A stretch of 49,560 nucleotides of DNA from Candidatus Onthoplasma sp. (GTDB lineage Bacteria > Bacillota > Clostridia > Christensenellales > UBA1242): contig JAZLCR010000034.1 in NCBI GenBank assembly GCA_045614345.1, positions 1 through 49,560 on the forward strand, in the 5' to 3' direction. Below, one piece after another: positions 1 through 49,560 of the stretch (its first letter is position 1; each line of letters begins with the position of its first letter). A model generated the notes under the pieces. The model worked only from the letters and a program-made list of their open reading frames with translations, ran no database searches and had not been told where the DNA came from. The translations under genes and the position numbers were made by a program.

Positions 1-1
1 G

Positions 2-229
2 CTCACATCTAACAGCGAAATTGGTAACACCAAAGAAAATATTACAGTTGGAGTTAAAGGTGAAGACCTTAATATCTCTTTCAACTCAAAATATTTCAGC
101 GATTGCTTGAGAGTTATTGATAATACTTATGTTAAAATGAATCTTAACAGCGCAATTCAACCATGCGTTATTACTCCATGTGAAGGTGAAGATTTTGTGT
201 TCTTAATCCTTCCGGTTAAAGCAAGATAA
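2..229 (+). CDS. dnaN: DNA polymerase III beta sliding clamp, 3' end (truncated by window start)
   Basis: Frame 2 reads LTSNSEIGNTKENITVGVKGEDLNISFNSKYFSDCLRVID...FVFLILPVKAR*, matching the beta-clamp C-terminus (GEDLxIxFNxxY...LILPV). Not in the ORF track. Confidence 0.93.
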   Translation, partial: LTSNSEIGNTKENITVGVKGEDLNISFNSKYFSDCLRVIDNTYVKMNLNSAIQPCVITPCEGEDFVFLILPVKAR

Positions 230-240
230 ATATTAAAAAA

Positions 241-266
241 AGCAAGAAGAATTTCTTGTTTTTTTA
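241..266 (+). terminator. Intrinsic terminator after dnaN
   Basis: AGCAAGAA-gaat-TTCTTGTT stem followed by a T-run. Confidence 0.7.
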
Positions 267-295
267 TTGACAACTTAAGAATTGTGTGATATCTT
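267..295 (+). promoter_or_regulatory. SigA-type promoter for 320..823
   Basis: TTGACA-17 nt-TATCTT with extended TG; GGGAGG RBS downstream. Confidence 0.65.
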
Positions 296-319
296 GTGGA
301 TCGTTAATGGGAGGATATT

Positions 320-823
320 ATGATTGAAACAATTAAAAAATTTTTAAAGAGGTATGATCTTGGTTGGACGGGTCTCATTGCAACTGTATATGAACAAGAT
401 TTCCACAAAGCATCTGAAAAAGATTTTAAAGAAATGGGAATTGTGAATTTTCAAGTTTATACAAGCAAAAACAAATATTTGGAAGTGTATGTTGAAATTG
501 ACCTTGTGAATTTCAATGTTCTTAGCATAAAAGAAAAAGATGCTAATGGTATTGAGAAGGATGTTGAGCTTGAAAATATTCAAAAAAATCAAGATTTATC
601 TAAAGAATGGGTTGAATTCCAATTGAGGGAAAAAGGCATGATGTTTGGGGTTGATGTAAAAAAGTATTGTGAAAAACATAAAAAAAGAATCAACTTCCAA
701 TATGATTTAAAAGCCGAAAAAATTGTAAAGAGTTTAGACGCTGTTGACAGAGATAGGTCAAAAGCTTTAAAGAGATATGATGATTTAGAAGCATCTATTT
801 CAGATAGCTCAAAAATGCTATAA
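320..823 (+). CDS. Hypothetical protein, 167 aa
   Basis: ORF with strong RBS (GGGAGG), its own promoter and a terminator; no recognisable motif. Confidence 0.75.
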   Translation: MIETIKKFLKRYDLGWTGLIATVYEQDFHKASEKDFKEMGIVNFQVYTSKNKYLEVYVEIDLVNFNVLSIKEKDANGIEKDVELENIQKNQDLSKEWVEFQLREKGMMFGVDVKKYCEKHKKRINFQYDLKAEKIVKSLDAVDRDRSKALKRYDDLEASISDSSKML

Positions 824-830
824 AATAGAT

Positions 831-871
831 AGTTATCCACATTTTAACAATAAAAGTGGATAACTTTTTTT
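831..871 (+). terminator. Terminator hairpin whose arms are DnaA boxes
   Basis: AGTTATCCAC...GTGGATAACT plus T-run. TTATCCACA at 833-841 is a perfect box; 855-863 is the reverse complement of TTATCCACT (1 mismatch). Confidence 0.7.
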
Positions 872-956
872 GTTAATCGTTTGATATTTTTTTTAAAGGA
901 TGTTATCATATTTACAATGTTAAACTAGAACATAAAAAATTGGGGAGAAAGAAAAT

Positions 957-1736
957 ATGAAAAATTTTTTTGAATATTTTTTTGGACAAGGTGAAACTGT
1001 TGAATTTACACATTTTTCACTTGCTCATTTCTTACCAATTATTTTGATGATCGGTGTTATTGTTCTGATTTATATTTATCGAGAGAAAATTGGTAAATAT
1101 AAAAATGAAGGCAGGATAAGGCTAGCTCTTTCTTTTGCAATGATTATTTGTGAAATGTCTTATTTCTGGAGATTGGTGGGAGTTCCAAGTTTAAACGCAA
1201 ATCCTGTGGATCATTTGCCAATAACAATTTGTGGTTGGGCATTAATATTTTGTTCATTTTTAGTTTTAACAAAAAATCAAACTCTTTTTGATATAGCTTA
1301 TTTTTGGGTTTTAGCAGGTAGTGTTTTTGCATTAATAACACCAACAGTTATCACATATTGTGGTCCAACAAGGTTTAGATATTATCAATTTTGGTTGGAA
1401 CATACGTTAGGTTATATTGCGTTATTTTATATGATTTTTATTCATGGGATGAGACCAAATGTGAAATCAATCTTTAAAGCTTTTGCTGCAATTGTTGTTA
1501 TGGGGATAATTGCAATCATGGCAAATGCAATGCTTCCAGGAGCAAATTACCTATTCCTTGCTCGCCCTGAATCGACAGAATCAATTTTAGATTTCTTGCC
1601 AACAAATTATGTTGTGAGAATAATAATAGTAGTGTTGATTATCAGCGTAATGTTCTTTTTATGTTATCTACCATGGCTCACTAAAGATATTAAAGAGAAA
1701 AGAAAATCAAATCCTATAAAAACAAACCCTCAATAA
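957..1736 (+). CDS. YwaF/TIGR02206-family integral membrane protein
   Basis: Multiple TM segments with family-like motifs FSLAH, LPITIC, F..H and ANYLFL. Confidence 0.8.
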   Translation: MKNFFEYFFGQGETVEFTHFSLAHFLPIILMIGVIVLIYIYREKIGKYKNEGRIRLALSFAMIICEMSYFWRLVGVPSLNANPVDHLPITICGWALIFCSFLVLTKNQTLFDIAYFWVLAGSVFALITPTVITYCGPTRFRYYQFWLEHTLGYIALFYMIFIHGMRPNVKSIFKAFAAIVVMGIIAIMANAMLPGANYLFLARPESTESILDFLPTNYVVRIIIVVLIISVMFFLCYLPWLTKDIKEKRKSNPIKTNPQ

Positions 1737-1762
1737 TTTTTATTATGAGTATAAGATTAATT

Positions 1763-1859
1763 GTTCCCACCGCAACTTGCTTGCGGTGGGGAAAGAGGAG
1801 CAAGCGAGCAAAGGCTAAAGTTTGCAGTTAGCGAACTAGCAACAGCGAGACTTGCGACG
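1763..1859 (-). repeat. ~97 bp GC-rich tRNA-adjacent element, copy A
   Basis: Reverse complement reads CGTCGCAAGTCTC...TTGCTCCTCTTTCCCCACCGCAAGCAAGTTGCGGTGGGAAC and aligns at both ends with 2995..3091. It ends 1 nt before tRNA-Ser(CGA). Confidence 0.65.
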
Positions 1860-1860
1860 A

Positions 1861-1948
1861 GGAGAGTTGTCGGAGTGGTTGAACGTGTCGCTCTCGAAAA
1901 GCGATAAGGTGAAAGCCTTCGGGGGTTCGAATCCCCCACTTTCCGCCA
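1861..1948 (+). tRNA. tRNA-Ser (CGA)
   Basis: GGAGAGT/ACTTTCC acceptor stem, G73-CCA, anticodon arm TCGCT-CTCGAAA-AGCGA, long variable arm, TTCGAAT loop. Confidence 0.96.
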
Positions 1949-1973
1949 AAAAATTATCAATTGGAGATAAAAT

Positions 1974-2669
1974 ATGATTAAGTATGTATTTTTTGATTTA
2001 GATGAAACATTGATAGACATTAAAAAGGCTCAAAATAACGCCATTAAATCTTTGTTTGAAATGTTTGGGTTTAACAACAAAACAACATTGGAAGATTTCA
2101 CTAAAAAATGGGACGAGTTGACCGATTTCCACTATAAGTTCTATACAACCAAACAGATTTCATATGAAGAACAAAGAAGACGCAGGGTTGTTGACCTTTT
2201 TAAAGTGTATGATATAATGTTAGAGCAAGATCCAATTGCTGTTTATGATATATATCTAAGAGAATTTGAAAATGCTTGGAGTGTGTTTGATGATGTTTTA
2301 ACAACGCTTCAAACTTTGAAAAATCAAGGTTATGAGTTAGGACTTATTAGTAATGGAGATTTTTCTCAACAAGTTCAAAAAATGCAAAAAGTTGGAATTT
2401 ATGAAATGTTTAAGTTTGTGAACACTTCAAGTCAGTTTGAATATTCAAAACCAAATCCAAAAGTTTTTGAAACGGTTTTTAACATGCATGGCATTAACTT
2501 TGATGAAGTTGTTTATGTTGGAGATAGTTACAAAAAAGACATTCTTCCTTGCAGAGAACTTGGAGTTAAAGGAATTTTAATTGACAGAAAGAATGTTGAA
2601 TATAACGACGAAGAACTTGTTAAAGTTGGAAATCTAACAGAAGTTTCTGAGTTGTTACAAAAAATATAG
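1974..2669 (+). CDS. HAD-superfamily hydrolase (YjjG-like nucleotidase/phosphatase)
   Basis: Motifs FFDLDETL, ISNG, KP and VGDSYKKDI. Confidence 0.9.
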   Translation: MIKYVFFDLDETLIDIKKAQNNAIKSLFEMFGFNNKTTLEDFTKKWDELTDFHYKFYTTKQISYEEQRRRRVVDLFKVYDIMLEQDPIAVYDIYLREFENAWSVFDDVLTTLQTLKNQGYELGLISNGDFSQQVQKMQKVGIYEMFKFVNTSSQFEYSKPNPKVFETVFNMHGINFDEVVYVGDSYKKDILPCRELGVKGILIDRKNVEYNDEELVKVGNLTEVSELLQKI

Positions 2670-2818
2670 TTTACCTTCGTTAGAAAGGCTATAAAATAGG
2701 TAAATGTAAAACTTATTTATGTTAGCCAAAGTTTGTTGAATATCAATTTAATCGAAGTATTAAAATTGCTTCTTTTGGGACTTTTTATATAAATCCAATG
2801 AATTCACAAACTTAATAT

Positions 2819-2900
2819 GCGGATATGGCGAAATGGCAAACGCGCTAGATTCAGGTTCTAGTGAGAAATCTTGCAGGTTCAAGTCCTGTTATCCGCACCA
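2819..2900 (+). tRNA. tRNA-Leu (CAG)
   Basis: GCGGATA/TATCCGC acceptor stem, ACCA end, anticodon arm CTAGA-TTCAGGT-TCTAG. Confidence 0.96.
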
Positions 2901-2903
2901 GAT

Positions 2904-2991
2904 GCAGAGATGGTCGAGTGGTTTAAGGCACACGCTTGGAAAGCGTGCGATGTTAACGCATCCGCAGGTTCGAATCCTGTTCTCTGCGCCA
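2904..2991 (+). tRNA. tRNA-Ser (GGA)
   Basis: GCAGAGA/TCTCTGC acceptor stem, GCCA end, anticodon arm CACGC-TTGGAAA-GCGTG, long variable arm. Confidence 0.95.
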
Positions 2992-2994
2992 CAA

Positions 2995-3091
2995 CGTCGC
3001 AAAACTCTTTTATTAATCATTTTGCAGTTGAAAAATTTCATTTTCAAGAAATTGTTCCTTTTTCCCTTCCGCAAGGAAATTGCGTGGAAAC
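2995..3091 (+). repeat. ~97 bp tRNA-adjacent element, copy B (degenerate)
   Basis: CGTCGCAAAACTC...TTGTTCCTTTTTCCCTTCCGCAAGGAAATTGCGTGGAAAC, starting 3 nt after the tRNA-Ser CCA; homologous to the reverse complement of 1763..1859. Confidence 0.6.
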
Positions 3092-3144
3092 CCTTACACA
3101 CTTCACTGTGGGTAAATAAACTTATTAAAATTTTCTCTTAAGCA

Positions 3145-3173
3145 TTGACTTAGGAGAATTTTTTTGTTATTCT
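3145..3173 (+). promoter_or_regulatory. SigA-type promoter of the rpmH operon
   Basis: TTGACT-17 nt-TATTCT with extended TG. Confidence 0.7.
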
Positions 3174-3333
3174 AATGCTAACATTAGGAAATCTAGTTTT
3201 AGATTTTGCAGTCCGAAAGGCAGTTTTGCCTTGAATTTATCTTATCGCAAATCCTTATGTGTAAACTTTTATTGGCAGTCGGTTGCTTAGAAGTTTATTT
3301 TTTAACGAAAAAATATAAAGGAGAATTTACAAG

Positions 3334-3468
3334 ATGAAACAAACTTACCAACCAAAGAAAAGACAACGCAGTAAAGTTCATGGATTTAGAGCTAGAATGA
3401 AAACTTTAACTGGAAGAAACGTTTTGAAACGTCGTCGTAACAAAGGCAGAAAAGAACTTACAAAATAA
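3334..3468 (+). CDS. rpmH: 50S ribosomal protein L34
   Basis: Hand-translated [44 protein letters not shown]; AAGGAG RBS; too short for the ORF track. Confidence 0.98.
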
Positions 3469-3470
3469 TT

Positions 3471-3818
3471 ATGTTGAAAAAAATTAACAGATTAAAAAAG
3501 AAAAAAGAGTTTAATTATATCTACAAAAAGGGAACTGTTGCACATTCTTCAAGTTTCATTATTCATTTTGTGCGCGCTTTTAAGCCTTATCCTCAAATAG
3601 GCATTTCTGTTTCAAAAAGTGTAGGGAACAGTGTTGTTAGGTCTAGAGTTAAGCGAATAATAAGCGAAGCGTGTAGAATTAATATTGAAAAATTTGCTGT
3701 GAAAAATTATGTGATTACAGCAAAGGAAGTTGCAAAAGAAAAAACCAGCAAAGATATTGAACTCGAACTTTTGCGTGTTTTGAAGAAAAACGATTTAATT
3801 AAAGAGACAAAGGATTAG
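3471..3818 (+). CDS. rnpA: Ribonuclease P protein component
   Basis: RLKKKKEF and GISVSKSVGNSVVRSRVKR (RNR-type motif); directly after rpmH. Confidence 0.96.
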   Translation: MLKKINRLKKKKEFNYIYKKGTVAHSSSFIIHFVRAFKPYPQIGISVSKSVGNSVVRSRVKRIISEACRINIEKFAVKNYVITAKEVAKEKTSKDIELELLRVLKKNDLIKETKD

Positions 3819-3820
3819 TT

Positions 3821-4099
3821 ATGGGCTTTAGATTGTATTATATTTTAACCTATCCTTTAACATTAATTTGTTTGTTTTTAATCTTTATTTATCGCAAAGT
3901 TTTAACACATGGAAAAGCAAAGTGTTGTCATTTTTTGCCAACATGTAGCAAATATGCATGGGACTCCATTATCGAATTTGGTGCAATATGGGGCGGTGTT
4001 TTAACATTGAAAAGAATTGTTCGATGTGACCCTCATAACAAAGGAGGAGTGGACTTACCCAAATTAAATTTATTAGGGAATTATAAATGGAAATGTTAG
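3821..4099 (+). CDS. yidD: Membrane protein insertion efficiency factor
   Basis: CHFLPTCSKYA and KRIVRCDP...GG.D motifs; synteny. Confidence 0.93.
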   Translation: MGFRLYYILTYPLTLICLFLIFIYRKVLTHGKAKCCHFLPTCSKYAWDSIIEFGAIWGGVLTLKRIVRCDPHNKGGVDLPKLNLLGNYKWKC

Positions 4100-5121
4100 C
4101 TAATTTTAATTTAATTCTTGGGTTCAATTTATGGCATTCAATCATCTCATGGTTTGGAAGTTGGATTTCAAACTATGGTTGGGCAATCATTGTTTTCACA
4201 ATTGCCTTAAAATTGGTGATGAGCCCATTGGATATCTACCAAAGAATTCAATCAAAGAAACAACAAAAATTTAATTCTGCAATGCAACCAGAGTTGCAAG
4301 CAATTCAACAAAAATATGCTAATGACAAAAACAGATTAAATCAAGAGACTGCAAAGATTTATAAGAAATATAATGTGAATATGGGAGGAATGTGCCTTTC
4401 AATGCTACTCACTTTGGGTGTTAGCATGGTTGTGTTCTTCACATTGTTCTCAAGTTTGCGCTCTTACGGAACAACAAAACTTTATGAATCATATTCTCAA
4501 CTTGAAACAACATATGTTGAAGTGGTTGGAAATAAAAATCCTGCAGATTTAAGTGATGAAGAAAAAAATACTCTTGAAATTGCAATTGAATCAAAGTATG
4601 AAGAGATCAGTGAAAAGAATTCATGGCTTTGGGTTAAAAACGTTTGGAGAAAGGACTCAAACGAATCTCAATTTGTTGATTTCGAAGAATATGCAAAGCA
4701 TAAAGGTTTTGAAGCAGAAGTAAAAACCGAAGCAAAAACTGTTTATGATTACATAACTAGCACTATTGATGGAGAAAAAACTCAACCAAATGGTTATTAT
4801 GTTTTAATTATTTTGGCTGTGGCTATTTCATTCTTAACTCAATGGTTGTCACAAAAGTTAACAATGCCAAAAGGTCAAAAACTCAATACGGCAAACAAAG
4901 TTATGATGTGCATTATTCCAATATCAATGGCTTTATTTGCTTTCACATCAAACGTTGTGTTCGCCTTATATGTTATTGTTAACTCACTTATGACCGCAGT
5001 TATCTCAACAATTATTGCATATGCAATGAAAAAGAAAAATGGCAATGATGATAATGAAATAATATTGCCAAAGAAAAATGTTGAAGTTGTGGAATATAGC
5101 AGAAATAATTTAAAGAAATAA
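4087..5121 (+). CDS. yidC: YidC/Oxa1/SpoIIIJ membrane insertase
   Basis: NYGWAIIVFTI, MQPELQAIQQKY, GG.CL and LY...N motifs; synteny. Confidence 0.94.
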   Translation: MEMLANFNLILGFNLWHSIISWFGSWISNYGWAIIVFTIALKLVMSPLDIYQRIQSKKQQKFNSAMQPELQAIQQKYANDKNRLNQETAKIYKKYNVNMGGMCLSMLLTLGVSMVVFFTLFSSLRSYGTTKLYESYSQLETTYVEVVGNKNPADLSDEEKNTLEIAIESKYEEISEKNSWLWVKNVWRKDSNESQFVDFEEYAKHKGFEAEVKTEAKTVYDYITSTIDGEKTQPNGYYVLIILAVAISFLTQWLSQKLTMPKGQKLNTANKVMMCIIPISMALFAFTSNVVFALYVIVNSLMTAVISTIIAYAMKKKNGNDDNEIILPKKNVEVVEYSRNNLKK

Positions 5122-5137
5122 TAAGGAGATTTGTTAT

Positions 5138-5872
5138 ATGCAAATTGAAGCAACAGGAAAAAGCGTTGAAATCGCAATTCAAAATGGTTTACTTGAATGT
5201 GGAATGAAACGAGAAGATGTTAACGTTAAAGTTGTTGACGAAGGCGGACTTTTCAAGAAAGCTAAAGTTGTTTTAACTTGGGGTGAAACTCAACCGGAAG
5301 TTGAAGAAATCAAAGAAGAAATAGTTGAGACAGTTGAAGAAATCAAAGAAGAAACAGTTGAAACAGAAGAAGTTGTTGAGACTCAACCAGAAGTTAAACA
5401 AAAAAGAATTGTTGATTCAACAAGAATTCAAGAAAAAGGTAAGAACTTTTTATTAGGTCTTGCTAGAATGCTTGATGAAAATGCAACATGTGATGTTGCT
5501 GTTAACGAAAATGAAGTTTCTTTCTCTTTGAAAGGAGAAAAACTTGGAAAACTTATTGGTTTCCACGGAGATAACATTCAATCACTTCAAATTTTATTAA
5601 GCGGACTTAAAATACGTAGTGAAGGAGCTTTAAGATTGTTCCTTGATGTTGATGGATACAAAGCAAGCAGAAATCAAACAATCATCGACCTTGCGAATAA
5701 AACTGCTGAACAAGCAATTAAAATTGAAAGAAATATTCACTTAGATCCAATGAATGCTTATGAAAGAAGAATTGTTCACACAACTCTTCAAGAGCGTGAG
5801 GATGTAACAACTGAATCAACTGGAGAAGGTGAAAAACGTCACGTGGTTGTTAAACCAGTTTACAGAAGATAA
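5138..5872 (+). CDS. jag: Jag/KhpB (EloR) RNA-binding protein
   Basis: Jag_N (GKSVEIAI), KH (LIGFHG) and R3H (MNAYERRIVH) domains. Confidence 0.95.
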   Translation: MQIEATGKSVEIAIQNGLLECGMKREDVNVKVVDEGGLFKKAKVVLTWGETQPEVEEIKEEIVETVEEIKEETVETEEVVETQPEVKQKRIVDSTRIQEKGKNFLLGLARMLDENATCDVAVNENEVSFSLKGEKLGKLIGFHGDNIQSLQILLSGLKIRSEGALRLFLDVDGYKASRNQTIIDLANKTAEQAIKIERNIHLDPMNAYERRIVHTTLQEREDVTTESTGEGEKRHVVVKPVYRR

Positions 5873-5878
5873 AAAATT

Positions 5879-5899
5879 GCCAACTTAGTTGGCTTTTTT
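5879..5899 (+). terminator. Intrinsic terminator after jag
   Basis: GCCAAC-tta-GTTGGC followed by T6. Confidence 0.8.
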
Positions 5900-6082
5900 A
5901 TTTTAAAATTTAAAATTTCTTATGATTTGTTTGACTTTTAAGTTTTCAACTCTTAAAATTATTTTAAGAGTATGAAATTTCATATTCTTTCAAGGTAAAG
6001 AAGTTATAATTTTGGTTGTTTTAACATAAATTAAGATTATAAATTCCTTTATTCAAAAGTTTTAATTAGGGGGAAAGAGTTT

Positions 6083-7033
6083 ATGAAAAAGAAAATATTA
6101 AGTCTTGTTTTAGCATTTTGCATGATTATTCCATGTTCTTTAATGTTTGCAGGATGTGAAAAACCAACATTTGCAACAACATGGACATTCAATGAAACTC
6201 ATCACTGGCATGCCTCAACAAAAAAAGGAAGTGATGAAAAAGCAGATTATGCTGAACACGTTGATTCAAATGAAGATGAAGTTTGTGATGTTTGTTTGCA
6301 CGGAGCGGTTGCTTTGGTTGGAACAACAGCATACGCAAACTTGGAAACAGCAATAACTTCAGCATGTGATGCCTACCTTGAAGCTGTTGAAGTTGCAGGA
6401 AGTGCAGATGGAGTTGCAGATGTTGTTGTTAGTTTGTTTGATAACATTGAATTGGTTGCAAATCCAGATCCACTATATCCAGAAGAAACAAACAGAGGAA
6501 TATATATTACTAATGCGCACATAACATTAAAATTAAATGGTAAAACAATAACTGCAGAAAACTGGGATGGCTTTTCAATATTCTGTGTTGATGGAATGGG
6601 TTCAATACTTACAATTGAAGGCGAAGGAACAATCAATTCAGCTTCTCAAGTAAATGATTATTCAATGGCTGTTTGGGCAAGAAATGGTGGCGAAATTATT
6701 ATCAAAGGTGGAACATTCACAAATGTTGGAGCGAAAGCTTTTGAAGATAATGGAACAACTCCAAACAATAACGAATTAATATATGCAAGCGGTGGTAGCC
6801 AAATTAATATTACTGGTGGAACATTCATTGGAAACCATGAAAATACCACTCATGGAGTAATATATACTTTAAATCAACACGATGAAGGTTATGACACGAT
6901 TCTTGTTAGTGGTGGCAGATTTTACGCATATAATCCATCAGAGGTTGTTGTAGAACCAGAGGTGACAACATATGTTGGAACAGGTTACAAAGCTGTTCAA
7001 GATGGTGATTACTACGTTGTGGTTGCAGAATAG
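6083..7033 (+). CDS. Putative lipoprotein with His/Cys motif and beta-helix-like region
   Basis: Signal peptide with lipobox FAGC; THHWH...H..D..CDVC motif; repeated I.GG.F turns. Confidence 0.75.
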   Translation: MKKKILSLVLAFCMIIPCSLMFAGCEKPTFATTWTFNETHHWHASTKKGSDEKADYAEHVDSNEDEVCDVCLHGAVALVGTTAYANLETAITSACDAYLEAVEVAGSADGVADVVVSLFDNIELVANPDPLYPEETNRGIYITNAHITLKLNGKTITAENWDGFSIFCVDGMGSILTIEGEGTINSASQVNDYSMAVWARNGGEIIIKGGTFTNVGAKAFEDNGTTPNNNELIYASGGSQINITGGTFIGNHENTTHGVIYTLNQHDEGYDTILVSGGRFYAYNPSEVVVEPEVTTYVGTGYKAVQDGDYYVVVAE

Positions 7034-7047
7034 AGTTAATAAAAAAT

Positions 7048-7071
7048 AAAAAGAGCTTTATGCTCTTTTTT
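7048..7071 (+). terminator. Intrinsic terminator
   Basis: AAAAAGAGC-ttat-GCTCTTTTT type stem. Confidence 0.75.
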
Positions 7072-7083
7072 GTTTTGTTAAGA

Positions 7084-7112
7084 TTGACATTTTAATTTGT
7101 TGTTGTTATACT
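7084..7112 (+). promoter_or_regulatory. Near-consensus SigA promoter of lysS-gpsA
   Basis: TTGACA-17 nt-TATACT with extended TG; short leader with AAGGAG RBS. Confidence 0.8.
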
Positions 7113-7142
7113 AAAAGACATAAGCAAAATAAGGAGTTTAAC

Positions 7143-8669
7143 ATGGATAATGTAAATTTAAGTGAATTTGAAATTAAAGTTGAAAAAATTAAAAAACTCG
7201 AATCAATGGGAGAAAAGGCTTACAAAGCAAAATTTCACAAAACTCACGAAATTCACGACCTTGAAAAATATGAATTGGGAACAAAGGTTAGTGTTGCAGG
7301 TCGTATGACTTTTAAGCGTACTTTTGGTAAGCTTATTTTTGCTCGTCTTTATGCTATTGGTGACAATTTTGATTGTGATTTAACAAGTGATATGAGAACA
7401 AGCGTGCAAATTAGTTTATCACTCAATATTGTTGGTGCAGATGCTCTTCAAAAATTTAAAGATTTCTGCGATATTGGTGATTTTGTTGGAGTTAACGGTG
7501 AACTTGTTAGAACTCAAACTGGAGAACTAACTGTTCAAGTTGACACTTTTGAATTGCTTTCAAAAGCTCTTCGTGGACTCCCTGAAAAGTTCCATGGTCT
7601 TGTTGATGTTGATGCTAGATATCGTCAAAGATATTTAGATATCGTTTCAAATGAAAAATCTCGTAAGGCTGTTTGGGTGAGATTTAAAGTTACTCAATTT
7701 ATTCGTGATTTCTATATTAAACACGGATTCTTGGAAGTTGAAACACCAATTCTTCAAAATGCTGTTGGTGGTGCGCTTGCAAAACCTTTCCACACTCATC
7801 ACAATGCTCTTGATCTTGATATGAACTTAAGAATCAGTCCTGAAACATTCTTAAAGCGTGTTATTGCTTGCGGATTTGACAAGGTTTTTGAAATTGCAAA
7901 AGATTTCAGAAATGAAGGTCTTTGCGTTGACAAACTTCAAGAGTTTACAATGCTTGAAAGTTATGCTGCATATTGGGATTTTGAAGATAGCATTAAGTTC
8001 TACACAGAACTTTTCAGAGAAGTTTGTAAATATGTTTTCGGAAAATATGAATTTATGTCAAATGGAAGAATGATTAGCCTTCCAACAGAATTCCCAAGAA
8101 TGGATTATGTTGCAACATTAAATGATATTTTAGGATTTAATGTTCTTGATATAACGGATGCAGATGAATTTAAAAAGCTCGTTTTAGAAAAAGGTTTGTT
8201 GGAAGAATATGAACTTGCAGATCAATTCACTGTTGGTGGAATTATTGATTTGCTTTACAAGAGAAAAATGCGTCCAAACATTGTTGAACCAACGATTTTA
8301 TACAACTATCCTAACGTTGTTCCGCTTGCTCGTTACAACGATGCAGATGATAGATTGATTGAAATGTTCCAACTTGTTATTGATGGACAAGAAATGATTA
8401 AAGGTTATAGCGAGTTGGTTAACCCAATTCAACAAAAACACAATTTTGAAGAACAGGCAAAAGCAAAACAAAGAGGTGATGCTGAAGCCATGGATTACGA
8501 TAAAGAATATATTCTAGCAATGGAACATGGGTTCCCACCAATTTCAGGTATTGGATTTGGAATTGACGTTTTCATTTATCACTTGCTTGATTGTGAAAAT
8601 ATTAGAGATACAATTTTATTCCCAATAACAAAACCATTAGATAATGAAAAGGAAGAAAATCAAGATTAG
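7143..8669 (+). CDS. lysS: Class II lysyl-tRNA synthetase, full length but with substituted ATP-site residues
   Basis: OB-fold (VAGR, GDFVGV.G, TGEL), LPEKFHGL, RYRQRYLD, FLEVETP, FRNEG, YSEL and HGFPP. Motif 3 reads GIDV instead of GIDR. Confidence 0.88.
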   Translation: MDNVNLSEFEIKVEKIKKLESMGEKAYKAKFHKTHEIHDLEKYELGTKVSVAGRMTFKRTFGKLIFARLYAIGDNFDCDLTSDMRTSVQISLSLNIVGADALQKFKDFCDIGDFVGVNGELVRTQTGELTVQVDTFELLSKALRGLPEKFHGLVDVDARYRQRYLDIVSNEKSRKAVWVRFKVTQFIRDFYIKHGFLEVETPILQNAVGGALAKPFHTHHNALDLDMNLRISPETFLKRVIACGFDKVFEIAKDFRNEGLCVDKLQEFTMLESYAAYWDFEDSIKFYTELFREVCKYVFGKYEFMSNGRMISLPTEFPRMDYVATLNDILGFNVLDITDADEFKKLVLEKGLLEEYELADQFTVGGIIDLLYKRKMRPNIVEPTILYNYPNVVPLARYNDADDRLIEMFQLVIDGQEMIKGYSELVNPIQQKHNFEEQAKAKQRGDAEAMDYDKEYILAMEHGFPPISGIGFGIDVFIYHLLDCENIRDTILFPITKPLDNEKEENQD

Positions 8670-9684
8670 TGTAATTGGAACAGGAAGATGGGCTTCAACT
8701 AATATTTGGATAGCAGTTAGAGGTGGTCACACTGTTAAATGTTGGGATAAGTTTGCAACAGACTTTATGCTCAATAAGAAAAATAAACACGTAGACTTAA
8801 GCGATAGTGAAAATGTTATTTGCTGTTGGGATTTGAAAGAAACTTTAGATTATAGCGATATTGTTATTATTTCGATTCTCAGTCAGGAACTAGACAATCT
8901 TATGGATGAAGTTTGCAAAATACCAAATTATCAAAACAAAAAATATTGTTTGGCAATGAAAGGTGTTGAGGCAGAAACGGGAAGAACCCTAAGCGAAATA
9001 ATGATTGCATATGGAGTTAATAAAAACAACATTGCAATTTTGGCAGGTCCTGGTCAACCAGATTCAATCGTTGAAAACAAGAGGATAAACAAAATGGTTG
9101 TATCTTCATATGATTATGGTTTAGCAAAAGAAATAAGCGAAATAATCAAAACAGAAAACTTCAGTTTGTTCCCTTGGCCAGATGTTCAAGGATGTGAATT
9201 ATGTGCTGCTGCTAAAAACGTATATAGTGCGCTTGGCGGAATGTGTGAGGGAGCAGAACAAAAAACTCTTAAAGGTCAAATTATGAGTGTTAGCATGCAT
9301 GAAATGCAAAACTATTTAAAAGGCATGAACTGCAATCCTGAAACAGTCATTCACTTATCACTTTTGGCAGACTATAATGCAACGCTTTATGATCCTGTTA
9401 GTCACAATTTAAATTATGGAATTGAAGTTGTTAAACAAGGAAGTATTAATCCAAATTTGGACTTTAATTCAATTGAAGGAAAGTACGCGGTTAAAGGACT
9501 TTTAAAAAGATTATATTTAAGAAATCAAAATCATAGTGATTTCATGCAGATTCATGTTCCGCTTATGGAAACGTTTGAAAAAATTGTTGATGAAAAAATT
9601 TCTCCATCTCGAATAATTCCAGAAGTTGATGAGGCTATAAACTCATCCTTAAGTGAATGGACAGAAAAAAGTTTTGATTTGTAA
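8644..9684 (+). CDS. gpsA: NAD(P)H-dependent glycerol-3-phosphate dehydrogenase family protein (divergent)
   Basis: Rossmann GTGRWA, MKGVE, GPG, AAKNV (catalytic Lys), D...T, SHN and EG; overlaps lysS by 26 nt. Confidence 0.82.
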   Translation: MKRKKIKISVIGTGRWASTNIWIAVRGGHTVKCWDKFATDFMLNKKNKHVDLSDSENVICCWDLKETLDYSDIVIISILSQELDNLMDEVCKIPNYQNKKYCLAMKGVEAETGRTLSEIMIAYGVNKNNIAILAGPGQPDSIVENKRINKMVVSSYDYGLAKEISEIIKTENFSLFPWPDVQGCELCAAAKNVYSALGGMCEGAEQKTLKGQIMSVSMHEMQNYLKGMNCNPETVIHLSLLADYNATLYDPVSHNLNYGIEVVKQGSINPNLDFNSIEGKYAVKGLLKRLYLRNQNHSDFMQIHVPLMETFEKIVDEKISPSRIIPEVDEAINSSLSEWTEKSFDL

Positions 9685-9685
9685 G

Positions 9686-9713
9686 AAAAGCACGACGTAA
9701 GTCGTGCTTTTTT
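9686..9713. terminator. Bidirectional terminator between gpsA and the sipL-like gene
   Basis: AAAAGCACGAC-gtaa-GTCGTGCTTTTTT between convergent genes. Confidence 0.88.
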
Positions 9714-11222
9714 CTACCTTTTGATAATGATTTTTTCACCACCTTGCATAACCATTGGTAGTTCTTTGTTATATTTATGAATATCCTCTGGAGAAATCTT
9801 AATACGTTTACACAATTCCCATAAGCTTTCATTCGGTTTTGCAATATAAATTTGAATATCGTATTTTTGCATATCTAAAGGTTTGCCAATTTTGAATGAA
9901 TCAACAATTTCATATGATTCATTAACATAAATACTTAAGCGAATAAATAGTGTATATTCAGTTTCAATTATTGTGCCTCTTTTAACTTTAATTTTTGAGT
10001 CCACAACAGAAATAAAGTTATGAACACATTCAAACTCTTCAGCTTGCAATTTTGTGTCGATAACAAAAGGAGATTCTAGTTGTTTGTGCTTAAGTTCCTT
10101 ATTTTCATCAATGTATGTCGCATTAGAAGATATAATACCTTCAACAACAATTGAGTTGTTTTTAACGTAGCAATTGGTTATTTCTGGCACAATATTTAAG
10201 TTTGAAATTATTTCGTCGATTGCAGGTTCACTGGTATTTAATACTGTTTCATTAGAGATTGTTTCGCTAATTGAAAATTCCTCCATCTTTTTTGTGAATT
10301 TTCTTTTTGAAATACTTGTTTCAATGCTGTTTGCAACGCTATAAACATCGTCGACGATGTTAATTGAAACATTTTTTAAAACAACTCCCGACACATAAAT
10401 TTTATTTTTTAATGTTATCACATGAACATTGTTTTCTTTTTCGATTTCAATTTCTTCAAAAGATTTATCAACAACAAAAGATAAATCTAAAATATCATCT
10501 TTTGTTAATCCAGCAATTTCAATGTCTTGTTTTATATTATTTGTTTCATGCAATTCTTTAATTGTTGAATCATTGTCGCTAATGCTTTCAAAAAGAATAG
10601 AAGTTGACAATTTTCCCTCAACAACAGCATATCCATCCTGTGCTGAAACTTTTTCTGGAGAAAAATAAGAGTTTAAGCATAATATCTTATCAACAGAAGA
10701 TTTTGATTCAAGATTTGTAACATAAAAGAAATTACTATTGATAGAACTTGAAACATAGTTGGTTGAAATTTCACATTTTTTGGTGATTAAAAGATCAGAA
10801 CTAATGAGATTATTATTCAATGACAAATTCAGATAGGCAATTGGTGAGATATTAACATCACAGTTGATTTTCAAAATGCCATCAGTTGATAAAACATTAT
10901 GTGAGATGTAGGCATCTGAAATGTTTAAATAAGTTTCACTATTTATTAGGTTATCAATATATGTTTCTGTGAAGTTCAACGAATCGGAAATTGTGTTGGT
11001 TATGTTATCAGTATCTAGGAATAAAACTTTAACTCCAATTTTGCCTGAGAAAATTGCTTTTCCGTTACTACATTCAACTTTTTGGTCAAACAGATAGGCT
11101 TTAACGTCCAACAAAGTTTTAATGCTGGTGTTGCTATCTATAGGGATATTGATTGTTGAATTAAAATTAAATTTATTTAAATTTTTAGTGTAAGTGATTT
11201 TTGAAATTGATTTATCTTCCAT
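9714..11222 (-). CDS. SPOCS (DUF3794) repeat + C-terminal LysM spore coat morphogenetic protein, SipL-like
   Basis: Three beta-rich repeats of the type 'G.....EG.I....LY' and a C-terminal LysM-like YIAKPNESLWELCKR...N; GGAGG RBS. Confidence 0.82.
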   Translation of the reverse strand: MEDKSISKITYTKNLNKFNFNSTINIPIDSNTSIKTLLDVKAYLFDQKVECSNGKAIFSGKIGVKVLFLDTDNITNTISDSLNFTETYIDNLINSETYLNISDAYISHNVLSTDGILKINCDVNISPIAYLNLSLNNNLISSDLLITKKCEISTNYVSSSINSNFFYVTNLESKSSVDKILCLNSYFSPEKVSAQDGYAVVEGKLSTSILFESISDNDSTIKELHETNNIKQDIEIAGLTKDDILDLSFVVDKSFEEIEIEKENNVHVITLKNKIYVSGVVLKNVSINIVDDVYSVANSIETSISKRKFTKKMEEFSISETISNETVLNTSEPAIDEIISNLNIVPEITNCYVKNNSIVVEGIISSNATYIDENKELKHKQLESPFVIDTKLQAEEFECVHNFISVVDSKIKVKRGTIIETEYTLFIRLSIYVNESYEIVDSFKIGKPLDMQKYDIQIYIAKPNESLWELCKRIKISPEDIHKYNKELPMVMQGGEKIIIKR

Positions 11223-11243
11223 GGAAATCCTCCTGTCTTAAAT

Positions 11244-11272
11244 AATGTATAATTGCAAACAGAAAAATATGC
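11244..11272 (-). promoter_or_regulatory. SigE-like promoter of the sipL-like gene
   Basis: Minus strand GCATA-16 nt-TATACATT resembles the SigE consensus; sipL is SigE-controlled in C. difficile. Confidence 0.55.
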
Positions 11273-11448
11273 CAGTTAAATAAAATTTCAAAAAAACAAA
11301 TGTTTAACATTTCATAGATTTTGTTATTTAAACAAGGATTTTTACTTATTTTGTTACGACTAAAATTCGTTAAATTAAAGGCTTTTTAACAAATAAAAAT
11401 GCTAATATTCGAAAAAGTGTTTCAATTAGACTTTTAATGCAAAAGACT

Positions 11449-11455
11449 TTCGACA
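11449..11455 (-). promoter_or_regulatory. Spo0A box upstream of spo0A
   Basis: TTCGACA, i.e. TGTCGAA on the minus strand; near-matches TTCGAAA around 11408 and 11553. Confidence 0.6.
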
Positions 11456-11595
11456 AAATATTAGCGTCTTCATAAAAAAATGCTAAAAACAAGCAATTTC
11501 TTTAAGTTTTCTTTTAGGTCTTTTTTTTGATTTTTGTTATTATAGACTTGTTTTCGAAAATACAAAAAAATTAAAAAGTTTAAAGGGGAATTAAA

Positions 11596-12345
11596 ATGAA
11601 AAAAACAACAATTATTCTTGCAGATGAAGACAACAAAACTCTTGAAGAAATGTCAAAAAGTTTTGCGGATGATAATTATGAAATTTTGGCAACAACAACT
11701 AATGGCGACGAGCTAATTAACTTAATTAATGATAAAAATCCTGATGTTGTTATTATGGATATTGTTTTGCAAAGCTGTGATGGTTTTAAGGTTTTGGAAA
11801 AGGTTAAAAACAAAAACACAAATATTATTGTTCAATCATCACTTTCAATTGATGGCTTTATAAACAAGGCAATCAGTTTGGGAGTAAAATATTATTGCAT
11901 AAAACCTTTCAATATGGAAAATTTAAAGGAAAGGATACAAGACATTATTAATCCTCAAGTTTCTCAAACAGGCGTTTTTTTTAACGCAAAATCTAACAAT
12001 CAAATTGAAGAAAAAATTACAAACATTTTTATAACAGTTGGAATTCCTGCCCATATTAAAGGCTATCAATTTTTGCGTGAGGCAATAAAACTTGCTATTG
12101 CAAATCCTGAAATTATCAACTCGATAACAAAGAAACTTTATCCAACAATTGCAGAAAAATATGACACAAGTGCCTCAAAAGTTGAAAGAGCAATTCGCCA
12201 TGCCATTGAAGTTGCTTGGAATAGGGGTAAAATTGAAAATATTAACAATCTTTTTGGAATTAAGGTTTATTCATCAAATGAGAAACCAACAAATGGAGAG
12301 TTTATCGCACTTGTTGCAGATAAAATGTTAATTGAAGGAGCTTAG
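11596..12345 (+). CDS. spo0A: Sporulation master regulator Spo0A
   Basis: Receiver domain (ADED, MD, KPF) plus effector domain GIPAHIKGYQFLREAI...TASKVERAIRHAIEVAW...KPTNGEFIA. Confidence 0.98.
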   Translation: MKKTTIILADEDNKTLEEMSKSFADDNYEILATTTNGDELINLINDKNPDVVIMDIVLQSCDGFKVLEKVKNKNTNIIVQSSLSIDGFINKAISLGVKYYCIKPFNMENLKERIQDIINPQVSQTGVFFNAKSNNQIEEKITNIFITVGIPAHIKGYQFLREAIKLAIANPEIINSITKKLYPTIAEKYDTSASKVERAIRHAIEVAWNRGKIENINNLFGIKVYSSNEKPTNGEFIALVADKMLIEGA

Positions 12346-12473
12346 AATTTTAAGTGAATTTTAAAAATTATCATTGATAGAATTTCTTTTTAAAATTATC
12401 ACACAAATGTGTTTAGCAGGCAATGACAAACAAATTCTTTAATCTATATTTTTTTGAAAAGATTAAAAAATAG

Positions 12474-12502
12474 TAGACAAAAAAAAATGTTCTCATTATA
12501 AT
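12474..12502 (+). promoter_or_regulatory. SigA-type promoter
   Basis: TAGACA-17 nt-TATAAT. Confidence 0.7.
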
Positions 12503-12529
12503 ATACTAAGTTAAATGGAGGAAGCATTT

Positions 12530-13033
12530 ATGGCAAGGTCTACTAAACCTGTGTGGATGTTGTGTCCACGTTGTGAATTAAATTACATTAAAAAGGCTGA
12601 TCAATATTGCAACGTTTGTAAAAAAGAAATGAAACTAATTGAGGCAAGTGAAGATGATATTGGAGATTTGGAACTCTGCCCTATTTGCAAATTAAACTTT
12701 GTTCAAAGCGATGAAGAAGTTTGCGAAAGTTGCCGTCAAGAATTGGGGATCACAATGGATGAAGATGCTGAAGATAGAGAGATATCCGACTGGCACAAAT
12801 ACATTGATGATGATGACGATGACGACGATGAAGATTCAGACGATGAAATCAACAACAATGACTATGATGAAGATGATGACACAGCTGGAATTGTTGAAGA
12901 TTTTGAGTTTGATGATGAATTAGATAAAGAACTTGAAGATGAAGAAGATGACGACGAAGAAGATGATGACGACTTTGATTTAGATGAAATTGAAGACGAT
13001 GAAGATGAAGAAACTGAAGATGATGATTTTTAA
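12530..13033 (+). CDS. Hypothetical protein: tandem Cys4 zinc-ribbon motifs + long Asp/Glu tail
   Basis: Start reassigned to ATG 12530 behind GGAGGA; CPRC..CNVC and CPIC..CESC, then a strongly acidic C-terminal half. Confidence 0.85.
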   Translation: MARSTKPVWMLCPRCELNYIKKADQYCNVCKKEMKLIEASEDDIGDLELCPICKLNFVQSDEEVCESCRQELGITMDEDAEDREISDWHKYIDDDDDDDDEDSDDEINNNDYDEDDDTAGIVEDFEFDDELDKELEDEEDDDEEDDDDFDLDEIEDDEDEETEDDDF

Positions 13034-13058
13034 AAAGACGGGAATTTTCCCGTCTTTT
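13033..13058 (+). terminator. Intrinsic terminator
   Basis: AAAAGACGGGA-attt-TCCCGTCTTTT. Confidence 0.88.
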
Positions 13059-13125
13059 GTCTTTTTTTGGAGTATTTGGTTAATATTTTAACTTTAGGTA
13101 AAAATAAAATTAGGAGAATGATATC

Positions 13126-13374
13126 ATGAAAAAAATGCCTAACACAGTTGAAAATATTAAACAAAAAATATTAGAGTTAAAGGGTAAAGAGGTCAACCTT
13201 TATATAAATCGCGGAAGAAGAAAGGTTAGTAGTTTACGTGCGAGAATTGAAGATGTTTATGCAAGTGTATTCACAGTTAAATCATGTTCGTTGGATTTGG
13301 AATCAATTTCAACTTATTCGTATAACGATATTCTTTGCGGAGAAGTTAAAATTTCCAAAGATTCAAAAAAATAA
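13126..13374 (+). CDS. veg: Veg family protein (DUF1021)
   Basis: NRGRRK, Y.SVFTV and YSYNDILCGEV motifs. Confidence 0.9.
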   Translation: MKKMPNTVENIKQKILELKGKEVNLYINRGRRKVSSLRARIEDVYASVFTVKSCSLDLESISTYSYNDILCGEVKISKDSKK

Positions 13375-13465
13375 CAATGCAGAAATAGACTGCATTTTTT
13401 ATTTGTTCTAATAAAGGTTGGTTAAACGTATAAGGTTAAGAATTGACTAATATTGAGGGGAAAAC

Positions 13466-13494
13466 TTGACTTTTGACAATATTTAACCTATAAT
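13466..13494 (+). promoter_or_regulatory. SigA promoter of hisS
   Basis: TTGACT-17 nt-TATAAT, about 20 nt upstream of the GTG start. Confidence 0.75.
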
Positions 13495-13514
13495 CAAATT
13501 ATAAGGAGAATGTT

Positions 13515-14768
13515 GTGAAAAATTTTAGTCCTATTCGTGGAACAAATGACTATTTGCCTAAAGAAGCAAAAATAAGAGAAATTGTTCGTCAGAAAATTTT
13601 AACATGCTATCAAAATAATGGTTACAATTTAATTTCAACCCCAATATTAGAAAATTTAGATTTGCTAAATATGAGTGATGGTGGGGACAATCTTAAATTG
13701 ATGTTTAAAACAGTTAAGCGTGGAGATAAGCTAAATTTAACAAAAGAAAATTTGATTGAATCTGATATTGTTGAGGAAGGTCTTCGTTATGATCTTACTG
13801 TTCCTCTTGCGAGATTTTATGCAAATAATCGTGAAAAACTACCAAATCCATTCAAAGCAATTCAAATCGATTATTCTTTTAGGGCAGAGCGTCCTCAACG
13901 TGGAAGATTGCGCCAATTCACACAATGTGATATTGATGTTTTTGGCGATGCATCAATTAATGCTGAATTAGAGTTGTTAAAAACATCGTTAGATACTTAC
14001 AAAACATTAGGATTTAACAAACTTACATTAAAAATAAATGACCGCAGAATTTTAAATCAATTGGTTTTGTTCGCAGGATTTAATCTCGGGGATGTTAACA
14101 CAATTTGTGTAACGCTTGATAAGATTGATAAGATTGCAGTAACAGGTGTTGTTATGGAACTTATTGAAAAAGGTTTCAACACAGAATGCATAAACAGACT
14201 AACAGAAGAAATTAATGATGTTTTAGAAAAAGGAATTGATGTTGTTGTTAAATATGGCGTTGAAGAAAAAATTGTTGAAGACTTAAAATATTTAATAAGC
14301 ACTTTAAACACTTTAACAAACAAACAATTTGATATTAAATTTGACATTTCAATTGTTCGTGGGCAAGGATATTACACTGGACCAATTTTTGAGTTCTATG
14401 CAGATGGTTTCAACGGAGCAATTGGTGCCGGTGGAAGATATGACAAGATGTTAGGGAAAATGATCGGCATGGCAGTTCCAGCAGTTGGTTCAAGCATTGG
14501 ATTTGAAAGAATTTCGCTAATACTACTTGAACAAAACAAAAACTTTGATTGCAAAGAAAATTTGGCATTAATCTATGACGCAGATGATTCAATTATTGAT
14601 GTGTTTAAAACCAAAGAAAAACTTATGGAGAATTACAATGTGTCATTGTTCAAACGTGCAAAAAACATGAAAAGTTTTTATGAAAAAGTTTGTGCAGTTG
14701 CAAATTGTGTTATCTCACACAAAGATTATGTTGAAGGAAAAGAAATCAAGATATTGAATAAGGATTAG
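13515..14768 (+). CDS. hisS: Histidyl-tRNA synthetase
   Basis: RGTND, LRYDLTVPLAR, RAERPQRGRLRQFTQCD, RGQGYYTG, GGRYD and GFER motifs. Confidence 0.97.
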   Translation: MKNFSPIRGTNDYLPKEAKIREIVRQKILTCYQNNGYNLISTPILENLDLLNMSDGGDNLKLMFKTVKRGDKLNLTKENLIESDIVEEGLRYDLTVPLARFYANNREKLPNPFKAIQIDYSFRAERPQRGRLRQFTQCDIDVFGDASINAELELLKTSLDTYKTLGFNKLTLKINDRRILNQLVLFAGFNLGDVNTICVTLDKIDKIAVTGVVMELIEKGFNTECINRLTEEINDVLEKGIDVVVKYGVEEKIVEDLKYLISTLNTLTNKQFDIKFDISIVRGQGYYTGPIFEFYADGFNGAIGAGGRYDKMLGKMIGMAVPAVGSSIGFERISLILLEQNKNFDCKENLALIYDADDSIIDVFKTKEKLMENYNVSLFKRAKNMKSFYEKVCAVANCVISHKDYVEGKEIKILNKD

Positions 14769-14771
14769 AAT

Positions 14772-15365
14772 ATGAAAAAAACAGTTGAAGAAGTAAAAAA
14801 TGAATTCATTGATTTGTTCAAAAAAAATATTAAAAGAGATGGAGCGGATGCTTTGCTCGATTACCTATTAAATCACAGCGACTTTTTCTTGGCTCCGGCA
14901 AGTGGGAGACGTCATTCGGCATTTGAAGGTGGGTTATGTTATCATTCTCTAAATACATACAGAAGATTTAAAAATAATATAATTCAAGAATATGGTGAAA
15001 ATTATGCTGAAAAAATTTCAGATGAAAGTATTGCAATAATTTCACTTCTTCATGATTTATGCAAGGTTAACACATACACGGTTGATTATCGAAATCAAAA
15101 AATTGATGGACAATGGGTTCAAGTTCCTTATTATGCATATAGCAATTCTCTTCCATATGGTCATGGCGAAAAATCTGTTTACATTATAAGTGGATTTATG
15201 CGTTTAACAAGAGAAGAGGCAATGGCAATAAACTGGCATATGGGAGGATTTGATCCAAGAACGCAAGCAACTTCCGATATGAGCGATGCTTTTTCTAGAT
15301 TTCCAATTGCTGTTTTATTCCATGTTGCAGATTTGGAAGCTACTTATCTTGATGAAAAAGATTAA
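14772..15365 (+). CDS. HD-domain phosphohydrolase
   Basis: APAS..H.A..GGL..HS, LLHDLCK, GHGEKS, WHMG and H.AD motifs. Confidence 0.9.
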   Translation: MKKTVEEVKNEFIDLFKKNIKRDGADALLDYLLNHSDFFLAPASGRRHSAFEGGLCYHSLNTYRRFKNNIIQEYGENYAEKISDESIAIISLLHDLCKVNTYTVDYRNQKIDGQWVQVPYYAYSNSLPYGHGEKSVYIISGFMRLTREEAMAINWHMGGFDPRTQATSDMSDAFSRFPIAVLFHVADLEATYLDEKD

Positions 15366-15444
15366 ATAATTTTTAATATATTCATATTATTGTTTGACTT
15401 GAAGCGAAAGTTTTTAGTATTATAAAAAAAAGAAGGGGTAACAA

Positions 15445-16299
15445 ATGAATATTATTGAATTATTAAAAGAGAGAGTGCAGATCTTTGCTGTTGATGATGT
15501 TGAAGTAAAGAGAACTCAAGAATTGGTTAATGCTGTTAATCAAAATTTTTTGGATATGGCTAACACAATTCAACAATTTAAAGAGTATAAAATTTCTCAA
15601 CTTAAAGGTGAGTTGCATACTAAAATTGTTATGGTTAAAAGTTTAGCTGAAGAGTTTGTAAATTGGCAAGCTGTTCAGGACGTTTATCATGCAGAAGAAA
15701 CAAATCAAAGAATGAAAATGATGGAGTTTAATGCTCAAAAAGCAAAGTTGATTAATAGTCTTAAGTCTTTGCTTAACGAATCGAAAAAGTCTCCAGTTGT
15801 TAGTTTATACGATTTGTTTGGTCAAGATTATCAATTATGTCCACAAGGTCATGAAGTTATAATTTTGGGCGATCATAACAGTCAAATCATTCAATACGCT
15901 ATTGATGTATTTGAAGAATGTTTGGTTGTTAAAGGAAATTTTGAAATGATCAGTGGAATAACACTTCAAGCAAACTATTCAACAGTTATGCAAAACGCAG
16001 AATTATGTAACAACAAGTTGGATGATGGAACAATTAAGCTTGCAAAAATTCACAGATTAAGACAAACTGTTGAACAAATGGTTGATGTTGGAAAGCAAGT
16101 GGTTATGTTCGAGACCTATAAAAATGCATTAACAAGCATCGGTGTTAAACCAAAAGATATACAAAGCAAAGAAAAAGCTTATGCAAAACTATATGTTCCA
16201 ATAAAAAAATTATTGCAAAAGGAATTGGGCGTTCAATTGGCAGATATTTGTGCGGTTGTTGTTGATGAAGGTGCATTTGCAACATCTAAGTTGATTTAA
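15445..16299 (+). CDS. Hypothetical protein, 284 aa, probably alpha-helical
   Basis: Long ORF with AAGGGG RBS and a terminator; no recognised motif. Confidence 0.75.
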   Translation: MNIIELLKERVQIFAVDDVEVKRTQELVNAVNQNFLDMANTIQQFKEYKISQLKGELHTKIVMVKSLAEEFVNWQAVQDVYHAEETNQRMKMMEFNAQKAKLINSLKSLLNESKKSPVVSLYDLFGQDYQLCPQGHEVIILGDHNSQIIQYAIDVFEECLVVKGNFEMISGITLQANYSTVMQNAELCNNKLDDGTIKLAKIHRLRQTVEQMVDVGKQVVMFETYKNALTSIGVKPKDIQSKEKAYAKLYVPIKKLLQKELGVQLADICAVVVDEGAFATSKLI

Positions 16300-16306
16300 T
16301 AATTTG

Positions 16307-16333
16307 AGAAAGCGGAATTTCCGCTTTCTTTTT
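16307..16333 (+). terminator. Intrinsic terminator
   Basis: AGAAAGCGGA-att-TCCGCTTTCT plus T-run. Confidence 0.85.
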
Positions 16334-16394
16334 TATTGGTTAAAGATTAATGAACGGGTTGAAATAAAATCTCATATATAATTAAGAGGTCAAA

Positions 16395-17456
16395 ATGGCA
16401 ATTGCAAGTGATTTTTTAATTGGAGCTAATGATGAACATGGATTAAATCCTCCGACTATTGGAAAACGCACACCTGTTATTTCATACATTGGAAGAAGTT
16501 TTTATGAAAATGAATTTAACAAAGAAGCTAAGTTGATGTTTATTTTGGCTTGTTTGAGATGTGGTTTTAATGTTTATGATGTGCATCCAGAAGTTCAAGA
16601 TGTTAGTGTTTCAACAAGAGTGGTAAGGGCAAATCGAGCTGGTGTTAATTTGTTAGTGACATTTGCATATAACGCATCGGGAAATGGTTTAACTTTCAAC
16701 TCGTCACGTGGGATTGAGGTTTATTACAGTCCATATAATTCTTTCCCTGTTGAAAGTGAGAGGCTTAGTAGATTAATATTTGAGAAATTAGTTCAAAACA
16801 CAGATGTTCCGGGAAGGTTTGTTGGTCGATTATCAGTTGGTGTTTTAAGCAATGTTCGAGCTCCTTCTAGTCTTGTTGAGGCTGGATTTATGACAAATTG
16901 GACAGATGCAAAGTTGATGTTAAATCCATCATATGTTGAGGCTGTTGGTGAAAGTTCTTGTCAGGCGGTTTGCGAATTTTTAGGAGTTCCTTATATTGCT
17001 AGAGATCTTAGCAATTATCCAACCTTGAGAACTGGCAGTCGAGGAAACTTTGTTAAGATTTTGCAATATCTCTTGAATTGGTATGGAGCAGATCTTTCAA
17101 CAGACGGAATTTTTGGGGGAGGTACACAGCGGGCTGTTTTAAAATTTCAAGAAGAAAACAAATTAAAACCTGATGGAATTGTTGGAAGAAACACATGGAA
17201 TAAGTTATTGAATTTAAATCCATCGAGTGAGGTTTTAAGAAGGGGAAGCGAAAGTTCAGCTGTTATGTTTTTGCAGAGGTTACTTCTTTCTTACCTTTAT
17301 CCAATAACAAACTTGGATGGAGATTTTGGTCCTGAAACAGAGCGTGCAGTTAGAGCTTTTCAAAGTGAAAATGGACTTAATGTCGATGGAATTGTTGGAA
17401 GAAACACATGGAATGCTTTATTTAACTCGTTGGGTAGACCGCAAAATCAAAATTAA
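16395..17456 (+). CDS. Amidase_3-family N-acetylmuramoyl-L-alanine amidase with two PG_binding_1 domains
   Basis: HG, E.EFN, R...AN, G.EVYY and LVEAGFMTN, followed by two 'DG.FG..T..AV..FQ...L..DGIVG..TW' domains. Confidence 0.88.
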   Translation: MAIASDFLIGANDEHGLNPPTIGKRTPVISYIGRSFYENEFNKEAKLMFILACLRCGFNVYDVHPEVQDVSVSTRVVRANRAGVNLLVTFAYNASGNGLTFNSSRGIEVYYSPYNSFPVESERLSRLIFEKLVQNTDVPGRFVGRLSVGVLSNVRAPSSLVEAGFMTNWTDAKLMLNPSYVEAVGESSCQAVCEFLGVPYIARDLSNYPTLRTGSRGNFVKILQYLLNWYGADLSTDGIFGGGTQRAVLKFQEENKLKPDGIVGRNTWNKLLNLNPSSEVLRRGSESSAVMFLQRLLLSYLYPITNLDGDFGPETERAVRAFQSENGLNVDGIVGRNTWNALFNSLGRPQNQN

Positions 17457-17549
17457 TGTTTTTAATAAATAGATTAAAAACCACAATATTACGATAAAAA
17501 GCGCAATTATTTTGCGTTTTTTTTGTTTGCGAATGTTAACAATCATTGC

Positions 17550-18071
17550 ATGAAGAAATTTATGATTGTTGTTGGTTTAATATTGATTCTTATTGTAGCT
17601 TCGGTTTTTATTCCAGAGCAAAAATACAACAGAGATTATTTACGTTTACATATACGAGCAAATAGTAATAGTGAAGTTGATCAGAGAGTGAAATACGAGA
17701 TTAAAGATCTTATGATCAATCTTTTAACTCCGCATTTGTGCAATATTGAGAGTAAAGACAAAGCTATTGAGGTTGTGGAAAATTTTTCACCGTTACTTAA
17801 GAGTAGTTGTTTGGAAACATTAGAAAAAAGAGGTTTTGCTTATTCTGTTAACATTAAAATTGCAAACGAATTTTTTCCAACAAGAACATATGTAAATACA
17901 ACACTAGAAAGTGGGTATTATGATGCGGTTATTGTTGAACTGGGTGAGTCGAAAGGAGATAATTGGTGGTGTGTTATGTATCCTCCATTGTGTTTTGTGA
18001 ATAAAAATGAAAACACAAACCAAATTAAGTATAAATCAATAATTTTTGACTGGCTAAAAAAACTATTTTGA
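17550..18071 (+). CDS. spoIIR: Stage II sporulation protein R
   Basis: LRLHIRANSNS..DQ.VK, FPTRTY and G...GDNWWCVMYPPLC. ATG 17550 preferred because it begins a signal peptide. Confidence 0.95.
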   Translation: MKKFMIVVGLILILIVASVFIPEQKYNRDYLRLHIRANSNSEVDQRVKYEIKDLMINLLTPHLCNIESKDKAIEVVENFSPLLKSSCLETLEKRGFAYSVNIKIANEFFPTRTYVNTTLESGYYDAVIVELGESKGDNWWCVMYPPLCFVNKNENTNQIKYKSIIFDWLKKLF

Positions 18072-18139
18072 TTTACATTGGTTTAACAATAGAGTTTTTT
18101 GATTGCCTAAATTAATTATTAACTTATAAGGTGGTGGAT

Positions 18140-18835
18140 ATGAAAAAAATATTAATAGTAATTCTCGCTTTAATTTCTGCTTTATTTGGAGTTGCTTCAA
18201 CAGCAAGTGCAGTATATTCAAAAAACAAAGAAGTGGTTGCTTCATCAGTTAATCTTGATCAGGTTGATGCGGCTGTTGCAAACACAACAGAGGTTCAAAA
18301 GAAGTTAAAAAAATGGGGTTATTACACAGGAAATATTGATGGAATTAATGGTCCAAAAACTATTGCGGCTGTTAAAGCATTTCAAAAAAAATATGGACTA
18401 ACTCAAGATGGAATTGTTGGGCCATTAACTGCTGCGAAAATGGGGTTAAGTGTGAGTCAAAATACAAGCAGTTCAAAATATAATAGTAATGATAGATATC
18501 TTTTGGCAAAAGTGATTTACGCAGAAGCAAGAGGCGAAAGCTACACTGGACAAGTTGCTATAGGCGCGGTTGTTTTAAATAGGGTTGATGACAGTAGATT
18601 TCCGAACACAATTTCCGGTGTGATTTATCAACCATGGGCATTTACTGCTGTAAATGATGGGCAAATAAATCTGGAACCAAATCAAAAAGCTTATCAAGCA
18701 GCGGATGATGCATTAAATGGATGGGATCCAACTTATGGGTGTGTGTATTATTATAATCCGCAAACAGCAACAAGCAAATGGATTTGGACAACAAAAAAAG
18801 TGACACAAATAGGCAAACATGTTTTTGCTGTTTAA
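18140..18835 (+). CDS. sleB: Spore cortex-lytic enzyme SleB
   Basis: Signal peptide, PG-binding domain, then Hydrolase_2 (AEARGESYTGQVAIGAVVLNRV...FPNTISGVIYQP); next to ypeB. Confidence 0.93.
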   Translation: MKKILIVILALISALFGVASTASAVYSKNKEVVASSVNLDQVDAAVANTTEVQKKLKKWGYYTGNIDGINGPKTIAAVKAFQKKYGLTQDGIVGPLTAAKMGLSVSQNTSSSKYNSNDRYLLAKVIYAEARGESYTGQVAIGAVVLNRVDDSRFPNTISGVIYQPWAFTAVNDGQINLEPNQKAYQAADDALNGWDPTYGCVYYYNPQTATSKWIWTTKKVTQIGKHVFAV

Positions 18836-18876
18836 ATGAATTTTCTTTAAAAAAATGATTTTCAGGGGAGAAAAAT

Positions 18877-20313
18877 ATGAATTATAAAAACAATATAAGT
18901 AGTGTGGATTATGATCAAGATAAACAAGATAATGTGTCTAAGATAAATCATGATAAAAACACAAAAAAGAAAAGTAATGCACAAAAAGTGCAACCAATTT
19001 TAATTGTTGTTATTGTTAGTTTGTTGATTATTTTAACCTGTGTTTTAATTGCGTATTATCAGGTTTATAATTCAAACAAACAAAACGCAAATGTTTTGGA
19101 AGGGGTTTACACGTCCAGTTATTATTCTATGGTTGATAACGTTAATAACTTATCAGTGGATTTGGCAAAATATTCAACGCTATCAACAACAAAGGCAAAA
19201 ACAGACACAATTCAAGATATGATGTTGGATTGCAATTATATTCTTGCTGGTCTTAGCATATTGCCAATTGATGAAGAAAATGTTGTTGCGGCAACGAAAT
19301 TTTTTAATCAAGTTAATGGGTTGTGTGAGGCGTATTTAAAACAGATGAACAATGGGAAATATTTGGCAATTGAGCAAGAACTTGTTTTTGATAAGATAGG
19401 AATAGTTGTTGGAGAAATAAAGTCAAATTTCAATAAGCAGAATTATGGAATGTATGATACAGGTTTCAATTTTGTTGATGCGTCTGTTTTCGACAATACC
19501 GGCATGAATGAATTGTCTGTGGGGTTAGGTGATTTAACAAACGCAAGCATTGAATATCCTGCCATGATTTTTGACGGACCTTTTTCTTCAGCCTTAGAAA
19601 CTAAAATTGTTAAAGGATTGCCAAAAGAAGAGGTAACAAAAGAACAGGCCTATGATTATTTAAAAAATACTGTTTACGCAAATAGAGATGTTCAAATTAT
19701 ATTTGAAAGAGAAACAAATGGAGATATATCAACATATGATTATTTAGTTAAAATTGAAGGAAAAGATTTTGATGTTCAAGTTAGCAAGCGCGGAGGTTTG
19801 TTGATCACAATTTCTAGTTATGCAGAAAGCGGTGATCCAATCATGACAGGTGAACAGGCTGTTCAATTGGCACCAACATTTGCAAACAATGTTGGATTTG
19901 AAAACATGGAAAGTGTTTGGTTAGAGGTTCATGAAAACGTTGCGTATGTTAATTTGGCTCCAGTTGAAAATGGTGTTGTGATGTATCCAGATCTTGTGAA
20001 AGTAAAAATTGATTTAACATCTCAAGAAATAATTGGTTTTGAATCTTTGAACTATGCTCTAAACCATGTTGATAGAGAAGTTGAATTTAATGCTCTCGAA
20101 AGTGAAGCTGAAAGTTTGTTGGGATTTGATTATAGCGTTTTGAAAAGTGGTAAAGCGGTTATTCGTTTAGATAATGGAAATGAAGTTGAAACTTATGAAT
20201 TTGAAACTGAGAGAATCGATGGAATTTATTTTTATTATATTGATGCGAACAAATTGGAAATCGTTAGAATCATGAAATTAGTCGAGATTGGAAAAGTACA
20301 AAAATTAATATAA
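18877..20313 (+). CDS. ypeB: Germination protein YpeB (PepSY domains)
   Basis: N-terminal TM; YPAMIFDGPFS and YPDLVKVKI motifs; downstream of sleB. Confidence 0.92.
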   Translation: MNYKNNISSVDYDQDKQDNVSKINHDKNTKKKSNAQKVQPILIVVIVSLLIILTCVLIAYYQVYNSNKQNANVLEGVYTSSYYSMVDNVNNLSVDLAKYSTLSTTKAKTDTIQDMMLDCNYILAGLSILPIDEENVVAATKFFNQVNGLCEAYLKQMNNGKYLAIEQELVFDKIGIVVGEIKSNFNKQNYGMYDTGFNFVDASVFDNTGMNELSVGLGDLTNASIEYPAMIFDGPFSSALETKIVKGLPKEEVTKEQAYDYLKNTVYANRDVQIIFERETNGDISTYDYLVKIEGKDFDVQVSKRGGLLITISSYAESGDPIMTGEQAVQLAPTFANNVGFENMESVWLEVHENVAYVNLAPVENGVVMYPDLVKVKIDLTSQEIIGFESLNYALNHVDREVEFNALESEAESLLGFDYSVLKSGKAVIRLDNGNEVETYEFETERIDGIYFYYIDANKLEIVRIMKLVEIGKVQKLI

Positions 20314-20596
20314 AAATTAAAAAAATATGCCAAAATTTAATCCAAAAGGCATATTTTTATTATTTTTTGAAAATTTATTTAAAAAATTAAAAAATAAAAT
20401 TTTAATTCAAATTAAAAAATAAATAAAATTCAACAAAGCCAATAAATATAGATGATTTGACAATATTCGAAAAATGAAAAAAAAGAATTACAATTGTTTG
20501 GAAATCCCTAATTAATATGATATAATTTTCTTATAAATATTTACTAATATTTAATATTTTTCCAGCCGATGTGGGAAAATAAAAAAGGGGAACATT

Positions 20597-23500
20597 TTGA
20601 AGGGGAAATTTTTAAAATTAAAAACAACAATAATTGGGTTGCTTGTTTTGGTTGCAGGATTTGGTTTTGCGTTCGGTTCAAATAGAACACAAACGCAAAT
20701 GATTGAAACATATGCTGCAGCACCGATTAAAAAAGTTGGCGACGATGAATATAGTGCGTTATTTGGAGATGATAGAGGTAGCGCTATTTTTTCGGTTGAA
20801 AAAGTTGCTGTGAGCACAAAGGATGTGGATAATGACAACATCCCAGATGGTCTAACCGAAGGGTACGAAACATTCTACTCAAACTATAACCATAAAACTG
20901 TGAGTGATGATTATTACACATTCCGTCACATTCCAAATGGTTTAAAAACAAAAACCGTTGTTGAAGATGGGCAGTTTGTTAAGATGGATAACAAGGTTGA
21001 AAGTGGTAATGTTTACAAAACATCAGACACTCAAGAAGCAATTATGATTTCTTTTGGTTCTTATGTTTATCATCCTAAAACCGATAGCTCAGATGAAAGA
21101 GTTGAGATTGCAGACGAGAACGGAACAATTCATTCTCAGATAACAAGTTTGGAAGTTGTTATAAAAAAGAACAATGTTGAACAACAAATCCCTTCAATTA
21201 GAAATATTAGACCTGCTGCTGGTGGGCTTTACTTTGATTTTGCATATTTAATCACTCAAGATGTTAATAACACAAACGAAGGTTATTATCAAATTTATTT
21301 AGTGTTTAATATTGCTGGTGTTAAGCATACTGCAAATTTCTCATTCTATATTGTAAACAATAGTTCATACATTCAGTCGATTGGACCAAATTATGGTTAC
21401 AATGCAAATCCAACACTGGGTTGGGTTGAAAATGGTTCTGAATTTTCGAAGGTTAACACAAGTTATGAAGTTGATAATTACGTGAGATACAAAATAGGAG
21501 CTCATGGAATTTCAGATTCAGCAATTTCTTATCCAACACTTACATATGACTACACAAGATATAAATTAAGTTACATTAAAACATCTAACCAAAAAACAAC
21601 AACATATGATTTAAGTGTTAGATACGATGAGAAATTAAACAATCAAGAAGCATATTTAGTTATTAGCAAAACGGAACAAGGAATAACAACATCAACTGAA
21701 TATAGTCTTGATGATTATGATTCAACAAATTCAATAAATTTAGTTACAATAATGTTCACTGAGCCAGGTGCATATTCTGTTGATTATAATTTTCTTTACA
21801 AAGGCTTCAATTCAGCAAACGCTCCTAAAATGGATTTTGAAGTTCAAGATATCAAATTTTCAATTTTTGGAATGTCTTTGCAATATTCAAAAGCTGGCTA
21901 CAAAAGTGCGGAGATGCAATGTTTTGAAATTGCATCAACTCCAAATAACAATATTGACTTAATTGTTCCAAATGGTTACATGGAAGGTGATGATATTTCA
22001 AATAAAAAAGATCAATCAGTTGGGTTTATTTATTCATTGGTTGATAGTGAAGAAAGAGAAGGAAATGTTGTTTTAGCAAATAGCGTTAATTCAATGGTTA
22101 ACTCTGATCTTAAAAATGATTCACAAAAATATGGTGCAGGATCTGGGGTTGATGCTTTAACATACCTTGTTGGAAATTCAACAGACCTAAGCAAGAGTTC
22201 AGATGTTAATTTAACAACAATATTAAACAAGATTCCATTTGCTAAAACAAATCAAGGGTCATTATGGCTTATTGGCAATGATAAATTTACAACAAATAGT
22301 TTCTATTTCTATTCTTCAACAGGTTTTAAAAATGTTAGCGACTTGTTCACAGAGAAAGAGGTTGGAGGCATTCCAACAACGGTTTCTGCAAAAAGGGCTT
22401 ACACAAACACAACGTCATTTAATGCCAAAGGTTATTATTTAGTGTTTTTGGAAGTTAAGCCAAACGGAATTAATGATGCAGATAGCAATATGTTCTGGCA
22501 AGTTTTCGCGTTCCAATACACTTCTGATTCAACAAACATCACAATTGAAGCAATAAACGATAATGGAACTGAAAACACATCAGACGACACTTATGAAGAT
22601 GTTGCGGGAAGATACACAAATAAAAATGTTAGAATTTCATGGAAAAAACCAGGAATATTTGACAGGAATGTTAATGCTGAATATTACAGCGTTGTAAATC
22701 AAAACCTTACAAAAGACAATCTTCTTCTAACAGGCAAAAAATATTTCAATATTTCAGAAAGTGAAATTGGAGGAGAAATATACCAAATTGCATATTTGGG
22801 ATCAGAAGTTGCGGGTGGAACATTTGTTAAATACTTAATATCACTAAAAAATGAGGGTGATAGTGTTACATACAAAATGTTCACAATTGACAGACAAAAC
22901 ATTTCTGGAATTAAAGCGTATTTAGTTCAACAAGTGAATTCAGGAAATTCAATTTTCTATTCATATGCAACAAATGTTAATAATTCTAAAATCGAAATTA
23001 CAAACTCTGTAACAGATGGTTTGGCAGCATTAACTTGGAACAACAAAGCAAGTGGATCTGAAATTTTTGCAAGCTATAGTTACACACCATTCACAATCAA
23101 CAGTGCAGATCCAGAAACTATCGTTGGCAATGGTGGAAAACAATGGATAACAACAAATTATCAATTTGGTCAAACAATTTCTGGTGCGGATTTAGTTAGA
23201 CCTGAAAATAGTTATAGTGTTCCAAGTGATAGTATTTTATTTAACCAAGGTGTTTATATTATTAAATTATGGGATAGTGCTGGAAACCAAGCATACTATG
23301 CTTTTGTTATTGATAGAACAAATGGATATTTTAATATTAACTATAAAGACAATGAAGGAACAAACAAAAGTACATATTTAACAAATTCATTTGCAATATA
23401 TGGAGACAATGTTACCTATTCAGTTGGTGATTACAAGGCGTTTAAACTATTCTCTTCATATGATTCGATTGATGAAAAAGTTAAAGAGTTAATTCAAAAA

Positions 23501-26500
23501 GCGTCAGAAGGAAATCTTCATGAATTTGAAAACTATTACACAGGCGCAGACAATAACATTTATTCGCTTTCTAAGATTTTCCAAAAACATGGTTCTGATT
23601 ATTATTTAACAATTCAAAACAAATCAGTTCTCGCATATGAAAACTCAAACAATATAGCTGAAGATTTGGGGTTGAAAAATACTTTGAGATATAACGTGGA
23701 GGATGGTTCATCTTATTACACATGCAAATTATATCTTTCAGGAGAAAATCATATTAATTCTCAAACACAAACTCAAGACAAGTCATATGTTAAAATTGAA
23801 ATTAACAAAGACAATGCCAGAGGATATGTTTATTACCAAAATGATTATGACATATCTGCAATTCCAACAGATGGAAGCGATGTTTCTGTTGGTTCAAGAG
23901 GTATGACATATAAATTAAAAACAGGCAGTGACGACAGCGAAAAAGATATCAATGGTCTTATGGGCGCGCATGCAACAAGCGCAAATCACGTAATGTTTAT
24001 TTGGAATATGGGAACTGGACCTTTTGAAGTTGAAAAAGTTACTTATAAATACTATTCATTAAATCTTAACAATTTCGATTCATCAGGTAAATATTATTTC
24101 TATAGCAGCGAAAAAGGTCAAGGACAAGAGTATGTTGTTTACAATAAGGGTGATGAAGGAACATACTTTAAAAAGCTTGGCGGAACAGGAATGGCTATAA
24201 TCGACTTTGATAATTCTTCAACAAGTAAAGCTGGTTTGTATGTTGTTACCAGAACATATGTGGGTGATCAAAGCGCATTAGGTGCCGACGTTAAAGAAAA
24301 GAACTATTATTTCATTGTTGATAGAAATGGAATTATCAACACAACAGCTGGAATTGGTGATCAAATTAAAATTTGTTTAATGGAAGACGAAACCGAATTT
24401 GACACATTCTCAGGATATGGATATATTCCTAAAACTCTCATTTATCAAAACGATGGCATTAATGAAAAATATAATGTTTATCTTGAAACAACAAAATTGC
24501 CAGCAACCATCAGCATCCCAACAGGCAAATATGTTAAAGGTATGGAAAATTCTTCAGGTTATCAAGCAGGAAGATTAAAAGTTGCTGTATACTTCCGTGA
24601 TTTAGACAATCAATTGCCTTTATCAACAAATTTGCAAGGTGGAAATGTAAAGATTTACGACTCCACTATTTATCCGAATTCAGAAATTTATGACAGCAAG
24701 AATAACACGTTCAACATTGATATTTATGATTATTTATCAAAAATTAATTCAACATTGAGAGACAGATTAACCATAAGTGATGATCATGGAAACTGGTTAT
24801 TCTTATCTGGTGATTATGTTATAAGAATTAGTGACAATGTTGAGAACGGAAGAACAGATAGAGATGAACCACACAACAACGAAAAGTTTATTGGTCTATC
24901 GATCAAAACAAAGGATCAAGAAGGTCCAAAAGTTGACACGTTCACAGGATTTGAAACGGATCAAACAATATTAATTAATCCTGTTTATGATTCTGGTTAT
25001 TATCATGCAACAGTTAGTCAAGAATTCTTAGAAGTTCGTTTGCCAAATTATAGCTTAACAGAAACTCAAAATGCTCAAGTTGACAAAGACTATTTGATTG
25101 TTACGCAGTTTGATGATGGCAAGGAAACACCATATATCAATCATCCTTACACAGCAATTAACGGAATTCGTTTAGATCGAGATAGCGAATACGTTACCTT
25201 GAATGATGATGGATCAATAAGTGTTTGGTTGGACACTAAATTAGATGTTAACTCATTAGATAAATCATTAAGTTACACAATAAAAATCAGATATAAGCTT
25301 AATAACTTTAAGTCACATGAACTTATATCAAAAACAGAAGAAGAGCTTATCAAATATTTAGGTTGCTATGTTTACTATACAGCATCAGGAGAGGCGATTT
25401 ATTATTATGAAAATAATTATAAAATAACAATTGACCGTCTTGCTCCAACGAAAAATATTGAAGAGTTAAATAAATCAGATGTTTTGGTTAATGAATATAA
25501 TGAAGAGTTTGAAACAGAATATATGTTTGAAAATTCATTCGATCAAAGACCAGGAGCACAAATTTATTTCACAAGACAATATGCAAAATATTATCAATAT
25601 GCAAAGAATAATCAAAAATATGAAAATGATTACATCTATGCATACAGAGTGTTTGAAACCACAGACTTTTATAAAGAAGATGTTGCTATAATTTATGTTA
25701 AAGAAATTGGTGGTGTAGAAGAACTTAAAACTTATAGTTTAACATTGCCATTCTTTTCAACAAATGGTTATTCACAAAATTATCCAGACTTATCAAAGTA
25801 TGGCGAATTGATGTTTGAAAATCGCAACCTGATGGCAAACACATATTATGAAATTATTGAACAAGATGCTGCAGGAAATGTTGCTCAATATGTTATTCAT
25901 TACAATCCAGGATCAGATGAAATTCATCTTCCAGTTAATGTTAAAACAACTTCACTTGAAAACAAAGAAGTTGACATCGCATTCGAGACAAATGAGGTTG
26001 ACTATAACATCTTTGAAATTTCTTTAACTGAAGATTCAACAAGACTCAATGATAATTTCTTCAAAATTGTTGTAAGAAGAACAGGTGCTCAAGAAAGTCC
26101 TTATCAAATCCTAACAAAATCAGGAACAAACTTTGAAAAATTAAATCAACAGATTGTTAAGTATATCACTCAAACATCAGGGTTTGGAAACTATGAAATT
26201 CTAATAAAATCAAGAACCAAAGAAAAATTATTTACGTTTAACTATTGCAACAGTGCGGCTGAAATTGTAATTGACATTAAGAATCTCGTTGTAAAAGAAG
26301 GCGAACAATTTAAAATTGTTTTATCAAATGCAAAAGCTCAAGATAAAGATCACACGATGTGGTATTTTGCAGAAACAATTAGAGTTACAACTTCACTAGA
26401 AACTTCAATATATCATGGAAAAATGCACAATGGAGAAGTAAAATATTATAACGAGTTAAATCCAAATATTTATGTTTCTGAAATTAAGTGCTTGCCTGAA

Positions 26501-28822
26501 ACAACCTACATTCTAAGCATGGTGGTTTTGAATAGCACATCATCTTACAGATTTAACACGGCTGATAAAAAGTTTACAATCATAACATATGGTAAAGAAG
26601 GAACATATTTCGAAACTGTTCATGAAGGGAAACTTGTTTCATACACTTACGACTTCGTTGAATTTAAATTTGATAAAACGATTTATATAGGTGAAATTTT
26701 AATTAAAAGAGGAAACTCTTACATTTCATCGGGCATAACACCTGTTGTTGATGGAGAGTATAAAAAGTTTGTTTTAGAACCTATCTTTGATGAGATTACA
26801 GGCGAAGGTGGCTTGTTGGAGTATAAAGTTATCTTAAATCCTGTTGATGGTGAAAGTGATGAAATTTATTTCTTCACAATTGACACAAGATTAAGTTCAG
26901 TTGTAATAAGAGATTATTCTAGCGGAACACAAAAGAAGATTTATTATCATAACAATAAGCATCATATTGACGTTGACCAAGTTGTTGATCAACCAACATT
27001 TGGAACAACTAGTTTGAAATGGACAAATGTTGAAGAAAATGAATATTTTGATTATGAATATAATTTGTATGAACTTTTAAAAGATGGAACATACAGAACG
27101 TCAAATCTTACAGGTCAAAATAGTTTGGTGATTTCAACTCCAGAGGACAGTTCGGGTATTTATAAATTTGAAGTTAAGGTTTACACTAAAGATGGAAAAT
27201 ATGCAGGAAATAGAATTTACCTCTTTGAAGTTCAACCTGATAATAATCAAGTTTATTTTGTAAGAGATGAGTTAGGAAACACAATAACTTCAGCAAATTC
27301 GAAATTTAGAGTTGAATTGCTTGAAGGTGCAATGATTTCAGAAATAACAACAAAATTTGCAAATATCAAAACAGATTTAAATTTACCACTTTATGTTACA
27401 AACCAAAATCTTAACATTGGACCGATTGATGAAAATGTTGCAATAAGCAAATGTGAAACATCTGAAGGTCTTTATAGTAGTGTTTATGAATTTGTTGTTT
27501 ATCAAGTGAAAAAGGAAAATGTTTTCGAGATCTATTTTGGTGTTTTGAAATTCCACACAAATTTTGCTGAAAAAACAGAACTTATCAAGGACTTTGGAAT
27601 TATTGTTAATGGATCAGTTCAATTGAAACAAGAAACAACGTTTACTGTTGTTGAAAAAGCCGACTCGGAAATTGAAATTAAGGCAACAAGAATTAATCCT
27701 ATTCCGGCATACACTGAAGATTACTTGTTCGAGAAAAATGAATTATGGCTTGAAGTTAGATATAAAGATCAAATAGTGTCTAATGAAAAATTCAAAACAA
27801 CATACTCAATTGAAGGTAATGGAAACTATTCATTCTTGTTCAAGGATACCGCAGGCAACATTCATGAATTTAAAGAAGATGTTGAAAAATGTGATATTTA
27901 TGTTTTAAGAGAAGTTGTCACACTTATTAATGGTCAATCAGCAATAGATAATGCATATTACAACGGAGTGGTTAGTCTTACAATTAACGAAAGTTATAAA
28001 TATATAACAGGAAGTATTAAAGTTGAAGCAAAGCGAAATGGTGAAACATACAAACCATCAGGATACAATCCATATACTTTCTCTCACAGTGGAACATATA
28101 GAGTAAAACTATATGCAAAATATCAGGGTCTAGATGAAGAACTCACAAAGATTATTACATTCACAATCATAAATGAAAAAGAAGCAAGAAAATCAATCGA
28201 TTTAACAGGTTTGGGTGGATGTAAAATCACGAGTGTTAAAAATCAATTTGGTGATGATGTTACAAACAAATTCCTTAACATAATGTTATTAAAAGGTAGC
28301 ATGAATATCACTTATGAAGATATTATGGAGAATGCTGAAGACTTAAATGTTACAAGCGGAAAACAAACATTCTCAATCAAGTATTCAATGAGTGATGGAA
28401 TTTATCCAACAAGAGAAATTGACTTAAGCTTCACGTTGAATAATGAGGATGTTTCAATTTCATGTTCTCTTCAAAAAGGAGAAACAACAACAAAAGGATT
28501 CACAATCTATTTCAATGCCGCAGTTATTTATGAAAAGGTGGGAGAATCGTATATCTATATTAATGATAGGTTGGTTGCCCATGTTAACGAACTTTCAGCA
28601 AATGCCGAACAACAAGTTTCAACAACTTATGATGAATTTGGTGAAGGTGGCTATTATGTAAAACTCATGAGCACATCTGGCGTTTTGTTGGATTGTTATA
28701 AAGTTACAATCAAAGAGCCACTTAATGCGTCTGCAATAATAATTATTATTGTTGTTGTTGCCGTTGTTGCAACAGTTGTAATATCTGTAATTGTTTTAAG
28801 AAGAAAAATGAGGATCAGATAA
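20597..28822 (+). CDS. Giant (2741 aa) membrane-anchored surface protein with Ig-like repeats
   Basis: TTG start behind AAGGGG; signal peptide; recurrent D.AGN and F.ID[RT] strands; C-terminal TM followed by RRKMRIR. Confidence 0.85.
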   Translation: MKGKFLKLKTTIIGLLVLVAGFGFAFGSNRTQTQMIETYAAAPIKKVGDDEYSALFGDDRGSAIFSVEKVAVSTKDVDNDNIPDGLTEGYETFYSNYNHKTVSDDYYTFRHIPNGLKTKTVVEDGQFVKMDNKVESGNVYKTSDTQEAIMISFGSYVYHPKTDSSDERVEIADENGTIHSQITSLEVVIKKNNVEQQIPSIRNIRPAAGGLYFDFAYLITQDVNNTNEGYYQIYLVFNIAGVKHTANFSFYIVNNSSYIQSIGPNYGYNANPTLGWVENGSEFSKVNTSYEVDNYVRYKIGAHGISDSAISYPTLTYDYTRYKLSYIKTSNQKTTTYDLSVRYDEKLNNQEAYLVISKTEQGITTSTEYSLDDYDSTNSINLVTIMFTEPGAYSVDYNFLYKGFNSANAPKMDFEVQDIKFSIFGMSLQYSKAGYKSAEMQCFEIASTPNNNIDLIVPNGYMEGDDISNKKDQSVGFIYSLVDSEEREGNVVLANSVNSMVNSDLKNDSQKYGAGSGVDALTYLVGNSTDLSKSSDVNLTTILNKIPFAKTNQGSLWLIGNDKFTTNSFYFYSSTGFKNVSDLFTEKEVGGIPTTVSAKRAYTNTTSFNAKGYYLVFLEVKPNGINDADSNMFWQVFAFQYTSDSTNITIEAINDNGTENTSDDTYEDVAGRYTNKNVRISWKKPGIFDRNVNAEYYSVVNQNLTKDNLLLTGKKYFNISESEIGGEIYQIAYLGSEVAGGTFVKYLISLKNEGDSVTYKMFTIDRQNISGIKAYLVQQVNSGNSIFYSYATNVNNSKIEITNSVTDGLAALTWNNKASGSEIFASYSYTPFTINSADPETIVGNGGKQWITTNYQFGQTISGADLVRPENSYSVPSDSILFNQGVYIIKLWDSAGNQAYYAFVIDRTNGYFNINYKDNEGTNKSTYLTNSFAIYGDNVTYSVGDYKAFKLFSSYDSIDEKVKELIQKASEGNLHEFENYYTGADNNIYSLSKIFQKHGSDYYLTIQNKSVLAYENSNNIAEDLGLKNTLRYNVEDGSSYYTCKLYLSGENHINSQTQTQDKSYVKIEINKDNARGYVYYQNDYDISAIPTDGSDVSVGSRGMTYKLKTGSDDSEKDINGLMGAHATSANHVMFIWNMGTGPFEVEKVTYKYYSLNLNNFDSSGKYYFYSSEKGQGQEYVVYNKGDEGTYFKKLGGTGMAIIDFDNSSTSKAGLYVVTRTYVGDQSALGADVKEKNYYFIVDRNGIINTTAGIGDQIKICLMEDETEFDTFSGYGYIPKTLIYQNDGINEKYNVYLETTKLPATISIPTGKYVKGMENSSGYQAGRLKVAVYFRDLDNQLPLSTNLQGGNVKIYDSTIYPNSEIYDSKNNTFNIDIYDYLSKINSTLRDRLTISDDHGNWLFLSGDYVIRISDNVENGRTDRDEPHNNEKFIGLSIKTKDQEGPKVDTFTGFETDQTILINPVYDSGYYHATVSQEFLEVRLPNYSLTETQNAQVDKDYLIVTQFDDGKETPYINHPYTAINGIRLDRDSEYVTLNDDGSISVWLDTKLDVNSLDKSLSYTIKIRYKLNNFKSHELISKTEEELIKYLGCYVYYTASGEAIYYYENNYKITIDRLAPTKNIEELNKSDVLVNEYNEEFETEYMFENSFDQRPGAQIYFTRQYAKYYQYAKNNQKYENDYIYAYRVFETTDFYKEDVAIIYVKEIGGVEELKTYSLTLPFFSTNGYSQNYPDLSKYGELMFENRNLMANTYYEIIEQDAAGNVAQYVIHYNPGSDEIHLPVNVKTTSLENKEVDIAFETNEVDYNIFEISLTEDSTRLNDNFFKIVVRRTGAQESPYQILTKSGTNFEKLNQQIVKYITQTSGFGNYEILIKSRTKEKLFTFNYCNSAAEIVIDIKNLVVKEGEQFKIVLSNAKAQDKDHTMWYFAETIRVTTSLETSIYHGKMHNGEVKYYNELNPNIYVSEIKCLPETTYILSMVVLNSTSSYRFNTADKKFTIITYGKEGTYFETVHEGKLVSYTYDFVEFKFDKTIYIGEILIKRGNSYISSGITPVVDGEYKKFVLEPIFDEITGEGGLLEYKVILNPVDGESDEIYFFTIDTRLSSVVIRDYSSGTQKKIYYHNNKHHIDVDQVVDQPTFGTTSLKWTNVEENEYFDYEYNLYELLKDGTYRTSNLTGQNSLVISTPEDSSGIYKFEVKVYTKDGKYAGNRIYLFEVQPDNNQVYFVRDELGNTITSANSKFRVELLEGAMISEITTKFANIKTDLNLPLYVTNQNLNIGPIDENVAISKCETSEGLYSSVYEFVVYQVKKENVFEIYFGVLKFHTNFAEKTELIKDFGIIVNGSVQLKQETTFTVVEKADSEIEIKATRINPIPAYTEDYLFEKNELWLEVRYKDQIVSNEKFKTTYSIEGNGNYSFLFKDTAGNIHEFKEDVEKCDIYVLREVVTLINGQSAIDNAYYNGVVSLTINESYKYITGSIKVEAKRNGETYKPSGYNPYTFSHSGTYRVKLYAKYQGLDEELTKIITFTIINEKEARKSIDLTGLGGCKITSVKNQFGDDVTNKFLNIMLLKGSMNITYEDIMENAEDLNVTSGKQTFSIKYSMSDGIYPTREIDLSFTLNNEDVSISCSLQKGETTTKGFTIYFNAAVIYEKVGESYIYINDRLVAHVNELSANAEQQVSTTYDEFGEGGYYVKLMSTSGVLLDCYKVTIKEPLNASAIIIIIVVVAVVATVVISVIVLRRKMRIR

Positions 28823-29559
28823 TGAAAAACTGGTATAGTGAAAAAATTATTATTAACGATACCAACATTGATTATTCAAACACAGTTCCAATAACGGAAT
28901 TAATGAGAATGTTTGAGATCGTAACATTCAATCATTCAAATCTTTTAAAATTGGATCATAACACAATGGAAAAAAAGAGCAATGCTTTTTGGGTTGTGAC
29001 CAAAATGAAGGTAATACCATGTTCTCAGATTTTATCTGGGGACAAGGTTGGTGTTACCACATGGATGCATGAGTTGGGAACAGTAAGGGCATTACGTGAT
29101 TGCATAATAAAAAATGGCAACAAAATAAAAGCCAAATTTATTGCAGAATGGTGTTGTTTGGATTGTTCCACAAGACAACTCAGAAGAATGAACACAATTG
29201 CTTATCCTTCAGTTGAAATGGAGAAAACAAATCACATAAAAACAAAATTTTCAAACACTAGAGAAAGTGTTGATACCAAAGATTTTGTTTATGAAAGAAA
29301 AATTCGATTAACAGATATTGATATTAACAATCACACAAATAATTTGAAATATAATTTTATGGTTTTTGATGCATTTTCACTTAAGGAAATGAATTCTATT
29401 CAAATTAAAGAATATGAAATTTATTTTGTTAATGAAAGCCATGAAGGAGATGAAATACAAGTTTATAAGCGAAAAGCGAAAACTTATTATTATATTGAAG
29501 GGCGTTGTGGAGATAAAGTTATTTTCAGATCTATAATCAAATTTAAAAAGCTAAGCTAA
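28822..29559 (+). CDS. Acyl-ACP thioesterase (FatA/FatB-like double hotdog)
   Basis: AFWVV, V.TW, RD and DIDINNHTNN..Y motifs; TAATG overlap with the upstream gene. Confidence 0.88.
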   Translation: MKNWYSEKIIINDTNIDYSNTVPITELMRMFEIVTFNHSNLLKLDHNTMEKKSNAFWVVTKMKVIPCSQILSGDKVGVTTWMHELGTVRALRDCIIKNGNKIKAKFIAEWCCLDCSTRQLRRMNTIAYPSVEMEKTNHIKTKFSNTRESVDTKDFVYERKIRLTDIDINNHTNNLKYNFMVFDAFSLKEMNSIQIKEYEIYFVNESHEGDEIQVYKRKAKTYYYIEGRCGDKVIFRSIIKFKKLS

Positions 29560-29591
29560 TAAAAAATCGCATACAAAATATGCGATTTTTT
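29560..29591. terminator. Bidirectional terminator
   Basis: AAAAAATCGCATA-caaaa-TATGCGATTTTTT between convergent genes. Confidence 0.85.
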
Positions 29592-29616
29592 CTTGTTTAA
29601 ATTTAGATTAACTTTA

Positions 29617-30717
29617 TTATTTTTCTTCTGTTTTATTTTTCTTTTCTGTCTTCTTTTTGATTGGTTTTGATTGTTCTCTTTTGGGAACAAGTTGGAAGAA
29701 AACTTCTCCTTCATGTGATTGGAAATAAACACCAACAATATCTTTTTTCCTTGTTGTTAATATGTAATAAGCGGCACGCTTTCTTGCACCTCCAACAATA
29801 TAACCAACCTTTTTGGAGTTAGGTTCAACAAAAACATTATATGCACGTATTCTTCCAAGATTATCAATGATTGTGATTCCATCAAAGTTTAACATATTCA
29901 TAAAAAGATCTGCAAATGCTTGAAGTTTTTCTTCGCTATAGCTTTTTGATTGAGTGAAAAGTTTGCTGAAACTTATTGGTTCTTTTAACCAAATTCCATC
30001 TTCAAAGATTCCGTTATCTTTAAAGTCCTTATCAACAATAACACAAATTGAACCATTAACACGGCTAAGAACGTTTGTGAAAATATTCAAATACATGTTC
30101 TTCATGTCTTGAAGTTTGCGTTGAGTTGTTCTTAACTTTGAAAAAGTCGCATCAACAAATTCGCTAATCTCGTTATGGAAAATATTGCTTTTTGATTTAT
30201 CAAGTGAAAAGTTTATGATTAAATCGTTTCCTGAAATAGAATGAAGAGACATTGAATAGAAATTCAAAGGGCGAGCAATTATACAATAAACCTTGTCCGC
30301 CTTGTCTTTAATGCTAGTATTTTCTTGCAAACTTCTAACTAGGTTTTTATCTTTAATGCTTGTGAAAGCCATCAAAATCCCATAACTAATTTTGTTCTCT
30401 TTAATGTCAACAAACAAACACCAGTCGTTTGTGATTATTGGCAAGATGGCTTTTAGGCGAAGATTAAATTTGGTTGCATCACTATCTTCAAAAATTGTAA
30501 GAGCATTACTTTTAGGAATTGATCTAACAACTGAGTCAATGTTGTTTGTGAAAACAATTTTTGGTTGGATTACGTTTCCTTCTTCAGTGTAGTTAAGAAT
30601 TTCATTAAATCTATTTAGAAAGTGAGACATTAAAAGTGGCGGAAAATTTTCAAATTCTTTTTCAAAAAAATTGGTTACATTCTCTTTGGCGTTGTCATAA
30701 AAAATCATCTCTTCCAT
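29617..30717 (-). CDS. Diadenylate cyclase (DisA_N/DAC)-fold protein with N-terminal putative sensor region
   Basis: C-terminal NGSICVIV, FDGITIID..G, GGARKRAA and QSHEG correspond to DAC motifs HGALIV, DGA, GTRHRAA and SEE. Start moved to ATG 30717 (GGGGT RBS). Confidence 0.72.
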   Translation of the reverse strand: MEEMIFYDNAKENVTNFFEKEFENFPPLLMSHFLNRFNEILNYTEEGNVIQPKIVFTNNIDSVVRSIPKSNALTIFEDSDATKFNLRLKAILPIITNDWCLFVDIKENKISYGILMAFTSIKDKNLVRSLQENTSIKDKADKVYCIIARPLNFYSMSLHSISGNDLIINFSLDKSKSNIFHNEISEFVDATFSKLRTTQRKLQDMKNMYLNIFTNVLSRVNGSICVIVDKDFKDNGIFEDGIWLKEPISFSKLFTQSKSYSEEKLQAFADLFMNMLNFDGITIIDNLGRIRAYNVFVEPNSKKVGYIVGGARKRAAYYILTTRKKDIVGVYFQSHEGEVFFQLVPKREQSKPIKKKTEKKNKTEEK

Positions 30718-30743
30718 AGTGTTTACCCCATATTCTTTTAATG

Positions 30744-30772
30744 AATATATCAATTTTTAAAAATATATGCAA
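30744..30772 (-). promoter_or_regulatory. SigA promoter of the DAC-like gene
   Basis: TTGCAT-17 nt-TATATT with extended TG on the minus strand. Confidence 0.6.
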
Positions 30773-30854
30773 ACACTTTTAAAAAAAAATTGAAAATAAA
30801 ACGAAAAAATATGAAAAATGCTTGACAAATCAAATAAAAACAATTCCAAGAATT

Positions 30855-31142
30855 TTAATCTTGATTTTTGGTTGATAATTGAAGTTGTGTTTTTAAATAG
30901 ATTATTTCGTTTTTAAGTCTTATAATTTCGGATTGCTTTTCTTTTAACTCTTTAACGAGTTTCTCAATGTTTATGTTTAAGTTTATTGTTTCAGCATTTT
31001 TTTCTAGTTCATATTTTTTCTTAACCACATTAACAATTCCGTTGAAAAGGGCTGAGATGTCATCATCTGTGATTGATGGTGGCATCACGTGAATCTTATA
31101 ATTTGAGTTTTCGGAAATGTTTTTTGAAATATCTTTATTCAT
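30855..31142 (-). CDS. Small coiled-coil hypothetical protein
   Basis: 95 aa; ITDDDISALF motif, then a heptad-rich C-terminus. Confidence 0.7.
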   Translation of the reverse strand: MNKDISKNISENSNYKIHVMPPSITDDDISALFNGIVNVVKKKYELEKNAETINLNINIEKLVKELKEKQSEIIRLKNEIIYLKTQLQLSTKNQD

Positions 31143-31248
31143 GTTTATATTTTAACCCATTGATGTTTTATTATTATGCGAATGATTTGTTTTCTTGTTG
31201 CAAACTGAAAGAATGCAAGTTTTTTTGTTTTCTCTCATAGATAAATAT

Positions 31249-32088
31249 ATGAAATATTTAATATCTACGTTCAACTGTGATATTTACAATGAATCAATAA
31301 TAAATGTGAAAGCATTTGTTAAATACAAAATACATGATTTTAAAAAAGCGATAGTTTTTCCAGAAAAAAATTCGTATCCCTTTGTGATTGAAGATGGAAA
31401 ATCTTGTGAAAATTTTTTGATTGTTAGAATAGGTTTGGATACTTATAATTTTTTATTTTCAAAAAGAAATCAAGATGTTTTTGTTACGCAATTTAATTTT
31501 AAATCAAAGATTGTTTCAATTTCGCTTTCAAACAAGATTTTTATTGCAATCGATGGCGTGTTGATTTGTGAAAAAACAGTGGAAACCTTAAATTTTTCAC
31601 ATTATGAAATAATAGGGAATATATGTTTAATTTATTTTGAAGGTGTTAGAAACTTTATTGTTGTGATTGAGAAAGAAGAACTAAAGTTTGCTGAATATTG
31701 TGATGAGTGCAACACAAGTGGGCAAGAAAAATATTTTATGTGTAGGCTTTATGATTCACTTAATCATGGAACAGTTTGTCACATAAAAGAAAATAGTGTG
31801 GAAACCTACCTTGTTTATTTGGACGATGAGAGTTTGAATTTAAAACAAGAATTCATTCCGTTTGTTTTCTTAGATTGCATAAAATCTAAAAACTATCTTT
31901 ATGCCAATTCATTGTTAAGTGAAGATTTAAAACTTGAAGATGCAAAAAATATTTCAAATTTTGTTCCAGAATTTGAGTGGTTTTATCCTGCTGGTGAAAA
32001 TGAATTTATTTTGATAAAGAAAAATACCCTCGCGGGTATTTTAACTTTTGATATTGATAAAGTTATTGTAAATATTGTGAGTCGTTAG
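31249..32088 (+). CDS. Hypothetical protein (~279 aa)
   Basis: Long ORF. ATG 31249 chosen because the upstream in-frame part contains a SigE-like promoter. Confidence 0.7.
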   Translation: MKYLISTFNCDIYNESIINVKAFVKYKIHDFKKAIVFPEKNSYPFVIEDGKSCENFLIVRIGLDTYNFLFSKRNQDVFVTQFNFKSKIVSISLSNKIFIAIDGVLICEKTVETLNFSHYEIIGNICLIYFEGVRNFIVVIEKEELKFAEYCDECNTSGQEKYFMCRLYDSLNHGTVCHIKENSVETYLVYLDDESLNLKQEFIPFVFLDCIKSKNYLYANSLLSEDLKLEDAKNISNFVPEFEWFYPAGENEFILIKKNTLAGILTFDIDKVIVNIVSR

Positions 32089-34462
32089 AAATGTTCTTTG
32101 TTAGTTCCAAAAGTTTTGTTAATGATTGGTAAACAACATTACAAGAGAAGCAAACAACAATTAAGAACAACACATCAAACGATGAAATTTCAACATATTT
32201 GAAAAGGTCTGGAGCAAACATTACAGCGCAAACTGAAACGACAGAACATAAAACAAATATTATTGATTTGAATAAATTCCAAGGTTTACACATATTAAAC
32301 AAGGCAATGAAGCCAACAATAACCACAGCAAGTGAAGACATTGTTACCAAAACATCTGTTGTTATAGGAACGAAAATTTGATAAACATACATTGCAATAA
32401 CTGAAACGACTAAAGCAAATCCTGCAGGAATTGTGTTTCGTGCAACGTTTGCCAGGAATCTACCTTTAATTCTATTGGTGTTAGGTTGCAATGCTAGGAA
32501 GAATGAAGGTAAACCAATTACAAATATTTCAAGTAGCGTTAATTGTATTGGAGAGAAAGGATAAGGTTTTCCCATGCACAACACAAATATTGAAATGCAA
32601 ATTGCAAACAGTGTTTTCATAAGGAAAAGTGAAGAAGATCGTTGAATATTGTTAATGACACGTCTTCCTTCGGCAACAACGCTTGGCATTGAACTGAAGT
32701 TGCTGTCAAGCAACACCAATTGGCTAACACTTCTTGCGGCATCACTTCCAGCTGCTATAGCAATAGAACAATCTGCCTCTTTAAGAGCGAGAATATCATT
32801 AACTCCATCACCAGTCATGGCAACAGTCTTACCTTGAGATTTTAAAGTTTTAACTAAAATTGCTTTTTGTTCAGGACTAACACGTCCAAACACTGTATAT
32901 TTGTTTGCAATTTCCATAACTTCATTATTACTCATGCCTTGCAAACTGATATATTTTTCATGGTTTTTAACACCACATCTTCTTGCAACTTCACTAACTG
33001 TTATTGGATTGTCGCCAGAGATAATTTTGATGTCAACACCATTTTGTTTAAACCACTCAATTGTTTTTGGAGCATCTTTTCTGATGTTATCTTGAAGAAG
33101 AATGAACGCAACAGGTTTGCAGTTTTCTCCACTAAAAGTTGAATCACATTCAGCCAACAATAAAACTCTATAGCCATTTAAAGCATAAGTTTCTGCTTGA
33201 TTTTTTATATCTGCAGTTGGTTTGTTCATAACATATTCATAAGCACCAAGTTTGTACGCTCCAACCTGCTTAAATTTACACCCCATAAATTTTCTTTCCG
33301 ATGAGAATGGAACGGATTTTTCAGAAGCATATGCAGGTTTTCCAAAATATGACTTGAGAGCTAAAGCGGTGTGATTTGCATCGTGGAAGGCTGCAACCAT
33401 TGATGCAACAATTTTTTCAACATCTTGAATTGTTTTTTTGCCGAGTAACTTAACATCGTTAACACTCATAGATCCATTTGTTAAGGTTCCAGTTTTATCT
33501 AAACATAAAACGTTTGTTCGTGCCAGCATTTCAATACAATATAATTCTTGAACAAGAGTTTTCTTTTTTGCAAGTCTTATAACACTCACTGTTAATGCAA
33601 CGGAAGTTAATAAGAACATGCCTGCTGGAATCATTGCAACAACACACCCTGCGGTTTTGGTTATAACAAAATATTCCATTGTTCCAGTTGCTGTTGGGTC
33701 AGCCATGAAGCTTTGGTAGTTATTGTATATCATTATTATTGCAACAGGAATCATAAAAACTGTGATTATTTTAATTAAATTCTTAAGAGACGTTAACAAT
33801 TCACTTTTTGATTGTTTAAATGATTTTGCTTTTTCATTTAGTTGTGAAATATAATTATCGTTACCAATTTTATTAACTTTTGCTTTGCAAGTTCCACTTG
33901 AAATGAAACTTCCACCTAAAAGTTCGTCACCTTTTTGTTTTTTAACTGGTTGACTTTCACCGGTTAACAAACTTTCATTAACCTCAACCTGACCGTCTAT
34001 CACAATACTGTCACAAGCTATTTGCATTCCAGGCTTCAAACATAAAACATCATCTAAAACAACTTCAGTTTTGTAAATTTCTTGTTCTTCACCTTCACGA
34101 ATTACTTTTGTGAAATTCGAATTGGTTAATGAGAGCTTGTCCATTGTTTTCTTTGCTTTAATTTCTTGAACAATTCCAATGGTTGTGTTACAAACAACAA
34201 TTACCAAGAAGGTAAGATCCGCATATGCTCCAACAAAAGTAAGAGCAAACGCAACTGTAAAACAAATTAGGTTAAAAAATGTGAATATATTTTTTGCCAA
34301 AATGTTTCCAATTGTTTTGTTGGTTTTAATGTTAGAAACATTAACCAAATTCGAGTTGACTCTATTTCTAATTTGATCGCTAGTTAACCCAACATCTGGT
34401 TTTGGATTGAATCTTGTAACTTTTCTTGTTAATTTTGAATTATGTTTTAAATTTTTCATCAT
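32063..34462 (-). CDS. P-type ATPase (CtpE-like subfamily)
   Basis: LTGES, DKTGTLT, ISGDNP and TGDGVND motifs; about 10 TM segments. Confidence 0.95.
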   Translation of the reverse strand: MMKNLKHNSKLTRKVTRFNPKPDVGLTSDQIRNRVNSNLVNVSNIKTNKTIGNILAKNIFTFFNLICFTVAFALTFVGAYADLTFLVIVVCNTTIGIVQEIKAKKTMDKLSLTNSNFTKVIREGEEQEIYKTEVVLDDVLCLKPGMQIACDSIVIDGQVEVNESLLTGESQPVKKQKGDELLGGSFISSGTCKAKVNKIGNDNYISQLNEKAKSFKQSKSELLTSLKNLIKIITVFMIPVAIIMIYNNYQSFMADPTATGTMEYFVITKTAGCVVAMIPAGMFLLTSVALTVSVIRLAKKKTLVQELYCIEMLARTNVLCLDKTGTLTNGSMSVNDVKLLGKKTIQDVEKIVASMVAAFHDANHTALALKSYFGKPAYASEKSVPFSSERKFMGCKFKQVGAYKLGAYEYVMNKPTADIKNQAETYALNGYRVLLLAECDSTFSGENCKPVAFILLQDNIRKDAPKTIEWFKQNGVDIKIISGDNPITVSEVARRCGVKNHEKYISLQGMSNNEVMEIANKYTVFGRVSPEQKAILVKTLKSQGKTVAMTGDGVNDILALKEADCSIAIAAGSDAARSVSQLVLLDSNFSSMPSVVAEGRRVINNIQRSSSLFLMKTLFAICISIFVLCMGKPYPFSPIQLTLLEIFVIGLPSFFLALQPNTNRIKGRFLANVARNTIPAGFALVVSVIAMYVYQIFVPITTDVLVTMSSLAVVIVGFIALFNMCKPWNLFKSIIFVLCSVVSVCAVMFAPDLFKYVEISSFDVLFLIVVCFSCNVVYQSLTKLLELTKNISNDSQYLQ

Positions 34463-34618
34463 TTCCTCGTTATTTCATTTTAGCATAATAACACCATTTT
34501 AACAAATATTATTTTGAAATAATTGCAAATATTTTGCAAGTTTTCAACATTCAATATTTAATAAGTTTACAAAACTCACAAAATCAAATTAACAATCATA
34601 TGAACAATAGGGGGATTT

Positions 34619-35134
34619 ATGAATTTTAGTGATATTGAAGTTAGGATTAACAAATCATATCCAGAACTAATCAATGTTCAGGGAGATATGCAAACAGTTG
34701 CAATTTTAAAAAATTTGCTTTTTAGTAGGGTTGGAGAACTTGGAGGTGTTTTAACTTATATTTATCAGTCAGTTATTGCAGATAAAACTGATGAGGAAAT
34801 TGCGAGCATATTTGAAGAAATTGGTGTTGTTGAAATGATTCATCAAGATATGTTGATGCATGCAATAAGTGAATTTGGAGGAAATCCGAAATATGAGGAC
34901 GCTCAAGGAAATTATTTCAACACTGCCAATATTAATTATTCAATGAAACTAAGAGAAATGTTGGACAATAACATCAAAGCGGAAACTATTGCAATTGAAA
35001 ATTATAATATTGCAATATCGCGAGTTAAAAACCAAAGTTTGAAAGATTTATTTGCTAGAATTATTGAAGATGAAAAAAGACATTTAGAAATATTTAAGCA
35101 AATTAGAGATAATGTTGAGTTCATGTCTGTTTAA
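34619..35134 (+). CDS. Ferritin-like / Mn-catalase-rubrerythrin superfamily protein, possibly spore-associated
   Basis: GEL...Y.YQ, EMIH, E..AI..Y and DEKRH di-metal motifs. Confidence 0.85.
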   Translation: MNFSDIEVRINKSYPELINVQGDMQTVAILKNLLFSRVGELGGVLTYIYQSVIADKTDEEIASIFEEIGVVEMIHQDMLMHAISEFGGNPKYEDAQGNYFNTANINYSMKLREMLDNNIKAETIAIENYNIAISRVKNQSLKDLFARIIEDEKRHLEIFKQIRDNVEFMSV

Positions 35135-35163
35135 TTTTATATATTTTGTGTTATAATTAAACC

Positions 35164-35571
35164 ATGATGATTTATAATGATAATGAAAACAATTTGGCAG
35201 ACATTCTTGATAACATTGAAAGTTTTTCTATTTTCACAAATGGAAAAACCAATGTAATTGATTTTAAAATGGGTAAATTTTTGAATGTAAAAAATAAGCT
35301 TAAGGATGTTTTCAACCATGCAAGGTTGATGCCGGCATTTGGAGTTAGTTTGCATGAAGAAACACAAAGAGAGTTAGAAAGCGGGAATTGGTTGCAAATT
35401 AATTTCCAAAATGAACAAACCCAAAATGGCCTTTCATTTAATTCTCTTCTTTTCAAATTGGAAGAAACGCAGGGATTTAATTTAATTAGATTGTTTAATA
35501 AAAAATATGAAGGTCGATGTTTGTTTTTAGATTTAGATGAAACCATTGACTTATTAAAAATAATAGAATAA
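35164..35571 (+). CDS. Conserved-looking hypothetical protein, 135 aa
   Basis: ORF with MPAFGVSLH motif; extended -10 directly upstream; terminator downstream. Confidence 0.75.
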   Translation: MMIYNDNENNLADILDNIESFSIFTNGKTNVIDFKMGKFLNVKNKLKDVFNHARLMPAFGVSLHEETQRELESGNWLQINFQNEQTQNGLSFNSLLFKLEETQGFNLIRLFNKKYEGRCLFLDLDETIDLLKIIE

Positions 35572-35597
35572 AAAAAGGAATGAGCCTCATTCCTTTT
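35572..35597. terminator. Bidirectional terminator
   Basis: AAAAAGGAATGA-gcc-TCATTCCTTTTT between convergent genes. Confidence 0.85.
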
Positions 35598-36505
35598 TAA
35601 ACTGTTAAATTGTCTTCCAATGGTTTATCTAAGAAGTAAACGGTTCTTGGATTGTGTCCATCATCGAGTTTTACAATTCTTAGTTGTTGACCAGCCATTT
35701 GGGTTGGGTCATCGTAACAAGGGTGATGATAAAGGTATTGAACTTGAATCGTTCCGCCTGGATTTAGGCGTTCATTGTAAAGACTTTCAACAGTTTCCTC
35801 AAATTTTTTTCTCATATCACCAACTTCATGATAGGCAAATATATTTGAGAGCATAATTAAATCATAATTACCTTTTAAAAATCTAGGAAACTGATGGAGA
35901 TCTGCTACTATGAACTCTAGTTGATAATTATCATCAATCAGAGCTTCTTGCAATTTCAAATAAGTTTCTTCATCTTTATAAAAATCACTAAAGAAAACAG
36001 CTTCTCTGTGAACAAGTTGACGTGCTAATTTGTTTTGATCGAATTGATCAATAGTATCATCGATCTTTTCTTCTATTTCAAGCATTAAAGTGTCCCAAAA
36101 TTGTTTTGATTTATCTGAAAGAGAATGTGAAATTTTGGCATAGATTTTCCAGTTAAACATTTGACTTCCTTTGACGGTTTCATTGAATGTTTCAAAATCA
36201 AGATTTTTAATCATTGCTATTTTATATTCAACAAAAATTCGAGCATAAGGGTTTGCGTCAATTATTGTTATGTCTCTACAACCTTGCAAAAGAGCGTTAA
36301 AAAATTGATCACCACTTGTTCCGACAGTTGCAATTTTTTTGTCTCTTAAATCCATTTCACGCATATACTCACTTAAATATTCATTGCTTGAAACATAACA
36401 TCTTTCGGCTGTTTGATCAAGATTGTTTGTTAATCGATCAGGTGTTTCAACAAAAATCCTATAGGTTAGTGAGTAAAACTCTGAGTTACCTGTTTCTCTA
36501 ATCAT
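35597..36505 (-). CDS. SAM-dependent methyltransferase-fold protein (DUF3419/BtaA-like)
   Basis: NE, VGTSGDQ, I.IID.NP, YDLIMLSNI and L.PGG motifs. The second ATG (36505) is preferred because ATG 36514 abuts the -10 box. Confidence 0.7.
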   Translation of the reverse strand: MIRETGNSEFYSLTYRIFVETPDRLTNNLDQTAERCYVSSNEYLSEYMREMDLRDKKIATVGTSGDQFFNALLQGCRDITIIDANPYARIFVEYKIAMIKNLDFETFNETVKGSQMFNWKIYAKISHSLSDKSKQFWDTLMLEIEEKIDDTIDQFDQNKLARQLVHREAVFFSDFYKDEETYLKLQEALIDDNYQLEFIVADLHQFPRFLKGNYDLIMLSNIFAYHEVGDMRKKFEETVESLYNERLNPGGTIQVQYLYHHPCYDDPTQMAGQQLRIVKLDDGHNPRTVYFLDKPLEDNLTV

Positions 36506-36566
36506 ACAATACATATTGTATATGAAAAAATTTAATTTGTCAAGAAGTGGAATTTATAAATATCTC

Positions 36567-36595
36567 TTGACAAAATGACTATTATGTTTTAAACT
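36567..36595 (+). promoter_or_regulatory. SigA promoter of the pheST T-box leader
   Basis: TTGACA-17 nt-TAAACT. Confidence 0.7.
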
Positions 36596-36630
36596 TGAAA
36601 TAGTGAAAGAAGTTCACGAAAACTAAATAA

Positions 36631-36886
36631 AAACGATGAAGATGTGTTCAGTAGTAATTTTGCTTTCATAAAGGGAGAGTGGTCGGCGATTGAGAGCCAC
36701 TTATGTTCAGGTGATTTTGCGAATTTCAGCATTGGAGTTGCTCTCGGTAAACTTTAAAATTTTTAAAGGTTAAGAGTTGCCAGACAAAACTGTGAAAATG
36801 TTAATGAGGCAAATATTTTATATTTGCGAAATTAGGTGGTTATTAACGAAAGGTTCTCTCGTCCTATGTTTAGGGCGAGTTTTTTA
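36631..36886 (+). ncRNA. T-box riboswitch (Phe)
   Basis: Stem I with GATGAAG, AGTAG, AGGGAG, TGAGA and GAA-T-TTC (Phe specifier at 36725-36727); T-box AATTAGGTGGT; terminator CTCGTCCTA-tgtt-TAGGGCGAG-T6 before pheS. Confidence 0.9.
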
Positions 36887-36902
36887 TTTGAAAGGAGAAA
36901 TT

Positions 36903-37934
36903 ATGCAAGATAAAATTAATGAAATTTTAAATTACACAAAGGAAAAGTTGGAAACTATTAATTCAAGCGCGGAATGTCAAAATTTGCGTGTTGAAATTTT
37001 AGGTAAAAGCGGAAAAATTACAGGACTTTTCCGTTTTATGAAAGAAGTGCCAAACGAAGAAAAGGGTAAAGTTGGAGCAATGCTCAATAACGCAAAAACC
37101 GAAGCGGAAAATTTAATTTCTGCAAAAGAAGTATTTTTGGAGCAAGCAGAGTTAGAAAAAGAAATCAATTCAGCTGAAAAAATTGATATAACTTTACCAT
37201 GTGAGCACAAGGTTGGAAGTCTTCACCCAAGAACAATTATTCAAAAACAAATTGAAGATGTTTTCGTTTCTATGGGTTTTGTTGTTGAAGATGGTAACGA
37301 AGTTGAAACTGAGTATAATAACTTCACAGCGGTTAACGTTCCTGAAAATCACCCAGCACGTGACATGCAAGACACATTCTGGTTAGATAACGGACAAGTT
37401 TTGAAAACTCAAACTTCTGCTGCACAAAATAAAATTTTAAGAAAATATGCTCCACCAATCAGAGCAATTTTCCCAGGAAGATGCTTTAGAAATGAAGATA
37501 TTGACGCAAGCCATGAAAACACATTCTTCCAACTTGAAGGTGTTATTGTAGACATTGATGTTTCAGTTGGAAATCTTATTTACTTTATGAAAGAAATGCT
37601 AAGTAAGATATTTAAAAAAGATGTTGAAGTTCGTCTTCGTCCTGGTTTCTTCCCATTCACAGAACCAAGTTTTGAAATGGACGTTCGTTGCCCGTTCTGT
37701 GATGGAAAGGGTTGCCCAACTTGTAAGAACGGTGGTTGGATTGAACTCTGTCCATGTGGAATGATTCACCCTAATGTTTTAAGAAACGGTGGTGTTGATC
37801 CTGAAAAATATTCTGGCTGTGCTTTCGGTTTAGGGCTTGATAGAATGGTAATGCTAAGTTTAGGGCTTAAAGATATTCGTGATTTAAACAGCGGAAACCT
37901 TAAACTGCTTAATCAGTTTAAGTTGGATGTTTAA
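36903..37934 (+). CDS. pheS: Phenylalanyl-tRNA synthetase alpha subunit
   Basis: GSLHP, HPARDMQDTF, TQTS, FFQLEG, FPFTEPS and FGLGLDR motifs; start ATG 36903 behind AAGGAG. Confidence 0.98.
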   Translation: MQDKINEILNYTKEKLETINSSAECQNLRVEILGKSGKITGLFRFMKEVPNEEKGKVGAMLNNAKTEAENLISAKEVFLEQAELEKEINSAEKIDITLPCEHKVGSLHPRTIIQKQIEDVFVSMGFVVEDGNEVETEYNNFTAVNVPENHPARDMQDTFWLDNGQVLKTQTSAAQNKILRKYAPPIRAIFPGRCFRNEDIDASHENTFFQLEGVIVDIDVSVGNLIYFMKEMLSKIFKKDVEVRLRPGFFPFTEPSFEMDVRCPFCDGKGCPTCKNGGWIELCPCGMIHPNVLRNGGVDPEKYSGCAFGLGLDRMVMLSLGLKDIRDLNSGNLKLLNQFKLDV

Positions 37935-37945
37935 AAGGAGGAAAT

Positions 37946-40333
37946 ATGTTAATATCACTTAATTGGATTAAAGATTATGTTAACCTAGATGGAATTGAAG
38001 TTGATGAACTTGTCAAACGTTTTGGTTTGTCAACTGCTGAAGTTGAAGGTGTTGAATATAAAGGAAAAGAAATTGAAAACGTGGTGGTTGCGCAAATTCT
38101 CAGTGTTGAAAATCACCCAGATAGCAAAAAACTTCATATTTTAAAAGTTAATGATGGAACTGGTGAACCTGTTCAAGTTGTTTGTGGTGCACCAAATGTT
38201 AGAGTTGGATTAAAAACTTATTTTGCTAGAGTTGGCGGAAACGTTAACGGACTTAAAATTAAGCCTGCAAAACTAGCAGGTGTTGAAAGTTTTGGTATGT
38301 GTTGTGGTGGAAACGAACTTGGCATTGAAGCAGACACAACTGGAATTGTTGAATTAGATGAGAGTTTACTTGTTGGAACAGATATTAAAGATATTCTTCC
38401 ACTTGAGGACGTTCTTATTGAAATTGACAACAAGTCACTCACCAATCGTCCGGACCTTTGGGGGCATTATGGAATTGCAAGAGAATTTGCAACAATTTTC
38501 AAACGCGAATTAAAACCTTTGGAATTGGAAGATTTAAATCAATACAACAATTTAAGCCCGCTCAACATCAAAGTTGAAACAAAAAATTGTTTTAGATATT
38601 GTGGATTAACTGTGGAAAATGTTATTAATAAAGTTAGCCCAAGTTTGATTAAACTTCGTTTGAACTATTGCGGAATGAGAGATATTAATCTTTTGGCTGA
38701 TATGACCAACTATTTAATGCTTGAAATGGGTCAACCAATGCACGCTTTTGATAACGATATTGTTAAAGGTATTACTGTTATTGAAACAAATGAACCTATT
38801 GAAATGGAAACGCTTGAAGGGGGAAAACATTTAATCGAAACAGAATCAATGGTTATTTGTGATGAAGAGAGAGTTCCTGTTGCGATTGCCGGTGTTAAAG
38901 GTGGATTAAAATCTGGTATTAGCGAAAACACAAACAAACTATTGCTTGAAAGTGCTTGTTTTGACTGTGTTTCAATTAGAAAAACAAGTAGAAAAATTGG
39001 TTTGATCACTGATGCAAGTCAAAGATATGAAAAATCTCTTGATCCTGAAATGTGTGATGATGCGATTGCTCGACTTGTTTACTTGTTGCGTAAAGCTGAA
39101 CCAAGAATAAAAGTTACTTCTAGTTTAACAGATGTTTATAATTTCCATTATCCAAAGCACGAAATTGTTATTGACACTGATTTCCTTGCTCGCCGTGGTG
39201 GAGTTAAATTAGAATTAAATGCTGTTGTCGACACTTTAATTCGTTTGGGTTTTGAAGTTGAAATTTTGGATTTGTTGAGTGAAAAAATTAAAGTTAACGT
39301 GCCAAGTTATCGTGGAACAAAGGATATTTCAATCAAGGAAGATTTGGTTGAAGAAATCTTTAGAATGTATGGTTACGATAACATTAATTCTCAACCAATG
39401 GAAATGCCGCTTCAACCAATTGAACAAATTGAAACACACACAAAAGAATACGAAATTAAATATGCGCTTGCAAGTTTGTTTGGTTTAAATGAAGTGCATT
39501 CATATGTTTGGAATTATGAGGTATATAACAAGAGTGTTGGAATTAAAGAAAATAGCGTGTTAAGATTGCTAGATAGTTCACATTCTGGACAAAGTGGACT
39601 CAGATCAACTCTTGCACCAACAATTGTCAAATTTGCAGATGAAAACAAAAATAAATTTGACGATTTGGCAATTTTTGAAATCGGAAGAGTTTGGGACTCA
39701 ATTAATGAAAATAATCTTGCTGTTGAAAAGAAAAAATTGGCAGTTGTTTTAGCAAGTGAGAAACAAAGCGAAAAAGATTTATATTTCCGCCTAAAAGAAA
39801 TGGTTGAATATATTTGCTCGCACATTATGCACATTTCTGTTGATTATTTAGGAAAGAATGAAAATCAACTTTATCATCCAGTTAATTCATGTTTAATTTC
39901 AAATGGTAAAAACGTGTTAGGTGAAATGGGGATAATGCATCCTGTTATTGTTAAAGCAATTGATAAGCGCAAAAAATTTGCTGTTTTGGAACTTGATATT
40001 GAGGCAATGTTAAATGTTGAAAAAACAAAATTTAAAGTCCAACAAACAAGCAAATTCCAAAGTGTTTCAGTTGACTATAATTTTGTTGCACCAAAAACAA
40101 TGAAATATGGGGAAATTGAGAAAGCCTTAAATGAATTTAGAGCAAGTTTCATTCTTGAACATTCACTCAAAGATATTTATATTAATGATGAAGTACTTAA
40201 AGATAAGATTAGCTACACAATCAATTTTATTGTAACACCAAAAGACAGAACTTTGGAAGCAAGCGACATTGAAAAATTCTCTTCAAGATTAATTGATCAT
40301 ATGAAGAGAATTGGTGTGGAACTCAGAAGTTAA
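37946..40333 (+). CDS. pheT: Phenylalanyl-tRNA synthetase beta subunit
   Basis: SLNWIKDY, HPDSKKL, VVCGAPN, TNRPDL, GQPMHAFD and DLVEE motifs; follows pheS. Confidence 0.98.
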   Translation: MLISLNWIKDYVNLDGIEVDELVKRFGLSTAEVEGVEYKGKEIENVVVAQILSVENHPDSKKLHILKVNDGTGEPVQVVCGAPNVRVGLKTYFARVGGNVNGLKIKPAKLAGVESFGMCCGGNELGIEADTTGIVELDESLLVGTDIKDILPLEDVLIEIDNKSLTNRPDLWGHYGIAREFATIFKRELKPLELEDLNQYNNLSPLNIKVETKNCFRYCGLTVENVINKVSPSLIKLRLNYCGMRDINLLADMTNYLMLEMGQPMHAFDNDIVKGITVIETNEPIEMETLEGGKHLIETESMVICDEERVPVAIAGVKGGLKSGISENTNKLLLESACFDCVSIRKTSRKIGLITDASQRYEKSLDPEMCDDAIARLVYLLRKAEPRIKVTSSLTDVYNFHYPKHEIVIDTDFLARRGGVKLELNAVVDTLIRLGFEVEILDLLSEKIKVNVPSYRGTKDISIKEDLVEEIFRMYGYDNINSQPMEMPLQPIEQIETHTKEYEIKYALASLFGLNEVHSYVWNYEVYNKSVGIKENSVLRLLDSSHSGQSGLRSTLAPTIVKFADENKNKFDDLAIFEIGRVWDSINENNLAVEKKKLAVVLASEKQSEKDLYFRLKEMVEYICSHIMHISVDYLGKNENQLYHPVNSCLISNGKNVLGEMGIMHPVIVKAIDKRKKFAVLELDIEAMLNVEKTKFKVQQTSKFQSVSVDYNFVAPKTMKYGEIEKALNEFRASFILEHSLKDIYINDEVLKDKISYTINFIVTPKDRTLEASDIEKFSSRLIDHMKRIGVELRS

Positions 40334-41565
40334 TAAGAACTAGATACCTTAACTGAAATGTTGATTTCAACGTCGTTAAGGTATTTTTCTTTGTTTAAGT
40401 CGTAATAGGATTTGAATTTTTTAAATTCTTTACGATAAAAATTTTCATAAACTCCAATTAGGTCAATTTGATTGGTTTTACAAAATTGAATAATTTGAAA
40501 GCAATTATTTTCAACTGTTTCCTTTGTTTTTAAAATTAACTCTTCTGTCAAAAACTCTTTGTTTCTTTTTAAGAAGTTTTTAGACGGCTTTTCTTCATCA
40601 ACTTCTTCCACCAGAACAGATAGTTCAATGTTTATATCCATAATCGGATTATTATTTTCGAATTTTGGCTTAAACTCAAGTTTTTTGTTGTGAATGTTTA
40701 AGACAACATTTGAATCTTTATAGAGCTCATCATTAACTTTATTAACCTTTAGAGTTCCTTCTTGTTCAACATTTGAAAGAAGATTTAAATTTTGCATAAG
40801 ATCGGGATTTAGTTCAAGTAATTTTTTTCCGGACTTAAAAACAGAAACCGTTCCATCGTTTAAGATGTATTTTTGATTAGATTTTTCGTTTGTTCCGCTT
40901 CCGGGCTCGTTAGCATTTCCACCACATACTGCACCACCTTTGATTTGAATTGCATTATCTGTTTTGGAACTAAGAAGTTGAATTTTGGGCATGATTCCAA
41001 TAGAGATTTTGCTAAAATACCCCTTATAGAATGAGTGAATATTGCTATCTTCGGAGGGTATATAACGCTTGTCAAAGTTAATAACGTCTTCAAGAGGAAT
41101 TGATTTTTCAATGTTTAGGTTAACAATTGCTTGTTGAAAATCTTCAACATCACCAGAGAAATTGATTAAAATTGCATTTCTTCCAACTCTTCTCGTTCGA
41201 GTCATAAAATCTAGTGAAGACATTATCCCATCATATGATAAATTTTCACCAAATGCCATGATTTCGCATTGGGCAAAGCCCATGCTTTTCCCAAGAGACA
41301 AAGAAACATTTTCAACCGCCTCACCAACAGTTTCGCCAACACCAGAAAACACTTCATAGTTGGTACTTTTTTCATTGGTTGGAGTGATAACTGCTGTTGA
41401 AACTTTAATCTTGTTTTCAACTTTATCGATGCTCATCATGGTTATGATTGCTTCTGTTTTGCTCATGGCTGGCTTTGTGATTTCGGGAATTGTGATGATC
41501 AACACAATTAAGAAAATCCAAACAATAAGTTTTCGTGGACTAAATATTGTTTTTAATTTTTTCAT
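40330..41565 (-). CDS. Ger(x)C-family germinant receptor C subunit
   Basis: 'AII..SID', 'G.TV.EA' and C-terminal 'D.IG' pattern; third gene of a gerA-family operon. Confidence 0.8.
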   Translation of the reverse strand: MKKLKTIFSPRKLIVWIFLIVLIITIPEITKPAMSKTEAIITMMSIDKVENKIKVSTAVITPTNEKSTNYEVFSGVGETVGEAVENVSLSLGKSMGFAQCEIMAFGENLSYDGIMSSLDFMTRTRRVGRNAILINFSGDVEDFQQAIVNLNIEKSIPLEDVINFDKRYIPSEDSNIHSFYKGYFSKISIGIMPKIQLLSSKTDNAIQIKGGAVCGGNANEPGSGTNEKSNQKYILNDGTVSVFKSGKKLLELNPDLMQNLNLLSNVEQEGTLKVNKVNDELYKDSNVVLNIHNKKLEFKPKFENNNPIMDINIELSVLVEEVDEEKPSKNFLKRNKEFLTEELILKTKETVENNCFQIIQFCKTNQIDLIGVYENFYRKEFKKFKSYYDLNKEKYLNDVEINISVKVSSSY

Positions 41566-42661
41566 TTTCCACCACCTTTTGATTGCGATCTCTTTTTTTC
41601 TTGTTGATCAAATAGCCAAACAGCAAAAATAAAGGAATAATATATTGCGAGATTATTGTTATAATCGAAGCAAAATGAGTGAATAAAATTAGTTCAAGGT
41701 TTATTGTTATTGATCCAAAATATGCCAAAGAGAAAATTATCATGTCCACACAAATTATGATTGAAATTTTCGAACGAATGTTAAAAATAAACATAATAAT
41801 TTTAACAAAACAATATGAATATAGTGCAAGTTGAATTGCCTGTGTTATAACCCAAAGTGAAACAACCAACCACGATAATTCATCAATGATTGATTTACTG
41901 CTAGAATATTGGCTGATATCACTTATTGCAAATGTGTGGACTGGACTTGTTGAATCGAACAATCCAAAAAAAACGAAATAAATTAATTGAACCAACAATA
42001 TCGAAAACAGAATATAAATCCAAACTTTATTTTTCCTTTCAGTTGAAAAATCAACACTTCCAAAAATTGCAATCAAAAAGGTTGAAGATCCAAACCAGGC
42101 AAGATGAGTGTATCCACTGCTAAGGATTGGTGTGAAGCCATCTTTAAACATTGGAAGATATATAAGTGGATCAACATCTGAAAAGGATTTTATTGCAATA
42201 TAAACACAGCCAATAATAATTGCCAGCCAAAACATTTCTTGAACTCTTGCAATATTTCTCAACCCTTTAAACACCATAAATCCAACCAAAGCAATAAGGG
42301 GGAGTGTAAACAAAAACCAATGAAAGTTATTATAAAAATTTTCTGTTACAAAAAATTCCATACCCTTAGAGATATTAAGAATTTGTAAAAAGAATTGAAC
42401 TGCCAAAACAATCATAAAAATTTTTGTTAAAACTGGGCCAATTGATTCCTTCATAAATTCATTAATATTTTTGCTTTGATTTTTTTTCATTAAATCAACC
42501 AAAAGCAAAGCATATAGTCCATCAACAATCATAAGAATTAAAACAACAAACCAACTTGCATTTGATGAGTAAATATATAGTGTGCTTGGCAGAATTAAAA
42601 ATTTCAATGCAATAAAACTTAAAAATAGCATTATGCACATTTGACGATAGTTTATTTTCAT
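41540..42661 (-). CDS. GerAB-family germinant receptor B subunit
   Basis: INYRQ, LP, W, G...IAR and LP motifs; about 10 TMs; between the A and C subunits. Confidence 0.85.
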   Translation of the reverse strand: MKINYRQMCIMLFLSFIALKFLILPSTLYIYSSNASWFVVLILMIVDGLYALLLVDLMKKNQSKNINEFMKESIGPVLTKIFMIVLAVQFFLQILNISKGMEFFVTENFYNNFHWFLFTLPLIALVGFMVFKGLRNIARVQEMFWLAIIIGCVYIAIKSFSDVDPLIYLPMFKDGFTPILSSGYTHLAWFGSSTFLIAIFGSVDFSTERKNKVWIYILFSILLVQLIYFVFFGLFDSTSPVHTFAISDISQYSSSKSIIDELSWLVVSLWVITQAIQLALYSYCFVKIIMFIFNIRSKISIIICVDMIIFSLAYFGSITINLELILFTHFASIITIISQYIIPLFLLFGYLINKKKRDRNQKVVENEKIKNNI

Positions 42662-44106
42662 TCTTCACCTCGTCTGTTTATATTGTTTCTGTTGTTAGAA
42701 ATGGATTTCGGTCGTTTCTTCATATCCTTAATTATTTCTCTTTTAAAATAATCCTTTTGATCATCTCTAACAAACGGAGAGGTTGGGGCAAGATAAGCGC
42801 TGTTGTAACTATCAAAACTAGAAAGATAAGAAATTAGGAAAACACAAAAAATTAAAATCCCATAAAGACCAACTGCCGCGCCGACAACTAAGGCAAGGAG
42901 TCGCAGCATGCTAAACTGAGCAGCTTGACTTGGGATGATATAAAAGGTTATTCCGGAAAGAGCAACAATCATAACGGCTGGTGGACTAACAAGTCCCGCG
43001 CTGATTGCAGTTTCTCCCAAAATTAATGCTCCAACAATACTCATCGCCATTCCAAAATATTGAGGCATTCTAAGGTTTGCCTCATATAAAATTTCAAAAA
43101 GCAAAACAACAAACAAGAGTTCAATAAATGGAGAGAAGGGGATTCCTTGTGTTGTGTTCATGATTGTAACCAAAAATTCAGTTGGCAAAATTTTATAGTG
43201 ATATTTTTCAAGTGCAACATAAACACCGGGAAGCAAAACAGCAAGTATGACACCAATCAATCGCAAAACGCGAACAAATGTGACCCTTATTGGTTGAGAG
43301 TAATAATCATCTGCATTTTGTAAATCTTCAATCAAAATAAATGGAAGGGTTAATGCAATTGGGCTTCCATCAACTAAAATTCCAATTCTGCCCTCAAGCA
43401 TTTTGCCAACCAAAACATCAGGTTTTTCTGTGTCGCCAACTTGTTTAAAAAGAGACTTTGGATTTTTTTGAAGATAGGAAACTAAATAGTGACTATCAAC
43501 AATTCCATCAATGTTAATGCTTTTTAATCGTTTTAAAATGTGCTTAACATTTCTTTTGTCTGCCAGCGAATCAAAATAAACCACAGCAACTTGTGTTGTT
43601 GTTATTTTCCCGATATTGAGAGTTGTAACAACCAAATCTTCACTTTTGGATCTTTGTCGAATCATGGCAAGATTAAATTTTAAGCTTTCATTAAAACCCT
43701 CTCTTGGACCTTTAATAACAACACTTGTTGGAGGTTCAGCAACTGCTCGAACGGTTATTTTTTCAATATCACAACCCAAAATTACTTCTGCACCATCAAC
43801 CAAAATTAAACAATTGCCCTGAAGCAACTTTTCAATTGCGTTATCAAGTTCTTCAAATTCAGTAACTTCATTGTTTGATAAAACATTCTCCTTCAATGTT
43901 TGCCAAATATCATCTTCAGGATTGTAAGGATATTCCAAAATTGGATTCATGATTGTTTGGTTCAAAAGAAGCAAATCGCTTATTGGTGCGAGATAACAAA
44001 TTGAAACATTCGTGCCAAAAAACTGCACGGTGCGAGATTTAAAATCACCACTATCGTGCAGTTTTTCTTTTATTATATTAAGGCTTTTAACTGCATCTAT
44101 TTTCAT
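42658..44106 (-). CDS. GerA-family germinant receptor A subunit (GerKA-like)
   Basis: EPPTSVVIKGPREGFNE, TEKPD, EGRIGILVDGSP, EA.LRMP and IVGALILGETAISAG motifs. Confidence 0.95.
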   Translation of the reverse strand: MKIDAVKSLNIIKEKLHDSGDFKSRTVQFFGTNVSICYLAPISDLLLLNQTIMNPILEYPYNPEDDIWQTLKENVLSNNEVTEFEELDNAIEKLLQGNCLILVDGAEVILGCDIEKITVRAVAEPPTSVVIKGPREGFNESLKFNLAMIRQRSKSEDLVVTTLNIGKITTTQVAVVYFDSLADKRNVKHILKRLKSINIDGIVDSHYLVSYLQKNPKSLFKQVGDTEKPDVLVGKMLEGRIGILVDGSPIALTLPFILIEDLQNADDYYSQPIRVTFVRVLRLIGVILAVLLPGVYVALEKYHYKILPTEFLVTIMNTTQGIPFSPFIELLFVVLLFEILYEANLRMPQYFGMAMSIVGALILGETAISAGLVSPPAVMIVALSGITFYIIPSQAAQFSMLRLLALVVGAAVGLYGILIFCVFLISYLSSFDSYNSAYLAPTSPFVRDDQKDYFKREIIKDMKKRPKSISNNRNNINRRGEE

Positions 44107-44151
44107 TAGATGTAGTTTAAGTAATCATTAAACTTTTATTCAAAATAACTA

Positions 44152-47100
44152 TTACAAATTAGACTTTTTGAAAACGCAAACAATGGTTGTCATTCCGCTT
44201 CCACTATCTTTAACAGAATAAATTGTTCCAGAACCGGCAGAATCATTAACTCTTTCAAGTTTTGCGCCATATAGGTTTGCGGTGTTGATGCAGTTGATGA
44301 AGTTTGTTAGTTCTTCAGCATTAAAGTAATCAGTGCTCACTTTAAACTCAATCACTGTTTTTTCTGAACTATTGTTTTTAAGTTTGTAATTAGCATACAA
44401 GAAGTAGTTCAAGTAGAAACTTTGAGCAGGACCAAGGTCTGTTGCTTCTGCATATTTTTGGTATATTCCACTTGTGTCTAATTTTTTGCTATAATTGAAA
44501 TCTTTTGTTAATAATTCAGGATAGTTTGTAAATGTGTTTGATTCATGACAGTTGTCACAAATTTCTGGAAGTGTTTGAGAAATTTGTTGGTGTGAACAAC
44601 TATCACAGGTATAGGTGTAAAGTTCAAAGTCGTAAATTGAACTCCACATTTGATTTAAAGTTAGTCCAAAAGATGATTTTGAATAATAGTCATAAGTGGT
44701 CTCACATTTTCTTTCATCATGATATGAATCAGATATCAAATTGCTTTGTTCAATAACCCTATAGTTTGTGTATGTTGAACTGTCGTATGTTAAGAAATAA
44801 GTGTGAGAAGATATTCCATAACCTTTATTTAAATTTGAGAAATAAATTCTGTTATCGGAGAATGTTAAGTCAAGTGAATACCAATTCTTTTCGGCTGTTT
44901 GAGAATCGGATGCATCAATAAACACCTTATTCCAAGTGTGATCAACATGAATTTCTTGAGAGTTTTTCATATATGTGTAGTAACCGTTTATTACGCTAAC
45001 TTTAATACCTTCGATTGCACAAAGCAAAGCGAATGCTTTTGAATAAGATTTACTTGTTGCTCTATGATTGCCAACAACCAATTTGCCATTATTAAGTACA
45101 GATATATTTTTGAACATTCCTTCCAAATAATAGTGATCATAGATTCCGAATTCTTCATATCGACCTGATTCATAAGCTCCAGCCATGTAAGGTGTTCCAC
45201 CATCGTTATAATAAATCAAATCAAATTCTGATTCAATCCAATCGAATATTGCCGTAACCTTTTGAAGTTCTGTCATTTTGTTTGTAACAATTGCAGATAA
45301 AACTAATTTTGCGTTAGCATAAATTGTTTCTGCAGTTTTTGAATTTCCCACAAACACAGGTTTGTAGCCATCTTGAACAACTTGTAGCAATTGTTCACTT
45401 GTTGTAACCAATGCTCCTGGACGAGCATCAATATTAAATGTTCCTGTTGGGCTCTTTCTTGAGAAAGGATCAATATAGTTATAATCGTTGCCATAATTAA
45501 CAATGTTAGTCACAAACTTATTTGAATCGCATTCAATTTTTTCAACATTTAATGAATTTCTATAGTATAATTCAAATATTGATTCTGAACCAATATCTCT
45601 AAGTTCAAAGTCAGACAGAATATGGAATTCTGGATAAATACCCAATAATTTTTGACAAATATAAGAGAATAATGAACTATCAGATTCAAAGTCGCAAATA
45701 TATAGCCATGTTTCATCGGCCTTAAAGTTGTGCAACTTAAGAGTTGTTGCTTCTTCACTGAATCTAATTATTGCCTCATGAATTGTTTCAACATTTTCTT
45801 CTTCAGTTTGATTTTCTGTTTGTTCTTTGATTTGTGGTTCAATCATAACCCTTAATCCAAGGCTTGGATCAAGTTCATATAGATAGTGATACCATAATAA
45901 AGATTTTAAATCATTAACGTTTCTGACAACCAAATCGTAACTAGCACCAAACATTGAAATTTTATATCTCATAAAATCATGATCTTCAGTGTATCTATAG
46001 AATTTTTCAGCGGTGGTTGCAGAACTTGAAGTATATTCTTTTGCGGTTTCTCCAATTGGCTCAACCATAGAGTAGATATCAACCTTATAGTTTCCTTGAA
46101 CTGTTATATATTGATTGATATTTGTTGAAGTTGAATTAAGGACTTTTACTTCATGTGAGATTCCATTAGGATCAGTTATTTTAACCAAGAAGTAATCAGT
46201 GTTTTCGTCACCATCCCAACTTAGGATGTATGAATCTTTAGAAATATTATCAAATTGAATGTTTGAAGGTTTTTCTAAACTTGTTAATTTATGTAATGAT
46301 GCAAATTCAGAAGATTCATTTGCGTCGGCATAATAACTATTTTTTGGAGCAAGAGCGATAACATAGAAATAGTAACTTCCTTGTTGTTTAACATATTGAG
46401 AGATATTTGTTGATGGAGAAACTTCAAATGAATTTGAAAGGCCTAAAGAACTTAGATAATCAACATAATAATTATCATTCTCTTTAACAATTCTAACTCG
46501 ATAAGATTCAGCATTGTCAACTGGATCAAATGATAGTGTGTAAACACCTTCATTTTCTGACACTTTAATATTTTGAACTTGTTTTAATTGTTTTGTTAGA
46601 GTGTAAGTTGTTGTTGCATATGAACTTGGCTCAACATTTATAGATCCAGCAACAGGAAGTGCACGAATTTTAATTTCGTAATTGTTTGCAGAAACCATAT
46701 AGTTTGTTATATCAACTCTATAGAAATTTGAATTTGTTGCAGAGATGGTTATTTTGTTAAAGTTTATCAAAATTTCATAACTTCCTGCATCTCTAACTCC
46801 GTAGAATTGAAGGAAATATTGGTTGCTAGAACCAGAAATCTCTTTCATAACAGGATAAGTCGTGTCGTTTAATCTGTAGAACTCAGGAGTTTCAAGAACT
46901 TGCATGTGTGAAACAGAAATTTCATCTGAGAAGTCGCTGTCTGCATAGATTCCGTTATAATCGGCAATAGCTCTTACTTTAACAGAATAATCTGTGTATT
47001 CACCCTTGCTACAAATATAGTTGCTAAGATCTATTGTTGTTGACGTATATAATGTTGTTATTTGTTCAAAGCCATCAGAACTTGCACTCTTGATATAAAC

Positions 47101-48723
47101 ATAGTATCCTATTGCGTGATCAGAGCCTGTGAAAGTTAGTTCATAGAGATTTGCGCTTTTAAAACCTTGATTTGATGCAAATGTTGGAGCTGATAATTTG
47201 CTTACAAAACTTAAGTCCACAACTTGTGTTAAGGGTTTGTAACCACTTTTAATCACATGTAGTTTAATTGAGAAGTTTTTTGATTTCAATTCTTCTGTTG
47301 GAATGTTAAAGTTTGTTTCAGTTAAAATTTCATACTTATTTTTAAATTCAACAACATAATATGCATTTTCAATTTCATTCCAAGAAAGAGATGTTTCAAC
47401 TGTATCGACGTTTATTTCAAAATCAGCATCGATGGCATCTTCTTTTGTTGCAAAGTTGCTGAATGATGAACGAGTGTTATCACCCTTTTCAATTGCTTGA
47501 ATTGTGATAGCAACAAAGTCTTCAGAAATAATCATAGAAGTTGTTTCGGATGTTAAATGGTAACTAACCTCACCTGTTTCTTTGAACAAAATTAATTTAT
47601 AAGCACCAATTTTATCCTTGTTATCAAAATTCCAAGTTGCAATATGATAACTATCAAAAGGTTCTAACACCAATGTTGGAGAATTTAAATCGAATGAGTT
47701 TTCGAAGAAAACTGTTTCGCTGTAATCAGAGTTTATAAAGAATTCAGTTTCAGGGTTGTTTGTTGAATATCTTGATTGCAAGGCAAACGATATAAGTCTT
47801 TCATTACTAAAATCTACTTTTCCAGAAAAATACTGAGTTAAATTAATATCAAAATAATTGTTAACAAATTTTGTTAAAAATGGTTCAGAATAACCGATTG
47901 AAGAAATTAATTCAACTCCGTTACTTTTAATTGCAATTTCATTTGAGTTTGGATCAAGAGCGGCAACCATATGTAATTCACTATTAACTTTATAAACTTC
48001 TCCACAAACAGGTGCGCTTAAATGTTCATAATGTGTGTATAAAGTTTTGGAGGTGTAGGTGCTTTCAACATAAGAAGTTCCGTTTGATAAAACTGCACAA
48101 ACATAAAATTGATAAGTTCCAGCCTTTGATAACAATGAGCCGAAATCAAAACTGTTAGCATTGAAAGTATATTCAGTTAAATCGGCTTTTGAAATGCTTG
48201 CTGGATCATCTAACGAAATAATGTTTCCTGCCTTATCAAAAACAATTGTATCATTTGGGGTTAAAACTTTAACAAGATAATAACTGGCGCTTTCAACCAA
48301 ACTCCAAGTTAAAGTTGTTCCGTTGATTTTAACTTCACTTGGTGTTTTAATTGTTCCGCTGTGTTTGTATGATATTGGTGCAGAAAAGTCACTGTTTATA
48401 TGAGTGCTTGAATTTGCCCTAATTTTAATTGTGTAACTTTCACCTGTAACAAAAATTTTAGAAGCATCGTAATTTATAAAGTTGTCAATAATTTTCACAT
48501 TGGTGTTGAATGCTGTGTACACATTTAATTCTGTGTTGTTGATTGAAAGCGTGTAATATTCAGCATTTGGAATTTGATTGAAAACGATTGTCCCACCTTT
48601 AACCTGAGAAACTGTTGGAGATGAAAGAGTTTCAATGTTTGAGTTTTCACATCCAACAAAAATAAATGGAATAATTAAGCAAAATAATAAAACGAATATA
48701 TGTTTCTTAATTGAATTTTTCAT
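44152..48723 (-). CDS. 1523 aa lipoprotein: FN3-like repeats + transglutaminase-like domain (Cys->Ser)
   Basis: Lipobox FVGC; repeated 'L..P...W..V..A..Y...Y...V.A....S..S' units; ATSKSYSKAF..LC..EGI, HTWNKV and WY.LD.T. Confidence 0.85.
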   Translation of the reverse strand: MKNSIKKHIFVLLFCLIIPFIFVGCENSNIETLSSPTVSQVKGGTIVFNQIPNAEYYTLSINNTELNVYTAFNTNVKIIDNFINYDASKIFVTGESYTIKIRANSSTHINSDFSAPISYKHSGTIKTPSEVKINGTTLTWSLVESASYYLVKVLTPNDTIVFDKAGNIISLDDPASISKADLTEYTFNANSFDFGSLLSKAGTYQFYVCAVLSNGTSYVESTYTSKTLYTHYEHLSAPVCGEVYKVNSELHMVAALDPNSNEIAIKSNGVELISSIGYSEPFLTKFVNNYFDINLTQYFSGKVDFSNERLISFALQSRYSTNNPETEFFINSDYSETVFFENSFDLNSPTLVLEPFDSYHIATWNFDNKDKIGAYKLILFKETGEVSYHLTSETTSMIISEDFVAITIQAIEKGDNTRSSFSNFATKEDAIDADFEINVDTVETSLSWNEIENAYYVVEFKNKYEILTETNFNIPTEELKSKNFSIKLHVIKSGYKPLTQVVDLSFVSKLSAPTFASNQGFKSANLYELTFTGSDHAIGYYVYIKSASSDGFEQITTLYTSTTIDLSNYICSKGEYTDYSVKVRAIADYNGIYADSDFSDEISVSHMQVLETPEFYRLNDTTYPVMKEISGSSNQYFLQFYGVRDAGSYEILINFNKITISATNSNFYRVDITNYMVSANNYEIKIRALPVAGSINVEPSSYATTTYTLTKQLKQVQNIKVSENEGVYTLSFDPVDNAESYRVRIVKENDNYYVDYLSSLGLSNSFEVSPSTNISQYVKQQGSYYFYVIALAPKNSYYADANESSEFASLHKLTSLEKPSNIQFDNISKDSYILSWDGDENTDYFLVKITDPNGISHEVKVLNSTSTNINQYITVQGNYKVDIYSMVEPIGETAKEYTSSSATTAEKFYRYTEDHDFMRYKISMFGASYDLVVRNVNDLKSLLWYHYLYELDPSLGLRVMIEPQIKEQTENQTEEENVETIHEAIIRFSEEATTLKLHNFKADETWLYICDFESDSSLFSYICQKLLGIYPEFHILSDFELRDIGSESIFELYYRNSLNVEKIECDSNKFVTNIVNYGNDYNYIDPFSRKSPTGTFNIDARPGALVTTSEQLLQVVQDGYKPVFVGNSKTAETIYANAKLVLSAIVTNKMTELQKVTAIFDWIESEFDLIYYNDGGTPYMAGAYESGRYEEFGIYDHYYLEGMFKNISVLNNGKLVVGNHRATSKSYSKAFALLCAIEGIKVSVINGYYTYMKNSQEIHVDHTWNKVFIDASDSQTAEKNWYSLDLTFSDNRIYFSNLNKGYGISSHTYFLTYDSSTYTNYRVIEQSNLISDSYHDERKCETTYDYYSKSSFGLTLNQMWSSIYDFELYTYTCDSCSHQQISQTLPEICDNCHESNTFTNYPELLTKDFNYSKKLDTSGIYQKYAEATDLGPAQSFYLNYFLYANYKLKNNSSEKTVIEFKVSTDYFNAEELTNFINCINTANLYGAKLERVNDSAGSGTIYSVKDSGSGMTTIVCVFKKSNL

Positions 48724-48886
48724 ATAAACAAACCCCTAAAATATAATAATATTATACCCAAATAATTTATATAAATCAAATAAATTAAATAAAAAATAAC
48801 ATTTATGAAAATTAAATGATTAAATATTTTAGTGTTTTTATATTCATATAAATTTTGTCGTTGAATAAAATATTTTAGAGGTGAAT

Positions 48887-49560
48887 ATGTTTAGTTGCAA
48901 AGATTTTAATTCATTGAGTGTCTTATCTTTATATGAAGGTGAATTGTTAGGTGTTGTGGACAAACTTTATGTTGATAAAAAAATGAAAAAACTATGTGAA
49001 ATTGAACTTGTTGGGACCGATGGGGCAAAACTTTGTTTGCCAACAAAGAACATTTATCATGTTGGAAGAAATGCAATTACTGTAAAAAACAATCAAGCGG
49101 TTACAGTCAAAATGGAAAAGAATGATAATTTTATTGTGCCTATATCATCAAAGGCATATTCAATAAATGGTGAATTTTTAGGAGTAATTAAAGAAATGTC
49201 TTTTGATGAAAAATTTTCAACGCAGAAAATTTCGCTAGATAATAATGATGTTTTGGACATTAATAATGCTCTAACAATAGGCAAAAACGTTGTTGTGTTT
49301 TCCCTAGAAAACGAAAACATTAATTCAAAAAAATTTTCACCACCAAAACAACCTAAATCGTTTAAAACGGATTCTGTTCAGGTCGCAGAAATGCTTCCCA
49401 TTAAAACAGGTCATAAGGATGATGATTTGAGTAAACAAGAAATTAATTCAATACACAACTCAGATTTCTTAGTTGGCAGGATTTGCTTAAAAGATATTTT
49501 TAATTTTAACAATGAACTATTAATAAAAGCACACACTGTTATAAAGAAAAAAAATATTAA
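48887..49560 (+). CDS. PRC-barrel domain protein (truncated by window end)
   Basis: Hand-translated open frame MFSCKDFNSLSVLSLYEGELLGVVDKLYVD...IYHVGRNAITV and a second barrel AYSINGEFLGVIKEM; GAGGTG RBS. Confidence 0.75.
   Translation, partial: MFSCKDFNSLSVLSLYEGELLGVVDKLYVDKKMKKLCEIELVGTDGAKLCLPTKNIYHVGRNAITVKNNQAVTVKMEKNDNFIVPISSKAYSINGEFLGVIKEMSFDEKFSTQKISLDNNDVLDINNALTIGKNVVVFSLENENINSKKFSPPKQPKSFKTDSVQVAEMLPIKTGHKDDDLSKQEINSIHNSDFLVGRICLKDIFNFNNELLIKAHTVIKKKNI

Follow-up and report, generated by a model that had tools for sequence, protein, structure and literature searches.

The motif-3 arginine is among the few residues that define class II aminoacyl-tRNA synthetases. In descriptions of individual lysyl-tRNA synthetases (LysRS), Arg480 of LysU is said to make an ionic interaction with the ATP gamma-phosphate (PMC8251883), Arg553 of the human enzyme is given as the conserved motif-3 Arg, with His331 in the ATP pocket (PMC9840234), and His338 of PfLysRS is named as an ATP-recognition residue (PMC7672456). 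In the open-access literature searched, we found no natural LysRS described as lacking the motif-3 Arg.

Several departures from the standard enzyme are nevertheless familiar. LysX, a LysRS-MprF fusion, and EpmA/PoxA, a catalytic-domain paralogue, are LysRS-derived proteins used outside translation. In the reduced genomes of Mycoplasma, synthetases have lost editing sites, which affects proofreading and results in mistranslation. Mupirocin-resistant IleRS2 and albomycin-resistant SerRS2 are presented as deeply divergent alleles of essential synthetases that run against the species tree (PMC9437257), and the displacement of one LysRS form by an unrelated one is described as a known phenomenon (PMC7373986; PMC1475646).

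Here we describe a LysRS gene, lysS, in a 49,560-nucleotide window (the whole stretch of DNA that was analysed) from Candidatus Onthoplasma sp., a member of the gut Clostridia. Its product has Lys at the motif-2 His position and Val at the motif-3 Arg position, a combination that we refer to as K/V.

The lysS gene and its product

Table 1. Features of the lysS locus, in window positions.
Feature	Position	Strand	Basis
Terminator-like hairpin, 9 pairs then T-run, closing the upstream variable lipoprotein-like gene	7048..7070	+	
Sigma-70-like promoter TTGACA-17-TATACT, extended -10 TG	7084..7112	+	consensus match only
Ribosome-binding site AAGGAG, ATG 6 nt further on	7131..7136	+	read directly
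lysS, class II lysyl-tRNA synthetase, K/V type, 508 aa	7143..8669	+	ORF, profile matches
N-terminal anticodon-binding OB-fold domain, residues 1-160	7143..7622	+	
Catalytic domain of the K/V clade, residues 170-500	7650..8642	+	
AAA, Lys264, motif-2 His position (LysU His270)	7932..7934	+	
GTT, Val476, motif-3 Arg position (LysU Arg480)	8568..8570	+	
CAC, His480, one helical turn past V476, K/V-specific residue	8580..8582	+	
gpsA-like gene, divergent NAD(P)H-dependent glycerol-3-phosphate dehydrogenase homologue, 346 aa	8644..9684	+	
Terminator-like hairpin, 13 pairs (5 G-C) plus T-run, just past the gpsA-like stop	9684..9713	+	

Direct reading of the DNA confirmed both unusual residues of the original prediction: positions 7905-7949 translate as F R N E G L C V D K L Q E F T and positions 8544-8573 as S G I G F G I D V F. 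Because the lysS frame is open without a break up to the stop at 8667-8669, V476 and K264 are, as had been proposed, substitutions and not the product of a frameshift. Assembly error is ruled out as their source, since 22 K/V genes from separate assemblies carry Lys264 together with Val or Ile at 476. Contigs from a gut-metagenome run, which may be the window's own source, are identical to it across 8063-8578, GTT codon included. Among the sequencing runs listed for the window, none was of RNA; the DNA runs had shares of 0.20 or less, and their contigs came mostly from relatives. The ORF coordinates also bear out the predicted 26-nt overlap (8644-8669, same strand) with a divergent gpsA. As to the predicted promoter and terminator of the pair, the promoter matches the consensus at 11/12 positions, the best score of 18 promoter-like sites in 5800-10000, and a 13-pair hairpin follows the second gene, but that number of promoter-like sites is what shuffled sequence gives (18.0 +/- 4.4).

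Alignment to E. coli LysU (phmmer, 1e1o) places K264 at His270 and V476 at Arg480, and matches R256, E258 and F268 to Arg262, Glu264 and Phe274. The lysine-pocket and catalytic residues E234, E272, Y274, E417, Y422 and E424 are retained. The protein thus has the motif-2 Arg/Glu, the adenine-stacking Phe, the lysine-pocket Glu/Tyr/Glu and the Mg-binding Glu of a LysRS, with Val476 where the motif-3 consensus (G-x-G-x-G-x-D/E-R) has its Arg and Lys264 in place of the motif-2 loop His of the ATP pocket. It matches PF00152 at 228.9 bits and PF01336 at 27.8 bits (cut-off 27); the lysine pocket and anticodon OB-fold are intact, as predicted. It also exceeds the NCBIfam cut-offs for LysRS, narrowly (NF001756, 494.1 versus 468; TIGR00499, 437.9 versus 427.6). 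An AF2 model (pLDDT 92.1, pTM 0.88) has a helix at 474-481, and the top 50 Foldseek matches to this model are all LysRS, with TM-scores of 0.84-0.89 to solved structures over the full length.

The window protein therefore shares the two-domain architecture, fold and lysine pocket of LysS/LysU-type enzymes (TIGR00499, PF00152 plus PF01336) but differs from them in the motif-3 Arg and motif-2 His, neither of which is changed in 280 + 54 other LysRS. Because the motif-3 Arg is replaced, we class it, by sequence, as a variant lineage of the LysS family and not as a typical member. In the AspRS, AsnRS, HisRS and PheS from this genome, the motif-3 Arg is present.

The genome assembly is 0.83 Mb in 50 contigs and 86% complete. 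A class II search of it returned one LysRS over the cut-off, the other three matches being AspRS/AsnRS genes. Class I LysRS (lysK) was not found in this 86%-complete genome (best 22.4 bits versus a cut-off of 147.55), and neither were EpmA or the MprF-type domain PF09924, the latter being missing from the lysS product as well. The second lysS or lysK that the original prediction had considered was thus found in neither class. Both tRNA-Lys(CTT) and tRNA-Lys(TTT) are present. A single LysRS is likewise found in all 22 K/V genomes of the genus, some of them 95-98% complete, and in six K/V genomes of two other genera (g35 and g50); class I LysRS was absent from 21/21 K/V genus genomes in a 61-genome search, with one further K/V genome (G077) lying outside that search. 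For the window genome alone, a second LysRS may lie on missing DNA, but its more complete relatives argue against this.

Distribution and conservation of the K/V pair

Lys264 is paired with Val or Ile476 in 22/64 species of the genus; two other genera and 46 database clusters have this pair too. An alignment of 355 LysRS contains 74 with K+V/I, 280 with H+R and no mixed type. Position 264 is Lys in 74/74 K/V sequences and His in 280/280 others; position 476 is Val in 56 and Ile in 18 of the K/V sequences and Arg in 280/280 others. The two changes therefore co-occur across relatives, as the original prediction had envisaged. The pair arose once, however, so this perfect co-occurrence is one evolutionary event and not replicated evidence for compensation. 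Among the 22 K/V genes of the genus, synonymous codons have turned over at both sites (AAA 18 and AAG 4 for Lys264; GTA 6, GTG 6, GTT 4, ATA 4 and ATT 2 for residue 476).

Outside the lineage, the two canonical residues are nearly universal. In the 150 nearest representatives at 50% identity, drawn from 1.84 billion proteins, His264 is present in 150 and Arg476 in 149, the sole exception being a truncated 337-aa fragment. Using a divergent K/V member (P0195) as query, we found no K/V lineages beyond the 46 clusters: the search left a gap between the K/V clusters (at least 62% identity) and everything else (at most 57%), and 54/54 new matches were H+R. A profile built from the K/V alignment, searched against genome contigs, returned at least one likely K/V locus (85% identity), although the general LysRS pattern dominated its matches.

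Within the lineage, R256, E258, F268, E272, Y274, E417, Y422, E424, G469, G471, G473 and D475 are each conserved in 74/74 sequences. Other residues of the pocket region are specific to the clade, namely C/S261, S273, S283, F464, I470 and H480; the last of these is His in 70/74 K/V sequences and Leu, Met, Ile or Phe in other LysRS, a pattern from which a functional role for His480 may be suspected. Catalytic-domain dN/dS is 0.004-0.050 for K/V pairs and 0.019-0.032 for canonical pairs, values which indicate that K/V LysRS is under strong purifying selection. The stem branch of the clade (0.70) is about three times as long as neighbouring stems (0.19-0.25), a length that a phase of relaxed constraint could likewise explain. 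A recent acceleration inside the genus is ruled out, as members from other genera and deeper lineages (P0186-P0196) diverge in both domains in step.

Exchange of the catalytic domain

Some sister species in the genus have a LysRS with the canonical Arg. The two forms share an N-terminal domain (residues 1-160) that follows the species tree and is about 80% identical between them (V-R pairs 80.5%, V-V 82.1%, R-R 80.7%). In the catalytic domain, V-R pairs are only 50.6% identical, versus 87.7% for V-V and 84.9% for R-R. In domain trees, the N-domains of the genus R-types nest within the K/V clade (SH-aLRT 95 and 97), whereas the catalytic domains of these R-types cluster with a canonical lineage from another genus (SH-aLRT 100). 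By these comparisons, the canonical-Arg LysRS of the sister species is a chimera of a native N-terminal domain and a foreign canonical catalytic domain. Protein windows place the breakpoint at about residues 160-180, in the inter-domain linker, nucleotide-level mapping being too coarse at such divergence. That close relatives show GIDR, a possibility raised against the original prediction, is thus correct for some sister species, but it reflects a real polymorphism through catalytic-domain replacement and no error in the window.

On the RpoB tree, K/V species are scattered: 10 changes are needed, at least 7 of them forced, and a single clade is rejected (AU p = 7e-96). Mis-binned contigs are ruled out as the cause of this scatter, because the contrast between about 80% and about 50% identity sits inside one gene; nor does HisRS, which in about 30 genomes lies 6-7 kb from lysS on one contig, separate K/V from Arg types. 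Class I enzymes add to the turnover. They stand in place of class II in 3/61 genus genomes, and across the family class I LysRS occurs in 128/401 genomes and class II in 257/401, with whole genera of one kind. The family thus shows the mutual replacement of unrelated forms known for class I and class II LysRS, but here replacement is also sub-genic, with the catalytic domain alone swapped at the linker within one genus, and one of the exchanged forms is without the motif-3 Arg. The chimeric canonical-Arg LysRS, the scatter of K/V and Arg types on RpoB and the class I replacement in 128/401 family genomes are new here. The K/V domain has repeatedly given way to a canonical one, and class II to class I, which could mean that the K/V enzyme is inferior or only conditionally adequate.

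The neighbouring gene and the role of the enzyme

Glycerol-3-phosphate dehydrogenases have a catalytic Lys-Asn and Asp..Thr, and an S-R-N segment that binds phosphate. Like GpsA, the gpsA-like product has both Pfam domains over their cut-offs (PF01210, 52.2 bits; PF07479, 78.8 bits), aligns end to end with the solved structures 1z82 and 3k96 and retains the Gly-rich NAD loop; the K-G, K-N and D..T motifs are present in all 36 aligned alleles. It differs from GpsA in falling far below every NCBIfam cut-off (best of 14 models NF000942, 126.4 versus 257) and in reading S-H-N instead of S-R-N, the Arg position being His in 11 alleles and Lys in 24/25 others. Alleles within the one genus are 33-89% identical. 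This is the only GpsA homologue in the window genome, and it is single in 58/64 genus genomes; plsY is present, and glpK was not found in the 86%-complete genome. PheS and gpsA of the genus show a deep allelic dimorphism and incongruence like those of LysRS.

The original prediction had offered, as one option, that lysS and gpsA form a repurposed two-gene module, perhaps linking lysine to lipid metabolism by analogy with LysX. More broadly, the protein might be a LysRS paralogue that is catalytically dead or has been repurposed, by itself or in such a module, with the true LysRS elsewhere or unrecognised. The loss of a residue regarded as invariant, the 26-nt overlap under one promoter and terminator and the NCBIfam scores that barely exceed the LysRS cut-offs would all suit this reading. 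We nonetheless regard it as very improbable. The gpsA-like gene adjoins lysS in 19/22 K/V but also in 20/32 canonical-Arg genomes of the genus, and it is missing from the lysS locus in 6/6 K/V genomes of two other genera. The adjacency is therefore conserved across the genus but independent of K/V, and the module is unsupported. The sole gpsA is, moreover, needed for PlsY. Across 28 K/V genomes from three genera (G077 being outside the class I search), no second LysRS of either class was found, and the anticodon-binding domain and lysine/adenylate residues are kept, with dN/dS at or below 0.05. The LysX analogy fails as well, since no MprF-type domain was found in the protein or in the 86%-complete genome and the LysX model NF002821 gives 393.6 bits, far short of its cut-off of 742. 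EpmA also differs, as the window protein retains its anticodon-binding domain and scores 163.8 bits against 286.9 for TIGR00462.

Two further readings are compatible with tRNA charging. In one, which we think unlikely, the K/V catalytic domain would serve primarily as a form of LysRS insensitive to inhibitors, for resistance or immunity: its reshaped ATP/adenylate pocket would exclude a natural LysRS inhibitor of the gut community, and this would explain why the deeply divergent K/V, canonical and class I alleles are kept and swapped between closely related species. Such an arms race, to which we assign the same low standing, would make K/V a resistance or immunity allele, directed at a natural inhibitor of the ATP-site or adenylate-mimic kind, in a trans-species polymorphism, moved between species and genera by domain-boundary recombination; class I replacement would then be a second escape route. 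The patchiness of LysRS forms on RpoB, the class I replacements in genus and family and the domain precision of the exchange speak for it. So does the position of the changed residues, which line the pocket of ATP-competitive LysRS inhibitors, one of which is described as contacted by His338 and Arg559 of PfLysRS (PMC7672456). Resistant second alleles of IleRS and SerRS are likewise reported to spread laterally, although the table of that review lists no drug-resistant LysRS variant (PMC9437257). In most cases, IleRS2 and SerRS2 also accompany a sensitive enzyme as second copies and answer a known antibiotic, whereas K/V LysRS is a single copy with no known inhibitor. The lysS locus has no linked biosynthetic or immunity gene, and the similar dimorphism of PheS and gpsA means that allele exchange may be general in these genomes rather than a sign of selection on LysRS. 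Still less probable is that the rewired site alters the chemistry, in nucleotide use (through a weaker hold on the gamma-phosphate) or in Ap4A side-synthesis, while tRNA charging is retained. The lost Arg is described as a gamma-phosphate ligand (PMC8251883), a passage on LysU names LysRS as a main Ap4A producer (PMC9437257), and LysRS-HD/NUDIX phosphohydrolase fusions among relatives, including one K/V member (P0196), hint that LysRS is tied to nucleotide-polyphosphate turnover in these lineages. The HD fusions, however, also occur on canonical Arg-type LysRS (P0006, P0019), the adenine contacts F268 and E258, the alpha-phosphate contact R256 and the Mg ligand E417 are invariant, and a different substrate is a matter of pure inference to which no sequence feature points.

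We consider it probable, on comparative grounds, that lysS encodes the single working housekeeping class II LysRS of its genome, with a rewired ATP site. We infer activity because the enzyme is essential and conserved and no alternative LysRS was found. The original prediction had named an atypical housekeeping LysRS as its other option, and this is the one favoured by its status as sole LysRS, by strong purifying selection and by the absence of mixed types. The K/V lineage appears to be a small, well-delimited one of reduced-genome (~1 Mb), spore-forming gut Clostridia. In its stem, the motif-3 Arg would have become Val/Ile and the motif-2 His Lys, with the other lysine, ATP/Mg and adenylate machinery left intact. 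Most likely, the positive charge gripping the ATP triphosphate would have been relocated from motif 3 to Lys264 in the motif-2 loop, which should lie near the gamma-phosphate site, judging by what has been published about the His found there in other LysRS. The aliphatic residue 476 may still pack on the adenine, opposite Phe268, while His480, Phe464, Ile470, Cys/Ser261 and Ser273 may re-fit the pocket around it. Such an enzyme would still form lysyl-adenylate and charge tRNA-Lys. Co-transcription with the sole gpsA homologue, the presumed source of glycerol-3-phosphate for PlsY, would then be ordinary operon packing in a compact genome, with no functional link between the two. The K/V form would be the native one in the genus, the canonical-Arg chimeras would derive from recombination at the inter-domain linker, and both forms would later have been exchanged among species.

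As in the degenerate synthetases of Mycoplasma, 'invariant' residues have been lost here in a very small genome; unlike there, the change affects a synthetic-site residue, has a fixed partner change and was followed by strong purifying selection. An essential, single-copy LysRS that naturally lacks the motif-3 Arg, found across at least three genera and always with one fixed partner change, would offer a ready-made experiment on rebuilding a class II ATP site. Matched natural controls exist in the sister species, where the same N-terminal domain is joined to a catalytic domain of either the K/V or the canonical kind. The locus also shows that a synthetase essential for translation can pass between closely related species one domain at a time, which bears on the use of synthetases as phylogenetic markers, on the design of ATP-site LysRS inhibitors and on annotation pipelines. 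K/V-type proteins are annotated plainly as lysine--tRNA ligase.

The lysS locus and its two altered positions

The window's lysS product passes the NCBIfam LysRS models narrowly (494.1 bits versus 468 for NF001756 and 437.9 versus 427.6 for TIGR00499). The original prediction held that this gene lacks the motif-2 His and the motif-3 Arg, with AAA and GTT in their places, and direct reading of the DNA agrees exactly; the loss of both residues is confirmed and lies far beyond chance. In the alignment to E. coli LysU (1e1o), Arg256, Glu258 and Phe268 correspond to Arg262, Glu264 and Phe274. An AF2 model of the protein (pLDDT 92.1), in which Val476 begins a helix spanning residues 474-481, matches solved LysRS structures with TM-scores of 0.84-0.89, and the predicted fold is that of LysRS. 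The motif-3 Arg is intact in the genome's AspRS, AsnRS, HisRS and PheS, so the change is specific to LysRS.

Features of the lysS region and related loci
Feature	Position	Strand	Reading
tRNA genes (three)	1861-1945; 2819-2897; 2904-2988		Rfam, gathering score
Gene upstream of lysS, 316 aa	6083-7033		lipoprotein-like signal (Cys after hydrophobic N-terminus)
Terminator-like hairpin	7048-7070		
Promoter-like TTGACA-17-TATACT + TG	7084-7112		best such site of the region
AAGGAG	7131-7136		read 5' of lysS
lysS-like ORF, 508 aa	7143..8669	+	ORF reading; PF00152 and PF01336
AAA, Lys264	7932-7934	+	DNA read directly; aligns with His270 of LysU (1e1o)
GTT, Val476	8568-8570	+	DNA read directly; aligns with Arg480 of LysU (1e1o)
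gpsA-like ORF, 346 aa	8644..9684	+	ORF reading; both GpsA Pfam domains
Terminator-like hairpin	9684-9713		
Giant ORF, 2741 aa	20597-28822	+	
pheS	36777-37934		
Giant ORF, 1523 aa	44152-48723	-	
Class I lysK, full, in three other genus genomes	G048:C16:16021-17562; G067:C10:109741-111282 (locus L057 4042-5598); G075:C142:1188-2723		402-406 bits

The ORF coordinates likewise agree with the predicted 26-nt overlap of lysS and the gpsA-like gene, which share a strand. This overlap presupposes the upstream in-frame ATG at 8644 as the gpsA-like start; in the nearest-allele relatives, the gpsA-like protein has Met at the window's Ile6 (ATC, 8659-8661). The promoter-like site, the AAGGAG and the two hairpins would bracket lysS and the gpsA-like gene as one unit; the promoter scan taken whole gave a count not above chance. 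At the Rfam gathering score, the window's only matches are its three tRNA genes, with no T-box or L-box leader 5' of lysS, whose leader spans just some 30 nt.

Because it contains rnpA, yidC, jag, spo0A, hisS, pheST, spoIIR, sleB/ypeB and gerA-type genes, the window resembles the part of a spore-forming Clostridia genome that lies near the origin. The product of the gene upstream of lysS has no match in Pfam or NCBIfam, and its DNA shows little or no similarity even to the closest species (G068, G077 and G019), so the gene is hypervariable. Neither giant ORF matches a Pfam family at E <= 1e-5, which is remarkable given a genome of about 0.9 Mb.

A delimited lineage of LysRS

Neither a second lysS nor a lysK, possibilities raised earlier, was found in the window's genome, an assembly of 829,740 bases and 50 contigs that is 86% complete. 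A single class II LysRS match exceeds the cut-off, the three weaker ones belonging to AspRS and AsnRS genes that lie side by side on a different contig; the best class I match scores 22.4 bits against a cut-off of 147.55, and no EpmA was found. Genes for tRNA-Lys with CTT and TTT anticodons are both present among the genome's 30 tRNAs. In the same assembly, the rpoB end occurs on two contigs (G000:C25:29208-32429 and G000:C41:3873-4658, 100% identical over residues 882-1074), probably as a contig-end assembly overlap.

We found the same form of the enzyme, with Lys264 and either Val (16 genomes) or Ile (6) at position 476 (hereafter K/V), in 22 of 64 species genomes of the genus (0.7-1.5 Mb), at 81% identity or more to the window's LysRS. 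Two types retain the canonical His and Arg: an Arg type (R) in 32 genomes, at 60-65% identity, and a second (R2) in 6, at about 50%. Three genomes carry a class I lysK and no class II LysRS, and in one, 81% complete, neither class was found.

Searches well beyond the genus delimit the K/V form. With HMMER, the catalytic domain's best match among 1.84 billion representatives was only 47% identical, and the best 150 matches had His in 150 and Arg in 149, the exception being a truncated fragment. A word-indexed search of 5.8 billion clusters yielded, among the 120 matches listed, 46 K/V clusters (36 with Val, 10 with Ile) and 74 with His and Arg; a repeat search starting from P0195, a divergent K/V protein, recovered these 46 clusters again, followed by a gap, and all 54 additional proteins were canonical. 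The two substitutions, whose co-occurrence had been proposed as a check, were inseparable in a joint alignment of 355 LysRS: 74 carry Lys with Val or Ile, 280 carry His with Arg, one is a fragment and none is mixed, the informative point being this absence of intermediates, as the trait itself sorted the sequences into groups.

All 74 K/V sequences retain R256, E258, F268, E272, Y274, E417, Y422, E424, G469, G471, G473 and D475, and they also share the signature residues C/S/T261, S273, S283, F464, I470 and H480 (the last in 70 of 74). Pairwise dN/dS for the catalytic domain (0.004-0.050 among K/V pairs, 0.019-0.032 among Arg-type pairs) points to strongly purifying selection on the K/V domain, and synonymous codon turnover is seen at both key positions. 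Public records name these proteins plain lysine--tRNA ligase, from uncultured Clostridia or Clostridiales metagenome-assembled genomes (MAGs). No description of a natural LysRS without the motif-3 Arg was found in the open-access literature searched, and one of two new findings is this delimited LysRS lineage lacking the class-defining residue.

Exchange of catalytic domains and of whole genes

In sliding windows, the window's LysRS and the Arg-type enzyme of its nearest species share 80-98% identity over residues 1 to ~160, versus 52% from about residue 161, falling to 20-30% within residues 280-360. The break lies in the inter-domain linker, where model confidence falls to 75-80 (residues 141-160). 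Over all pairs, K/V and Arg-type enzymes share 80.5% identity in the N-domain (residues 1-160) and 50.6% in the catalytic domain (170-500), compared with 82.1% and 87.7% among K/V pairs and 80.7% and 84.9% among Arg pairs.

Domain trees (64 sequences each, built by quick IQ-TREE searches and supported by SH-aLRT values alone) place the two halves differently. In the N-domain tree, the genus Arg type is nested within an otherwise all-K/V clade (SH-aLRT 95 and 97). In the catalytic-domain tree, it joins canonical LysRS from a different genus in the same family (G421 of genus g68, P0206 and P0209; SH-aLRT 100; 66-70% identity), apart from a K/V clade with SH-aLRT 100 whose stem (0.70) is about three times its neighbours (0.19-0.25). 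In the K/V proteins of another family genus, g35 (both genomes), and in deeper lineages (P0186-P0196), the two domains diverge in step, and four sampled genomes of a further genus, g50, carry the whole K/V gene, while other g50 genomes have canonical LysRS; the K/V gene is therefore the coherent native lineage. These patterns indicate that the Arg type of the genus is a chimera with an imported canonical catalytic domain; such exchange of essential-synthetase catalytic modules between close relatives, at the level of the domain, is the other new finding.

LysRS type is also scattered across species. In an RpoB tree with 54 genomes of the genus, 18 of them K/V (likewise a quick search with SH-aLRT only), the placement of the K/V type requires 10 changes, at least 7 of them forced by well-supported branches. 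Close sisters of unlike type include G014/G001, G073/G041 and G046/G021, as do the sister groups {G061, G007, G066}/{G008, G006} and {G000, G068, G077}/{G043, G019}; G000 is the window's genome, whose nearest kin by HisRS and PheS identity are the same as by RpoB. Forcing the K/V genomes into one group lowers the log-likelihood by 1689 units (AU p = 7e-96). Mis-binning as the source of the scatter is argued against by HisRS on the lysS contig, which fails to separate the types.

Across 401 genomes of the family, all about 1 Mb, class II LysRS occurs in 257, 16 of them K/V, and class I in 128, with whole genera belonging to a single class and no K/V genome among the sampled class I holders. The three class I genomes of the window's genus interleave with R2 genomes on the RpoB tree, and in one (G067) the gene immediately downstream of lysK encodes a class II synthetase of the Asp/Asn type. 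The genus also has two PheS alpha types that have diverged deeply, one sharing 67-100% identity with the window's PheS and the other 44-48%; each co-occurs with K/V and with Arg-type LysRS, so allele replacement of essential synthetases seems general there. Among the loci listed, L177-L184, from gut MAGs labelled Candidatus Enterousia/Alphaproteobacteria and Bacilli, encode LysRS 44-50% identical to the window's, which hints that this group spread laterally among small-genome gut bacteria of different phyla.

Housekeeping enzyme or repurposed module

Two readings had been offered: an atypical housekeeping LysRS with compensating changes, or a repurposed lysS-gpsA module. Distribution and selection favour the former, which is well supported by the sequence comparisons, and the module reading is not supported, since adjacency is untied to the K/V type: the gpsA-like gene adjoins lysS in 19 of 22 K/V genomes versus 20 of 32 Arg-type and 0 of 6 R2 genomes of the genus, and in 0 of 6 K/V genomes of g35 and g50. 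The three exceptions among the genus K/V genomes are two at contig ends and one without any gpsA found. Nor do gpsA-like alleles (33-89% identical to the window's) follow LysRS type, an Arg-type genome having a 76% allele and a 90%-identical K/V LysRS lying beside a 38% allele. These counts and this incongruence make the adjacency genus-level synteny rather than a functional module, and with no MprF domain found in the 86%-complete genome, the suggested LysX-like link between lysine and glycerophosphate lipids is not supported.

How a housekeeping LysRS might manage without both residues can be framed by known ATP sites. In LysU, motif-3 Arg480 contacts the ATP gamma-phosphate ionically (PMC8251883). 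In human LysRS, nucleotide binding orders the conserved motif-3 Arg553, the ATP pocket comprises Arg323, Glu325, His331 and Glu494, and Glu487 and Glu494 hold Mg (PMC9840234); in PfLysRS, Arg330 and His338 are termed important ATP-recognition residues (PMC7672456). Given these roles, both changed positions would lie in one triphosphate/adenine pocket. The motif-2 loop, through Lys264, may have taken over the positive charge of motif 3, Val/Ile476 would retain a hydrophobic lid over the adenine, and His480 and its neighbours could re-pack the site. Gln410 (8370-8372) aligns with the first Mg-binding Glu of LysU (Glu414) and human LysRS; as Gln occupies this position in 211 of 280 canonical relatives as well as all 74 K/V sequences, it is a lineage-wide departure outside the K/V signature. 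The K/V site may have arisen through drift in small genomes and been compensated, or it may be adaptive, for example an inhibitor-insensitive form.

Fusions at the LysRS C- or N-terminus occur among relatives (P0196, P0006, P0019, P0024, P0002, P0015 and P0260). An HD domain is fused in one K/V member and two canonical ones, and other partners are NUDIX, B3/4, DUF2000 and tRNA_bind domains; the HD and NUDIX fusions might be relevant to Ap4A turnover.

The gpsA-like product scores far under all 14 matched NCBIfam GpsA models (best 126.4 versus 257). Aligned full length with GpsA structures, it has the Gly-rich loop and the K-G, K-N and D..T motifs conserved. Where solved GpsA enzymes have S-R-N, it reads S-H-N, and nearly all other allele types have S-K-N. 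Its genome has no other GpsA-family gene; across the genus, 58 of 64 genomes have exactly one, and none was found in the remaining 6. Because PlsY is present (134.6 bits, narrowly under the 137.2 cut-off) and the 86%-complete genome yielded no glycerol kinase, housekeeping glycerol-3-phosphate supply would be its simplest role. One genus genome carries a far more canonical gpsA at a different locus (G070:C3:90771-91196; PF07479 at 172.7 bits versus 62-131 in other genomes), which suggests another allele replacement.
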